A stretch of DNA of 64,000 bases from Mayamaea pseudoterrestris (taxonomy: Eukaryota), in contig BROI01000029.1 of NCBI GenBank assembly GCA_027923505.1, forward strand, positions 62,001-126,000, given 5' to 3'. The position numbers and the translations under genes are program-made. Positions 1 to 64,000 of the stretch are shown piece after piece. How positions within the stretch are numbered: the stretch's first letter is position 1; each line of letters begins with the position of its first letter. The notes beneath the pieces are model-generated. The model was not told where the DNA came from, ran no database searches, and saw only the letters and a program-made list of their open reading frames with translations.

Positions 1-128
1 AGGTCAAGCAAGTTGTTGATTCAAAGGGAAATAACGAAACGAGATAAGTTAAAGTAGTGGTATTGATCTTACAAAATTATGTAGTAGATTTATCAAGATG
101 GTGATGAACATCATTTAAAATAATTCAA

Positions 129-1178
129 TCACTTATTGACTGCTTCCTCGAGTTCTTGCTCACGAAGTGTCACTCGGCGCTGCAGTTCGCCGATCGTTTC
201 CACAGGTTGCGCCGCCGTCCGCTGGTTGTTCCGGCTAATGTGCTTCATAGCCGAGCGAATGGCTTGAGCTGATTCCTGATCTTCCAGAACGAGTGTCACG
301 TGCTTCTGCAGTGTACCATGACGACGAATCGTTTGAAAGTGAGGCAATGCAACCTCTCGCTCGCTGCGCATTGACATGCGTCGCAACGCCGCCAATGTCT
401 TGTCATGCTCGGCCGTCATGGCGGCATTATCCTTGTTTTCTTCGCGAGCCTTCTCGACTTGCACGGTCAAACTCGCAATGAGTTCCTTGAAGGCAAACAA
501 TGGAATGTTTTGACGCAGCACCTCAGCTTCCTCCTCTCGCTCGAAGCCTCCAAACTCCTTGCTTTCAATGTAGCGCTTGGTCGCCCATGCCACATACTTG
601 GCATGCAGCTGAAATAGGAATCGAATAGGAAAAAGTCCTTCAAAGTGCTCGCCATGATGATACACCTCGCAAGTGCCATCCGTCTTGCGATTGTATCCAA
701 AATTCTGAGTCATTTGCCAGAGCAGTAGATTGCCAAACGGTGACACCTCCTTGAATTGCTCGCGCTTGTTGAACCATGCAATAGTATCTGGCTCGCCGTC
801 TCCATCTGTATCTTCCTCCCGCTCCTGAAACTCAATGGAAACTTCCAAATGGCCTGGACCCGTAAGTCCCCACGCGTGAATGACTCCATCGTCGTCAAAC
901 GTGCTGCCGCGCATCATAAAGTTTACCATGAATGGAAAGATGCAAAAAATTTCCATAAAGTCTTCGCTCCCGTAAAAGTCTGCCAAGTCTTCCGACTTTT
1001 TCATTGTGACAAATCGGTGGTCGAAAAAGTCCTGGGCGGTTCCAAATTTCTTTTGGAGGCCGTAGCAGAGAATGCCGGCACCTGCGAGCTGCGCAAAGCG
1101 TTTGCCAGCCGAGTTGCTCTGCATCATGCGAGGAAGGAGACTCTTACCAAGCGTCCGTAATCGAAGAGCAGTCGCCAT
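129..1178 (-). CDS. Hypothetical protein (349 aa), probable mitochondrial presequence
   Basis: Long intronless ORF. The N-terminus is Arg/Leu/Ser-rich with no acidic residues (MATALRLRTLGKSLLPRMMQ), followed by a globular aromatic-rich core and a C-terminal coiled-coil-like region. No family recognised. Confidence 0.75.
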   Translation of the reverse strand: MATALRLRTLGKSLLPRMMQSNSAGKRFAQLAGAGILCYGLQKKFGTAQDFFDHRFVTMKKSEDLADFYGSEDFMEIFCIFPFMVNFMMRGSTFDDDGVIHAWGLTGPGHLEVSIEFQEREEDTDGDGEPDTIAWFNKREQFKEVSPFGNLLLWQMTQNFGYNRKTDGTCEVYHHGEHFEGLFPIRFLFQLHAKYVAWATKRYIESKEFGGFEREEEAEVLRQNIPLFAFKELIASLTVQVEKAREENKDNAAMTAEHDKTLAALRRMSMRSEREVALPHFQTIRRHGTLQKHVTLVLEDQESAQAIRSAMKHISRNNQRTAAQPVETIGELQRRVTLREQELEEAVNK

Positions 1179-3711
1179 GGTCGGTAAAGTATTTATTCGT
1201 TGATTTTGTTGGTCGTTTCGTGTGATGGAATTGTGCGAACTGGTGAATCGGAAAGGGCCTCACGCCACGACGAATGACCCAAGGAACGTCTGGGAACGTC
1301 ACGTGATTCCTCGATGTTCTTTTTCACTATAGCTTACACTGTACTGAGTGACGCAGTTGAATAACTCAATGGTGTTTGATGAGTGTACTTTTGTGCTCTC
1401 CGGCGGGCGGAATAAACTACCGGTAGCTATGTACCGGCGGTGTGCCTTTCCAGTTTCGCTATCCTTTCGCTTTATTTCATAGCCATCCCAGGACGACCTT
1501 GCTCCCGAATAATTCGCCTTTTACTAGGCATACCAGCTTCCCGATAATCGCAAGTAGACGACGTATCATAGTACCAAAGTTCCGCCAAATCGATCACATT
1601 GATTCATAGACGCCATCGAGTCTCTGCTCGAGGCTCCACACGCTCGACTTTTGCTGGAACTTAACGATAGCATGAACAGTCGATCTCAACTTCCCCAATC
1701 GCACGCCTGCCCAGCTCGCCCTTCCAGGCCCCGCTAGAGTCCCTCACGCCTGTTCTACTATAAGTCGAAGACGGCATAGAGTTGGCAGGGAGTGTTTCGC
1801 GCTGAGGCACCAATGCCATGTTACCCCATGCTAAAATCTCTGCGTCTTGAGCCGCTTCAAGTCCACGATGGCAATTTGCTCCGAGGTAAAAGCGGTATGG
1901 TTTCACAAGGTGAGCAAGCCTCAATCCAGGACGTCAAAGGCTTGGAATCTCAAACAAAGCCGCCACGGGAGGCTCACGATCTGGAAGAGTTGGTTTTCCA
2001 AATATAGCCTCAGGGAATACCCGCAGAATCAAGTAACCTCCCATACTCATAGTTTTTAATCACAATGCCATGGATGAGGCACTTCTGTTTATTTATCGCG
2101 TAGATGTTTTACTGCTCTGGAACGTTTGGATCATTGCATCCTGCATGTCATTGCACACGATGCCGCAGAAATTTAGTAGATTCAGTTCCCCCAAACGGGC
2201 ATCGGCCTGACTGTGAAGGCGAGGATCTTCAGGAAAACTGTGCAATGATAACGCTGTAACCGCGGCACATTGATTTCGGTCAAGATTTTACCGTATGCAC
2301 AGGCATCCCTTATACGGTTGCGGACGCTGGAACTGCCACGTGGGCCGTATCGGATGCTGCCGAGAGTATCATTTAGGAAATGAGAGATACTGAAAGCTAC
2401 GAGTACCAGGAGGCCGGTATGTGGAAGAAGCATTGGACGAGGATGACGGCGCTGAGTCTACTGATGATGAGGTTCGCCAGGAGGGCAGTAACAGTAATTG
2501 CTCACACACGATGTCGATGACACCACTCTTGGGCAAGTGAAATTTGCGTCTTGCCAACATTGAAAAATGGCGACGTTGCGGTTGGCACCTTGTGCCGGTA
2601 TGGTACTTTTCCACTGACTCTGTATGATTCCGTTCGATGCGCACACCTTGTAGAGTAAAGCGAATGTCATTCGCATAGCTACTGATAGTGCATGAACCTT
2701 AATTAGAAGTGAAAACCATGTAAATGCGTTTAAGTGATAGATATAAGCTTTTTTACCCATCCCCCTCGCAGCCAGGAGTGCCTGACGCCGAGATATTGTC
2801 ATCTTCGAACAGCTATGCGTATCACGGACCTTTCCCAATGGCGCTTGTAGCCTAGAACGCTGTTCCGCCTCGTAGATTGCACTGCAGTGTTGTTTGTAGT
2901 AGATATCTTTCAGTGTGGCAAAAGTGCGTTAATTGTTCCAACTGGTGCAAAAGTGCTGCCGCTACGTCGATTGCTTGCGGCCAGTTACATCCGCTGATTA
3001 ACGCCCACCGAGAGGTTCATAAATCATAGCATCTGCGTGACATGGCCAAAACTGACACTGTAACCGTACTCGACAAAGGAACGGATCGCAGAAGAGCTGC
3101 GAGCGGAAGCCGCAATCCTCCCAAACATGCATGGCCTCAACTGTTTGAGTGGCGTCGGCAATGAGCGCAAAAGCTTGGTCTATTCGTCAATCAACCCTTG
3201 CGACGTGAATGGTCGTGCGAGTAATTAAAAACAAACATGAGAGTTGTCTGTCGGAAGCATGAGAAGAGCGTATGCAGCCTTGGTTCTTCTTCATCGTGTT
3301 TTGGCACTAAAGGAATAGCGAATCATCTTCACCGTTAACACTGCGTCGGTCGGCTTTTGTACATTGCTGCATTCATCATCCATATGCACCATCACAGCCT
3401 TTCGAAGACACGCGCCAATGTCCAACCTTGCTGGCATAGGGAGGCCATCACTCAATTACTTCGACAAGCCTGCCGCTCATATTGGACTCCAAGAATATGC
3501 CCTACAGCGCCATCCTGTGCACTTTGCAATATTGTATTCTTGTTTAATATGCTCGGAGGCTTTGCGAGGATGCATGGAACGGGGTGGCATGCTTTGAAAT
3601 GATGTGTGGATCTCGTCGTGATCATCCGATTACGTCTAATGCGCCTGCCGTACCGGTACATACGACGTACGATTCATCCAATCAGACCGATGAAGCTTGT
3701 TGGGCCTTTTT

Positions 3712-4008
3712 TCAAAGTTTCTGGCACTACTCTTTGAGCCACAGTCAACGAACGTCCGTTGAAAATCAAAGTTATTGGCACTACTATTTGAACCACAGTC
3801 AACGTCCGTTGAAAATCAAATTCATTGGCACCATACTGTTCCAATCACAGTCAGCGTACGTTGAAAATCAAAGTTATTGGCACTGCTGTTTGAACCCCAG
3901 TCGACATCCGTTGAAAATCAAAGTTTTTGGCACTACTGTTTGATGTACAGTGTCAATAACTTTGATTTATTTCAAAGTTTTTGGACTACTCTTTGATCGA
4001 CAGTCGGG
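3712..4008. repeat. ~50-bp tandem minisatellite, about 6 degenerate copies
   Basis: Unit resembles GTTGAAAATCAAAGTTATTGGCACTACTATTTGAACCACAGTCAACGTCC and recurs about every 50 bp. Confidence 0.85.
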
Positions 4009-4889
4009 ACTTTTGCACGATCGCCATGATTCGAGCCGTTCATCCCTTGTCATTTTCTCCCATGATCAGCAGCAGCCGCAGCCCATGGAACGTCCCCATA
4101 GACGACAATGGCGAAAACACCGAGCAAAGACGGTGTCAAAGTCGCTTGTGCGTTTCAGCCATGCCATGAAGAGGCAAAGGAATGATTTGCTCTTCCCGTC
4201 ATGAGTCCTGAATGTCTTCCTCCCACTTTCACCCACCATCATCATGGCAGCTAGTGCGCAGACTATCATTTATAAAGCGATGCGAAGCCTCGGCACACCC
4301 GTCATTATGTACTTGAAATCTGACTTTTTACCGTTTATGCGGCTACAAGTCGACTGTCTCGCTCCATCCACGGTCGACAAGCGTTTACGCTTTGATCTTA
4401 GTGTTGACGCGAGAGGCGCATGAAGCTCATGACGAAGAACGATCAAGAGTCGAGAGTCAAGCAAGCATTTATGAAGGGCAATAACGATGATCTAATAATA
4501 TTAATGTTTCGCGTCACGAGTGGAACTCAACTGGAAATTTTTGATGCTGTCGTTCCAGACGCACTTGGAATGCAGCTTTTGTCAGAGTGTCATTTCGGCG
4601 TCAAAGGCAAACGGCTCTCGGTCGTTGCGCCCAGTCGAAGCGAAGAGCTTCATTTCACATGTCGGATCCAACCAAGGCTTTGCAACTGCACATTTCATCG
4701 GCTAGCGTATTTAATGCGGTTCTGTTCTCTGCTCATAGATCAGGGTATGCAGGGTGATGAAATTGCGCCATCGAGACGACACGCAGCAATCAACGAATCA
4801 CGCACTAATCTCCAAGACTACAAGAAATGATAATGACTGTGTCTATACTAGCGCACGTCACATCGATGGCTAAAATTTGCAGAGACTAT

Positions 4890-7367
4890 CTAACTCTTAA
4901 TGCATCGGCCGTTCCGACAGTCTTGGCCTCGGCGACATTGAGTCCTACGAATGCAGACACCACCAGCAGCAATTGACTTTTTACACTGCCTTGTCGCTTT
5001 CGTCGGTCCATCGCATGTCGAAGTGGCGCCGCAACACTCAGCTGCTTCTTGACACTGAACCCCTCGAGGCTTGCAAGTGGTGCAGCGAAGAGTCAAGTTT
5101 GAGTAACTGGCGACGGCATGAATCGAAACGTAGACCGAGGTGTCGCTCAACGCAGCCTTGATTGCGCATGACTCATTGGAGATTAAGCTTGCTGACGCGC
5201 ACATGGAGTCTCTGCGCGAGAGTGGGTATGGGACTGCGTCAGGTCGCATGTACAGGTCGGCGTTGCCATTCCCTCCTGTCAAAGTGCAAGTGCTAATCTC
5301 GCCCTGCTTGACGCCGTCCAACTTGAATACTTGCAAAGAAAATTCACCAGCTGTCTCGCCGGACAGGCCATTCAAGAGAAAGGTTTTGCTGACGGCAATG
5401 GGCGGAGGCTCAATGCCGCAAATGATTTGTACAGCATTATTCGATCCATACACTGCAATCTGGGTGATTTCGACAAACGCGCTCGTGACCTCACCCGACT
5501 CAATGGCGCTGCACTCGTTGAAGGAATGTCCGGCTAGAACGGAGAGTTCGGCTGGACCAGTAGCGTTGCCGTAGTAGATACGAATCTCGCTGTAATGGTC
5601 CTCAGCTCCAATCGACAGTGCGCAAGAGACGCGCTGCTCCGGCTTGATGACGCCGCTCAAGCTATAAACGAATCGTTCGTCATTCATATCAAAACTGTCG
5701 AGGACGACATCATTGTCGACGAGCGTGACCCAATTTGATATAGTTTTGATGTCGGCAAGACTTGTTTCCTGCGCAATGACACCAACCGCATCCCAGGCTG
5801 CCTCAACGGATGCGACGTATTGACCGGCAAACAGTACGGTGCAGCGGCGAGCCTCATGAAAACCTGAAGCGGGCGTCAGGCATGCAGTGTTTGCAAAGTA
5901 AATTATCTTGGCCGCGGCCAACAAGGAAGTGTCAAAGTCTGGGTCAATGGCGGGTACGTTGATGGTTGACTTGCCGCGAGGATGATGGCCGCCTTGAACC
6001 ATGAGCACGAACGCCAGACTCATGATTCCAGAGTTCTTGTGGACGCCGCCTTGGTCAGTTGATCCCATGTACCTATCGGCGTACCAGTCTCGTGTGGAAT
6101 TTCGGAACGTAGTGGGATCCGCCATGTATCTACCAGCTTTGTCAGTCTTGGAGAGACCCTCACCGATCAGCCAGCTGTTACCGACAGTAGCACCTTCTTG
6201 GCGACTGACACAAGCGGCAAATATATCACTTATAGCTTCGTTCAACGCCCCTGACTCATCAATTGCCAATAGTCTTGAGGTAAGGTATGTATACCCATGC
6301 GATAATTCATGGGCAACAATGTCAATTGAGCGGGAAAAGAATGTTGTATTGACTCCTGACAGATTTATTTAAATCGTGAGTTCAAAAGACTGTTATAGTG
6401 ATGAGTCGCGTCATATATACGTACCATTTCCATCGCCGTAAGCGACTGACATGGTTCGACCGTCGAAGAAACCGTTCTCATAGTTATTTGCATAATGGAC
6501 GTTTGATATGATTGGAGTGCCGTTACCGTCAATTGAATCTCGCCCAAAGTTGTCGTGGTAGAACTTATATGTCGATCGCGCATGCTTTTCCGCCCAGTAC
6601 TTGGCCTTGTCGGATGATGCCCGCGTATTCGATTGCATTATTTGGCAATCCTTGAGCTTGCTTTGGTGCTTGCAGTCTTTGGTGATTAAAGACAAGGCTC
6701 CCATAACTTGCGGACGGACCGCGACGATCTTGCCAGTGACAACCGACGCATACATTTTATCCGCGTAATAGTGGCTGCCAACGGGTTGATAGCCAAGCTC
6801 ACGCTCCCATGCCATGTGCGCATCGCCATTCTTGTCCACCACAATCTTGATGTCGCAGTCGGATAGCCAGACAGCCTGGTCGCCGTAGTTGGAAAGGAGT
6901 ACATTCGCAAAGGCTTCATCGCAAGTGTAGCTCTGGTTAGTATTGACGGAATTTTGCGCAATAAACTCGCCATTGACGCTGTAAATTTCACCGCTATCGT
7001 CGACGTGCATCACCATGGCCGCGTCAACTACTGGGTATCCGTCGTATATTTGCTGGAACCGCAAATGCTTGTGGCCCGTGTCATCGAGGATTACCCTGTT
7101 AATCTCAGCGCCCGGAAGGAATATTTCGGATCCAGTGGCTCCTTGATGCGTCTCGAGAATCCGAGCCAAGCTAGTGGACGCGCTCGAAGCAAGGCCTCGA
7201 CCATGCAACACAACTGAGTCGTCGACAACTCGACCGAGATCGCCACTGAGAAATACACTGCCTTTCCTCGTGGTCCCTCTTGCTTTTACCGAAACACACG
7301 AGCGGAAAAATATAGTCGCGAAGACAATGAGAAGGCACATTTGTTGCGTGGGGCGAAATTTTTTCAT
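4890..7367 (-). CDS. Secreted M4 (thermolysin/vibriolysin-like) zinc metallopeptidase with propeptide, PPC-like domain and Cys-rich tail; one intron at 6356-6424
   Basis: Splicing the 69-bp GT..AG intron joins ...YGDGNG|VNTTFFSRSIDIVAHELSHGYT...ESGALNEAISD, giving HExxH plus the third Glu ligand; GGVHKNSG is also present. Signal peptide, FTP-like propeptide (HLRFQQIYDGYPV) and PPC-like motif GGNGNADLY. Confidence 0.92.
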
Positions 7368-8401
7368 AGCGAAAGAGCGCTGCTAGACTGTGGAATATTT
7401 TGACGTGCGAATAGTTAAAACGACCAACCTACAAGGAACCGAACAGAAGTGGGAATGGACAGGTCTGCATTATTAACGTGGCAAGATGTAGAGTGTGGAC
7501 TCCCGCATGCAATCGAGGACTCCCGCAATACGAGATGCACTGCGACGTTCCGATAGCTTTAATGGTATCGATAGCTAAGCAGACTATATACAAGCTATTA
7601 CCGTCGTTTAATTACTATTCACTTTTTTCCGAGAGGTTGGTGGATTCGCCCTACCCGAGGCCCCCAACGCTAGAGTCGTCGTCATTAGATTGCCACCTCG
7701 GACAAACGACAACTAAAATATGAATGCTGCAAACTTACTCAATAGTCGTGCGTTTCTACAGGTTAAATATTTATACAGCAAACGAAGTAGATCTAATCCA
7801 TTGTGGTCATAACTCTTTTTAAGATGTCATTGCTGCAATCGGAATAGCACTAGCCGGGTCTCCTTGTTTAAACCCCAGAGTTTCTTCCACATCATCTTGC
7901 TTAATTTAATCCTCACTCCTGGAAACAAGACGCTTGGCGTATGAAGGAGTGACAGCAGGGCTCTCAGTTGCCTATGTGGTTCTTTTGAAATCTTGTCGCA
8001 GGAGCCAACTTTCACAATTGGAGCTGACTCGCCCAAGCCGAAACTCGCCTCGCGCAGGATCGTCCGCCTGGTAACCAGCGAACACGTCGGCTCCAAAATT
8101 ACCAATTGCTCAACGCTGCATTGCGGGTTGCAGAGGCGAATCTATCATTGCTGTTGGAGTTTGAATCGCGCTAGAGTTAGCGAGTGTTCGCGGGGCGCCG
8201 TGTGCCAGTCTGGGAACAGCTGCGGGAGATGTCGCTGTTAGTTAAGTCGTCGTCACGAGGATATGTGCTAGTTCTCCTTTAAAAGGAACAGCCACAAAAA
8301 TATACACGTTGCATCATGCCTGTCATGGAATAAAACTATGTAGACTTTGTTAGCGATAGCAATTTTGCTTCGTGGTTTACCAACCATTGTAACTTGCGAC
8401 A

Positions 8402-10129
8402 TTATCGTAGCAAGTGAGGAAAGTACGAATTCAAAACTGCAGTGAGTGCTCCCACAATCGCCGAAACGCCCCCAAAAGAAACGAGGAACTTGGAAAAGCC
8501 GCGTTCTATCCGTAGCCATTTGCTACGTCGGTTGCTGCCGCTTTTGAAAGGCTCGGACGACGTGAGCTTGAGAAACAACAAGGCTGGAAAAATGTAAATG
8601 ATTGCCGTTCCCATGAGAGCGCCGTTAAAGCTGACGACAAATCCAGCGTCCTTGACGATCAAGGCTGTGGCAGTAATGATGGACATTAGTGCCATAATCA
8701 TACGTTTGCGAAGTTTGTCACCCTGCGCGGCTGCTCGTGGTGCTTGTTTGACGGCCGTTTCAATATGATTGATGGCTTGACTTTGCTTGCTCTTCGCCAA
8801 GTCCATTGCCGACGATAAGCATCCTTGAAACACAAACGGAAAGCCGCCAATCATGCTGATTAGCACCAACACTCGACAAAGACTTGCGCCACGGTCTAGT
8901 GATGAATAATTGTTGAGAATCATTCCTTGACAGCTTCCACCAAATGTTAGAAAGCCTGCGCTGATAATGACGGCATTGACAATCGCGACCAATCCATATC
9001 CAATGACTGTCGTCAGATTGTATTTTCGAAGTGCTTCGCTGTTGCCCTTGCTGTTAAATGCTACTGCTGCCGTGCTTGCATTCGATAGCTGGGTTTCGGT
9101 GAAACTGTGATAAAAGTCAGGCGCGCTAAAATGAGCCATCCACGCGACGCATGCCATGGCGACTAGAATGAGTGGAGCTGGCGAGTAAAGGCGACTGTAG
9201 GTACCAAAATTTGGCGCGTTGGAGGCTAGCATTCGCTTTCCGAAACTGCTTGCAGCCGAAACGGCGTATGGACTCGATGTCACAATGGCAGGACACCGCA
9301 AGGTCATGAATGCAGCAATGATGATTGTTCCAAGCACTCCTATGACGGAGACTGGAGCCAATGCCGCTAGTGATGGCAGCTGCACCAGTGGCAACAAGAC
9401 GGCACCCGTCACACCCAAGATCGAAGCTTGCCTAGTCGCCCAAATGCCCGAAACAAGACCTGATCCCTTTAATAGTCCACTGAGCGAATCTCCGATGACT
9501 AAACTGAACGTCAAACAGCATCCAAGGCAGTAAATGAGGTTGGCGGCGGAAACAATCCAGCTCGTATCATTGCTTATTTTGGACGACGATTTCGTTGCAG
9601 TAAAAATCGTCTTCCACATTTCCCCTAGACTCTTCGCATTCGTTTCATGCGCCAGTCGTCCGTAGAGAGAAAAGGTATAGGCCGATAGTACTCCCAGTGC
9701 TAGTAGCAAAGCATTGGCCGCGTAGAGACTGGATGGATGGTTGGATGCTGCCGCCAATCCAAACGGCAGTGCGAGGCAACCGGAACCGAGAATGGCCTTC
9801 ATCAATCCAAATGTCGCCGACAAGACCGTCTGCAGAGAAGCAGCTTCAGTGTTACTTGATTCTTGACTAGATGATTCTATACTAGTCGCGGCTTTAGAGC
9901 CTTCGGGTTGAGGGACAATGAAAGCGTCATTGGATGCAGCAGCGAGCCGTCGGTTGAACTTGTAGTAGTTGTAGTAGCGAACATCATGAGGTCGTCTCAC
10001 GTCGACATAGCGCTTTAAAGAGGCTCCATTCAAACATGAGAATTGTTTTGATATGTGAGGAATCCGAAACTCAAAGGCTGAAGTGCCTATTGCGAGCAGG
10101 AGCAATGAAGAGCAACTAAATACTCCCAT
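8402..10129 (-). CDS. Amino acid transporter (AAAP/Aa_trans family), probable plastid-targeted
   Basis: Motif LMKAILGSGCLALP and about 11 hydrophobic segments. The signal peptide ends in TSA|FEF (ASAFAP-like) and is followed by a transit-like region. Confidence 0.88.
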   Translation of the reverse strand: MGVFSCSSLLLLAIGTSAFEFRIPHISKQFSCLNGASLKRYVDVRRPHDVRYYNYYKFNRRLAAASNDAFIVPQPEGSKAATSIESSSQESSNTEAASLQTVLSATFGLMKAILGSGCLALPFGLAAASNHPSSLYAANALLLALGVLSAYTFSLYGRLAHETNAKSLGEMWKTIFTATKSSSKISNDTSWIVSAANLIYCLGCCLTFSLVIGDSLSGLLKGSGLVSGIWATRQASILGVTGAVLLPLVQLPSLAALAPVSVIGVLGTIIIAAFMTLRCPAIVTSSPYAVSAASSFGKRMLASNAPNFGTYSRLYSPAPLILVAMACVAWMAHFSAPDFYHSFTETQLSNASTAAVAFNSKGNSEALRKYNLTTVIGYGLVAIVNAVIISAGFLTFGGSCQGMILNNYSSLDRGASLCRVLVLISMIGGFPFVFQGCLSSAMDLAKSKQSQAINHIETAVKQAPRAAAQGDKLRKRMIMALMSIITATALIVKDAGFVVSFNGALMGTAIIYIFPALLFLKLTSSEPFKSGSNRRSKWLRIERGFSKFLVSFGGVSAIVGALTAVLNSYFPHLLR

Positions 10130-10333
10130 GGTCGTCGGAAGTTGTGCGATCTTCCTTGGAAAAGCGACGGTTGAAGAATGTCGCAGCGCAAGTGATTGTA
10201 TCGAGCTATCCCTTTTTGGCTTATCATTTATGTGGTCACTGCGTGCTCAGCTACCCAATTCATGTAAGTGCTCTAATAAAGTTCAATCATTTGTTTGAAT
10301 GCTTGTCAGGCCACTCTGGCAGTCTGGATGCCA

Positions 10334-10752
10334 ACTGGGGTGCAGTGCTGGCAGATCCAACAAGTTGTTGGATCTGCGGAGTCTCACCGTGACTGCCATG
10401 CATGGAGATGGATACGAGTACAAAGGTGCTACTGACCCAACTGTTACTCCCAACATGACATAAATTATCAATAGCGAGGGTGTGACTGTCTTGGTAGGCC
10501 ATTTTAATGATCCCTGCTGCCAGAATGGGGCACTGCTGGCACATTCAACCGTGTGTTGAATGTGCTCAGTCTCTTGGCATAGTGATGGGTTCCGCACTTA
10601 AACAGAGAAAAATATTGGTCCAGTGCAAATTAATTGGGGTGCATAACTAGCAGATTCAACCAGCATTGGATCTGGTAAGTCTCACCATGCCATGCGTGGA
10701 GATTGATAGACACTGTGGTGCTACTGACCTAACTGTTGGATCTACATGAGAT
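10334..10752. repeat. Degenerate triplicated hairpin-bearing element
   Basis: Related stems at 10351-10377, 10539-10565 and 10651-10674, each preceded by TGGGG and followed by AGTCTC. Copies 1 and 3 also share about 80 bp of downstream similarity (GGTGCTACTGACC.AACTGTT). Confidence 0.7.
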
Positions 10753-10784
10753 AGTGAACGAAGCCGTTGCGAATACATAGATAT

Positions 10785-12014
10785 CTACATGTTACCACTA
10801 TTGCCCGTGATTTGTTGTCGCAGCATTAGAATCGACTGTCGCTTGTCAGGCGGCAACTGCTGAATCTGCAGCGGCGTGAGCGACATGACTTGCTGAATGA
10901 GGCCCGGATCCAGTTGTGCAACATTTCCAGCTGACGGTTGTTGGTGCGGCACTGGAGGAGGAGCAGGTGCATACGTTGGCGGAGGTGGAGCTTGCGTTGC
11001 CGGAGCTGCTGCCGCCCGAGCCGCTTTTCGAGGATCAATGCGCTGCTGTTGCCTTGGATCAACACGCGCTGGTGGAGCTGCCGCAGGAGCCTTGGCCGTT
11101 GCAGCCGCTTGTCGGGGATCGGCGCGCGCACGAGGATCGGCAGCCCGCACCACGGCTGGTGCTGGCGCGACTGGAGCCATAAGAGTGGCAGTCATATCGG
11201 AAGGCAAGGGTGTTTTAACCATGTCAAGCTTGGACATGAGAAACAACAGAGCTTCCGGCAGCTGCGGATGAGACGATAGTACTCGTCTCGCTTCGTCAGG
11301 GTCTCTGTCGTTTATCTCCTTCAGCTTGGCAACAATGTCGTACATTTCCGCCTTGGACAAGTCCTTGATGGCATCAGCAACTGCATTCGTTCCAGCAGAG
11401 GCAGCCGCAGGAACAGGTTGAGCAGACATGGCACTTGCAGCAGCAGCTGCCGGCTGTCTCTGCGTTTGCTGTGAAAGATCCATGCCAAGCTTTCCAGCCA
11501 ATACCTCCAAGTGTGTCGAGTTGGAAAAGTTCACCCGAAGCCGTCGATTGTTCAGTTCGTAGTCATTCATGTTTCGAATCGCGGACAGCGCCGCTTGGGG
11601 ATCTTCAAATTCAACAAAGGCAAATCTAAATGACAGAGAAAGGAAGAAGTCAATACGAGAAATGATTGAAAGAAGCTACTAGAGAATCGGCCTCTACCGG
11701 AAGTCAACAATCAAATATGCAACGCAGTGCTCTGCTTACCCTCGTGGCTTGCCGGTTTCCATGTCTGAAACAAGCCGGACATTAATAACCTTTCCGATAT
11801 CGGAGAAAGCTTGATGCAATTGCTCCTCCGTTGTATTGAAAGCAAGATTTCCAACAAAAATGTCATGCTTTTGCGGCGCTCCTCCTGCTGCCATGGAAGC
11901 CTGCGGCTGTTGCGGCGCTATCGCTTGCGGCTGACTACCATTGAAGACTCCTTGCTGCTGACCGCCATACAATCCCGCTGGCGGTACCCCAGATACTGGC
12001 GCTCCTCCCCACAT
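10785..12014 (-). CDS. CSTF2: Cleavage stimulation factor 64-kDa subunit (CstF-64/Rna15-like); intron at 11626-11739
   Basis: RRM with RNP2 IFVGNL and spliced RNP1 KPRG|FAFVEF. Hinge domain (EMYDIVAKLKE...EARRVLSSHPQL) and C-terminal motif LIQQVMSLTPLQIQQLPPDKRQSILMLRQQ. Confidence 0.92.
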
Positions 12015-12337
12015 GTTTAATCACTCGACAATGCCGTGAAGCTAGAATAAAGATGATCAAGTCGGCGAACCACTCGAATTGTGGATCTTGTCGTGGTTGT
12101 CGCTCGTCGCGCGCGGAAACGGATGTCGTACCACAACTAATTTAGCTATCGATCATCAGTCTGCTGTAGCTTCCGAAGCCAAATTCTATTACAAGCAGCC
12201 AGAGACCGTGTGAGTTCGTTACAAACACGTAGACAGGTAAATAGTAAGAACTATGGCACTAACAATATTGCTTGCAATCATTCAAAATAAACTATTTGCG
12301 TCGTTAGGCATTGTCAAGACCAAAATACGAACCAGAG

Positions 12338-12900
12338 TTACGCCTTCCAATGCATCAACCACCAGACGAAAATGAGCACTCCAACACCAAAGGCTACCAT
12401 GTAACACATGTGCTTGGCTCCTCCAGACTGAAGCATCGTTCCGATTCGGGTCAAGCTGTTGCCAAGTAAGTCGCGAGTGTTTGAAAAAGCATCGCCCATA
12501 TTGTCAAGCAAGCTGTTTTGCTCCTTGACTTCGTTGCTGTAGATGTTACACGAAAGATGATTTAGCAGCAGCAGATTAGCAAAATGATGTAACCGAAACA
12601 ATAGATGCAAGGCATGTTCTTGCAGTTCTTGCATTCAAAGTCATTGACTTACCCAATTTCAATGGTGAGGCCCTTGAGACGAGCAACTTGGTCGCTTAGC
12701 AAATCGATTCGCTCATTATTCTGCTGCTCCATAATATTGGAATTGGCGTCGTTAAAGCCTCTACCTCCAGCGCTGCGGTTTCGTCCTCCTTCCACGTCTC
12801 CGTACCGATTGTTATTGTACATGTTGTTGTTGTTATTATCGCTGTCGTTGAAGGAGCTGCTCTTGTTGCCCCGTGATCGCATAGGATTGTTACTGGTCAT
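12338..12900 (-). CDS. BET1: Bet1-like Qc-SNARE; intron at 12537-12652
   Basis: Spliced SNARE motif EQQNNERIDLLSDQVARLKGLTIEIG|NEVKEQNSLLDNM followed by a C-terminal TM anchor; GTAAGT donor and CAG acceptor. Confidence 0.88.
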
Positions 12901-13543
12901 GCACGTTCTAAACTTTTATTCAGCTTCGTCCAGGTTTGTTGCCGGCGACGAGTGTGTTTTCTGCGTCGGTGCAAGTAGAGTCGTCAAGGACAAAGGCAGA
13001 ATACTCGTTTGTAGATGAAGCAAACAAATGACTATGACTTTGACCCAAATAACCTGTCTGTTTCGATATTTCAGTGATGCAATATCTTATAGGATTTTTG
13101 TTACTATACGGCGTGTGAGCGGATCAAAAAAAGCTTGTAGTCGTTGGAGGAGCCGTCAAAAATTCCCATGGTGAGATGGACGCCGTCCATGACCGACGCA
13201 TGAACTCGACGTCGTTCCGGTACATCATGTCTTTCCGGGACTGAACGGAAGGGCGCGCCATTGGATTGGATCTTGAAGCCACATGCAAAGTGCCATTGGC
13301 ACTATCGTCAAAGCGCACAGTAAAGCAACATTTCAGTTCATTAGACCGGTAGATTGTTGCACTGCAGATTTGTTTAAGAGAAAGGGAATTTCGTTGGAGA
13401 GTAAAACCGGCAGTTGCGAAGGAAGCAGCAGCAGTAAGCTCCAAGAAGAAGTGAAAGTTCTGCCGACGACGACGACCAACTGCTCCTACCTTTGCTGCAA
13501 CTGCTACAAGCTTGCGCTCAAGACAAAATCACTCTGATACAGA

Positions 13544-14619
13544 ATGATTTCTATGCAAAAGCTTGCATGCAATGTTTCTTCCACTGCAAAATTGAGTGTC
13601 AGCTTTCGAAGATTTACTGCCACCACTCGAGTGGCTGCTTCAGCTTCAAACGACTCGTCCGAATCCAAGCATCAATCTCACTTCATGCTCATACTAGGAA
13701 AGCCTGGCGGGGGCAAGGGGACCATTTCAGAGAAAATACTAAAGGTATGATGTGACAGTAGCTGGCGGCTAGAGACGATGGCAAGGTTGCACCAGATCCA
13801 AGACCAGTTTTCACTTGTTGCTCACCTGTTTTGCGGTCGTCACATTCGCTTTTATTCGCAGGATTTTCCCATGTTTCATCACGTATCAACAGGGGATCTA
13901 CTGAGACAGCATGTTCGAGCAAATACTCCGCTTGGAAAGGAGGCAAAGGAATACATGGCAACTGGAGAGCTTGTTCCAGATTCACTCATGATTGACCTTG
14001 TCATGGACGATGCCACTCCGTACCTCGAGTCTGGTCAATCGTTGCTTCTGGACGGTTTTCCGCGAAGCTTGCGGCAGGCACAATCACTCGAAAAGGTTGC
14101 GCATATTGACCTGGTGATCAATCTGGATATACCGACGCAGATTATTGTCGATAGAATTGCTGATCGGTACGTGTCAAATCTACTACCTAGGCTGTTTATC
14201 TCGGCTGTTTGACGCGCTTGACGATCATGACTGCGGCTCACACGTAATCGCTTTGCACTATTCACCCAGTTGGATCCATCCAAAGTCGGGACGAATCTAC
14301 TCATACTCGTACAAGGCACCAAAGGCACACGGCAAGGATGATTTTACTGGCGAAATACTGGTGCAACGCGACGATGACAAGCCAGAGGCTGTGCGCGCTC
14401 GGCTGGCGGCTTACGATAAGGTAAGTTATTCGAACATGGTCAATCATGATACGATGAAACTATGCGTGACCTCATATTCTCTCGTCTGTTCGTTCAAAGA
14501 TTACTGCTCCTCTCGTCGACTTTTACAACGCACAAGGCGTTGTAAAAACATTCCAAGGGACAATGAGTGACAAAATATACATAGATGTTAAAGCATGGCT
14601 GCAGTCAAAAGGATTCTAA
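13544..14619 (+). CDS. Adenylate kinase (AK3/GTP:AMP phosphotransferase-like, mitochondrial); introns at 13745-13861, 14167-14269, 14421-14499
   Basis: P-loop GKPGGGKGT, HVSTGDLLR, LLDGFPR and LID motif R|WIHPKSGRIY...QRDDD. The three canonical introns restore frame to the stop at 14619. Confidence 0.92.
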
Positions 14620-15076
14620 ATGTTGCCTTACGAAAATCATGTCTCGTCATACTACAATGTAATATATTTTCAATGGGTAGCAAAAAATCATTGCTGCAGC
14701 TTCATCGATAACGTACTCCACGAAAGTGCCTCCTCTCGAATGCTCCTTCTGTGACACTGATTCAAGATTGAAAGCAATTACATTTGTTGCATGTTTCCTA
14801 GAATCATTCATGGCCATGCAGTGCGGGTCCCTCGGCGCAAGACGCTAGCTAACGTTTGGCGATAAAGTAGTCTTTTATGGCGTGACGTTTCGCGGTTGAG
14901 ACCGCCCGGCGCGGAGGACACAATCGACGCCTTCGCCATGCGAGGCGTTGTGACTAGCGCGAGCAATGATGCAAAACGCAACCTTCCTTTGCCATCAGTT
15001 CCATCGAAACTCAGCTACAGGAACAATTGCAACGGAGAGCAAACTACCGTAGCTGCTAGAGTCTTTTCTATCTATT

Positions 15077-18000
15077 ATGAGATCGTCTTCGTCGACCAAT
15101 CCTTTCGAGTCTGTCGATGCATTCCAGCACCACTCAAGTTACACTCGCCGATACGACGACTCAATCGACGCTGCCGAAGCTGCCTTTGAAGAATCTGTCT
15201 TTAGCGGCGAACAGTCTCATAACGCCAATTACTTTGCTACAAGTGATTTTCCAGGATTCATGCAGTCGCAGTCGCAGGACAGCGAGCCATTTGATATTCG
15301 TCAACGACAATCGACAGCAACGGACCTTCGATCGCCATCGGCCTTGGATTTTCGTCGGACAAATACTCGACTTCCGCAATGCTGGGAATCGGATGGAAAT
15401 TTTCCAATCAAGGAGATTGAACGGATTCGCAAAAAGACGAAGAAGCTTCGATCGCTGCGTGGAACTTTAAATGGCAATGGTGATGATGACGACGATGACT
15501 TTGTTCAAGACAATGACGACGACGATGGATTCTCCGAATTGCCTCCCGATTCCTTCGTCGCTCATCCGGCAATCCGACGGCAACCATCAAAATCTCGAGC
15601 GTCATCGTCTCTTCAGCCGCCTCCTCGTCCGACGCCTTATCATCGCATCCAGCCGCAGCCATGGAGTCGACATTTACCTGCAGCTGCAGCAACAACGATT
15701 CAGTCGCAAGCGACGGATAGTTTGGATGAAATACTCAATGCCAGCAGCACAAACCAATCGCAGCAGCAGCAAGTGGAAGATGACGCGTCCTATAGCAGCA
15801 GCAGCAGTTGTAGCAAGGAAGTTTCACAGTGTCTGCAACCACATGAAACGCGACTGCAGTACTCGGTTTTGCGTGACAGTAAAAGCAGCAGCAGTGACGA
15901 CAAGGCTTCCAACTTTTCGAGTGATTTTGTCAATCGCGATCCATCCTTGATACAAGCTAGCTCCTCCGCATCGAGTAACGAGCAGTCCGACACTGTCGAG
16001 ACGGGAGCGAATCCCTTCTTGCAAGCGGCGGCGGAATTGTCGGCGAGTGTCTCTGGTTCAACGTCCAACGTGAGCGGCAGCCAAGACAAACCAAGTACGT
16101 CTATACTCCAGCACCATTTACCAGAACCAATCATTGACAATGGCAATGATGATGCAACAATGACGCAGCTACACGACTTGTGCGGGGAAGCCGCGACGCC
16201 AAACGATTTGGCGTGGCGGAATGCACTGGCGCTCTTGTCCATGCAACCAGCGCTGGCAAAGGTGGCCGACTCGATGAATCAATGGACGCCGCTGCATATT
16301 TGCTGCATGGGACCATTTCCGGCGCCGTCGTATATGCTGCATGCACTCTTGTTTGTACATGTCACTGCCGCTCGACTGCCGGATGTTGGTGGACGATTGC
16401 CGCTACATTTGGTGGCTGCCACGTCGGCCGACGTTGACACAATGCAAATACTGGTGGACGAATATCCAGAGTCGCTCGTAACCAGGGATGAAGCGGGGTT
16501 TACGCCGCTGCATTTGCTGCTGCGTAATGCCAGTGTGGAACTGACGGTGGAGCGAGCGAGAGTGCTATTGGGATTGTCAATTGGAACTAGTAGTAGCACA
16601 AAAATGGCTACAGAAAACAGTATTGCATCGTCCAAACGTTCGCATTTACTGCAGCGACGCAGAGATCATCTCAATCTACAGGTGGACGAGGTAAATGGAT
16701 GGATGCGGCGACGAAAGCCTGTTACTGTTTTTCATTGGCCTAAAGTAGTTGATCATGAAGCCTTGTTTGACACGTATCCATTGGATGTTCAACTGGCGCT
16801 CAAAAAACTATCAAAGTGGAAGAGGTTACAAAAGGATGCACCGCAAGACTCTGAACATGTAGATCCGCAGCAATCAATTATAGATTATGGAATCCCTGCG
16901 GCGATGCCGTCTCCGACGACAGATCAGCTGCCGGTACATGTTTTCATTCGACGAGCGTTCTTTTGCCGAACTTCCTTAGTGGTCGAAACGCAAAAAAAGC
17001 GAAGCGAAGATGGGAGCGAGGATGACGATGATGACGAGTTTTCGGATCAAGAGGTCAGCACATCGCCAAGCGCAGTTCGAACATCGGTACCTCATCCGTT
17101 TGACATTCTCCGGCTGATGGTTGCAGCGTATCCAGAAGCTCTTTTGCATCGAGATTCAGATGGCTTCACTCCACTACTCCTGGTCATGGCAGATCCAGCA
17201 TATGTACCAGAACTTTCCGTCATTGAGCTGTTGCTTGGAACTCGAACCGCCGGTGCATATGAGAACCTGCCAGAATGGTCGGAAGATTTGCGTTTGCATC
17301 GCTCATCCAACCGCAGATATATGAACCCTGCGATGATACCGATGGCTGGGTCGGGGCAGCTGCCCCTTCATCTCGCATCGGAGGAGTACTTGTCCGAGGA
17401 TTGCATCATTTTCGCGATTCGCGACAGTTACCCTGGCGCAGTTCTTGTCCAAGACAATTATGGGCGAACGCCCTTGCATACTGCTCTGCGCAGTTACCGA
17501 CGAATTGCCGTCGAACCGAGAGTTCTTGCTGCACTTTATACTGATAGGGTCGCACTTATTCGTGATGACTATGGTCGCTTGCCTGTTGAATTGCTGTTTG
17601 ACGCTTTTCAGATTGCCCCGATGAAGCAACCGCATGATTGTGATGACGATGGTGATGTCGACGCATCTGCAATCTATAAACAGTTCATAATCACCTCGCT
17701 GCGGGAGCTGGGACGACAGACGAGCTCGCTTCAGAACAGTCGACTGCTGGACAAACTCAGAAAACTCCCACCCTGGCTGCGACAGGACGCTTGTTCTTCC
17801 TCCATCGTGAAATCGCTACTTATTCAAGAACTGGCTGGTCGATGGACTTGTGCATACATTTTGTTGGACGGTTTGGTCCTTGTGGGACTTATAACAGTTT
17901 TTCGGGTGCAAATGGAACAATATATTAAGGCGTTATACACTGGAGTGTTGCTCGCAAACTGGTATACCTACGCCGTTTACTTGGCAGCTACCGTTCGCCT

Positions 18001-19148
18001 CGTTTTGAACGTTTCCTCATGGGTTGTTCATGCAAAATTTGGGGAGTTCCAACATTTATGCCTGTTTAACCTACCCACTTGGATCGATACAAGCGCCATG
18101 TTTCTTGCGATTGTGACATCGGTGCTATTGTATGGCTCCGATCCCGAGGAGCAGCTGCTGGCGTTAGGCACGGCGACAACTGGTTTGCTTTGGTTGAGTC
18201 TCTTGAGCTACCTGGCTACTTGGTTTTGTGGTATGGCGGTTTTCACGGGCGCATTGCGGAAGGTACGTACGACAGTAGTTTGGAATGAGGTTATTTTGGC
18301 AGAATCTCATTCATTCAATCGTCCAGATTGCTTGTTTTCTCGTCTGGCCAGTTATTATCGTCTGCGCATTGTGTATTGGCTTTGCTCAAATGTTTTGTAC
18401 ACTGCTGCAACTCGATTGCGAACGAGCCATTGGCATTACGACAGTTTGCTCCGTACGAGATTCTTACCGAGTTGTTTACATGCTTGCTCGAGGAGAATCT
18501 TTGGCCAGCAACCAAAGCTATGAGACGATGTCGCGAGATGCAGTCGTATTGGTGATGCTCTTTCTCTTGCTAGCTGCCTTGTTCTGTGTTGGTTTGCTGC
18601 TCTCACTTTTGACCGCCAGCACGCATTTAAGTTTCGAGCAACTATCGACAATCTACTTCTGGGAGCCGAAACTAGCAGGACACTTTTCACTGAAGAATTT
18701 TAATTCGTCTCCCGGTAGCGTCGATCGTGATGAAACCTTTTGGGACAGCTTTGACGTCAAACTAGACCGTACATGGACTTTGTGCATGGTCAATCTATTT
18801 GGTGACGACAAAAGAAAACGGAAGCACTGGGTAACATCCAGCAAAAATTCATGGAATATTCGGTCGCTGCTATCTTCGCTTTTCGCAGTCGTGCTGGTGC
18901 CTATCTGGTTGGTTCTAGGAATCTTTACGTTTGGATTGGCTTGGCCAATGCAAGTCCGTGTAGCACTCTTCAGACCATACCATTTCGGGCAGAAGGAAAC
19001 AACCTCCTTGGACCAGATGGCACGAGAAGTATCGGGAATGAGACAGGAGATTTCTCATCTCAAGGCAATGGCATTCCATTGTTCCGACACAACGGAACAA
19101 AAGGTCGACAATATTGCTGACATACTACACTCAATGAAAGAAGATTAA
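15077..19148 (+). CDS. Large ankyrin-like repeat, multi-pass membrane protein (TRP-channel-like architecture); intron at 18263-18326
   Basis: Repeated G(R)xPLH motifs (WTPLH, GRLPLH, GFTPLH, GQLPLH, GRTPLH), then about 6 TM segments with a pore-loop-like stretch after splicing a 64-bp GT..AG intron, and a C-terminal coiled coil. Confidence 0.75.
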
Positions 19149-19218
19149 GTATAATTCATACTAAAATGTAATATATCTCCCTTGCTATCACTATCCACTA
19201 TCTCACCGGTGTTCGTCA

Positions 19219-22115
19219 TTAAGTAAGGTTGTTCGATGATTTGCTCGCTCGAAACTCCGCCATATTCGTTGCCTCCCCTGCTTGCTGTCTTTTAAAAATA
19301 TGACGCAACCATGAAAAGCTTCCGCCCTTGCTACCACCGTCGTCTTTCTTGGTAGGCGACGACGATGAGCTCCAAAGCCAACCAACTCCCACAACTAGCA
19401 CGACACCAACGCTGACAATCCCTCCAAGCCAGATCATTCGACGACGTCTCTCCGCTTCGCGACGCTCCTGCTCTTCGTGGGGTCTCGATTTCAGTGAACT
19501 CACCCCAGGTTCATGGAGTGCGCATCGCGCTAGGTGCTGCAACGCCACTTCGCGCTCCTTCATGCTGGCATCGTCTGCAGATGTAATCAAAGGCTGCTCC
19601 TCCAGATCTTCCTCTTGACAATGTAACTTGGCCGCGTCTAACACCTGGTCCGTTGTCATTCGATCGGCTTTCGTGCCTACGAATACTCGAGGTGTGTCCT
19701 TCGTAAGCAACGTCGACTCCAGTTCTTTGGCATACGTGAGACTTGATGCGACTGTGCTGTCGAAAACCAGCATAGCCAAGTCACAAACGCGATCTTTAGG
19801 CGATGTTACCGAGCCAAACAGCTCCGTCAGTTGCCGATAGTACGCTTCTTGGCTCGCGGCAGCAGTCTCTGGCACGTCTGTGAAAACCAAGTGCACGATA
19901 AACTCCTCCGAATCACCATGTTTGTTGCGTTTCAAAAGTTTGATGCAAGTTGTACTAGTTTCCGGCTTGACCGTCGTCTTGGTACGCGTATTGTTGGCCG
20001 TATCGCCCCTCAAGTAGTTAAGGAGCGCCGTCTTGCCGCATCCTCGACTACCAAGCACCAAGATGCGTATCTCTCGCGACTTTAACGCAGCATCGGGCAT
20101 GCTCTTGGTAGCTGCGGAAGGTGAGTGCAAGTTCTGCTTTGGCTTCCCCCTGCGACGCGACTCGTGAGACTTTAGCTTCTTCCCGCTCGTGCTGTCTTCA
20201 ATATGCCCAAGTCGAAACAGTTCCTCCCTCGTGACGACGGGTGAAACGGCCGACAAAACATGCCAATATCCCATCCATTCCAAAAATGTCAAAGGCTTGA
20301 GTGCACCACCGCTACCACTACTCTCCGCGCCACCTTCCCCCAACAGCATGCTGTTGTCAACATCAACATCGCTGTTGCTGGGAAACGAGTCACCCGTGCT
20401 AAGCAACGACGTGGCGGACTGTGCTTGCAACGTGGTGGACATGGTACCAGGAAGAATCATTGATAAGGACATTTCATCATCCGTCGATTTCAAAGCTGTT
20501 ACCGACGAACCCGCACCCAAATGCTTTGGAACGGAAAAACATCCCTGAAACAACTCCTTGGCCCTAGCCGGATGCCACGGAGGCAAGCCTGGAGGCGGCA
20601 AAATGGAAAATATCTTCATTAAGTCATCCGGCGACAACGTTCCATCCTTGTCGGAGTCAAAAAAGTAAAAAGTGTTCGCCAAAAAGTGCTTGGCCGACGA
20701 CGAGAGCTTCCAATACGTGAGTCCCTTGGCGTTCGCCTTTGAATGCTTCTTGCTTGCGCCACTGCTACTTCCTGCACTTTGGCCAGCAGCACCCTCATCG
20801 GCCGCTTCCCACGTAACCGACTCTGGAATGTGCAAATGCAAATCATCGTCATAATTAAAGTGTCGCAAAGCTTCCCATACAACGTCAAGGCGATTCTGTA
20901 GAAAGAACACGTCAAAAATGGTGCAAAAGCCTTGCACCGTGAATGCGTTATCAACAACACCCTCCACGTCTGGTTCCGTCGTGGTCACCACCTTTTTCCA
21001 CGCGGCAAAATCTCGAGCAAAGACCCCAACATTGTATGTATCGCGCTGAAAGTTGTTGAGCTCCGTGTCATTCAACAATCCATCAAAGTCTTGATCGTAA
21101 ATGCGAAAAATGCGAGTCAATGCTCGCTTGCATGGCTCGCTGAGCGTTCCAGTTTTTAGATTGTATAGTGGGGGCGTGAATGGATACAGGACGGCCTGCT
21201 GCGCCCTCATGAAGACGTCATCCACCCGCAGCAAATGCTTGGCCGAAACCTTGATGCACTGACGTACAAACGGGAAACGCTGCATCAACGTGACCAATTG
21301 CTGGCGCCTGTGCGCAAGAGCTTGCTCGTCCGATGATGCTGCAAAGGTGCTCGATGGCTTGTACAAGTCCACCTTGTTTTCCGCGACAATGACTGGAACG
21401 TTTCCATGATAAGCTTGCTCAATCAAGGGTAACCAATGGTGTTCCAATCGGTAAAATGTTTCGGGTCGATCCAAATCTTCCACCAAGACGATGGAATCAA
21501 CGTTTTGCACTGACGACATGGTCGGCGTACTTGAAAATTGACTCTGACTCGACGAAGACATAGCCGATGATGTCAATCTTGCTGTAGCAGCAGTAGTCGA
21601 TGTAGTAGCGCTAGCATTTGGATTCTGTGTAGGCGGTTGTTGCGTCTGACTCGATTGCGTTCCTTCCTTTTGCTGCTGCTGCTCGTCCTTCATGGTCCAT
21701 GAGCCCCTTCCACTTCCACTTGCACTCCCACTATGACTTTGATTCATAATCAATCTTTCCAGCGCCACATCTCCCTGCTGCGAGTCGACAATGGTCGTGA
21801 CGCAACCATTGCGAGGATCCGCCGGCATGCGGACTCGCGTCATTAACGCAGGCACCACTTCGCTAAAGTAGCGCGACACAAAGGCACTAATGAGCGATGA
21901 CTTTCCAACGGATTCTGCATTAACAATGAGAAAAGTGTATATTATAGTCAGATACTGCGATTTATCACAGAAACAAAAATATTCTAGCTTGACGCACCAT
22001 CTCCAAGCACAAGAATCGTCATGGAAGTTCGCTGGTCGGCCCGCTTCATTTCCTTGGGCTTTGTCGATGCTGCGGGCTCGGTAGGAGTCGGATTCATCAG
22101 AAACGAGTCACTCAT
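19219..22115 (-). CDS. RHOT: Mitochondrial Rho GTPase (Miro/Gem1); intron at 21915-21997
   Basis: Spliced P-loop ILVLGD-E-SVGKSS, NKVD, AVLYP motif, EF-hands DQDFDGLLNDTEL and DSDKDGTLSPDDL, second GTPase GSRGCGKT/TKAD, C-terminal TM anchor. Confidence 0.93.
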
Positions 22116-22462
22116 AATTTATGTATCTATGGTAGATGTATTCTATTGCTTGTTTGGATGCTGATTGACCCGAGAAGGAAGGCGATGAAGTTGACTCGTT
22201 TTCCTTCCGTCGTCTGCTTGCTTCGCGCGGAACGAAGTGTCGCATCATCATGCTGACATCTGATTGGATGATTTTTACTTAAGGGTCGAGGTGCTATAGT
22301 CGGACCGGTACTGCAAGCGCGGGCGCCGCGAAACATCCGACCATGGAGAGGATCGTTCCATTCGCTCTCACATCCGCTCGTTCCTCGCTTCACAGCTTGC
22401 AGAAGCCCAGTGTCAGTGCAAAAGCAATCAACACCTTTTCATAGATCCAGTGCCATTCGAGC

Positions 22463-23508
22463 ATGACGGATATAGTGGCTGATAATGCTGCTGCTGCTAC
22501 GCCAGTGGCGACCTCCATTGGAGCATCAGAAGCAGCGACGACTTTTGACGCAAATGGCAGGCTTGCACAGGCAGCAGTTGCAGAGGCACATGATTCCAAT
22601 GACAACCAGCAAGACATTGACGACAACGAAGAAGATGTTGAAGCATGGAAGAAAGTTCATGCGACATTGATTGAAGCCGTCATACGCGCGCAAGCTGCGG
22701 TTCAGGCCCAACAAGTTCAAAAACGATTTTGGCTTGAGGAAATTGCCGGCAACTTGAATGATCATGGTAAACTATCGGCTGGAAGTGTATGGAAGCGACC
22801 AATGGGAGGAGCAACTGGAATTGCACTGTCTAGTGGCGCCAAGGCATCGACGACAGCGACGAGTAGTGCCAAGCGAAAGGCTGATAATTCTCATTCCAAT
22901 AGCAAGAATCGCAAGAAGAAGCTCAGCGAAGGATCCGAACCAGACGATGATGACCCTGAGAGAGGAGCTTCGTCCCCCATGAAGAAGGCCAAGACAGTCT
23001 TGACGCGAACATTACCCACGCCTGGAACATCTGCTGCGAGCTCATCTTCGTCTTCGCATATGCAACCCATTTATCCGCATCCGCCATTGACTGCGGCGAC
23101 AATTGCAGCAGCGAATGGACCGGCAACCTTTCGGTCTCCGCACTTTGTCACGGCGAATAATGCCATGGATGCTTCCCAGTGGTCGCGCCAGAATGCAGCG
23201 GCTGTGGCGCAGGCCGGTAACCTTCAATATATGGTGAGTATCGATATAGAGCGCTTTATATATACAATGGCAAATGTTTCTCATGCACTTGTCTGGTCAT
23301 ACAGGCCGCCGTGGCTTTTGGACAATCCAACAACCATCCTGGCAACTTTTTCTTTCCGCAGCATGCTCCATCACAACAACCCTTGACGCAACAGCACTCC
23401 TACCCGCAGCATCCAGCAGCGCCGCCACGCAACTATGCTTCGCTTCACGATTTGGAGGAGAATGTGAAAGACGATGACTCGGATGAGGATGGGAATCGTA
23501 CCTTTTAG
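22463..23508 (+). CDS. Hypothetical low-complexity protein with NLS-like basic stretch; intron at 23234-23304
   Basis: ORF 22463 joins in frame to ORF 23311-23508 through ATG|GTGAGT...ACAG|GCC. Basic patch KRK...KNRKKK. Confidence 0.65.
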
Positions 23509-23894
23509 CAAGTGTTCGTGTAAGACGGAAACGTAGTGACAGAGGATGCAGTTTGCGTCATATTTGCTTGATTTATTGCGTTCGCTTAAATGGTAACATA
23601 AGATAATGTTTACTTTGTTATACTTTTGTCAGCCTACAGGCATGCGCTGGCAGCAAAAACGTTTCGCTCTTTCGTTCGTACAGGCAACTGACCAAAACGA
23701 CGGTACCGTATACAACTACACTAAAGGAACTAATATACAATTGCTCAGCACAATAAGCGTCCTCTAATTGAGTTTAAACACATATGATTATGCACGACCT
23801 AGACTTTCTGGCGAGGCGCTTGCATCAAGTTCAGTCACATCATGCAAAATCCGCCGACAATCCCACCCAGCCTCCATTATCAGCCGTCGAACGA

Positions 23895-24833
23895 CTAGTT
23901 GCCTCCTCCAGCATTGAGATTCTCCGACGGATGGATCAAGGCGGAGACGGCGGAGACGAACATGTCCGGAGTAACGGCAGGGTCGGCGAGGAAGTACGTG
24001 GTCGACTCGGCGGTTGGGTTGGCTTCGTCGAGCAATGATTTCGCCACGAAATAGAACGAGTTCATGGTGATGGCTCCACTTTCCTTCGCTGCGGCCAAAG
24101 TGCAGAAGATTTCCATTTCCTTGATCAAGTTACGAGTCGTGGGACCCGCGGGAGCAAGAGTCTCCTGTCCAGTATGGGAAACGTCGTTGAAAGTCATGGA
24201 CTCCATGGCCGTCTCAAGAGTCTCAACCTTGCCCGCTTTGATAGTGCCGCCAACTTCTTCTTCTGCGCCGAGAATGACAGCCTTTCCTCCAGACATCATG
24301 GTAAAAGTCTTGCGATTGTTCGTCGCCGGTGTCTTGCAGTCCGCTGCGCCCATCTTGGCTGCGCCCATCTTGACTCCATCATCAAGCGCAAACGATTCCT
24401 TGATCGGCTCGAGCGTCTCAACCTTGGCGGCCGCCGCCTTGGACTTGCTCTCAGCAACGCTTCCAAAGGCAGAGGGAGCCATCTTGACAGCCTTGTTGCG
24501 AGTCTGACGACCGGTGAAAGGTGGATTAGTCGCCTTCGTTGCATTCTCCAAGGTGACGGCGTCAATCGTGGAGGAAGCAGCAAAGGATTTCTTGGAGGTC
24601 ACTTTGACACTCATCGCCGCCGCCGCAACGGGAGTCGACTTGCTTACCAGTCTGAAATGCTTCGCGAGTCAGCACGCCTTGTCAACGCACGCCGCGATCG
24701 TCGACGCAACGAGAGTTTTGGCAGCCGGCTTGCTTTTGGCAGCGACGTCCGCCGCAGTCGGAGCAGCAGCAGCAGCAGGAATGGGCTTCTTGCTGCGGGC
24801 GCGAGTACTGTAGGTATGTCCGGTGACTTTCAT
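23895..24833 (-). pseudogene. Ala/Lys/Thr-rich 313-codon frame interrupted by one in-frame TGA (24669-24671)
   Basis: ORFs 24669..24992 and 23895..24614 share a frame and are separated only by TGC-TGA-CTC. High-GC codon usage continues across the stop. Confidence 0.45.
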
Positions 24834-25266
24834 GGTGGATGGGAAAAAGGGAGGCGCCGCGATGGAAACGATGATGGCTGATCGAATGCAATTTTGTGAT
24901 GTTTCGCGTGCAGGAGCGCATGATGCGCGTCTGTCCGTCGGTCGCCAATGACAGCATAGGTGCGCGCCGGTCGGGCAAATCATGGCGCGCAAAGCTTTTC
25001 TCCGGGATCATAGCCGTCCTCGACCATGTTACGTCATAAAATTTGGCGCCTTTAGCTACTAGCAGTTTAAAGAGTCATATACGAGCTATTGGTGCAAAGA
25101 AACCTACTTTTGTGCTTGGAAAGATCGTCAAAAATGACCTTCTCGAAGCGAGGAGGAAAGGTGTCGCAGCGTTATAACAAGTGTCGTAGCGAAACTCCTC
25201 GTTTTTTCGATGCACATCAATTTCCCTTCCCTTTGCTTGCTACACTGCATACAAAACACTGATATC

Positions 25267-26055
25267 ATGTTTGACTCTATATCCTGGGGAGAGCTAACAG
25301 TAGTAATTGGCCTTGGTTTGTTTATAATTGGCAAGAAGGATCTACCAAAAGCTGCTCACGTCGCAGGCACCCAAGTCGGTCGCGTCGTTGGATTGCTCCA
25401 AGGCGCAAGGGCAAGGGCGGATCGATTTGCCGGCCAGAATGAGCTTCGACAGCTACAAAGGGAACTCCAGAGTGGATTGCGGGAGTTGGACATGGTCAAG
25501 TCGGAATTTGCCGTCAGTATGAGTGGACAAAGTGCTGGAGGTCTTGGAAGCAACAGCAGCAGCATGTCCATGATGAGTGGAGGGAGGCGATGGTCGCCAT
25601 TAGTAAACACTTTGTCGTCACAGTCATCAAGCATGGCTGGAGCGACAAGGCAAACGATTTTGTCCTCTGACACAAGCAGTGCCATGACAAGCTCGCATGA
25701 CAGAATACCAGCGACTGCAGCAGCACCGATTACTGCACTGGAGGATCGAGAACAATTGCTCCCATACTCGCATCAATTACCGCCAGCGACACAAACGATT
25801 GCCGCCGTTGCGGAAGAGGAATGGATCAAGCGAGGCATCAATTTCAAGTCGCGAGCCGAGCAAGGTGCTGGACTGACAAGCTACGATGCCTCCACATCGG
25901 GATCCGTCATGCTAGCCAATCTCATTCAGCAGTCACTCATTTTTGACCAGTATAATCGAGTCGTGGCCGAGCAGGATGAAGCAATGCAGTCTAGAATGGA
26001 ACGAGCCAAGGAAACTGTACTTGCAGCGAGAGCAGCGGAGAAGAAGGGGCTGTAA
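25267..26055 (+). CDS. tatB: TatB-like subunit of twin-arginine translocase (probably mitochondrial)
   Basis: N-terminus MFDSISWGELTVVIGLGLFIIGKKDLPKAAHVAG matches the TatA/B pattern (TM helix with Glu, Gly hinge, amphipathic helix). No cleavable presequence. Confidence 0.75.
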   Translation: MFDSISWGELTVVIGLGLFIIGKKDLPKAAHVAGTQVGRVVGLLQGARARADRFAGQNELRQLQRELQSGLRELDMVKSEFAVSMSGQSAGGLGSNSSSMSMMSGGRRWSPLVNTLSSQSSSMAGATRQTILSSDTSSAMTSSHDRIPATAAAPITALEDREQLLPYSHQLPPATQTIAAVAEEEWIKRGINFKSRAEQGAGLTSYDASTSGSVMLANLIQQSLIFDQYNRVVAEQDEAMQSRMERAKETVLAARAAEKKGL

Positions 26056-26288
26056 TCAGAGAGATGTTTTTGCTGATGATGTGCTGGCCGGAGTACATTG
26101 TCTGGGCTGCGCAACCAAGCACTAAAGGAAGATATTTCATACTGTGTATCCACTAATCTTATCGGCAATTTAGATTAGATTTACATCAACGGCTAAATTG
26201 CAGACGTCTCAAACAATGTAATCATCCAGCGAGTCAACAAGCATTACAGGCAGAATACCGAAACCTTCGATAGGGGAAGTAAATGCAG

Positions 26289-29200
26289 CTAACTAAATGC
26301 TTGCTCTGGCAGCGAGTTGATAAACGTCACGAGTAACCTAGTTGACTGTTCCAAAGTGGTCTCACTGGTGGGTTCCGCAGTCATCGACGTTGCCGCTTGT
26401 TCCTGTTGCTTCTCATTCCCGGCGTACGCTGGTATAGCCTGGCCGCTGATATTCATTAATAATCGGTACAGGGCATCCGCATCTATACATATCATTCTTT
26501 TTAAAGCATCCATTGCAGCGGCGTGGAGCTTGTCATGGTCGATAAACGGGAGTATCATGGCGCCTGCTGGTGCAATTAGATTGGCCACGACCGTGCCCAT
26601 GGCACGATTGCCATAGACATGCGAAAGGCAACTCAAGACTCCTAACAAGAGACCAAGCTCACTGTCCGAAAACTGTCGTTTTTGCTCATGCGCATAAAAC
26701 GCACCAGTCATGCGAGCCTTGTCGGTCATTAATGATCGAGACATGGGCCTCCTCCGAGTTTGTTGCGATGGCAAGAATAAACCAACAGTCTTGCCGATGC
26801 ACGGCCAAATTACTTCGCGGAAGTGTCGGGGCATGAAATCGCCAGCGCATCCGCACATAATGCCTACCAACACATAGAGTTGCGACAAAAATTCACGTTC
26901 TTCGCCCAAATGGTGTTGACTTGCACCTAGCGAGGATGAGTCGCCTGACAGCAATAGCGATGATTGTGGGGTTCCACCCAGAGCCAAAACTGATGAAATT
27001 GCTTTCAATCGAGCCGAAATAGCTGGCCAGTGAGAATGAACCTGGCGAAGTATGGCAGTTGTTGGTCCATTACTCTCGCCTTCCCTCTCGGGTATATTGG
27101 CAGCGATCCAACCCAAAAACTGGAATCCTTTGATCATGACCTTGCAAGACGCCGACTGCACCGCTAAGCTTGAATGCGATAGCAAATAGCTACTTCGTGA
27201 CAGTATATCGCTGACCAATATCAGCTGGTCCGGCAAGGCTGAATCATCTAGTCCTTCTCGGTCGACCATATGCAAAATTTCCGGCATACGTGTAAGTAAT
27301 GCAAATCCTTCCGCCGGTGCATATGATGCGCTTGCATCTTGTTGGAATGGCTCCAATACGGTTGTCCAACTACTCTCGCAAGTTGTCTCGTTGGCAAACG
27401 CATGCAAATTTTCAACAATGCGAACTTTATTTACAAAGAGCAAGTACGAGAGGACAGAATCGAAAAGCTTCGTAAAAACCATGGATTCGACAATCATGTT
27501 GGAAAGGTGGACTGCCTGATAATCAAAACGAATTGCCAGGCTTCCAAACAACTGGTGAACTTGCGATAATAGAGATTTGTCGGAGTAATGTAGTGAGCGT
27601 TTCGTATCATAATACTCGTTGGAACACAAATTGCTTAACAAGGCTGCAGCTGCCATTGCCACCAAAACAACGTTCCGATCTAAAATAAACTTTGATGCGA
27701 CCATGCTTCCGCCTGGAATTCGAAGTCTGGCGTTCATGGCACCAAGAAGTGTATCAGTGTTCGCAAGCAGTAGCTCCTCGCGTCCGTTAAACTCACAGGC
27801 TCGACCAATGGAATCCAGTTGATACAAAGCCATTTCCTGTACCGAAGGTGAGCTAAGCCAGCTAGTCTTTTCAAGAATGGCAAACAAAGTGGTGGGAAGG
27901 AAGCGATTCGTTGAATTTCCAAGCAAACAGAAGAACGCTCCGATCAAGTCCAGAAGGACAACGGTAAAAGCTCCGTTTCCTCGCAACGCTGCCGCAGTAG
28001 CACTGGAGGCAGATGTATCGTCGAGTGAATTTTCAATGAATCTCATCGTCGAAGGAAGTTCAAACAAGTGGCTGCTCGTTATAATAGGCAGTATCGCTGT
28101 TGCTAAATCTTCCAGCAGGCGAACTTGCTTTCGTTGTTGCTTTTCCTGATTTTCGTCAACACTGAATGCCCCGACAAGAAGTTCCTTAGCAAGAATAACG
28201 GCGCCAATTTGTTCATGAAGCCATGCAACTTGACTCACGCCGGTTAATGATGAATGGCGCTCAACTCGCTCGGCAAGTGACTCGTAAGCATCCGCAATGA
28301 ACGCATCTACAAGTAACGCCGTAAACTTGCTCCCCAATGCTTTTCCCAAATTGCGTATGCATTGTAATGCCGTTACTTGGGCGTCGTCGTCTAAAAACCG
28401 AGGTGGAGGATCCTTTGGTCGATGTACAATGTCGACGCCTGAAGCGACAAGTGAGACAGATGTCGCCATATTGCTATTAAATGATTCAAAGTTTATGTCG
28501 CAGATGGAACCAAAGACATTTTTCAACCATGCTGGCGATTGATTGACGCAGAGGCTTGAGTATAATGACTTTGGAGAGATATTCATTGCCAGGTACGCTG
28601 ATAGTAGCTTCAATTTCATGCGCAGATCCAGTTGACGTTGACTTTGCGCCAAAACAGGCAGCTCTTCCATAAGCGAAACAAGAATGTGTATTGGTGCGGT
28701 ATCGTGTTTATCTCTTCCATACTTTTGGACAACCTTCTTTGCTGATGCAGTCACGGAATCGTCCGCGTCATTCGTCAATATCATACATGACTCAAGTGTC
28801 GCTCGCGTGACATCCGATGACGAGAGGGCGGTGTCCTTATACAAACAAAAAGCCGATGTCTCCAACAAAAGCACCTTGTACAATCGAACCGCCTCTTTTC
28901 TCACACTGATTGCTCTCGCCCCCGCAACTTGTCGAACAAGTACAATCATGGGTGGTCCCACGCGCGTCCGCACCAATCGGAAAAAGGCATCTTCCGGTGT
29001 CTCGGTGGGTTGCGGAGATGTTGATTGCGATATGGAAACAGCTTTAGTTGTTCGATGCGGTTCCTTTTCCTTTTCTGCAGTGAAGTCAACCTCGTCAATA
29101 GTAGCAGTTTCTAATAAAAGATTCTGCAACTTTGCTTGTACCCGAGCCAATGCCAACTCGTCAGTGGGTGCAGTCGCTTTAACTTCGATCGTCTCGTTAC

Positions 29201-30230
29201 TCGTTTCAATACAGGTTTGGCGAAGCAGCAAAACTAACGTCCCAAGCGTGATCGCGGCCAGTTTTGATTGCATGTCTGTCGCACGCAGCAACTTTAGTAG
29301 CGACTGATACAAACCTGCAAAGCAGCCCGGGAAAGCCCCGCGCCAAGTATCGACAATAGGAACAGCTCGCAGCAAGGCTTGCATAGTGTTGTTAGATGCC
29401 GTCATTATTGTCGAGGCAATTGCAGATGACTGCTGCGCATTGCTGCCGCAATGAACTTTTGTTAGAGTGACGCATGTATCAACGATCCTCGCCACGAGCG
29501 CTCCATTCATAGCCTGCGCCACTTGCTTTGCGAATAACTTAGATTGTGAATTGCTGGATTGGTTATGACTTGAAGCAGCTGCTAACAGGATGAGGGAAAG
29601 CAAGGCCAAAAGGCAGTCGGTTCCTCGATCAAGGCGCGTCGTATCTTCGGCAGCTTGTTCCTCCACTTGCAGCCCAGACGGCAAGGCGAATGCACATGCA
29701 GTCGTTACCTTGATAGCTAGCTGCTGCTGCTGCTGCTGCTGCTGTGATTTATCAGGGGTTTGTGACGACGCATTTGCCTCTTGTGGCACGACAGGGACGT
29801 ACGCCTTGTAGACGCGCGCCGCCATTTCAACGACTTTCCATTGACTGCTTTGCAGTATTCGTCCACCCGCTGTTTTCTCACCATTACTGCTACTTTTCAA
29901 CGACCAATTTAATAGCGTACCCTTGAGGATTGCAAGTAGTGGAAGTGCCAAATATTCCGTCAATGGCTCGAGTGCTTGCGCCAAGGAAATTTCGTTGCTA
30001 TTTCTACTTGCTTGCTGCACCATGCTTGACAGGGACTGCAGCTCCTGATCCAGTCGATGCAACAAATCCGTCTGACTCTTGATTAATTCCAAATGTCTTT
30101 GTTGCGAACATTGGCTGCACTCCTTTTGATACATTTGAACGACGGATAAAAGCGGACGAAGCAGCGAATCGAGTCGCATCAAGCAAATCTTGGACAGCAT
30201 TTCCACGTCTTGCCGCTGTCGGCCTGTCAT
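26289..30230 (-). CDS. TTI1: TELO2-interacting protein 1 (TTT complex), HEAT/ARM repeat
   Basis: Recalled TTI1-like motifs: AFPGCFAGL, AILEK...IGRACEFNGREELLLANTDTL...RLR, VHSHWPAISARL and GDFMPRHFREVIWP. About 1300 aa, helical; start taken at MTGRQ (30230). Confidence 0.8.
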   Translation of the reverse strand: MTGRQRQDVEMLSKICLMRLDSLLRPLLSVVQMYQKECSQCSQQRHLELIKSQTDLLHRLDQELQSLSSMVQQASRNSNEISLAQALEPLTEYLALPLLAILKGTLLNWSLKSSSNGEKTAGGRILQSSQWKVVEMAARVYKAYVPVVPQEANASSQTPDKSQQQQQQQQLAIKVTTACAFALPSGLQVEEQAAEDTTRLDRGTDCLLALLSLILLAAASSHNQSSNSQSKLFAKQVAQAMNGALVARIVDTCVTLTKVHCGSNAQQSSAIASTIMTASNNTMQALLRAVPIVDTWRGAFPGCFAGLYQSLLKLLRATDMQSKLAAITLGTLVLLLRQTCIETSNETIEVKATAPTDELALARVQAKLQNLLLETATIDEVDFTAEKEKEPHRTTKAVSISQSTSPQPTETPEDAFFRLVRTRVGPPMIVLVRQVAGARAISVRKEAVRLYKVLLLETSAFCLYKDTALSSSDVTRATLESCMILTNDADDSVTASAKKVVQKYGRDKHDTAPIHILVSLMEELPVLAQSQRQLDLRMKLKLLSAYLAMNISPKSLYSSLCVNQSPAWLKNVFGSICDINFESFNSNMATSVSLVASGVDIVHRPKDPPPRFLDDDAQVTALQCIRNLGKALGSKFTALLVDAFIADAYESLAERVERHSSLTGVSQVAWLHEQIGAVILAKELLVGAFSVDENQEKQQRKQVRLLEDLATAILPIITSSHLFELPSTMRFIENSLDDTSASSATAAALRGNGAFTVVLLDLIGAFFCLLGNSTNRFLPTTLFAILEKTSWLSSPSVQEMALYQLDSIGRACEFNGREELLLANTDTLLGAMNARLRIPGGSMVASKFILDRNVVLVAMAAAALLSNLCSNEYYDTKRSLHYSDKSLLSQVHQLFGSLAIRFDYQAVHLSNMIVESMVFTKLFDSVLSYLLFVNKVRIVENLHAFANETTCESSWTTVLEPFQQDASASYAPAEGFALLTRMPEILHMVDREGLDDSALPDQLILVSDILSRSSYLLSHSSLAVQSASCKVMIKGFQFLGWIAANIPEREGESNGPTTAILRQVHSHWPAISARLKAISSVLALGGTPQSSLLLSGDSSSLGASQHHLGEEREFLSQLYVLVGIMCGCAGDFMPRHFREVIWPCIGKTVGLFLPSQQTRRRPMSRSLMTDKARMTGAFYAHEQKRQFSDSELGLLLGVLSCLSHVYGNRAMGTVVANLIAPAGAMILPFIDHDKLHAAAMDALKRMICIDADALYRLLMNISGQAIPAYAGNEKQQEQAATSMTAEPTSETTLEQSTRLLVTFINSLPEQAFS

Positions 30231-30359
30231 GCTTATAAATAATGATGTTGAGGGTGTAAATAATAATGAAAGGAAGGTAAGTGGGGCAGACAATCATCGT
30301 CGGATGCAGTTGTTGTGCCGCATAGCGATTTGCTCGTAAGGTTCCAGGATTTCATTTAG

Positions 30360-30830
30360 TATTGCCTAATGACGTAGTTTTCACTGGCACTCGTTTCACA
30401 ATATTGCCTCGTGAACTAGTTTTCACTGGCACTCGTTTCATACTATTGCCTTAATGACGTAGTTTTCACTGGCACTCGTTTCACACTATTGCCTTAAGAC
30501 GTAGTTTTCATTGGCACTCGTTTCACACTATTGCCTCATGACGTAGTTTTCACTGTCACTCGTTTCACAATATTGCCTCATGACGTAATTGACACTGGCA
30601 CTTGTTTCACAGTATTGCCTCATGACGTAATTGACACTGGCACTTGTTTCACAATATTGCCTCATGACGTAATTGACACTGGCACTTGTTTCGCAGTATT
30701 GCCTCATGACGTAATTGACACTGGCAGTTGTTTCACAGTATTGCCTCATGACGTAATTGACACTGGCACTCGTTTCATCCTATTGCCTTATGACGTAATT
30801 GACACTGGCACTTGTTTCGCAGTATTGCCT
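30360..30830. repeat. 42-bp tandem minisatellite, 11 copies plus a partial, two subtypes
   Basis: Unit TATTGCCTCATGACGTAATTGACACTGGCACTTGTTTCACAG. Copies 1-5 carry TAGTTTTCA and copies 6-11 carry TAATTGACA. Confidence 0.95.
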
Positions 30831-30952
30831 GCACTTCTTTATGTCGCCTTCTCGCCATGCAAGCATCCAAGTCGACCGATTCACCCGATTTTAGAGCCAT
30901 TTGTTCCAAGCTTTATTCTATATACTTGATACTTGTTCTTTGAACATCAAGA

Positions 30953-32392
30953 ATGGACGTTTATACTGATGAAAATAATGAGGAGGATATCCGCAATGAA
31001 TATCCGCAATGGATTGACGACTGCCACCTTGATCTCGGCTGGATCCAACGGAAGCTAGAAGGATCGCCCGCTTTTATAAATAATGCTGCGACCCATTCAG
31101 CATCACCGGCATCCATTAACATCAAGTCATGCTCAGTAGTGGTGGATATGAGCAATGCTACTCGTCGGGGTGCACGTGTTCGCGATGGTGCGACTCTCGC
31201 CTTTTCCGTGACATTGGCGACACCACCGAATGACATTGACACCGAAGAAAATACAGGAGATGCTCAAACTATCACCAACACTACCACAACGACAACTCAT
31301 GCACTGATGATGAAGCAAGTATCAGATTCAGGACTAGCGATGAGCAAAATGCTCGGCTTGTCACGAGAAGCGCTTTTTTACCAAGGCATTATCGCCATGG
31401 GTTCATCCCAAGACGAGCACTTTGCTCTCTTTGAAGATACCATTCCGACAGTTTACTACGCTGCCGGAGACTTGGAAACGGGTCGCAAAGTTATCATTAT
31501 GGACGACTTGTCGAGTCGAGCAGTCGATTCGGCCGTGTTCTTTGCTGCAAGCCCGGAGCATACTGCCTTGGGCTGGAAGGCGAACCCAAACCTTTGGAAA
31601 CGCCGACACGAAATCATAACGGCCATTCAGACTAGTGCATCAACAAGAAACATGCCATCACAAGCAATGGTCGCCAAAATTACCTTTCAAAACATGGCAC
31701 GCATTCACGCCTTCTACTGGAAGCGACCCAATTTGCTGCATGACAAGACTTGGTTGCGTGGAAATTTATGGATGCATGGCCGTGATCAAGAGTCATGGGA
31801 AGCTCCGCAAAACCTGATTCGAAACATTTACGAAACAAAAGTGGCCGATGGGTCATTTGAAACGGCCATTGCATGGGATGCAGATCTGCTCGCTTTAACG
31901 CGACATGCCATTCACGGAATTTCGTGGGAGGCACAACAGAGGCGACTAAATGCGGAAACGCACTGGACACTGGTTCATGGTGATTTTTGGCCCGGGAATG
32001 TTTTGTGGATGAACGAGGGCGATGGCGGTGCTATTGCAACATCGCAAGTTCGGCTGATCGACTGGGAAATGTGTGGGATTGGTTCCGGTCCGCAAGACTT
32101 GGGCCAGTACGTCATTTCGAACATGGAACCTTGCGAGCGCCGCGCCTGTGAGCGCGAGCTGGTGCAAATCTATTTTGACGAGCTTGTCAAGGCTGGAGTT
32201 GCTGGAGTCACGTGGGACTACTGCTGGAACGAGTATCGCATCGGCGGAGTTGAAAGGTGGTTGTGGTTCCTCGTTTACTTTGTCGGCTTGAAAGGCTTTG
32301 GCGAATGGGCACAATTTTTTCATGATCAAATGGCGGCCTTTGTAAAAAACCACGAGTTGACGATGGCCGACATAGTGCAACCGAGACCGTAA
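30953..32392 (+). CDS. APH/choline kinase/EcKinase-like phosphotransferase
   Basis: REALFY, Brenner motif LVHGDFWPGN, LIDWE and GPQDL. Confidence 0.85.
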   Translation: MDVYTDENNEEDIRNEYPQWIDDCHLDLGWIQRKLEGSPAFINNAATHSASPASINIKSCSVVVDMSNATRRGARVRDGATLAFSVTLATPPNDIDTEENTGDAQTITNTTTTTTHALMMKQVSDSGLAMSKMLGLSREALFYQGIIAMGSSQDEHFALFEDTIPTVYYAAGDLETGRKVIIMDDLSSRAVDSAVFFAASPEHTALGWKANPNLWKRRHEIITAIQTSASTRNMPSQAMVAKITFQNMARIHAFYWKRPNLLHDKTWLRGNLWMHGRDQESWEAPQNLIRNIYETKVADGSFETAIAWDADLLALTRHAIHGISWEAQQRRLNAETHWTLVHGDFWPGNVLWMNEGDGGAIATSQVRLIDWEMCGIGSGPQDLGQYVISNMEPCERRACERELVQIYFDELVKAGVAGVTWDYCWNEYRIGGVERWLWFLVYFVGLKGFGEWAQFFHDQMAAFVKNHELTMADIVQPRP

Positions 32393-32492
32393 ATAGAGCA
32401 GCTACACTAAGTGCGAACTATTTCAAAACATGTATTTGTTATGTAAATTATCCGCCCCGAAGTTTTTAATACGCTCAAGCGCCCGTACACTA

Positions 32493-34691
32493 TCAGTCAA
32501 GCAGCTTGTGAGCCATTTCATTTGTTGCATGATCTGGACTTGTGCAAGTCCATTGAGCATCGCTCATGTAATCGTCGACGCCAAAGGCCGCTGCAGAATC
32601 ACCAGCAATTAAATGGTACGAAAGCCTTGCAATGACGTTGCGTATGCCACTCACGATTCGATCGCGCTCTTCTACGGAATTGGCTTCAAAAAGATGACTT
32701 GTGCCTTCAGTTGTTTTAATTGTAAAGCAAGTGTTAGCTGATGCTTCAGGCGCTTCTTCCTCTACGCTTGGTGAAACGGAATGGATATTAAGTAAATAGA
32801 TGCCGGTTGTCTGAACTTCAAAGCGCGTACCTCCTGGAATTATTGTCCACTCAAGCTTGGGCTCAATGTCGCGCTCGTCCTTTGACTTGCCCGGCTCAAT
32901 GCCCATGTGGACGGCACGGCCGCTCCACTCTGAAGTATCTGGTCCAGGCGCTTGCAGATGAAAGATTGTTAAGCCATCGGTCATCATTTCCTTGAGAAAT
33001 AGGATCGTAAACTTTTCATCATAGAGTGGTCGTTCTTCATTATGGTGAGGTTCTGTTGCTTGGCAAAGATGGTTGAAGTTTTGCTGCATTTTCTCCTGGG
33101 TAAACGATGCATCGTTGCCACATTGGAGGAAAGACAGGACTTTGTTGGCGGCATCTGACCGAATCCACTCTTGAACGAGTGACGTAACGTGATGCCTCCA
33201 CTGCGTCCGGCCAGATGCATCTGATTGTTGCGAGTTGTTGAGCGCGTTGGCGTCATTGTCATTTCCAGAGCGAATAGAGGCAATTGATGAAACTACCTCT
33301 TTGTAGTCCGCCACATCATCTTTCTTCTCCTCTTCGCCCTCCGCGTAGTTGTAGTTCGAGTCCACTGTTTCCACCATTACTGACACTTGATGCCTCAAAC
33401 CGGCAGAGGAGCTAGAAGTGCTGATGTCATCAGCATGATCATCACCAATATCTGAGCCGGCAACCTCATCATGATCAGCAATAAGCGAGCCAACAATTTG
33501 ACGCCTCGGAGCCGGTGGCTGTTCACCTTTTCTTCGCTGGATTGCATGCATAACGTCGTTGAGTGTATCTTTATCGTTAATATCGTCATCAATAGGTCTT
33601 ATTTCGAATGATCGTTCGCGAGATGGAGACGCATTGCACTCGTTGGCGGATGCCTCATTGTCTCGCAACCGTCCACGTCCTATGTAATGTTTAGCTTCAC
33701 TTGGAGACGGTTCATTCTTCTGTGCCTCTTTGAAAGAACTTTTTGCCACGTTTTCATTCGATTGTGTGGGAAGGCAGTCTGTGTTTTCGTTGCGGTCCTT
33801 AACTGATTCGATGCTTTCTACGTTGTTCGTCGTTTCAGCCTTCCAAAATGACTCGCTCATTTCAATTTCCTCGTCCGATGAAACGACCGCATTAGTTTCC
33901 AACGCAAAACCTTTTTCGAAAGTCGATGTTTTCTGTAATAGTTCTTCGTTAAAGCGTATCCCATCGTCATCTTGATCTTGAAAGAGCGTTTCCCAGACGC
34001 GCTTTTCCTGAGAATTTTCGACGACGACGCAATAAACTTCCGTCGACTGAATTGTTGCTGTTCTTGTCATGGCGAGTGAGGAAATGTCGACCGTATGATG
34101 TTCTTGACGAGTTGAGAGAAGCGGAGTGCTCATGCTGTCATCGTAGTCCCCGCTATCTTCATCGACTTCCAACCTCTCATTCTCTGGAGTCACAAGAAAT
34201 AGTCGCTTGCGAACGCCATCGTACTCATCTTGTGTGTTGGGGGTCGCGCAGCAGGACTTATTAAAGGACACCTCGGCGCTCCCAGGAGTTTGGGCGTCAA
34301 TAGCAAGAGTTGCCAAGAGCTGCAAGCTACTTGTCGATGGTAGCGTAAGGGGACGGCGAAGCGGAGGAGGTGAGTTAAACGCATCCGGCGTATGGACGTC
34401 GACAAAGCTGCTTCGAGGAGTACTCTTGCTTCTGCTACCAGATATAATCTCGCTAGACTGCCTTCTTCCGCTTCGGAACGGAGTCATAATCAAGCTGCTG
34501 GATCTTGGTGTGCTTTCACTCCTTCGACGCAATGAGCGAGTGAGAATGAGATGGCGTTTACTTGGCTTGCTACTGCAGCTTCCTTGGCTAGCCGAAGCAG
34601 TCTCATCGGTCATGTGATGGGACGCTTCACTAACGCTCTCCCCTGCTGCAGACTTGCTGATTCTAGTGTTGCTGCGCGAGAGGATCCTCAT
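32493..34691 (-). CDS. Hypothetical protein, disordered N-terminus with C-terminal PH-like domain
   Basis: 732-aa ORF. The C-terminal CFTIKTTEGTSHLFEANSVEERDRIVSGI is typical of the last strands and helix of a PH domain. Confidence 0.75.
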   Translation of the reverse strand: MRILSRSNTRISKSAAGESVSEASHHMTDETASASQGSCSSKPSKRHLILTRSLRRRSESTPRSSSLIMTPFRSGRRQSSEIISGSRSKSTPRSSFVDVHTPDAFNSPPPLRRPLTLPSTSSLQLLATLAIDAQTPGSAEVSFNKSCCATPNTQDEYDGVRKRLFLVTPENERLEVDEDSGDYDDSMSTPLLSTRQEHHTVDISSLAMTRTATIQSTEVYCVVVENSQEKRVWETLFQDQDDDGIRFNEELLQKTSTFEKGFALETNAVVSSDEEIEMSESFWKAETTNNVESIESVKDRNENTDCLPTQSNENVAKSSFKEAQKNEPSPSEAKHYIGRGRLRDNEASANECNASPSRERSFEIRPIDDDINDKDTLNDVMHAIQRRKGEQPPAPRRQIVGSLIADHDEVAGSDIGDDHADDISTSSSSAGLRHQVSVMVETVDSNYNYAEGEEEKKDDVADYKEVVSSIASIRSGNDNDANALNNSQQSDASGRTQWRHHVTSLVQEWIRSDAANKVLSFLQCGNDASFTQEKMQQNFNHLCQATEPHHNEERPLYDEKFTILFLKEMMTDGLTIFHLQAPGPDTSEWSGRAVHMGIEPGKSKDERDIEPKLEWTIIPGGTRFEVQTTGIYLLNIHSVSPSVEEEAPEASANTCFTIKTTEGTSHLFEANSVEERDRIVSGIRNVIARLSYHLIAGDSAAAFGVDDYMSDAQWTCTSPDHATNEMAHKLLD

Positions 34692-35113
34692 GGTGACGGA
34701 GAGTGAATCTGGTTGCTAGTAACAGTCAATCAAGTCTGTTTGCCCAATACAAGACTCGAGCTAACTGTAAACCCAAGATTTCTTTCGCACCTCTCGCTGA
34801 ACTCGCCTTCATTCATGTGTGAAGCTTTCTTGCATAGAACAGGCAAATTCTCTGCGAGTCCCGAGAAAACTTGGAGCATATCAAAGGCATGAAAGGCGAG
34901 AAGACATGCATCATGCTTTCGTGCACGGCACTTTTAACTCGTCGCCAATTTTGTTGTGGAAAAAGTGAAGCGAGCCGGCCGAGTCGTCGGAACCGCCGGG
35001 TGAGTCACGTTTTCTTGTCCTAGCGACACATTTTCGTTGGAAGTGTGCATGGACATCGGACACACCACGACAGCAAGATTGTTGTCTATCAGGCTTCAGC
35101 CTTGACAACGCTA

Positions 35114-36315
35114 ATGCCGATCATAAAAAAACGTCCGCGGCGCAGCAGCAATGCTAGTGCTGTATCGTCTGCTTCATCCGAGGCAGCTCGATCCTCGTCG
35201 TCGCTGCTTTCAATCGATCCACAGCCGAAATCTAAGCTTGTCACTCCTCCATCTTTAGCGGAGACGACCGCAACAAGTGCAGAACTATGTTCACCAAGAC
35301 GGCTATTGTTTGGAAAGTACGTCGTGACACCCGCTCTACCTGGCTCGAAGATGATAGACCGCATGTATCGCGACCATCATCGTCATACGAACCGACTCGG
35401 CGACGGCGCGTTGGACGATCCCATGAATGGCGAATTCACACAAGGCAGCATGCAGCGACTCATCAATGCCAGTATGAGGCATCAATCTATGAACAACGAA
35501 AACAATAGTGTTCCAATATACTTTGCTGACATTGGCAGCGGAAGCGGCAAGGTTGTGATGCACTTGGCTGCTTGCGTCTCTAATGCTCTCGCAATTGGTA
35601 TTGAAGTCTCTCGTGTACGTTTCATAGTCTCTCTTTTGTGCCAAAAGGAAGCATTGGACAGATGCGATGAGTACAGTACGCGGGTCTTGTTCAAGTATGC
35701 CGATGTATTGAGCATGGATAGCTTTGGACCATTGACTCACATTTATGCAGCGTCTGCAGCGTAAGTACAAGTCAAGTGGCATGCTTCCACTGCCTCTGCG
35801 ATGACACAAGATGTGTTCTAGTATCATCAAAAGCGTTTGACTCACAGACATTGTTTATATTGTATTCTGTTTGAAGCTTCCCTGACGCTCTCATGCGTCA
35901 TTTAGCAATCATGTGGAAGGCAAGCTTGACGGCCAAGTTCTTGGTCTGCAACCACAATCCAAAGCAAATGCTTAACGTATTTCAATTCACCGATTTGAGA
36001 TACGTCAACGTCAAGATTCAGTGCACCATGCATGGATCGGGTGAAGGAAAGACCTTTTACTTTTACGAGCGTTGGTGCGGCGATGGGCAAGAACAACGGC
36101 TCACTGGAAAAGAGGAGATCAATAGCACTCCACAATCAAAACGAGTACGTTGCATAAGTGGAGGTACCGCACTGGTCACGACCGACGAGCTTGACTCGCT
36201 GAGTCAAGGCGAAGGCCGAGAGACGCGCCTGCAAGCGATTCGACAAACGCTAGATGAGTTTATGAACGAGACAGCTACCAAAAGACGACGCAACGTCATG
36301 CGATACACAGCCTGA
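35114..36315 (+). CDS. Class I SAM-dependent methyltransferase, DOT1-like; intron at 35761-35876
   Basis: NGEFT (YGE-like), FADIGSGSGKVV, AIGIEVSRVR, FKYADV and THIYAASA|AF after splicing GC|GTAAGT...AAG|C. Basic NLS-like ends. Confidence 0.7.
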
Positions 36316-36443
36316 TATAATAAGAGTGATAAAGCGTAAACTGAATGCCTACACTACAGTATCTACTGCCACTTGTCCTGGATAGGTGTTTCATATATGT
36401 GTAATTCGTGTCGCTTTCTTCACTATATATACAATGAACGCCA

Positions 36444-37424
36444 CTATCCACTCACCAATTTCGCAACATCCTTAATAGCGTCTCTGAATCCTTGCTTGGT
36501 CATGGCCATGACATTGACCAGTTGCTTCTCTTCCTTTGAGTAAGCTTTTGGTGCATCCATTGTAAAGCAAAACTCGGCGCGGCCGCTAAAGACCTCATCC
36601 TCAAAGTACTTGTAGACAACCGAGTTGCCTTCCGACTGACATGGTGCAAGTCTCACAAAGACTCCAAAGTCAAGCGACTTGCGCTCCTCCTCACCACCTT
36701 CGGCATGCTCCACGGCCCAATCCAAATCCTTGACGAGTTGCTGGTAAAGCTCGAGGGTAATTTCAAGTGGAAGATTAATCATGCGTCCCAGCAGCAGAAA
36801 TCCAGCTGGTCGCTTCGTCTTTCCGCCCAAAACGACACTTAGTTCCTCCTTGCGATCCGACGGACAATGTTCCAAACATTGTTGCTTCAAGTATTGAATC
36901 GCCGCAGATGACTGGTAGGTGGTAACGTTGAGTACGCTGGCAAAGCCGTAAACATTCGGTTCATCGGCTTGCTCATCTTGCGTCGATACAAGAGTTCCTA
37001 CGGAAACATTGTCAATCATGTGATCCGTTAGTTCGGATGAATACTGTTGGTAGACGGTGCTGCTCGCATGCAATAAACTCTTGAGTGGATGAAAGTATTT
37101 TTCGTCCATGTCGCAAAAGGTAAAGGTGACATTGATAACATCAGGTTCCTTCTTGTCCGTGGAGCGCTTTTGTTTCTTTTTATTCTTCTTGTCTATCGCA
37201 GTCTCTGCTAGTTTCTTTTTGGTGGCTGTTGCAGTAACAGGCGTGCCTTGCTTTTCAGTCGAAATTTGCTCGTCGTCGTCATTGTCGCCTTCGTCGTCAT
37301 TTTCGCTCGATGAAGAGGAAGAAGCATCTGGATTTCTCATCAATACGCCTTCCAATCCAAGCTCGTCATCATCCGACGACTCGTCGGAGGATTCCTGATG
37401 ATTGTCGCCTTTGTCGGTTGCCAT
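36444..37424 (-). CDS. BCCIP: BCP1/BCCIP family protein
   Basis: Acidic N-terminus, INVTFTFCD...YFHPLKSLL, VYGFASVLN, GFLLLGRMINLP and YKYFEDEVF. Confidence 0.88.
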   Translation of the reverse strand: MATDKGDNHQESSDESSDDDELGLEGVLMRNPDASSSSSSENDDEGDNDDDEQISTEKQGTPVTATATKKKLAETAIDKKNKKKQKRSTDKKEPDVINVTFTFCDMDEKYFHPLKSLLHASSTVYQQYSSELTDHMIDNVSVGTLVSTQDEQADEPNVYGFASVLNVTTYQSSAAIQYLKQQCLEHCPSDRKEELSVVLGGKTKRPAGFLLLGRMINLPLEITLELYQQLVKDLDWAVEHAEGGEEERKSLDFGVFVRLAPCQSEGNSVVYKYFEDEVFSGRAEFCFTMDAPKAYSKEEKQLVNVMAMTKQGFRDAIKDVAKLVSG

Positions 37425-37721
37425 GGTGAAGATGAATGAGCGATGAGCATCACACGGAACGAGTGGCTTGCGCCCGCATGTCGCATTGGCAAATAATGGT
37501 TCGTGCAGCTTTACTTTTTCGATCATACTGGTGAAACTGGAATAAAGGCTTAATCAGAATGGCGTCACTGGCGCAAAGATTGAAGTTACTTCAAGATAAG
37601 CCCTCACAAATTGAAGCACGTTCTTCGAAATGCGAATGAGCGCTTGACCATGGCCGTCGCTCCGCAGAAACCCGTGCCTGCTTGACTTCTGCTTGACTCT
37701 TGCTCAGCTACCGAACTGTTC

Positions 37722-39029
37722 ATGATAGCTTCTGCATTAGCGACTCTTCAAGCTAGCTACCGTTGTCGCATTCTTTCTGCTGCCGCTATTGCTCCCTCTG
37801 TCATTGCTCGTCATTCTTCCTTCATCATGTCGTCGTCGGCGTCCTCCTCTCAAGTGTCACTAGACATTGAGGATGTTCATCGACAAGCCGTTCTGGAAGG
37901 TTCCAACATTTATCATGATCCAAAGACTGGTTTCACTGTCTTTACAGAGCTTGCGCATTTGAAGCGAGGCAATTGCTGCGGCAATCAATGTCGACATTGT
38001 CCGTACGGATGGGAAAACGTGACAGACAAATCAGCGCTGCAACACGTTCCTCTAGCAAAAGTCAAGTCGGGCGACAAAGCGGCTATTCAACAGTTACTCA
38101 AGAGCATGAATGTCAATGGGAGTCGTCAAGCAGTGACTGCAGCGAGTTTGAGGAAGCTGAGTACGAGTGCAACTACAGTTGACGGCAACGTTTTATCAGC
38201 TTCGTCTTCTCCAGCGTCATCATCTCCAATTTCTACAGTTTCTACAGCTACTGCTCCCACTACCACCAAGACAAAGACGGGAGGTCGTCATGGAGGTCGA
38301 TTGACCGATAAGAATGTTCCATACACGAGGACAGGTGATTCAGGAAGCTCGCAACTATTGACGGGCGAGCGACGGTCCAAGCATGACGTTGCCTTTGAAG
38401 CCATGGGAACAGTGGATGAATTATGCGCTGCTGTTGGACTGGCGCACTCACAACTATATCATGGTGATATACAAGAAGAAGAAGAAACTGTAGAAGACAA
38501 TTTGACTATTCCAATGAACACTTGGTTACTTGATATCATGTCACGACTCTTTGACATTGGTAGCCACGTGGCCAAGCCAAGGAAGCATCGGCGCGAGGAT
38601 CATGACGATGACAATGAACCCGTTGAATTCATTCCAGATGGCGTTGGCGGGGGATTTGACGCTGAACATATTCAGCAGCTCGAAGACTGGATTGATATAC
38701 TCACTGAAGCACTCCCGGAGCTGCACTCGTTTATACTACCGACCGGCGCTCCAGCATCAGCACAGTTGCATGTTGCAAGGACAGTTTGTCGTCGGGCCGA
38801 GCGGATTGTTGTTTCACTCGTGGCTGATCAGGTTTGCGACCCGCATGCGCTCCAGTACTTGAATCGGTTGAGTGACTTTTTGTTCGCGGCGGCTCGATGG
38901 GCAAACTTGAGGCTAGGACAAGAGGAAGTGACCTATCGACGACCGACAAAAGGAGCTAAACAACGGACGCGCGTGACTGTTTCCTTGCAGCATCACGAGA
39001 ATGACAGTTTGCATAATGAGCATAATTAA
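37722..39029 (+). CDS. MMAB: Cob(I)alamin adenosyltransferase (PduO/MMAB) with N-terminal DUF5522-like Cys-rich domain
   Basis: YTRTGDSG, GTVDEL, FILPTG, LHVARTVCRRAER and YLNRLSDFLF. N-terminal YHDPKTGFTVFTELAHLKRGNCCGNQCRHCPY follows a presequence-like leader. Confidence 0.92.
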   Translation: MIASALATLQASYRCRILSAAAIAPSVIARHSSFIMSSSASSSQVSLDIEDVHRQAVLEGSNIYHDPKTGFTVFTELAHLKRGNCCGNQCRHCPYGWENVTDKSALQHVPLAKVKSGDKAAIQQLLKSMNVNGSRQAVTAASLRKLSTSATTVDGNVLSASSSPASSSPISTVSTATAPTTTKTKTGGRHGGRLTDKNVPYTRTGDSGSSQLLTGERRSKHDVAFEAMGTVDELCAAVGLAHSQLYHGDIQEEEETVEDNLTIPMNTWLLDIMSRLFDIGSHVAKPRKHRREDHDDDNEPVEFIPDGVGGGFDAEHIQQLEDWIDILTEALPELHSFILPTGAPASAQLHVARTVCRRAERIVVSLVADQVCDPHALQYLNRLSDFLFAAARWANLRLGQEEVTYRRPTKGAKQRTRVTVSLQHHENDSLHNEHN

Positions 39030-39100
39030 ATAGAAAAAACTAGAAGTGTCTATGACACCGCCGCAATCACGTTTGCGGTCCATTTTAGGCATGTACGCTG

Positions 39101-41056
39101 CTACAAAAGTCCATCCGTTTGGTTTCGAATGGCGACTTCGCCATCCACACTCAAATCTTCCATTTCGTGAAACCAAATGCCAGTGGCAATGATTACGTAG
39201 ACGCCGACCAGAATGGCGCCGACGAACCAGTTTGTTGTGCCGCCTTGCAAAATGGCGGCAACGCAAACCACGCCAAAGACAAGGCACGTCGTTTCGTACG
39301 GGTGAAAGTAAAGAGTCATGCTCCGGTCCAAAAAATATCCAATCAATACCGACCCTGGCAGCACAAAGGTGGCAATCTGCACGGCCGATCCAACAGTCAC
39401 GCCAACGACCAAATCCATTTCGTCTCGATACGCAAAAATGAAGGCACTCACTTGCTCGGCAACATTGGAAAAGAATGGAATAATCACCATGCTTGTAAAC
39501 ACTTCGCTCAAGTGCAGTCGGTCCGCAAATCCGGCAATTGTATCCACGAGTATATCGCTGAGAGCAGAAACGCAAAGAGTAATGACAAACAACCACACCA
39601 CGCCGACTCGCATGGAAATTAATGGACCATGGTCAAAACGTTCAGTATTTTCAAGTTGATTGTCGGCAGCCTGCGATGCTGAATGGCTCATCGAGTCATC
39701 ATCTTCGTCATGAAAAATGTCTTCTATATCATTTCCAAACGTGTGGCTGTCCGAATCCTTGGACCGTTTCGCTTCCAGTTTGGTTTGTGGTGGCGGCGGC
39801 GAAGCTCGACTGTCGCTTGTCGACGAATCGGAAAACATCAACGCAGGCGGGTCAGAGGATGCAGCATTGGCAGAGCTTATGGTGCCGCGAGATCGCAAGT
39901 ACATGTCTTGCTTATTGCTGCTGCCGTAGTTGTTGACAAGTTCAATGTTATCCAATCCGGACTCGACATCGTCCCCGGTGCCAACAGCTTCTCCAAACTC
40001 ATCACCGTTACCCTTGCCCAACTTCCGCTTGCTCTTGGGCGATGGAACAATTTCATAGTTGATAGTTGCTCGCAGTTGCGTCGATGTCGCGCTAGTCGGC
40101 GGCACTCTCATGCCAATGAGAGATGACAGTCTTCGAAATATGGACGTACAAAACAAGTTGCGCTGCGCGTGCCGAGCGACAGGGACTTGACGCGACGATG
40201 AGCGATGAACAACATCGTCTCCTTCTGGTGCTTCATCGTACTCATCCTTGTGCGTGCCAAGCTGAAAGATTAGGTATCCAATGTAGAGAAGCATCAATAC
40301 TACGGCGTTGACTCTGGAGTACAATATTTCCACTGGCGAGGGCACATTGGGATCATACTCTCGCTCCTGTGAATTGACTCCGGCACCTCCGTTCGAACTG
40401 TCTCTTCCAAACCCATTCTGCTGCTGTCCCGAAACAATCAAAATGGCCGGAAGCAAGAAACCTGCGCATCCCAAAAGCAGCATGCCAACGTTAACATTTC
40501 CCGAGGTGATGCGCAGCGTTTGCACCTGCCACCGACACCCACCAATGACGCAGGCGACTCCAAAGACTAAAATCAAGTTTGTGAGCATGCTTCCCAGCAT
40601 GGCTAGTTGCACGACTCGATAGTAACCCGATCGCAAGGCCGCGACCGAAATGAGCAACTCTGGTGCATTTCCAAAGGTAGCATTGAGTAGCGCTCCAATG
40701 GTTCCATTGGTATGTTCCGCCACTTGCTCCGTGACAAAGCTCAAGCGTTCGGCGCATGGAATTAATGCCAGTCCCGCCAGAATAAAGCAGGGAGCTTCAC
40801 CCAATATTCCACTGGAATCGCCAATCACGGCCAAGGGGCCTCCCAGAATGAGCCAAGTCAACTTGTTACCACCCGTCCAAAGAATCAAATCAACCGAGTG
40901 CCAGAATTCTTGAATGAATGATTGATACAATGGAAGAGGAGTCGATGGAATTTCGGGTAAAGAGTGGTCGTGATTGTGATCGTCTCGTTCTTGATCACGA
41001 GTGCGATGCAAGCTGCTGTTGCTTGCAGCACTGCTCGTCTCGGCGGCAGGATTCAT
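39101..41056 (-). CDS. CAX: Vacuolar Ca2+/H+ (cation/proton) exchanger, CAX family
   Basis: Alpha-1 repeat GALLNATFGNAPELL, LGSMLTNL and alpha-2 repeat PFFSNVAEQ...GSAVQIA. Long central loop; start taken at MNPAAET (41056). Confidence 0.92.
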   Translation of the reverse strand: MNPAAETSSAASNSSLHRTRDQERDDHNHDHSLPEIPSTPLPLYQSFIQEFWHSVDLILWTGGNKLTWLILGGPLAVIGDSSGILGEAPCFILAGLALIPCAERLSFVTEQVAEHTNGTIGALLNATFGNAPELLISVAALRSGYYRVVQLAMLGSMLTNLILVFGVACVIGGCRWQVQTLRITSGNVNVGMLLLGCAGFLLPAILIVSGQQQNGFGRDSSNGGAGVNSQEREYDPNVPSPVEILYSRVNAVVLMLLYIGYLIFQLGTHKDEYDEAPEGDDVVHRSSSRQVPVARHAQRNLFCTSIFRRLSSLIGMRVPPTSATSTQLRATINYEIVPSPKSKRKLGKGNGDEFGEAVGTGDDVESGLDNIELVNNYGSSNKQDMYLRSRGTISSANAASSDPPALMFSDSSTSDSRASPPPPQTKLEAKRSKDSDSHTFGNDIEDIFHDEDDDSMSHSASQAADNQLENTERFDHGPLISMRVGVVWLFVITLCVSALSDILVDTIAGFADRLHLSEVFTSMVIIPFFSNVAEQVSAFIFAYRDEMDLVVGVTVGSAVQIATFVLPGSVLIGYFLDRSMTLYFHPYETTCLVFGVVCVAAILQGGTTNWFVGAILVGVYVIIATGIWFHEMEDLSVDGEVAIRNQTDGLL

Positions 41057-41551
41057 AAAAGACGAAGAAGTCGACGTCAACGTTAATGAGAATTGCAACG
41101 TTACTGAAGTTTGAGGCGGATTATCCGATAACTGTATAATATTTTTGAACCAGTAAAGGTCAAAGATGTATCGGCTTTTTACGCCAAAGTCGAATCGTTG
41201 ACGGTGAATTAATTGTCGAGATTCCTCCTCGATGAACTGCACTTTACTATCACTGGTCCGAGTAGATTGCAAGCACGACAACGTCTAACGTCTTTGCGCC
41301 GAGTAATTTATTATGCAGTAGACAAATGGGTTCCTCTCCCATGAGAGCATGCGGCATGCGCCATCATGCATGTCTTTGATGGTTGCGCGAGGAAACGGAC
41401 ATCGTAGCGGGTCTTGAGATTAACAGTGCGACAAGGGATTGATCGATTTGCTTTTCTCCTTCCATCATGCATGAAAGCATCCAAGCATCCACGGTCTACA
41501 TCGCAGACAAGCAATAACGTCCATCCTTTCTGTTATTAATTTCTTGGTAGC

Positions 41552-42025
41552 ATGTCTTCGAAATGCGATGAAATTGACGACGACGATGATAGCCAAGATG
41601 ACAATGAGGAAGAGGAAGATGACGACTTGTACGATGATCTCGATCTCGATACGTTCCAAATGAGCAGTAGTTCCGATCGACCAAATGAATCGCTTACTGC
41701 ATCTATAAAGAAAGGCAACGACAGTTTCGATGCAGACCTATCTCTTGCTACTGCTTCACTGCCACTGTTGTCCATTTCTGATACAAGACTGCCACCGCCA
41801 GTAGCAACCAACAGCTTGACTGCTCACGTGGAAGCCTTGACTGCCACTGTCGCGCAGCTATCGACGGAGAACGAAACATTAAAACGAAACATGGGGATTT
41901 TGTTTCGGACAGCTCGAGCAGAGATTGAACGAAAGGATCATGAAATTCATCTACTGCAAGCCGAACTAGATGAAAGTCACAAAAGAGCACGACCAGAGGA
42001 ACAAGGTAAACGAAATATGACATGA
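41552..42025 (+). CDS. Small acidic coiled-coil protein resembling the N-terminal domain of FLASH/CASP8AP2
   Basis: ENETLKRNMGILFRTARAEIERKDHEI resembles the recalled FLASH coiled coil [27 protein letters not shown]; a DDLYDDL motif lies upstream. Confidence 0.7.
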   Translation: MSSKCDEIDDDDDSQDDNEEEEDDDLYDDLDLDTFQMSSSSDRPNESLTASIKKGNDSFDADLSLATASLPLLSISDTRLPPPVATNSLTAHVEALTATVAQLSTENETLKRNMGILFRTARAEIERKDHEIHLLQAELDESHKRARPEEQGKRNMT

Positions 42026-42095
42026 ATCGAATACAATTATCAATATTAGTGTCAATCAAAACATCAATATTTATAGCTGGAAACATAGGTTTGTG

Positions 42096-43874
42096 TTACA
42101 TGGCACGTAAATGATGCGCCAAGTGCTCCAACGTCTCCACGAAAGTTGCATACACAACGTAAACATCGATGCGAAAATGGAACCAAAGATAGATGCCAAC
42201 CAGCAACAGGACTACTGCATCAGTCACCAACTCGACCATTCTTCGTCTCATGATTGCCGGATTATACCCTTGTCGTATCTGCTTGTCCTTGGGATTCGTG
42301 CTGTCGCCCGATGAATGAGACGGTGCGGCTGTGGTCGAAGCGTCTCCTTTACTTTGACTGGCACTCGCCAGCAGTATATTTCGACGTTGCTCTGCCAGGA
42401 GCCTCGCTGGATGCTGCAACTGCTTGCGCGGCACGGGCTTGCGGGCGGGTCCAACGCACAATGGCTGCTCCCAGAGTCCCTTGCAGCGTCGCCACTCGGC
42501 ATGCGCACGCTGACCAAAGGATTGCAAGTTACCTTGGGCGTTCCATTCGGCCACGACGCGAAACTGGTTAAGTGGAGCATCAGTAGCCACAATTGGTGTG
42601 CTAACCGGAGCAGAGTCCGCGCCAGCAGAAGCGCCATTCGTACAAGCATCAGCACTAGCGTGCCAGCCAAGCAACGTGTCGGACGAGATGGACGCAATTG
42701 AAATGAGAGTCTTGCCAGTCTCGCCATTGCTACTGTTCGTCATCATTCCTGAAGGACCTGTAGACTCTGCATCTTTGTCAAGGCTGCTTCCATATTGCCG
42801 ATATCGATCCTCGCTTCCAACAGGCAAGGCATGGGTGCAAATCGCATCCAGGCCGGGGGCCGCTCGCGTATTGTTCGAAACTCCAACTGTAATACCTTGC
42901 AGCATCGGTCGTAGCTGCGGATGCGTCGCCACTTGTCGAGCCAATGACCGCGACAAATCTTCTTGATGCCAATGAAACAAAAAATGAGCCTCATCATCAT
43001 TATTGTTGCTAGTATCGTCGTCTTGAGAATTCTTGTTTTCGTCCTTGCCGTTCAGAATGTCAATTTCGCCAACGGGAAGAATATCGAGTCGATCCACGAC
43101 AACATAAAGGTTCAGCAAGGAATCTAAAGATTGCTGTTTTTGCGATTGCTTGGACTCCTCTCCTGTTTCGTTGCTTTGCGGCGTGATAGCTGCCAACGCA
43201 TCCTGCAAGCGCGTGACACTAGGCAGCAGCACAGACTGCAGAAAATCTTCTGGACCAAGACTGGCTTCCCATTGCAGATACAGGACAATATAGCGAGGAT
43301 GAAGTAATGATGAATGTTCAAGTTCCTTTGTTTTTACGTTGTTCTTGGTACTTTCCAGTTGTTCCAAATAAATTGTTTCCCTCACACATTGTTCCAGTTC
43401 CGAAAGCAAGTAGGAGCGCTCACTGCTATATGAAGGCATATTTTCAACGCTCAGCAAAGTAACGGATGGTAGCGGCGAGGAAGACGGTGCAGCCGCGCCC
43501 TTTGGCGAAAGAGGTGCTGATGACGAGCCATTTCCACTACGTGTACCATTCGACTTATTGCTTGATGAAAAAGCTGTTTCTCGCTGGCGCTTAGAAGCTT
43601 TGAGGGCAGATATGGGCGACATAATTCTAGTATCCATAATCCAACGCTTTGCAGTCAAGATAGTACGGCGAATGGTGTCCGTGACGGCTACGTTCGTCGA
43701 TGAGCGCCCAACGCATCTCCCATGGTGAACAAAAGAAGAAACGTGGCGTTTCCATCGGAACTGCAATAGCAATGCGGCACTGAAAAGATGATAATACTTA
43801 AACAGTACGCGCCGGCCGGGCGATCGGATGGCTCGCCAGCCGCCGGTCGGCACATCGATCCCGCACAAAATCAT
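42096..43874 (-). CDS. Hypothetical protein with C-terminal TM helix
   Basis: 592-aa intronless ORF with hydrophobic AVVLLLVGIYLWF near the C-terminus. True start uncertain. Confidence 0.7.
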   Translation of the reverse strand: MILCGIDVPTGGWRAIRSPGRRVLFKYYHLFSAALLLQFRWKRHVSSFVHHGRCVGRSSTNVAVTDTIRRTILTAKRWIMDTRIMSPISALKASKRQRETAFSSSNKSNGTRSGNGSSSAPLSPKGAAAPSSSPLPSVTLLSVENMPSYSSERSYLLSELEQCVRETIYLEQLESTKNNVKTKELEHSSLLHPRYIVLYLQWEASLGPEDFLQSVLLPSVTRLQDALAAITPQSNETGEESKQSQKQQSLDSLLNLYVVVDRLDILPVGEIDILNGKDENKNSQDDDTSNNNDDEAHFLFHWHQEDLSRSLARQVATHPQLRPMLQGITVGVSNNTRAAPGLDAICTHALPVGSEDRYRQYGSSLDKDAESTGPSGMMTNSSNGETGKTLISIASISSDTLLGWHASADACTNGASAGADSAPVSTPIVATDAPLNQFRVVAEWNAQGNLQSFGQRAHAEWRRCKGLWEQPLCVGPARKPVPRKQLQHPARLLAEQRRNILLASASQSKGDASTTAAPSHSSGDSTNPKDKQIRQGYNPAIMRRRMVELVTDAVVLLLVGIYLWFHFRIDVYVVYATFVETLEHLAHHLRAM

Positions 43875-44588
43875 GTCGCCTTGGACCTTGGACGAGCAAA
43901 ATGCAACATCCGTCGACTATGACGACTCTGCTTGCCTTCCTACAACTCTTACCATTAAACTAATAATAACTAGTATCAATCGTACGTACGGTATCGTTGG
44001 AGCGCTTTTTGTTTTACGGATGACACTGGTAAATTCGCTCGGATCATCGCTCTACTCTACAGCTCTGAGCTCTACAGGATCCAGGATGCAACTGCTAGCA
44101 CATTCGGTCACTGTTCCGAGCGACACGCTCGCTAGCCATGGCAAAAATCTGCTGGCAAGGAAAGGAGAAGACTAAGAATCGTGACAGAGTCTAATCCGGC
44201 CAAAAGGTGCGAGCAATAATCATTCCACCATTCCACCATTCCCCTAGACAAGCTCCAACCACAAGCCAGCCAAAAGCAATCATCAATTTCTTATTGTCGG
44301 TACTTCAGTTCTTCAACAAGCCAATAGGTAAAAAGTGCTTGTTTAGCATCAAAAAGACTTGTCAAGTTTTGGTCGCCTGCGCCGCTTGTTGTGGCGGAAT
44401 TCGCAACTAAATACTACTCTGTATGACGGTAGACAATCATCATTGAAACTACTTATCGACCTGTCGTGTCTTACATACAGTATAACGAACGACTCTTGTC
44501 GCAATTCGTTCGTCGAAAACACAGGGCAGTGCATTCGACTGACGGCGGTCCCAGTCCTCCAAAGAAATCTCCCGACGTGAGCAAATGG

Positions 44589-47288
44589 TTACGGACCGAC
44601 GCCAAGCCGAGCGTACTCACTCGCGACAAATGCTAATGCCGTCAAGTCTGGATCGCTGAGCATAGTTTCGTAGCGCTGGTAATTGTCGGCAGACGGATCA
44701 AAGAGACCATGCCAAAAAATCCCCGTCCGAAGAGGCGAGCATTGGAGTCCTTCACGTTCAATTTTGCACTCCAACTCATGCACAACCTGCCGCTTCTTAA
44801 CTTTTAGGCCCTGCTGCACTAGAGTCGAAATAAGCTCCGACTGCGCTGAACAGATAGTCTCGGCTCCGCCATTGTACGTGGCACGGACAAGGGCAGGCGC
44901 ATCTTGCTCTTTCGAAGGAGCACCATTTAAGACCATTTCATTTAACAGGATACTGCGACAGCCGCTCGCGTCAGACCGTAGGGAGCGACACCGTAAGCTA
45001 AACTCCTTGCCATGAAGTGCTTTAATAAGGAGTGTCCGACGACGAGGCCCAGCACAAGCTTTAGCAAGCTTTCGGAGTTGCATGGCATGCATCGACTCCT
45101 TCATTTGCACAATCCACTCTTCGCTGAAAATGTCAGTTTTTGTAAAATCAATGGAATTGAGACATCCATGTCCTTCTTCGACGGCTTCCAATAAGTCCTT
45201 CGAAGCTATCAGAGCACTGTCTTCATAGCGACGACCTCCTTTGAATTCGAGGTGCTCCAAGCAATCACTGTCACGAACATAGTCCGCAAGAACCGATTCA
45301 ATGACCTTACACCAGCAAAAATAATCTAATCCAAAGTTCAACGAAAAACTTCGTAAATTCCAATGGCGAGCATGGCCCGACAGCAACGCCTGTATGCATT
45401 GTACGCCCGCATGCAAGGAGCGTACACGAAGACTCTTCAAATTACTTGTACATGGTTCAGCTAGCAGGCGGCCCAAAGTTTGATAGAAGAGTATGTTTCC
45501 CTGGCCTTTGCCGCTGTCAAAGGAAACGTGTGATATGTCTAGTTCTTCCAAACAGGACGATGCAGCAAGCGATTTGGCGACCGCGCGTTCGACGCCTGCT
45601 GGCAAAAACCACTTACACTTAATCAGTGATTTGATTTTCGTTGCACCTAGACCCTGGCAGAAGATGGCAGCCCATTCTTCTGCATTAATAGTTAGTTTAG
45701 GAAGCATTGCTGCTGACAGATTCTTGTAGAGCACTTCTAGAATCAAGGCTGCGTCTTCGGCGTTTGCAATAATTACTTGTCTCCAATAGCCGCAAAAGTC
45801 AACCTTCTTCAGCCGCTGCATCGTCGTAATCGCCCGAAAAGCAAGGCATGCATCGGTGTTATGTTCATCGTCATAAAGATATAGCTCCTGAACTGACTCT
45901 CGTCCAAAAAACGAAGTGTCAGGGTCAATAAAGCTAGCTCCGAAAGGGAAACCATGATGTGCAAAGACATACAACTTTCGGTAGTGGCGACACAATCTAA
46001 AACAAGCAGCAAGATACTTGGTGCTCCTTGTCTCTGCCCCATTGGCTACAAGCGTGATAGTCTGCAGATTCGGAAGCTTGCCAAGATGCTTTCCTAACAT
46101 AAGTGCCATAGCAAGCAAATCCTTATCCGAAGGATATAGAGGCGACTCGATGTTTGGAGAGTGAGTCAAGATGCTAAAGGCCAGAGACTGGATTTTGTCG
46201 GCATTCCGACTGATGCATTGGCACAAAACGCGCGCAAAATTTGGTTGGAGTGCACCGACTAGAATCCAATCATAAGTCATTTCAAAGTCGAATACAAAGC
46301 ACGCTTTGCGGTCCGTGTCCTTCCAGCTGTAATCGACAGGCTCGCCAGCCTCAAGCTTGTGAATGGCTGCTAGCAGCTGCTTCTTTTCGGGAAAGCCCGA
46401 CAGTTCTTCGGCCATGAGTATTGCGCCCTCCACCTCCAGCAAGTCAAACTGTGCTAGCTCGATTTCCGTTATATTCCTCTGAAACCAGAGCTTTTCAAAA
46501 TACCGATGCCGTTCAAGTAGATTGTCAACAAACACCTTTCGATCCAGCAGGTCCTTCGGCAAATATATCGTTCCGCAACGGTACGTCTCGCCAGACCTGC
46601 GAACGTTTGGCTCAGTGTCGTCGTTCCCGCGCAGTCTCCAGTCGACATACGCAAAGCTGCGTGGATTGTAGCGTCGCCACAGCTTACACTTGTCTTCGTG
46701 ACTCGGCCAATCTTCTGCTTGACACGTCGCAGAGCAATATACATGCACAAAGCAATGTGGGCATCGAAAATAGGAAGAATTTGAGGCGAACATATGGTAA
46801 CATTTGTCGCGATCGCAGGAAATGTATTCCGGCGAAAGCAGAGCTTGCCTTTCCTTTAGAAAACACTGACACGGCGCATGTGAAAAGTATAGGAATGATA
46901 CACGTCTCCAGGTCATTCCAAAGAATTCCTTCTCCAACGCAGTCTGATTGATCTTTCCTTCGCGCAACTCGGAGAGAGACTCTCTGTTTGCAAGGAGCCA
47001 AATAATCTTTGCCAGTACTCGCAGCAATGCTTGCTCAGTGTCTGACATGAAAATCATCCTTTTCTGCGCCAAAAGACAAAGGCCCGACGAAACCAATTTG
47101 TTGCGAAGCAATTGGTTAACAAGCTTGGCGGATTTGCTGCATTCCTCGACCATTGCATCAAATGCTGCGTCATCATCCATTGCAGTCGTTTTGCATTTAA
47201 CGAGACGGTTGACCAACTCTGTATATGGGCCGGACCCATCTTCATTCTCCTTCCAGTCACCATGGCTGCAACTTGCACGGGTGGACAT
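44589..47288 (-). CDS. MYND zinc-finger plus LRR (RNI-like) protein
   Basis: CDRDKC...RCPHCFVHVYCSATCQAEDWPSHEDKC (MYND), followed by LxxLxL repeats (LPNLQTITL, LEELDIS, LKSLRV, LEHLEF). Confidence 0.8.
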   Translation of the reverse strand: MSTRASCSHGDWKENEDGSGPYTELVNRLVKCKTTAMDDDAAFDAMVEECSKSAKLVNQLLRNKLVSSGLCLLAQKRMIFMSDTEQALLRVLAKIIWLLANRESLSELREGKINQTALEKEFFGMTWRRVSFLYFSHAPCQCFLKERQALLSPEYISCDRDKCYHMFASNSSYFRCPHCFVHVYCSATCQAEDWPSHEDKCKLWRRYNPRSFAYVDWRLRGNDDTEPNVRRSGETYRCGTIYLPKDLLDRKVFVDNLLERHRYFEKLWFQRNITEIELAQFDLLEVEGAILMAEELSGFPEKKQLLAAIHKLEAGEPVDYSWKDTDRKACFVFDFEMTYDWILVGALQPNFARVLCQCISRNADKIQSLAFSILTHSPNIESPLYPSDKDLLAMALMLGKHLGKLPNLQTITLVANGAETRSTKYLAACFRLCRHYRKLYVFAHHGFPFGASFIDPDTSFFGRESVQELYLYDDEHNTDACLAFRAITTMQRLKKVDFCGYWRQVIIANAEDAALILEVLYKNLSAAMLPKLTINAEEWAAIFCQGLGATKIKSLIKCKWFLPAGVERAVAKSLAASSCLEELDISHVSFDSGKGQGNILFYQTLGRLLAEPCTSNLKSLRVRSLHAGVQCIQALLSGHARHWNLRSFSLNFGLDYFCWCKVIESVLADYVRDSDCLEHLEFKGGRRYEDSALIASKDLLEAVEEGHGCLNSIDFTKTDIFSEEWIVQMKESMHAMQLRKLAKACAGPRRRTLLIKALHGKEFSLRCRSLRSDASGCRSILLNEMVLNGAPSKEQDAPALVRATYNGGAETICSAQSELISTLVQQGLKVKKRQVVHELECKIEREGLQCSPLRTGIFWHGLFDPSADNYQRYETMLSDPDLTALAFVASEYARLGVGP

Positions 47289-48005
47289 GCTAATGCCTTA
47301 TATACGTACTGATGGCTGCTCCCTTGAAGCCGATTTGTGGAAACGGATGGAGACTCTATAGTCTATAGCGATCGTGTATTGCCTAGGAGTTATCGCTACA
47401 GCGACTCTTCAAGTTAAACTGAAAGTGAAACTGCGAGTCCAGATGGTACTTGTATTGCTTTATCGTCGTTGTTGTTTCGTCGATCGACGGTCCAAGTGCT
47501 GCATATCAAATATCAAGGCGAATCGTCTTGTTTTTCACAACAGCTGGTAGAAGTACCAATATAAGATACATGGAGTAACCGCGATGATGATCGCGGAGTC
47601 GGCTGGTGCCGCAAAGTTGGACACGTGGAAGAGGTTTGGAGTATGACATTGTCAAGGACGATGAGGTGTGATGGTGATTGTTTGTCGGACGAGTGATCGT
47701 CAAGGTGCTGCTCTGTCGAAAGTCACATCGGTTATTGGGTCACGAACCGACATATTCAAGACAGATGCTGACGTGGTAAATTCGTTGGGCTTCTTGTCTG
47801 CGAAAATAATAGCCTTGATTTGTATAAAGTGCGTCACAAGCGGATCTTTGCAACGGAAGGTGACGCGTCGGAAGTAAGCGACGACGAATGCAACATGACA
47901 GTTGGCCGTCTCTCTGTGGCTCTGCAGTCTCTTGAAGCTTAGAACAGGTACTGTAGCGTAGCCTTACTTGCTCATTTACTCGTCAGAACTGATCAAACTG
48001 CTACC

Positions 48006-48854
48006 ATGGGAAAGAAGAGCAAAAAGGGCCGCACGAATACCAAGCCCAAGCATCACGCGGCTGGAGCAGGAGGAAGTCGTCGATCCGCAGGATCCGTTGC
48101 GAGCGACATGCATTCGCAGTCTCAAGCGACTGCTTCAGTCGATGGCTTTGGAAATAAGCATGCCGCCATGCACATGAGCAAGCCTACGACCAAGGCGCCG
48201 CCTGTCAGCGTCATGGTGCCGAGTCCAATGCCGGAAAACAAGACGCTGCCGTCCTTGCTTGGCGACGACAATACGAAAGGTGCGACGGATGACGACGACA
48301 TTCAACAGACGCCATCCTCGACAGCGGAAAGTACGCCCGAGCCATCGCCAACCAAGGCGAACACGACGACGGACAAGAAGGAAGCTGCTGCTGCTGCTGC
48401 TGCCGCCGCCGTCGTTACGGCTACCAAAGCGAACAAGGAGGAGCTTGCTGCAGCTGCTGCATCCTCGACGACTCCTGCGCCATTGTCAATTGACACCAGC
48501 AGCACGAATTCTCCTCGCAATGCCGACCTTCCGCCATTCACAATGGATGCTGTCGAAAATGACAAGGATACAAAGCAGCATCCAATCACTCCCGACGAAG
48601 TCATGCGATCAACCGTTTCCTTGCGCGAGCAATTTGATACTACACAAGATGCGGACCTCTCCATCGACAATGACAAGGCCGTCTTGGATGTCACCGTTGA
48701 TGATGTTGCTTTGAATCCAATCTTGCCAAGCGTCAAGGGCAAGAACGATTCGGATGGCGGCAGCAGCAACAACAAGAATTTGAATTTGAACGCGCCATCC
48801 TTGGAAGAGTCGAATGACGTGCAACAGGGAGGCGACTGCTGCATTATCCAGTAA
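48006..48854 (+). CDS. Hypothetical intrinsically disordered protein with C-terminal CaaX-like motif
   Basis: 282-aa ORF in ACC-ATG-G context, basic N-terminus MGKKSKK, ends in DCCIIQ-stop. Confidence 0.7.
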   Translation: MGKKSKKGRTNTKPKHHAAGAGGSRRSAGSVASDMHSQSQATASVDGFGNKHAAMHMSKPTTKAPPVSVMVPSPMPENKTLPSLLGDDNTKGATDDDDIQQTPSSTAESTPEPSPTKANTTTDKKEAAAAAAAAAVVTATKANKEELAAAAASSTTPAPLSIDTSSTNSPRNADLPPFTMDAVENDKDTKQHPITPDEVMRSTVSLREQFDTTQDADLSIDNDKAVLDVTVDDVALNPILPSVKGKNDSDGGSSNNKNLNLNAPSLEESNDVQQGGDCCIIQ

Positions 48855-49252
48855 ACGATACTTTTCTTGTGATGCTACGATTGCGAATGGCAGGAAGTGC
48901 ATGTTGGAATCATTTTGGTTGTGTCTTGGTTGGTTCTCGGTCGCGCGGCAAAGTGTTGCACCCATTGCGATAGCAGCACAATATAGAATATAAGTCGGTA
49001 ACAATTATACTATCTGGCCTTTGTAGGATAGAATGGTTTATTCTGACAAGATGCACATGTTGTATTCTTGACAAGCAGGACCAAAAGTTAATACTTACTG
49101 CACAGCAACCAGGATCAACAAAGCTTTTCAAAGCACTAATGAATAGTCCTCAAGTGTTGGTCAGCTCACTCTAAGCTTTTGAAGCTGGATAAGCTGACTC
49201 ATTTGTGTTAGGCTCACACCAGCCTTTCAACATTGAAGAAGTACCAACACAG

Positions 49253-52200
49253 TGGCAATGTGACTGGTGAGAAAAGTTCTCACCAGTCTCAGCCCACAGA
49301 TGCCTTGACATTCAAACGGCCCTACAGCAAGCCATGTATACACCCAAAACTACACCAGAATAGTAAGATGGTATGCTTGGCTGGTGTCTCAGTGGACTGG
49401 AATGTGATTGGTGGCAACTTGTCACCAGTCTCAGCCAACAGAAGCCTTGACATTCAAACACCCCTATAGCAAGCCCTGTAGGTGTCCAAAATACTTCAGA
49501 ATGGTGCCAACATCATTATTCAGGCTACGCGACAAGATGGTAGGCTTGGCTGGTGTCTCAGTGGACTGCAATGTAACTGGTGACAACTTGTCACCAGTCT
49601 CAGCCCGCAGATGCCTTGACATTCAAACGGCCCTATAGCAAGCCCTGTAGGTGTCCAAAATACAGCAGAATGGTGCCAACATCATTAATCTGGCTGCGCT
49701 ACAAGATGGTAGGCTTGGCTGGTGTCTCCGGGGATGGCAATGTATTTGGTGACAACTTGTCACCAGTCTCAGCCCACTGATGCCGTGACATTCAAATGCC
49801 CTTACATCAGGCCCTGTAGGCGCCCAAATTACACCAGAATGGTGCCAACATCATTATTCAGGCTGTGCAACAAGATGGTAGGCTTGGCTGGTGTTTCTGG
49901 GGATGGCAAATGGTGACAACTTGTCACCAGTCTCAGCTTGTCGATGCCATGACATTCAAACGCCCCTATAGCAAGCCCTGTAGGTGTCCAAATTACACCA
50001 GAATGGTGCCAACATCATTATTCAGGCTGTGCTACCAGATGATAGGCTTGGCTGGTGTCTCAGGAGATGGCAATGTATTTGGTGACAACTTGTCACCAGT
50101 CTCAGCCCGCAGATGCCGTGACATTCTAACAGACCTACAGCAGGCCGGGTAGGTGCCCAATATACACCAGAATGGTACCAACATCATTATTCAGGCTGCC
50201 CTACAGGATGGTTGGCTTGACTGGTGTCTCAGGGAATGGCAATCTATGTGGTGACAACTTGTCACCAGTCTCAGCCCGCAGATGCCATGACATTCTAACA
50301 GATCTACAGCAGGCCTGGTTGATGCCCAAATTACACTAAAATGGAGCCAACATCATTTGTTAGGCTGCGCTACAAGATGGTAGGCTTGGCTGGTGTCTCA
50401 GTGGACTGCAACGTATTTGGTGACAACTTGTCACCAGTCTCAGCCCACTGATGCCATGACATTCAAATACCCCTACATCAGGCCCTGTAGGCGCCCAAAT
50501 TACACCAGAATGGTGCCAACATCATTATTCAGGCTCCGCGACAAGATGGTAGGCTTGGCTGGTGTCTCAGGGGATGGCAATGTATTTGGTGACAACTTGT
50601 CACCAGTCTCAGCCCACAGATGCCGTGACATTCAAACACACCTACAGCAAGCCCTGCAGATGCCTAAAATACACCAGAATGGAGCCAACATCATTATTCA
50701 GGCTGCGCTACAAGATGGTAGGCTTGGCTGGTGTCTCAGGGGATGGCAATGTATTTGGTGACAACTTGTCACCAGTCTCAGCCCGCTGATGCCGTGACAT
50801 TCAAACGCCCCTATAGCAGGCCCTGTAGGTGTCCAAATTACACCAGAATTGTGTCAACATCATCATTCAAGCTGCGCGACAAGATGGTAGGCTTGGCTGG
50901 TGTCTCCAGGGATGGCAATGTATTTGGTGACAACTTGTCACCAGTCTCAGCCCTCAGATGCCGTAACATTCAAACACCCCTACAGCAAGCCCTGTAGGTG
51001 CCCAAAATACACCAGAATGGTGCCAACATCATTTTTCAGGCTGCGCTACAAGATGGTAGGCTTGGCTGGTGTCTCCGGGGATGACAATGTATTTGGTGAC
51101 AACTTGTCACCAGTCTCAGCCCGCAGATGCCGTGACATTCAAACGCCCCTACAGCAAGCCCTGTAGGTCCCCAAAATACACCAGAATGGTGCCAACATCA
51201 TTATTCAGGCTGCGCTACAAGATGGTAGGCTTGGCTGGTGTCTCAGGGGATGGCAATGTATTTGGTGACAACTTGTCACCAGTCTCAGCCCACAGATGCC
51301 GTGACATTCAAACGCCCCTACAGCAAGCCCTGTAGGTGCCCAAAATACACCAGAATGGTGCCAACAATCTTATTCAGGCTGCGCTACAAGATGGTAGGCT
51401 TGGCTGGTGTCTCAGGGGATGGCAATGTATTTGGTGACAACTTGTCACCAGTCTCAGCCCACAGATGCCGTGACATTCAAACACCCCTACAGCAAGCCCT
51501 GTAGGTGCCCAAAATACACCAGCATGGTGCCAACATCATTATTCAGACTGCGCTACAAGATGGTAGGCTTGGCTGGTGTCTCAGGGGATGGCAATGTATT
51601 TGGTGACTATTTGTCACCAGTCTCAGCCCACAGATGCCATGACATTCAAACACCCCTGTAGCAAGCCCTGTAGGTCCCCAAAATACACCAGAATGGTGCC
51701 AACATCATTATTCAGGCTGCGCTACAAGATGGTAGGCTTGGCTGGTGTCTCAGGGGATGGCAATGTATTTGGTGACAACTTGTCACCAGTCTCAGCCCAC
51801 TGATGCCGTGACATTCAAACGCCCCTACATCAGGCCCTGTAGGTGCCCAAAATACACCAGAATGGTGCCAACATCATTTTTCAGGCTGCGCTACAAGATG
51901 GTAGGCTTGGCTGGTGTCTCCGGGGATGGCAATGTATTTGGTGACAACTTGTCACCAGTCTCAGCCCACTGATGCCATGACATTCAAACGCCCCTACATT
52001 GGGCCCTGTAGGTGCCCAAAATACACCAGAATGGTGCCAAAATCATTTTTCAGGCTGCGCTACAAGATGGTATGCTTGGCTGGTGTCTCCGGGGATGGCA
52101 ATGTATTTGGTGACAACTTGTCACCAGTCTCAGCCTGCAGATGCCATGACATTCAGACACACCTACAGCATGCCCGGTAGGTGCCCAAACTACACCAGAA

Positions 52201-54315
52201 TGGTGCCAACATCCTTATTCAGGCTGCGCTACAAGATGGTATGTCTGGCTGGTGTCTCAGGGGATGGCAATGTATTTGGTGACAACTTGTCACCAGTCTC
52301 AGCCCGCAGATGCCATGACATTCAAACGCCCCTACAGCAAGCCCTGTAGGTGCCCAAAATACACCAGAATGGTGCCAACATCATTATTCAGGCTGCGCTA
52401 CAAAATGGTAGGCTTGGCTGGTGTCTCCGGGGATGGCAATGTATTTGGTGACAACTTGTCACCAGTCTCAGCCTGCTGATGCCGTGACATTCAAACACAC
52501 CTACAGCAAGCCCTGTAGGTGCCCAAATTACACCAGCATGGTGCCAACATCATTTTTCAGGCTGCGCTACAAGGTGGTAGGCTTGGCTGGTGTCTCAGGG
52601 GATGGCAATGTATTTGGTGACAATTTGTCACCAGTCTCAGCCCACAGATGCCGTGACATTCAAACGCCCCTACAGCAAGATCTGTAGGTGCCCAAAATAC
52701 ACCAGATTGGTGTCAACATCATTATTCAGGCTGCGCTACAAGATGGTAGGCTTGGCTGATGTCTCCGGGGATGGCAATGTATTTGGTGACAACTTGTCAC
52801 CAGTCTCAGCCCACTGATGCCATGGCATTCAAACGCCCCTACATCGGGCCCTGTAGGTGCCCAAAATACACCAGAATGGTGCCAAAATCATTTTTCAGGC
52901 TGCGCTACAAGATGGTATGCTTGGCTGGTGTCTCCGGGGATGGCAATGTATTTGGTGACAACTTGTCACCAGTCGCAGCCCACTGATGCCATGACATTCA
53001 AACGCCCCTACATTGGGCCCTGTAGGTGCCCAAAATACACCAGAATGGTGCCAAAATCATTTTTCAGGCTGCGCTACAAGATGGTATGCTTGGCTGGTGT
53101 CTCCGGGGATGGCAATGTATTTGGTGACAACTTGTCACCAGTCTCAGCCTGCAGATGCCATGACATTCAGACACACCTACAGCATGCCCGGTAGGTGCCC
53201 AAACTACACCAGAATGGTGCCAACATCCTTATTCAGGCTGCGCTACAAGATGGTATGTCTGGCTGGTGTCTCAGGGGATGGCAATGTATTTGGTGACAAC
53301 TTGTCACCAGTCTCAGCCCGCAGATGCCATGACATTCAAACGCCCATACAGCAAGCCCTGTAGGTGCCCAAAATACACCAGAATGGTGCCAACATCATTA
53401 TTCAGGCTGCGCTACAAAATGGTAGGCTTGGGTGGTGTCTCCGGGGATGGCAATGTATTTGGTGACAACTTGTCACCAGTCTCAGCCTGCTGATGCCGTG
53501 ACATTCAAACACACCTACAGCAAGCCCTGTAGGTGCCCAAATTACACCAGCATGGTGCCAACATCATTTTTCAGGCTGCGCTACAAGGTGGTAGGCTTGG
53601 CTGGTGTCTCAGGGGATGGCAATGTATTTGGTGACAATTTGTCACCAGTCTCAGCCCACAGATGCCGTGACATTCAAACGCCCCTACAGCAAGATCTGTA
53701 GGTGCCCAAAATACACCAGATTGGTGTCAACATCATTATTCAGGCTGCGCTACAAGATGGTAGGCTTGGCTGGTGTCTCAGGAGATGGCAATGTATTTGG
53801 TGACAACTTGTCACCAGTCTCAGCCCAGAGATGCCGTGACATTCAAACGCCCCTACATCGGGCCCTGTAGGTGCCCAAAATACACCAGAATGTTGCCAAC
53901 ATCATTTTTCAGGCTGCGCTACAAGATGGTAGGCTTGGCTGGTGTCTCCGGGGATGGCAATGTATTTGGTGACAACTTGTCACCAGTCTCAGCCCGCTGA
54001 TGCCGTGACATTCAAATGCCCCTATAGCAAGCCCTGTAGGTGTCCAAATTACACCAGAATGGTGCCAACATCATTATTCAAACTGCGCGACAAGATGGTA
54101 GGCTTGGCTGGTGTCTCCGGGGATGGCAATGTATTTGGTGACAACTTGTCACCAGTCTCAGCCCACTGATGCCGTGACATTCAAACGCCCCTATAGCAAG
54201 CCCTGTAGGTGTCCCAAATACACCAGAATGGTGCCAACATCATTGTTCAGGCTGCGCTACAAGAAAAACTGCCTGGCTGGTCCCTTAGTAGACTGCAATG
54301 TGATTGGTGACAGCT
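49253..54315 (+). repeat. Satellite A: 169-bp tandem array, about 30 copies (forward block 1)
   Basis: Monomer ...GGCAATGTATTTGGTGACAACTTGTCACCAGTCTCAGCCC...CCTACAGCAAGCCCTGTAGG... The ORF track starts recur every 169 bp. Edge copies are more diverged. Confidence 0.97.
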
Positions 54316-54319
54316 AACT

Positions 54320-57059
54320 GGCATGTATAAAGGATGCAGGATGTGCTATCCATTCAATGGTATACCTTCAAACCCTCCAGTAAAATGACTGGTGTTGGGT
54401 TCAGCCATGGTTTCAGCTATTCAAATACAAACACACTCAATAGCCAGAGCCATGAGCCAGCCTGCTTCAATATGAGTCTTTGCGATTGCTAGGCATGGCT
54501 TAAAGATCCAGGATGTGCAACCCATTAACCCTTTACCTTCAAACCCTCCAGTAGAATGACCTGGGTTTGGTTCATCAATGGTTTCAGCTATTCAAATACA
54601 AACACACTCAATAGCTATAGCCATGAGCCAGCCAGTTTTAATCTGAGTCTTGGTGGTTGCAAGGAATGGATTATGGATGTAGGATGTGCAATCCGTTCAA
54701 TGGTTTACCTTCACACCCTCCAGTAAAATGACTGGGGTTGGGTGGGGTTTGGTGGTGTCTGGCAGGCACATGGGTTTCAGCTATTCAAACACACTCAATA
54801 GCCATAGCCATGGGCCATCCAGCTTCAATATGAGGCTCTGCGGTTGCTAGGAATGCTTAAAGGATGCAGGATGTGCAATTCATTCAATGGTATACCTACA
54901 ACTCCTCCAGGAAAATGACCGGGGCTGGGTTCGGCATGGGTCCAACTACTCAATTATAAACAAACTCAATAGCCATAGGCATGTGCCAGCCAGCTTCAAT
55001 CTGAGTCTCTGCGGTTGCTAGGCATGCATAAAGGATGCAGGATGTGCAATCCATTCAATGGTATACCTTCAAACCCTCCAGTAAAATGACCGGGGTTGGG
55101 TTCAGCCATGTTTTCAGCTATTCAAATACAAACACACTCAATAGCCATAGCCATAGCCATGAGCCAGCCTGCTTCAATATGAGTCTCTGCGATTGCTAGG
55201 CATGGATTAAAGATCCAGGATGTGCAATCCATTCAACCGTATACCTTGAAACCCTCCAGTAAAATGACTGGGGTTGGGTTCAGCCATGGTTTCAGCTATT
55301 CAAATACAAACACACTCAATAGCCACAGCATGAGCCAGCCAGCTTCAATATGAGTCTCTGCGGTCGCTAGGCATGCATAAAGGATGTAGGCTGTGCAATC
55401 TATTCAATGGTTTACCTTCACACCCTCCAGTAAAATGACCGGGGTTGGGTGGGGTTTGGTGGTGGCTAGCAGGCACCTTGGTTTCAGCTATTCAATCACA
55501 CTCAATAGCCATAGCCATGGGCCATCCAGCTTCAATATGAGTCTCTGCGGTTGCTAGGCATGCATAAAGGATGCAGGATATGCAATCCATTCAATGGTAT
55601 ACCTACAACTCCTCCAGTAAAATGACCGGGGTGGGGTTTGGCATGGGTCCAGCTACTCAAATATAAACACACTCAATAGCCATAGGCATGTGCCAGCCAG
55701 CTTCAATCTGAGTCTCTGCGGTTGCTAGGCATGTATAAAGGATGCAGGATGTGCAATCCATTCAATGGTATACCTTTAAACCCTCCAGTAAAATGACCTG
55801 GGTTGGATTCAGCCAAGGTTGCAGCTATTCAAATACAAACACACTCAATAGCCATAGCCATGAGCCAGCCTGCTTCAATATGAGTCTCTGCGGTTGCTAG
55901 GCATGGATTAAAGATCCAGGATGTGCAATCCATTCAACCGTATACCTTCAAACCCTCCAGTAAAATGACTGGGGTTGGGTTCAGCCATGGTTTCAGCGAT
56001 TCAAATACAAACACACTCAGTAGCCATAGCCATGAGCCAGCCAGCTTCAATCTGAGTCTTTGCAGATGCCAGGCATGGATTATGGATGTAGGATGTGCAA
56101 TCCGTTCAATGGTTTACCTTCACACCCTTTAGTAAAATGACCGGGGTTGGGTGGGGTTTGGTGGTGTCTGGCATGCACATGGGTTTCAGCTATATAAACA
56201 CACTCAATAGCCAAAGACATGGGCCATCCAGCTTCAATATGAGGCTCTGCGGCTGCTAGGAATGCTTAAAGGATGCAGGATGTGCAATCCATTCAATGGT
56301 ATACCAACAACTCCTCCAGGAAAATGACCGGGGTTGGGTTTAGCATGGGTCCAGCTAATCAACTATAAACACACTCAATAGACAAAGGCATGTGCCATCC
56401 AGCTTCAATCTGAGTTTCTGCGGTTGCTAGGCATGTATAAAGGATGCAGGATGTGCAATCCATTCAATGGTATACCTTCTAACCCTCCAGTAAAATGACC
56501 GGGGTTGGGTTCATTCATGGGTCCAGCTACTCAAATACAAACACACTCAAAAGCCATAGCCATTAGCCAGCCTGCTTCAATATGAGTCTCTGCGATTGCT
56601 AGGCATGGATTATGGATGTAGAATGTGCAATCCATTCAATGGTTTACCTTCACAATCTATAGTAAAATGACCGGGGTTGGGTGGGGTTTGGTGGTGTCTG
56701 CCAGGCACATGGGTTTCAGCTATTCAAACACACTCAATAGCCATATCCATGGGCCATTCAGCTTCAATATGAGTCACTGTGGTCGCTAGGCATGGATTAT
56801 AGATCCAGGATGTGCAATCCATTCAATGGTATTCCTTCAAACCCTCCAGTAAAATGAATGGGGTTGGGTTCAGCCATGGTTTCAGCTATTCAAATACAAA
56901 CACACTTGATAGCCATAGCCATGAACCAGCCAGCTTCAATAAGAGTCTCTGTGGTTCCAAGGCATGGATTATGGATGTAGGATGTGCAATCCATTTAATG
57001 TTATACCTTCAAACCCTCCAGATATTGACCTGGGTTGGGTTCAGCAATGGTTTCAGCTA
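54320..57059. repeat. Satellite B: ~171-172/187-bp monomers, 15 full plus 1 partial, 4-mer higher-order repeat
   Basis: Monomer starts at about 54320, 54492, 54663, 54850, 55021, 55199, 55370, 55557, 55728, 55900, 56072, 56259, 56430, 56602, 56789 and 56961. The 187-bp variant carries GGGGTTGGGTGGGGTTTGGTGG. Confidence 0.95.
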
Positions 57060-57875
57060 CACCCCTATAGCAAGCCCTGTAGGTGTCCAAAATACACCAG
57101 AATGGTGCCAACATCATTATCCAAGCTGCGCAACAATATGGTAGGCTTGGCTGGTGTCTCACGGGATGGCAATGTATTTGGTGACAACTTGTCACCAGTT
57201 TCAGCCCGCTGATGCCATACACTCAGACACACCTACATCAGGCCCGGTAGGTGCCCAAATTACACCAGAATATTGCCAACCTCATTATTCCGGCTGCGCT
57301 ACAAAATGGTAGGCTTGCCTGTTGTCTCCGTGGATGGCAATGTATTTGGTGACAACTTGTCACCAGTCTCAGCCCACAGATGCCGTGACATTCAAACGCC
57401 CCTACATCAGGCCCTGTAGGTGCCCAAATTACACCAGAATGGTGCCAACATCTCTTTTTAGGCTGTGCTACAAAATGGTAGGCTTGCCTGGTGTCTCCGG
57501 GGATGGCAATGTATCTGATGACAACTTGTCACCAGTCTCAGCCCGCAGATGCCGTGACATTCAAACGCCCCTACATCAGGCCATGTGGGTTTCCAAATTA
57601 CACCAAAATTGTGTCATCATCATTATTCAGGCTGCGCTACAAGATGGTAGGCTTGGCTGGTGTCTCAGGGAATGGCAATGTATTTGGTGACAACTTGTCA
57701 CCAGTCTCAGCCTGCTGATGCCGTGACATTCAAACGCCCCTACATCAGGCCCTGTAGGTGTCCAAATTACACCAGAATGGTGCCAACATCATTATTATTT
57801 AGGCTGCGCTACAAGATGGTAGGCTTGGCTGGTGTCTCCGGGGATGGCAATGTATTTGGTGACAACTTGTCACCA
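57060..57875 (+). repeat. Satellite A forward block 2 (about 5 copies)
   Basis: The same 169-bp monomer resumes at ACCCCTATAGCAAGCCC directly after satellite B. Confidence 0.95.
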
Positions 57876-60800
57876 TTTGGGCACCTACAGGGTTTGCTGT
57901 AGGGGTGTTTGAATGTCATGGCATCAGCGGGCTGAGACTGGTGACAAGTTGTCACCAATTACATTGCCATCCCCTGAGACACCAGCCAAGCATACCATTT
58001 TGTAGCGCAGCCTGAATAATGATGTTGGCATCATTCTAGTGTAATTTGGGCACCTACAGGGCCTGATGTAGGGGCGTTTGAATGTCACGGCTTCAGTGGG
58101 CTGAGACTGGTGACAAGTTGTCACCAAATATATTGCCATCCCCAAAGGCACCAGCCAAGCCTACCATCTTGTTGCGCAGCCTGAACAATGATGTTGGCAC
58201 CATTCTGGTGTATTTTGGGCACCTACAGGGCTTGCTTTAGGGGGCGTTTGAATGTCACGGCATCAGCGGGCTGAGACTGGTGACAAGTTGCCACCAAATA
58301 CATTGCCATCCCCTGAGACACCTGCCAAGCCTACCATCTTGTTGCGCAGCCTGAATAATGATGTTGGCACCATTCTGGTGTATTTTGGGCACCTACAGGG
58401 CTTGCTGTAGGGGCATTTGAATGTCATGGCATCAGCGGGCTGAGACTGGTGACAATTTGTCACCAAATACATTGCCATCCCCTGAGACACCAGCCAAGCC
58501 TACCATCTGGTTGCGCAGCCTGAATAATGATGTTGGCACCATTCTGGTGTATTTTGGGCACCTACATGGCTTGCTGTAGGGGCGTTTGAATGTCACGACT
58601 TCTGCGGGCTGAGACTGGTGACAAGTTGTCACCAAATACATTGCCATCCCCTTAGACACCAGCCAAGCCTACCATCTTGTAGCGCAGCCTGAATAATGAT
58701 GTTTGCAGCATTCTGGTGTATTTTGGGCACCTACAGGGCTTGCTGTAGGGGCGTTTGAATGTCACGGCATCTGCGGGCTGAGACTGGTGACAAGTTGTCA
58801 CCAAATACATTGCCAACCCATGAGACACCAGCCAAGCCTACCATCTTGTTGCGCAGCCTGATTAATGATGTTGGCAGCATTCTGGTGTATTTTGGGCACC
58901 TACAGGGCTTGCTGTAGTGGCGTTTGAATGTCACGGCATCTGCAGGCTGAGACTGGTGACAGGTTGTCACCAAATACATTGCCATCCCCTGAGACACCCA
59001 CCAAGCCTACCATCTTGTCGCGCAGCCTGAATAATGATGTTGGCAGCATTCTGGTGTTTTTTGGGCACCTACAGGGCTTGCTGTAGGGGTGTTTGAATGT
59101 CACGGCATCTGCGGGCTGAGACTGGTGACAAGTTGTCACCAAATACATTGCCATCCCCGGAGACACCATCCAAGCCTACCATCTTGTAGCGCAGCCTGAA
59201 AAATGATGTTGGCAGCATTCTGGTGTAATTTGGGTGTATACAGGGCATGTTATAGGGGCAATTATACGTCACAGCATCTGCAGGCTGAGACTGGTGACAA
59301 GTTGTCACCAAATACATTGCCATCGCCAGTGACACCAGCCAAGTCTACCATCTTGTAGCGCAGCCTGAAAAATGATGTTGGCACCATTCTGGTGTAATTT
59401 GGACACCTACAGGGCTTGCTATAGGGGTGTTTGAATGTCATGGCATCGACGGCTGAGACTGGTGACAGGTTGTCACCAAATACATTGCCATCCCCTGAGA
59501 CACCCACCAAGCCTACCATCTTGTCGCGCAGCCTGAATAATGATGTTGGCAGCATTCTGGTGTTTTTTGGGCACCTACAGGGCTTGCTGTAGGGGCGTTT
59601 GAATGTCACGGCATCTGCGGGCTGAGACTGGTGACAAGTTGTCACCAAATACATTGCCATCCCCGGAGACACCATCCAAGCCTACCATCTTGTAGCGCAG
59701 CCTGAATAATGATGTTGGCAGCATTCTGGTGTATTTTGGGCACCTACAGGGCTTGCTGTAGGGGCGTTTGAATGTCACGGCATCTGCGGGCTGAGACTGG
59801 TGACAAGTTGTCACCAAATACATTGCCACCCCAAGAGACACCAGCCAAGCCTACCATCTTGTTGCGCAGCCTGAATAATGATGTTGTCACCATTCTGGTG
59901 TAATTTGGACACCTACAGGGCTTGCTGTAGGGGCGTTTGAATGTCCCGGCATCTGCGGCCTGAGACTGGTGACAAGTTGTCACCAAATACATTGCCATCC
60001 CCTGAGACACCAGCCAAGCCTACCATCTTGTAGAGCAGCCTAATTAAGGATGTTGGCACCCTACAGGGCTTGCTATAGTGGCGTTTGAATGTCACGGCAT
60101 CTGTGGGCTGAGACTGGTGACAAGTTGTCACCAAATACATTGCCATCCCCTGAGACACCAGCCAAGCCTACCATCTGGTTGCGCAGCCTGCATAATGATG
60201 TTGGCACCATTCTGGTGTATTTTGGGCACCTACAGGGCTTGCTGTAGGGGCGTTTGAATGTCACGGCATCTGCAGGCTGAGACTGGTGACAGGTTGTCAC
60301 CAAATACATTGCCATCCCCTGAGACACCCACCAAGCCTACCATCTTGTCGCGCAGCCTGAATAATGATGTTGGCAGCATTCTGGTGTATTTTGGGCACCT
60401 ACAGGGCTTGCTATAGGGGCGTTTGAATGTCACGGCATCAGCGGGCTGAGACTGGTGACAAGTTGTCACCAAATACATTGCCATCCCCGGAGACACCAGC
60501 CAAGCCTACCATCTTGTAGCGCAGCCTGAAAAATGATGTTGGCAACATTCTGGTGTATTTTGGACACCTACAGGGCCTGATGTAGGGGCGTTTGAATGTC
60601 CCGGCATCCGCGGGCTGAGGCTGGTGAGAAGTTGTCACCAAATACATTGCCATCCCCTGAGACACCAGCCAAGCCTACCATCTTGTAGAGCAGCCTGATT
60701 AATGATGTTGGCACCCTACAGGGCTTGCTGTAGGGGCGTTTGAATGTCACGGCATCTGCGGGCTGAGACTGGTGACAAGTTGTCACCAAATACATTGCCA

Positions 60801-62110
60801 TCCCCTGAGACACCAGCCAAGCCTACCATCTTGTAGCGCAGCCTGAATAATGATGTTGTCACTATTCTGGTGTATTTTGGGCACCTACATGGCTTGCTGT
60901 AGGGGCGTTTGAATGTCACGACTTCTGCAGGCTGCGACTGGTGACAAGTTGTCACCAAATACATTGCCATCCCCTGAGACACCCACCAAGCCTACCATCT
61001 TGTCGCGCAGCCTGAATAATGATGTTGGCAGCATTCTGGTGTATTTTGGGCACCTACAGGGCTTGCTGTAGGGGCGTTTGAATGTCACGGCATCTGCGGG
61101 CTGAGACTGGTGACAAGTTGTCACCAAATACATTGCCATCCCCTGAGACACCAGCCAAGCCTACCATCTTGTAGCGCAGCCTGAATAATGATGTTGGCAC
61201 CATTCTGGTGTATTTTGGGCACCTACATGGCTTGCTGTAGGGGCGTTTGAATGTCACGGCATCTGCGGGCTGAGACTGGTGACAAATTGTCACCAAATAC
61301 ATTGCCATCCCCTTAGACACCTGCCAAGCCTACCATCTTGTTGCGCAGCCTGAATAATGATGTTGTCACCATTCTGGTGTAATTTGGACACCTACAGGGC
61401 TTGCTGTAGGGGCGTTTGAATGTCCCGGCATCTGCGGCCTGAGACTGGTGACAAGTTGTCACCAAATACATTGCCATCCCCTGAGACACCAGCCAAGCCT
61501 ACCATCTTGTAGAGCAGCCTGATTAATGATGTTGGCACCATTCTGGTGTATTTGGGGCACCTACAGGGCCTGATGTAGGGGCGTTTGAATGTCATGGCAT
61601 CAGTGGGCTGCGACTGGTGACAAGTTGTCACCAAATACATTGCCATCCCCGGAGACACCAGCCAAGCATACCATCTGGTTGCGCAGCCTGCATAATGATG
61701 TTGGCACCATTCTGGTGTATTTTGGGCACCTACAGGGCCCGATGTAGGGGCGTTTGAATGTCATGGCATCAGTGGGCTGAGACTGGTGACAAGTTGTCAC
61801 CAAATACATTGCCATCCCCGGAGACACCAGCCAAGCCTACCATCTTGTAGCGCAGCCGGAACAATGATGTTGGCACCATTCTGGTGTATTTGGGACACCT
61901 ACAGGGCTTGCTACAGGGGCGTTTGAATGTCACGGCATCTGTGGGCTGAGACTGGTGACAAGTTGTCACCAAATACATTGCCATCTCCTGAGACACCAGC
62001 CAAGCCTACCATCTGGTAGCACCGCCTAAATAACGATGTTGGCACCATTCTGGTGTATTTGGGACACCTACAGGGCTTGCTGTAGGGGCGTTTGAATGTC
62101 ACGGCATCTG
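57876..62110 (-). repeat. Satellite A inverted block (about 25 copies)
   Basis: Reverse complement of the 169-bp monomer; the repeat-derived ORFs switch to the minus strand from 57924. Confidence 0.97.
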
Positions 62111-62505
62111 TAACACCGTTGACGATTTCGCAGTCAACGTCTTACCTCCAAAAAGCTCCGATACAGGGTCCTTGGCCACGGTCTGTACAGCTCTTGATGG
62201 AGATGGCTCGTCGAATAGTCTTGCGCTCGCCACTACACGAATACGACTGCACTCTCGTCGCAAACTAGTAGTTCTATATTGTGAGCTTATCGCTACATCG
62301 CTACATCGACCACTCGGAAGATCATCCGATCAATCCGTTTCTTTCAATCACATTACATCAGTCGTAACTGGTCGTTCCATTCATACAACGCATCCACACG
62401 ACGGTTGCGCACTTTCTTCATTCACATGTCACATACGACAGCTGCGGACTCGACACAAGCTAATTAGGGTTCGGGCTCTTGACTTCGCCGCTCTGCGACT
62501 TGTCA
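62111..62505 (-). repeat. Putative 3' LTR (~395 bp)
   Basis: Starts TGACA right after the PPT and ends ...GGTGTTA(CA) at the satellite junction (boundary 62109-62111 is ambiguous). The 5' LTR is outside the window, so this is unconfirmed. Confidence 0.7.
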
Positions 62506-63998
62506 CTCCCCTCGGGTACGCTGCTGGTCGTAGCCGCATTCTTGTCCTTCACAATCGCATACGATGTATCGCCGCGCCAAAACAATACTGGCTTGAGCAA
62601 TGGCATCGCATCACAGTACGGCAGGTACTTCGTCAGTACGTCCGCAATGTTCTCCTTTCCGTCAATCTTCACAAACTTGATAATCCCCGCAGCAACTGCC
62701 CAACGAACACGATGGTAGGCCAACGCATTGTGTCGCTTGGACAATGTCGAACTCGGGATTGTAGATTGTGTAATCACTGCTTGGTTGTCTCCGTACATCC
62801 AGGCAGACTTCTCCAATGGTACGCCCATAGCCATGAGCGACGCGCGTAGAGAAATGCTGATATCCGTTCCACTCTTTGCTACGCCGAATTCCGATCCGAA
62901 GGTCGCAGTCTCGACTGTAGCCTGGAGTTTGCAATGCCAGTCGACAGGCGTCTGGTTGACAAATGACAAAACTCCTTCCAATGACTTGCCTGTCACCATG
63001 CAATGCATGAGACACGCATCCTCGAAAGTTGATGTTCGTACAGTCACACCCTTTGGCGGTGGGTAGACGTCCAACATCTCATCAACTCCGTCCTTCCCGT
63101 AAACGCTGCGCTCCCAATCTTGTTCCTCCATGGTGCCGAAGTGCTCCTCGTTGGCTGGCCACTTCGTACGGAAACGGATTGCTGCGTCCGGTAACTCTCG
63201 TAAATATCCACAGACTCGCTTCACCCGCTGCAGGTGTCCCTTGCGCGGCTCCACACGGAATCGCGACAGACTCACAACTGCAACGGCAATGTCAAATCGT
63301 CCCAAAGTAATCGCCCACTGAAGTGCTCCGACTAGAGACTGGTAAATCTTCTTCTCTTGGTCGTTCAGTAGCTCGCTTTGGTCAAGTTCTGGATGATCGT
63401 CTTTGTCGATTGGTGATGAGTACTTCTTCGGAGGACCTTCAAACAAACGCTCGTACTGCGCCAAGAGTTTCGCAACGTAGGTCTTGGCCGACCAGTAAAG
63501 AGTTCCGTCAGGGTCTCGTCCAAAGTCACCGCCGAGATGATACTCGGGATGTCCAACACCTTTGAGCTTAAACTTGTACTTCTCCTCTAGCATCTTGAAG
63601 AACGCTGCTGGATCGTCTGAAATATTCAACAGATCGTCGACCCATACACAGAGGTAGTCGTAGCTGTCGCCGGCGTCCTTGATCCACAGATCGGAATCGC
63701 AATAGGACGGCTTCCACCCTTCCGCAAGTAGGGCGTCGGCTAAGCGTTCGTGAAATCGTGCTCCGCTCGTTCGCAATCCGTACAAAGCCTTGACGATGAC
63801 CAGGATGTGTCCTTCGCGCTCCCCGAACTCGGGGCCTCCAACGAAGTATACCTTCTCCTTGGTGAACGCTTCGAGATAAGCATTCCCAATGTCACCGACC
63901 ATGCACTTCTTGCCGTTCGCTTCTCCAATGACGAGAGCTAGACGCATTGCCTTCAATGAGATAACACTGGAGTAGGCATCGTCGTTGTCTTTCGTCAT
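62460..63998 (-). CDS. pol: Copia pol polyprotein, partial (reverse transcriptase plus RNase H)
   Basis: GDIGNAYL, KALYGLRTSG, CVWVDDLL, YQSLVGALQW, TVETATFGSEF, YGDNQAV, HNALAYHRVR and ENIADVLTK in an uninterrupted frame. Confidence 0.95.
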   Translation of the reverse strand: MTKDNDDAYSSVISLKAMRLALVIGEANGKKCMVGDIGNAYLEAFTKEKVYFVGGPEFGEREGHILVIVKALYGLRTSGARFHERLADALLAEGWKPSYCDSDLWIKDAGDSYDYLCVWVDDLLNISDDPAAFFKMLEEKYKFKLKGVGHPEYHLGGDFGRDPDGTLYWSAKTYVAKLLAQYERLFEGPPKKYSSPIDKDDHPELDQSELLNDQEKKIYQSLVGALQWAITLGRFDIAVAVVSLSRFRVEPRKGHLQRVKRVCGYLRELPDAAIRFRTKWPANEEHFGTMEEQDWERSVYGKDGVDEMLDVYPPPKGVTVRTSTFEDACLMHCMVTGKSLEGVLSFVNQTPVDWHCKLQATVETATFGSEFGVAKSGTDISISLRASLMAMGVPLEKSAWMYGDNQAVITQSTIPSSTLSKRHNALAYHRVRWAVAAGIIKFVKIDGKENIADVLTKYLPYCDAMPLLKPVLFWRGDTSYAIVKDKNAATTSSVPEGSDKSQSGEVKSPNPN

Positions 63999-64000
63999 GT

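What the first reader, a model, noticed from the sequence alone, without database searches (positions are those of the whole stretch)
49253..62110. 13-kb composite nucleosome-length satellite domain: candidate satellite-type centromere or heterochromatin block
Seen: an abrupt switch from dense genes to about 60 copies of a 169-bp monomer plus 16 copies of an unrelated ~172-bp monomer, with higher-order repeats, diverged edge copies, an internal strand inversion and a copia insertion. Established: mono-nucleosome-length monomers, higher-order repeats, orientation switches and retrotransposon invasion characterise plant and animal satellite centromeres, whereas centromeres of the model diatom Phaeodactylum are described as short low-GC segments. 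Inference: this may be a satellite-based centromere in a diatom-like genome.
Basis: partly seen in the sequence, partly recalled or inferred. Interest (0 to 1): 0.75.

Follow-up and report, generated by a model that had tools for sequence, protein, structure and literature searches.

The report
Scattered satellite DNA islands in diatom
This repeat block in a diatom is real, but it is one of many similar silent-looking islands scattered between genes and favoured by a jumping gene, so it does not mark a single centromere per chromosome, although a many-centromere layout like that of some sedges is not ruled out.

Summary
In detail: about 60 copies of a 169-bp repeat (A), 16 of an unrelated 172-bp repeat (B), local higher-order repeats, an inversion and a copia insertion. 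The array resumes beyond the window and is about 33 kb. The host is a pennate diatom. At least 13 mostly unrelated, CpG-depleted satellite families form these islands. Two young copia families insert in satellites at 23 of 51 sites. The window's family clusters beside A's conserved 19-bp palindrome, and its integrase ends in a predicted Tudor-like plus chromodomain fold. Best reading: methylated heterochromatin islands resembling Tribolium Cast satellites (0.55). Rivals: one CENH3-bearing array per chromosome (0.28); a Tyba-like repeat-based holocentromere (0.15). CENH3 binding could not be tested. The scan noted this satellite family before on other DNA of this genome; the genome map and insertion hotspot were tested here.

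The parts
49253..54315 (+). Satellite A array (169-bp monomer), diverged at both edges
51895..53753 (+). Local higher-order repeat: near-identical blocks of A monomers offset by six monomers (1014 bp)
   Evidence: variant table; lag-6 minimum distance 0
51263..51281 (.). One example of the 19-bp palindrome of A (monomer positions 45-63), the most conserved 19-bp window of the monomer
   Evidence: (98.1% against 90.9% over 722 monomers; shuffle P 0.002)
54320..57059 (+). Satellite B array, 16 copies of 171-187 bp with a 3-4-monomer pattern; unrelated to A
57059..57875 (+). Short A array ending at the end of a palindrome, at the strand switch
57876..62110 (-). Inverted A array, with a shortened (148-bp) monomer recurring at 655 bp
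62111..62505 (-). 395-bp LTR of a young copia element, inserted at monomer position 75 of A; 25 of 43 listed matches have the top score
62460..63998 (-). Reverse transcriptase part of the copia polyprotein frame; the integrase with a Tudor-like plus chromodomain-like end lies just beyond the window (L021:302-784)
47943..48854 (+). Last open frame (303 aa, no Pfam match) before the array; marks the abrupt gene-to-satellite border

Best explanation
The block is one of more than 110 interstitial satellite islands in a compact pennate-diatom genome, not a unique centromere landmark. Shown: a dominant 169-bp family and at least 12 other, mostly unrelated families with 144-186-bp units (or dimers) sit side by side in islands between genes, all strongly CpG-depleted. 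Two young copia families insert into them far more often than their share of the genome. Inferred mechanism: arrays grow and homogenise by unequal exchange and are copied to new sites. They are CpG-methylated (DNMT5 does this at repeats in Phaeodactylum, PMC9998398) and packed as heterochromatin. Copia elements whose integrase ends in a Tudor-like plus chromodomain module read that chromatin and land in it, one family in phase beside the conserved palindrome, which suggests phased nucleosomes or a bound protein. On this reading the kinetochore is not specified by these islands as a class.
For: 6684 exact copies of a 25-mer, none for the reversed control; calibrated up to about 12,000 monomers. 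At least 113 loci on 37 of 41 contigs; 9 on C1, 7 each on C12 and C13. 20 of 20 loci picked from the hit lists held A, without N gaps; 12 had 14 or more monomers and 8 were small, mostly diverged remnants. Telomere repeats only at the start of C11, so stretches between arrays are not whole chromosomes ending in telomeres. Spacing no more regular than random: 8 gaps of 600 kb or more against 7.1 expected (P 0.42); the largest gap, 1.71 Mb, has P 0.014; no A in 20 of 20 windows of 10 kb across C2:20-828 kb. CpG o/e 0.13-0.43 in the 14 families tested against about 1.0-1.3 in genes and copia. Copia sites in satellites 23 of 51, P 4e-5 even against a 20% share. The integrase end folds at pLDDT 91.5 and its residues 78-144 match chromo and chromoshadow domains at Z 6.0-6.8, rmsd 2-3.5 A over 50-57 residues. 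A close non-centromeric precedent exists in Tribolium (PMC11610590, passages).
Against: Nothing here measures CENH3, methylation or H3K9 marks directly. 9 of 44 sampled contig ends lie in A, so some arrays are longer than assembled and could be true centromeres. Some contigs show only one sampled A locus (C19, C32, C34). One family kept 98-100% identical across many contigs, with a conserved palindrome, is also what centromeric repeats show. Copia elements can target CENH3 chromatin (Tal1, PMC11735389; CoLT in an oomycete, PMC7082073; passages). The chromodomain call rests on middling Z scores, Pfam found none, and the third aromatic cage position (recalled) looks replaced.
Confidence: 0.55

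Rival explanations
1. Monocentric chromosomes in which one large A array per chromosome, often collapsed at a contig break, carries CENH3, while the other arrays are inert copies. This 33-kb block may or may not be the active one.
For: 9 of 44 sampled contig ends lie in A. Several 0.44-0.67-Mb contigs carry A only at one end (C20, C21, C22, C24, C25), as arms broken at a centromeric array would. This block is larger than the mean (about 11-18 kb). One CENH3-like H3 gene is present. No Phaeodactylum-type low-GC box was found in any fetched stretch of 3 kb or more (maximum 3 low windows). Localised kinetochores are described in two pennate diatoms (PMC2111477, abstract).
Against: C29 itself has a second A array at its end. 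Large and medium arrays occur several times on single contigs. Only about 3% of the genome was read directly, so low-GC centromeres elsewhere are not excluded.
Confidence: 0.28
2. A repeat-based holocentromere or polycentromere like Rhynchospora Tyba: most A arrays load CENH3 and form a line of kinetochore units along each chromosome.
For: One dominant 169-bp family, arrays of a few to more than 30 kb between genes, median inner spacing 151 kb, and locus number rising with contig length (rho 0.69). Tyba is 172 bp in domains of about 20 kb (PMC11538461, passages) with spacing from 247 kb upward (10.64898/2026.01.17.700053, section 10). Conserved dyad; dyad symmetries were more abundant in functional Lusy1 arrays (PMC11538461). 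CENH3-like gene present.
Against: Spacing is random to clumped, with a 1.71-Mb A-free stretch and 8 gaps of 600 kb or more, whereas Tyba is described as evenly distributed. Scaling with length is also what random dispersal gives. Many unrelated families share the islands. Phaeodactylum is monocentric by ChIP (10.1101/096016, passages), and no holocentric diatom turned up in the listing. Overall folding of A is no better than shuffles (z -0.13).
Confidence: 0.15
3. The many-locus pattern is an assembly artefact: contigs are chimeras joined through subtelomeric or centromeric arrays.
For: Only one telomere is assembled. A satellite next to that telomere (F4) also occurs inside contigs. The right half of this block is deletion-rich (gaps 4-9%). 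All 6 strand switches seen are head-to-head (and window).
Against: It would need over 100 chromosomes, many under 150 kb (lower quartile of spacing 88 kb). Arrays have diverged edges running into unique genes on both sides. 8 of 20 sampled loci are small remnants. Array orientation at edges is mixed.
Confidence: 0.05

Closest known systems
Tribolium castaneum Cast1-Cast9 non-centromeric satellites (PMC11610590, passages read)
   Same: Several unrelated families with units of about 170 and 340 bp, roughly 100-260 arrays per large family, mean arrays of 1-31 kb in gene-rich regions, 4.6% of the genome.
   Different: Cast arrays lie in transposon-poor surroundings; here young copia elements are enriched in the arrays, the families pile into composite islands, one family dominates, and CpG loss is strong.
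Rhynchospora Tyba holocentromeric satellite (PMC11538461 passages; 10.64898/2026.01.17.700053 passages and section 10)
   Same: About 170-bp monomer, many arrays of about 20 kb among genes, array number rising with chromosome length.
   Different: Tyba is evenly spread and CENH3-bound; here spacing is random with megabase gaps and CENH3 binding is untested. No sequence comparison with Tyba was made.
Monocentric satellite centromeres with centrophilic copia (Arabidopsis repeats with ALE/Tal1, PMC11735389 passages)
   Same: Nucleosome-length monomer, higher-order repeats, strand switches, young copia insertions inside arrays.
   Different: One large array per chromosome there; over 110 small arrays here.
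Described diatom centromeres (Phaeodactylum, 10.1101/096016; Fistulifera, 10.1101/2021.11.10.468027; passages read)
   Same: Same algal group; intergenic position.
   Different: Those are short, low in GC and lack high-copy repeats; this block is 46-51% GC with no low-GC box.
CoDi-A chromodomain-bearing copia elements of diatoms (PMC2774666, passages; its alignment supplement not read)
   Same: Diatom copia with a putative chromodomain at the integrase end.
   Different: Here the model adds a Tudor-like barrel in front, and insertion into a satellite in phase was measured; clade membership was not tested by a tree.

Membership tests
Monocentric satellite centromere | Nucleosome-length monomer in tandem arrays with higher-order repeats | tested here: met
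   169 and 172 bp; local 6-mer and 3-4-mer patterns
Monocentric satellite centromere | About one major locus per chromosome | tested here: not met
   At least 113 loci on 37 of 41 contigs, up to 9 per contig; contigs are not whole chromosomes
Monocentric satellite centromere | A single very large array | tested here: inconclusive
   This block is 33 kb; 9 of 44 sampled contig ends break in A, so larger arrays may be collapsed
Monocentric satellite centromere | CENH3 occupancy and kinetochore position | not testable with these tools
   No chromatin data among the 7 runs listed
Repeat-based holocentromere (Tyba type) | One dominant satellite of about 170 bp in many arrays among genes | tested here: met
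Repeat-based holocentromere (Tyba type) | Even spread along whole chromosomes | tested here: not met
   Gaps no more regular than random; 1.71-Mb stretch without sampled A; 0 of 20 windows on C2:20-828 kb held A, 1 held another satellite. The map rests on rare-variant sampling and is a lower bound
Repeat-based holocentromere (Tyba type) | A CENH3 gene | tested here: met
   One divergent H3 at C2:130 kb with a short divergent tail, a one-residue-longer loop 1 and changes at two diagnostic positions (criteria recalled); orthology not tested by a tree
Repeat-based holocentromere (Tyba type) | CENH3 on most arrays; line-like kinetochore | not testable with these tools
   Needs ChIP and cytology
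Phaeodactylum-type diatom centromere | At least ten 100-bp windows of 32% GC or less within 3 kb; no high-copy repeats | tested here: not met
   0 such windows in the block, at most 3 across C29:62-176 kb
Dispersed non-centromeric satellite library (Cast type) | Several unrelated families of about 170/340 bp in arrays among genes | tested here: met
   14 families from the fetched loci; only one pair above z 3.5
Dispersed non-centromeric satellite library (Cast type) | Transposon-poor surroundings | tested here: not met
   23 of 51 young copia sites lie in satellites
Dispersed non-centromeric satellite library (Cast type) | Absence of centromere function | not testable with these tools
   Needs CENH3 mapping
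CoDi-A chromodomain copia | Copia reverse transcriptase downstream of integrase | tested here: met
   RVT_2; an integrase-like core (motif recalled, not detected by Pfam) precedes it in the frame
CoDi-A chromodomain copia | Chromodomain at the integrase C-terminus | tested here: inconclusive
   Fold matches are coherent (chromo and chromoshadow domains, Z 6.0-6.8; Foldseek best E 0.0035), but Z is under 8 and Pfam and sequence searches found none
CoDi-A chromodomain copia | Placement in clade CoDi-A | not tested
   No reference sequences at hand

The most novel reading that the evidence does not exclude
This diatom has a repeat-based holocentric or polycentric chromosome: most 169-bp arrays carry CENH3 in phased nucleosomes, the conserved palindrome positions a loading factor, and a copia with a Tudor-chromodomain integrase lands beside it. 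No such case in diatoms appeared in my searches.
Probability: 0.15. Interest if true: 0.88.

Novelty: new variant of a known kind. Interest (0 to 1): 0.5.

Why it matters
Described diatom centromeres are short, AT-rich and repeat-poor, and diatom heterochromatin is described as methylated transposon islands. A 30-Mb diatom genome that spends at least 4-7% of its DNA on one nucleosome-length satellite, spread over more than 110 islands, extends that picture whichever role the islands have. A copia family that lands at one phase of the monomer gives a simple read-out of chromatin targeting by a chromodomain-bearing copia. One CENH3 experiment would separate three very different chromosome architectures, one of which (repeat-based holocentricity in a diatom) would be a major surprise.

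Tried and rejected
Subtelomeric-only satellite: rejected; A is mostly interstitial and the one assembled telomere is flanked by another family, F4. Satellite carried by a transposon with shared flanks: in the visible part the shared neighbours were copia elements and other satellites, with no common terminal sequence; not fully excluded. Conservation in other species: runs X4 and X5 (organisms C, D) show the same variant letters at a few tenths of a percent of X1's depth and come from the same study, so I treat them as likely cross-contamination, not evidence. Summed contig depth is not a copy number and was not used. No RNA holder was listed; this says nothing on expression. Strong secondary structure: A z -0.13, B z +0.95. 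A motif shared among families, like a CENP-B box: the A palindrome is absent from the other 13 (6 or more mismatches of 17). Phase preference of the second copia family: none (P 0.53). Pfam and solved-structure sequence searches for a chromodomain: negative; the atlas gave only a 0.76 lead. An atlas search with one flanking frame gave nothing usable. C2:860-1,670 kb was not read directly, so that part of the gap rests on variant sampling alone. Literature searches for satellite or holocentric centromeres in diatoms (listings only) showed no such report; a 325-genome centromere atlas has no occurrence of 'diatom' in its main text (supplements closed). Subscription papers are not covered.

Full report
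Observation. Satellite A (169 bp) runs on + at 49253-54315, satellite B (16 copies, 171-187 bp) at 54320-57059, A again on + to 57875, and A on - from 57876 to 62110. A and B are unrelated. Edge copies are diverged. Higher-order repeats are local: one six-monomer duplication in A and a recurring 187-bp unit in B. The copia (RVT_2) begins at 62111. The neighbouring stretches show its second LTR and then more A to C29:144.2 kb, so the block is about 33 kb with about 141 A copies. The part beyond the element is deletion-rich (gaps 4-9%) and the far LTR is only 86% identical to the near one, which may be assembly error or decay. Both monomers are in short-read contigs of two studies.

Host. The genome G000 has 30.6 Mb in 41 contigs. 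Named homologs of a flanking cation exchanger are diatoms, with pennates ranking highest. Eight exact telomere units were found only at the start of C11, so contigs are not whole chromosomes.

Genome map. A 25-mer from the core of A has 6684 exact matches and its reversed control none. That is at least 3.7% of the assembly; calibration on fetched loci, which are biased to diverged arrays, gives up to 6.6%. Listings stop at 100 rows, so I mapped A with rare single-base variants (one search listed 100 of 157) plus loci from other calls. Merging at 40 kb gives 113 loci on 37 of 41 contigs, median inner spacing 151 kb; a Chao2 estimate from the three complete searches is 105, so the map is probably near saturation but remains a lower bound. 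Of 20 loci picked from the hit lists, many of them single hits, all held A; 12 had 14 or more monomers and 8 were small remnants. Spacing is not regular: 8 gaps of 600 kb or more against 7.1 expected at random, and a largest gap of 1.71 Mb with P 0.014. Twenty 10-kb windows over C2:20-828 kb held no A and one other satellite. Against my reading, 9 of 44 sampled contig ends lie in A and 5 in other satellites (contigs chosen partly because they lacked hits), so some arrays are longer than assembled.

The islands are composite. The fetched loci hold 14 tandem families with units of 144-186 bp or dimers of these, beside or within A arrays; only one pair is clearly related. One family, F4, adjoins the single assembled telomere and also occurs inside contigs. 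All are CpG-depleted (o/e 0.13-0.43), whereas genes and the young copia are not (1.0-1.3). In A, transitions at CpG sites are 70 of 448 against 95 of 4469 at other C and G sites. This is the trace of long-term 5-methylcytosine (inference); in Phaeodactylum CG methylation by DNMT5 coincides with H3K9me and H3K27me3 at repeats (PMC9998398, passages). The block has no low-GC box of the kind that marks Phaeodactylum centromeres (10.1101/096016, passages).

A conserved palindrome. Positions 45-63 of A form a 19-bp palindrome (shuffle P 0.002) and are the most conserved 19-bp window: 98.1% against 90.9% over 722 monomers. It lacks CpG and a palindrome may self-correct, so a binding site is possible but not shown. 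The monomer as a whole folds no better than shuffles, and other families lack the motif.

Copia targeting. I searched with the LTRs of two young families (40 of 96 and 40 of 130 candidates scored; 80 of 84 listed hits fetched). After grouping LTRs into elements and dropping the two query elements, 23 of 51 sites lie in satellites, 5 in copia elements and 23 elsewhere, 11 of these in CpG-poor flanks (two flanks were relabelled as satellite). Enrichment holds against a 20% share (P 4e-5); about 30% of the genic part of the window lies outside long frames. Purging of insertions in genes may add to it. For the window's family, 6 of 7 distinct sites in A start at positions 67-75, in both orientations, just beside the palindrome (P about 1e-5); counting only distinct positions gives 4 of 5 and P 0.002. 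This set includes the window's own site and two junctions found at a contig end, and a local sequence preference is not excluded. The second family shows no phase (P 0.53).

Pfam and sequence searches found none. A model built on 74 aligned homologs (pLDDT 91.5) has two small barrels. Residues 78-144 match chromo and chromoshadow domains at Z 6.0-6.8 and residues 2-75 match Tudor-like domains at Z 5-6. These scores are middling but the rows agree. Loci of the second family carry the same module at 33-40% identity. CoDi-A diatom copia elements are described with a putative chromodomain (PMC2774666, passages). A chromatin reader explains targeting without CENH3, but copia elements that follow CENH3 are known too (PMC11735389; PMC7082073; passages).

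Mechanism and odds. Shown: dispersal, composite islands, CpG loss, copia enrichment and phase, and one CENH3-like H3 among 20 histone-fold hits. Inferred: methylated heterochromatin, phased chromatin and reader-guided integration. The closest described system is the Tribolium Cast library of non-centromeric satellites (PMC11610590, passages), and I give that kind of reading 0.55. One CENH3-bearing array per chromosome among many inert ones gets 0.28. A Tyba-like repeat-based holocentromere gets 0.15: monomer, array size and spacing fit, but the spread is not even, and localised kinetochores are described in two pennate diatoms (PMC2111477, abstract). A purely artefactual pattern gets about 0.05.

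Novelty. Dispersed satellite islands and chromodomain copia elements are known kinds. My searches (listings, term search) showed no report of such satellites or of holocentric chromosomes in diatoms, within the limits of the library. The scan's earlier notes describe the same family at other places in this genome as methylated islands with an untested centromere role; they are not independent evidence. Verdict: real, a new variant of a known kind, interest 0.5.

Noticed in passing
window 57875/57876; L030, L053, L055, L059, L068: All 6 strand switches seen inside A arrays are head-to-head (+ then -); chance about 0.03. The window's switch falls exactly at the end of a palindrome.
   Followed up: partly
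L147:6-2219 (C11 start); L028:4960-8851 (C1:605-609 kb): Satellite F4 (172/180 bp) directly adjoins the only assembled telomere, lies at four other contig starts in the same orientation, and also sits inside C1 beside a large A array; possibly an old chromosome end or a misjoin.
   Followed up: partly
L037:1252-1782 (C2:130.1-130.6 kb): Single divergent histone H3 with one intron and CENH3-like features; the obvious antigen for a ChIP test.
   Followed up: partly
window 30360-30830; L061:926-1133: A 42-bp tandem repeat (11 copies) that also occurs on C12; not part of the finding.
   Followed up: no
window 3712-4006; L053:1239-1421; L065:6865-6952: A 50/52-bp AT-richer tandem repeat with normal CpG content that recurs at other loci.
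   Followed up: no
L061:9059-10000; L207:8561-10000: Satellite F10 (348 bp) contains a perfect 29-bp palindrome.
   Followed up: no
L083, L084, L073, L129, L130: Tandem LTR-LTR arrangements and nested insertions of the two copia families; the first family's LTR ends in TA rather than CA on the element strand.
   Followed up: no
G000:C41 (78 kb): Small contig rich in A, B and copia; one copia junction has the same target site as the window's, so it may be a duplicate or an alternative haplotype.
   Followed up: no
L025:5758-7261 (C29:171.8-173.3 kb): A further CpG-poor 144-bp satellite array about 28 kb beyond the block.
   Followed up: partly
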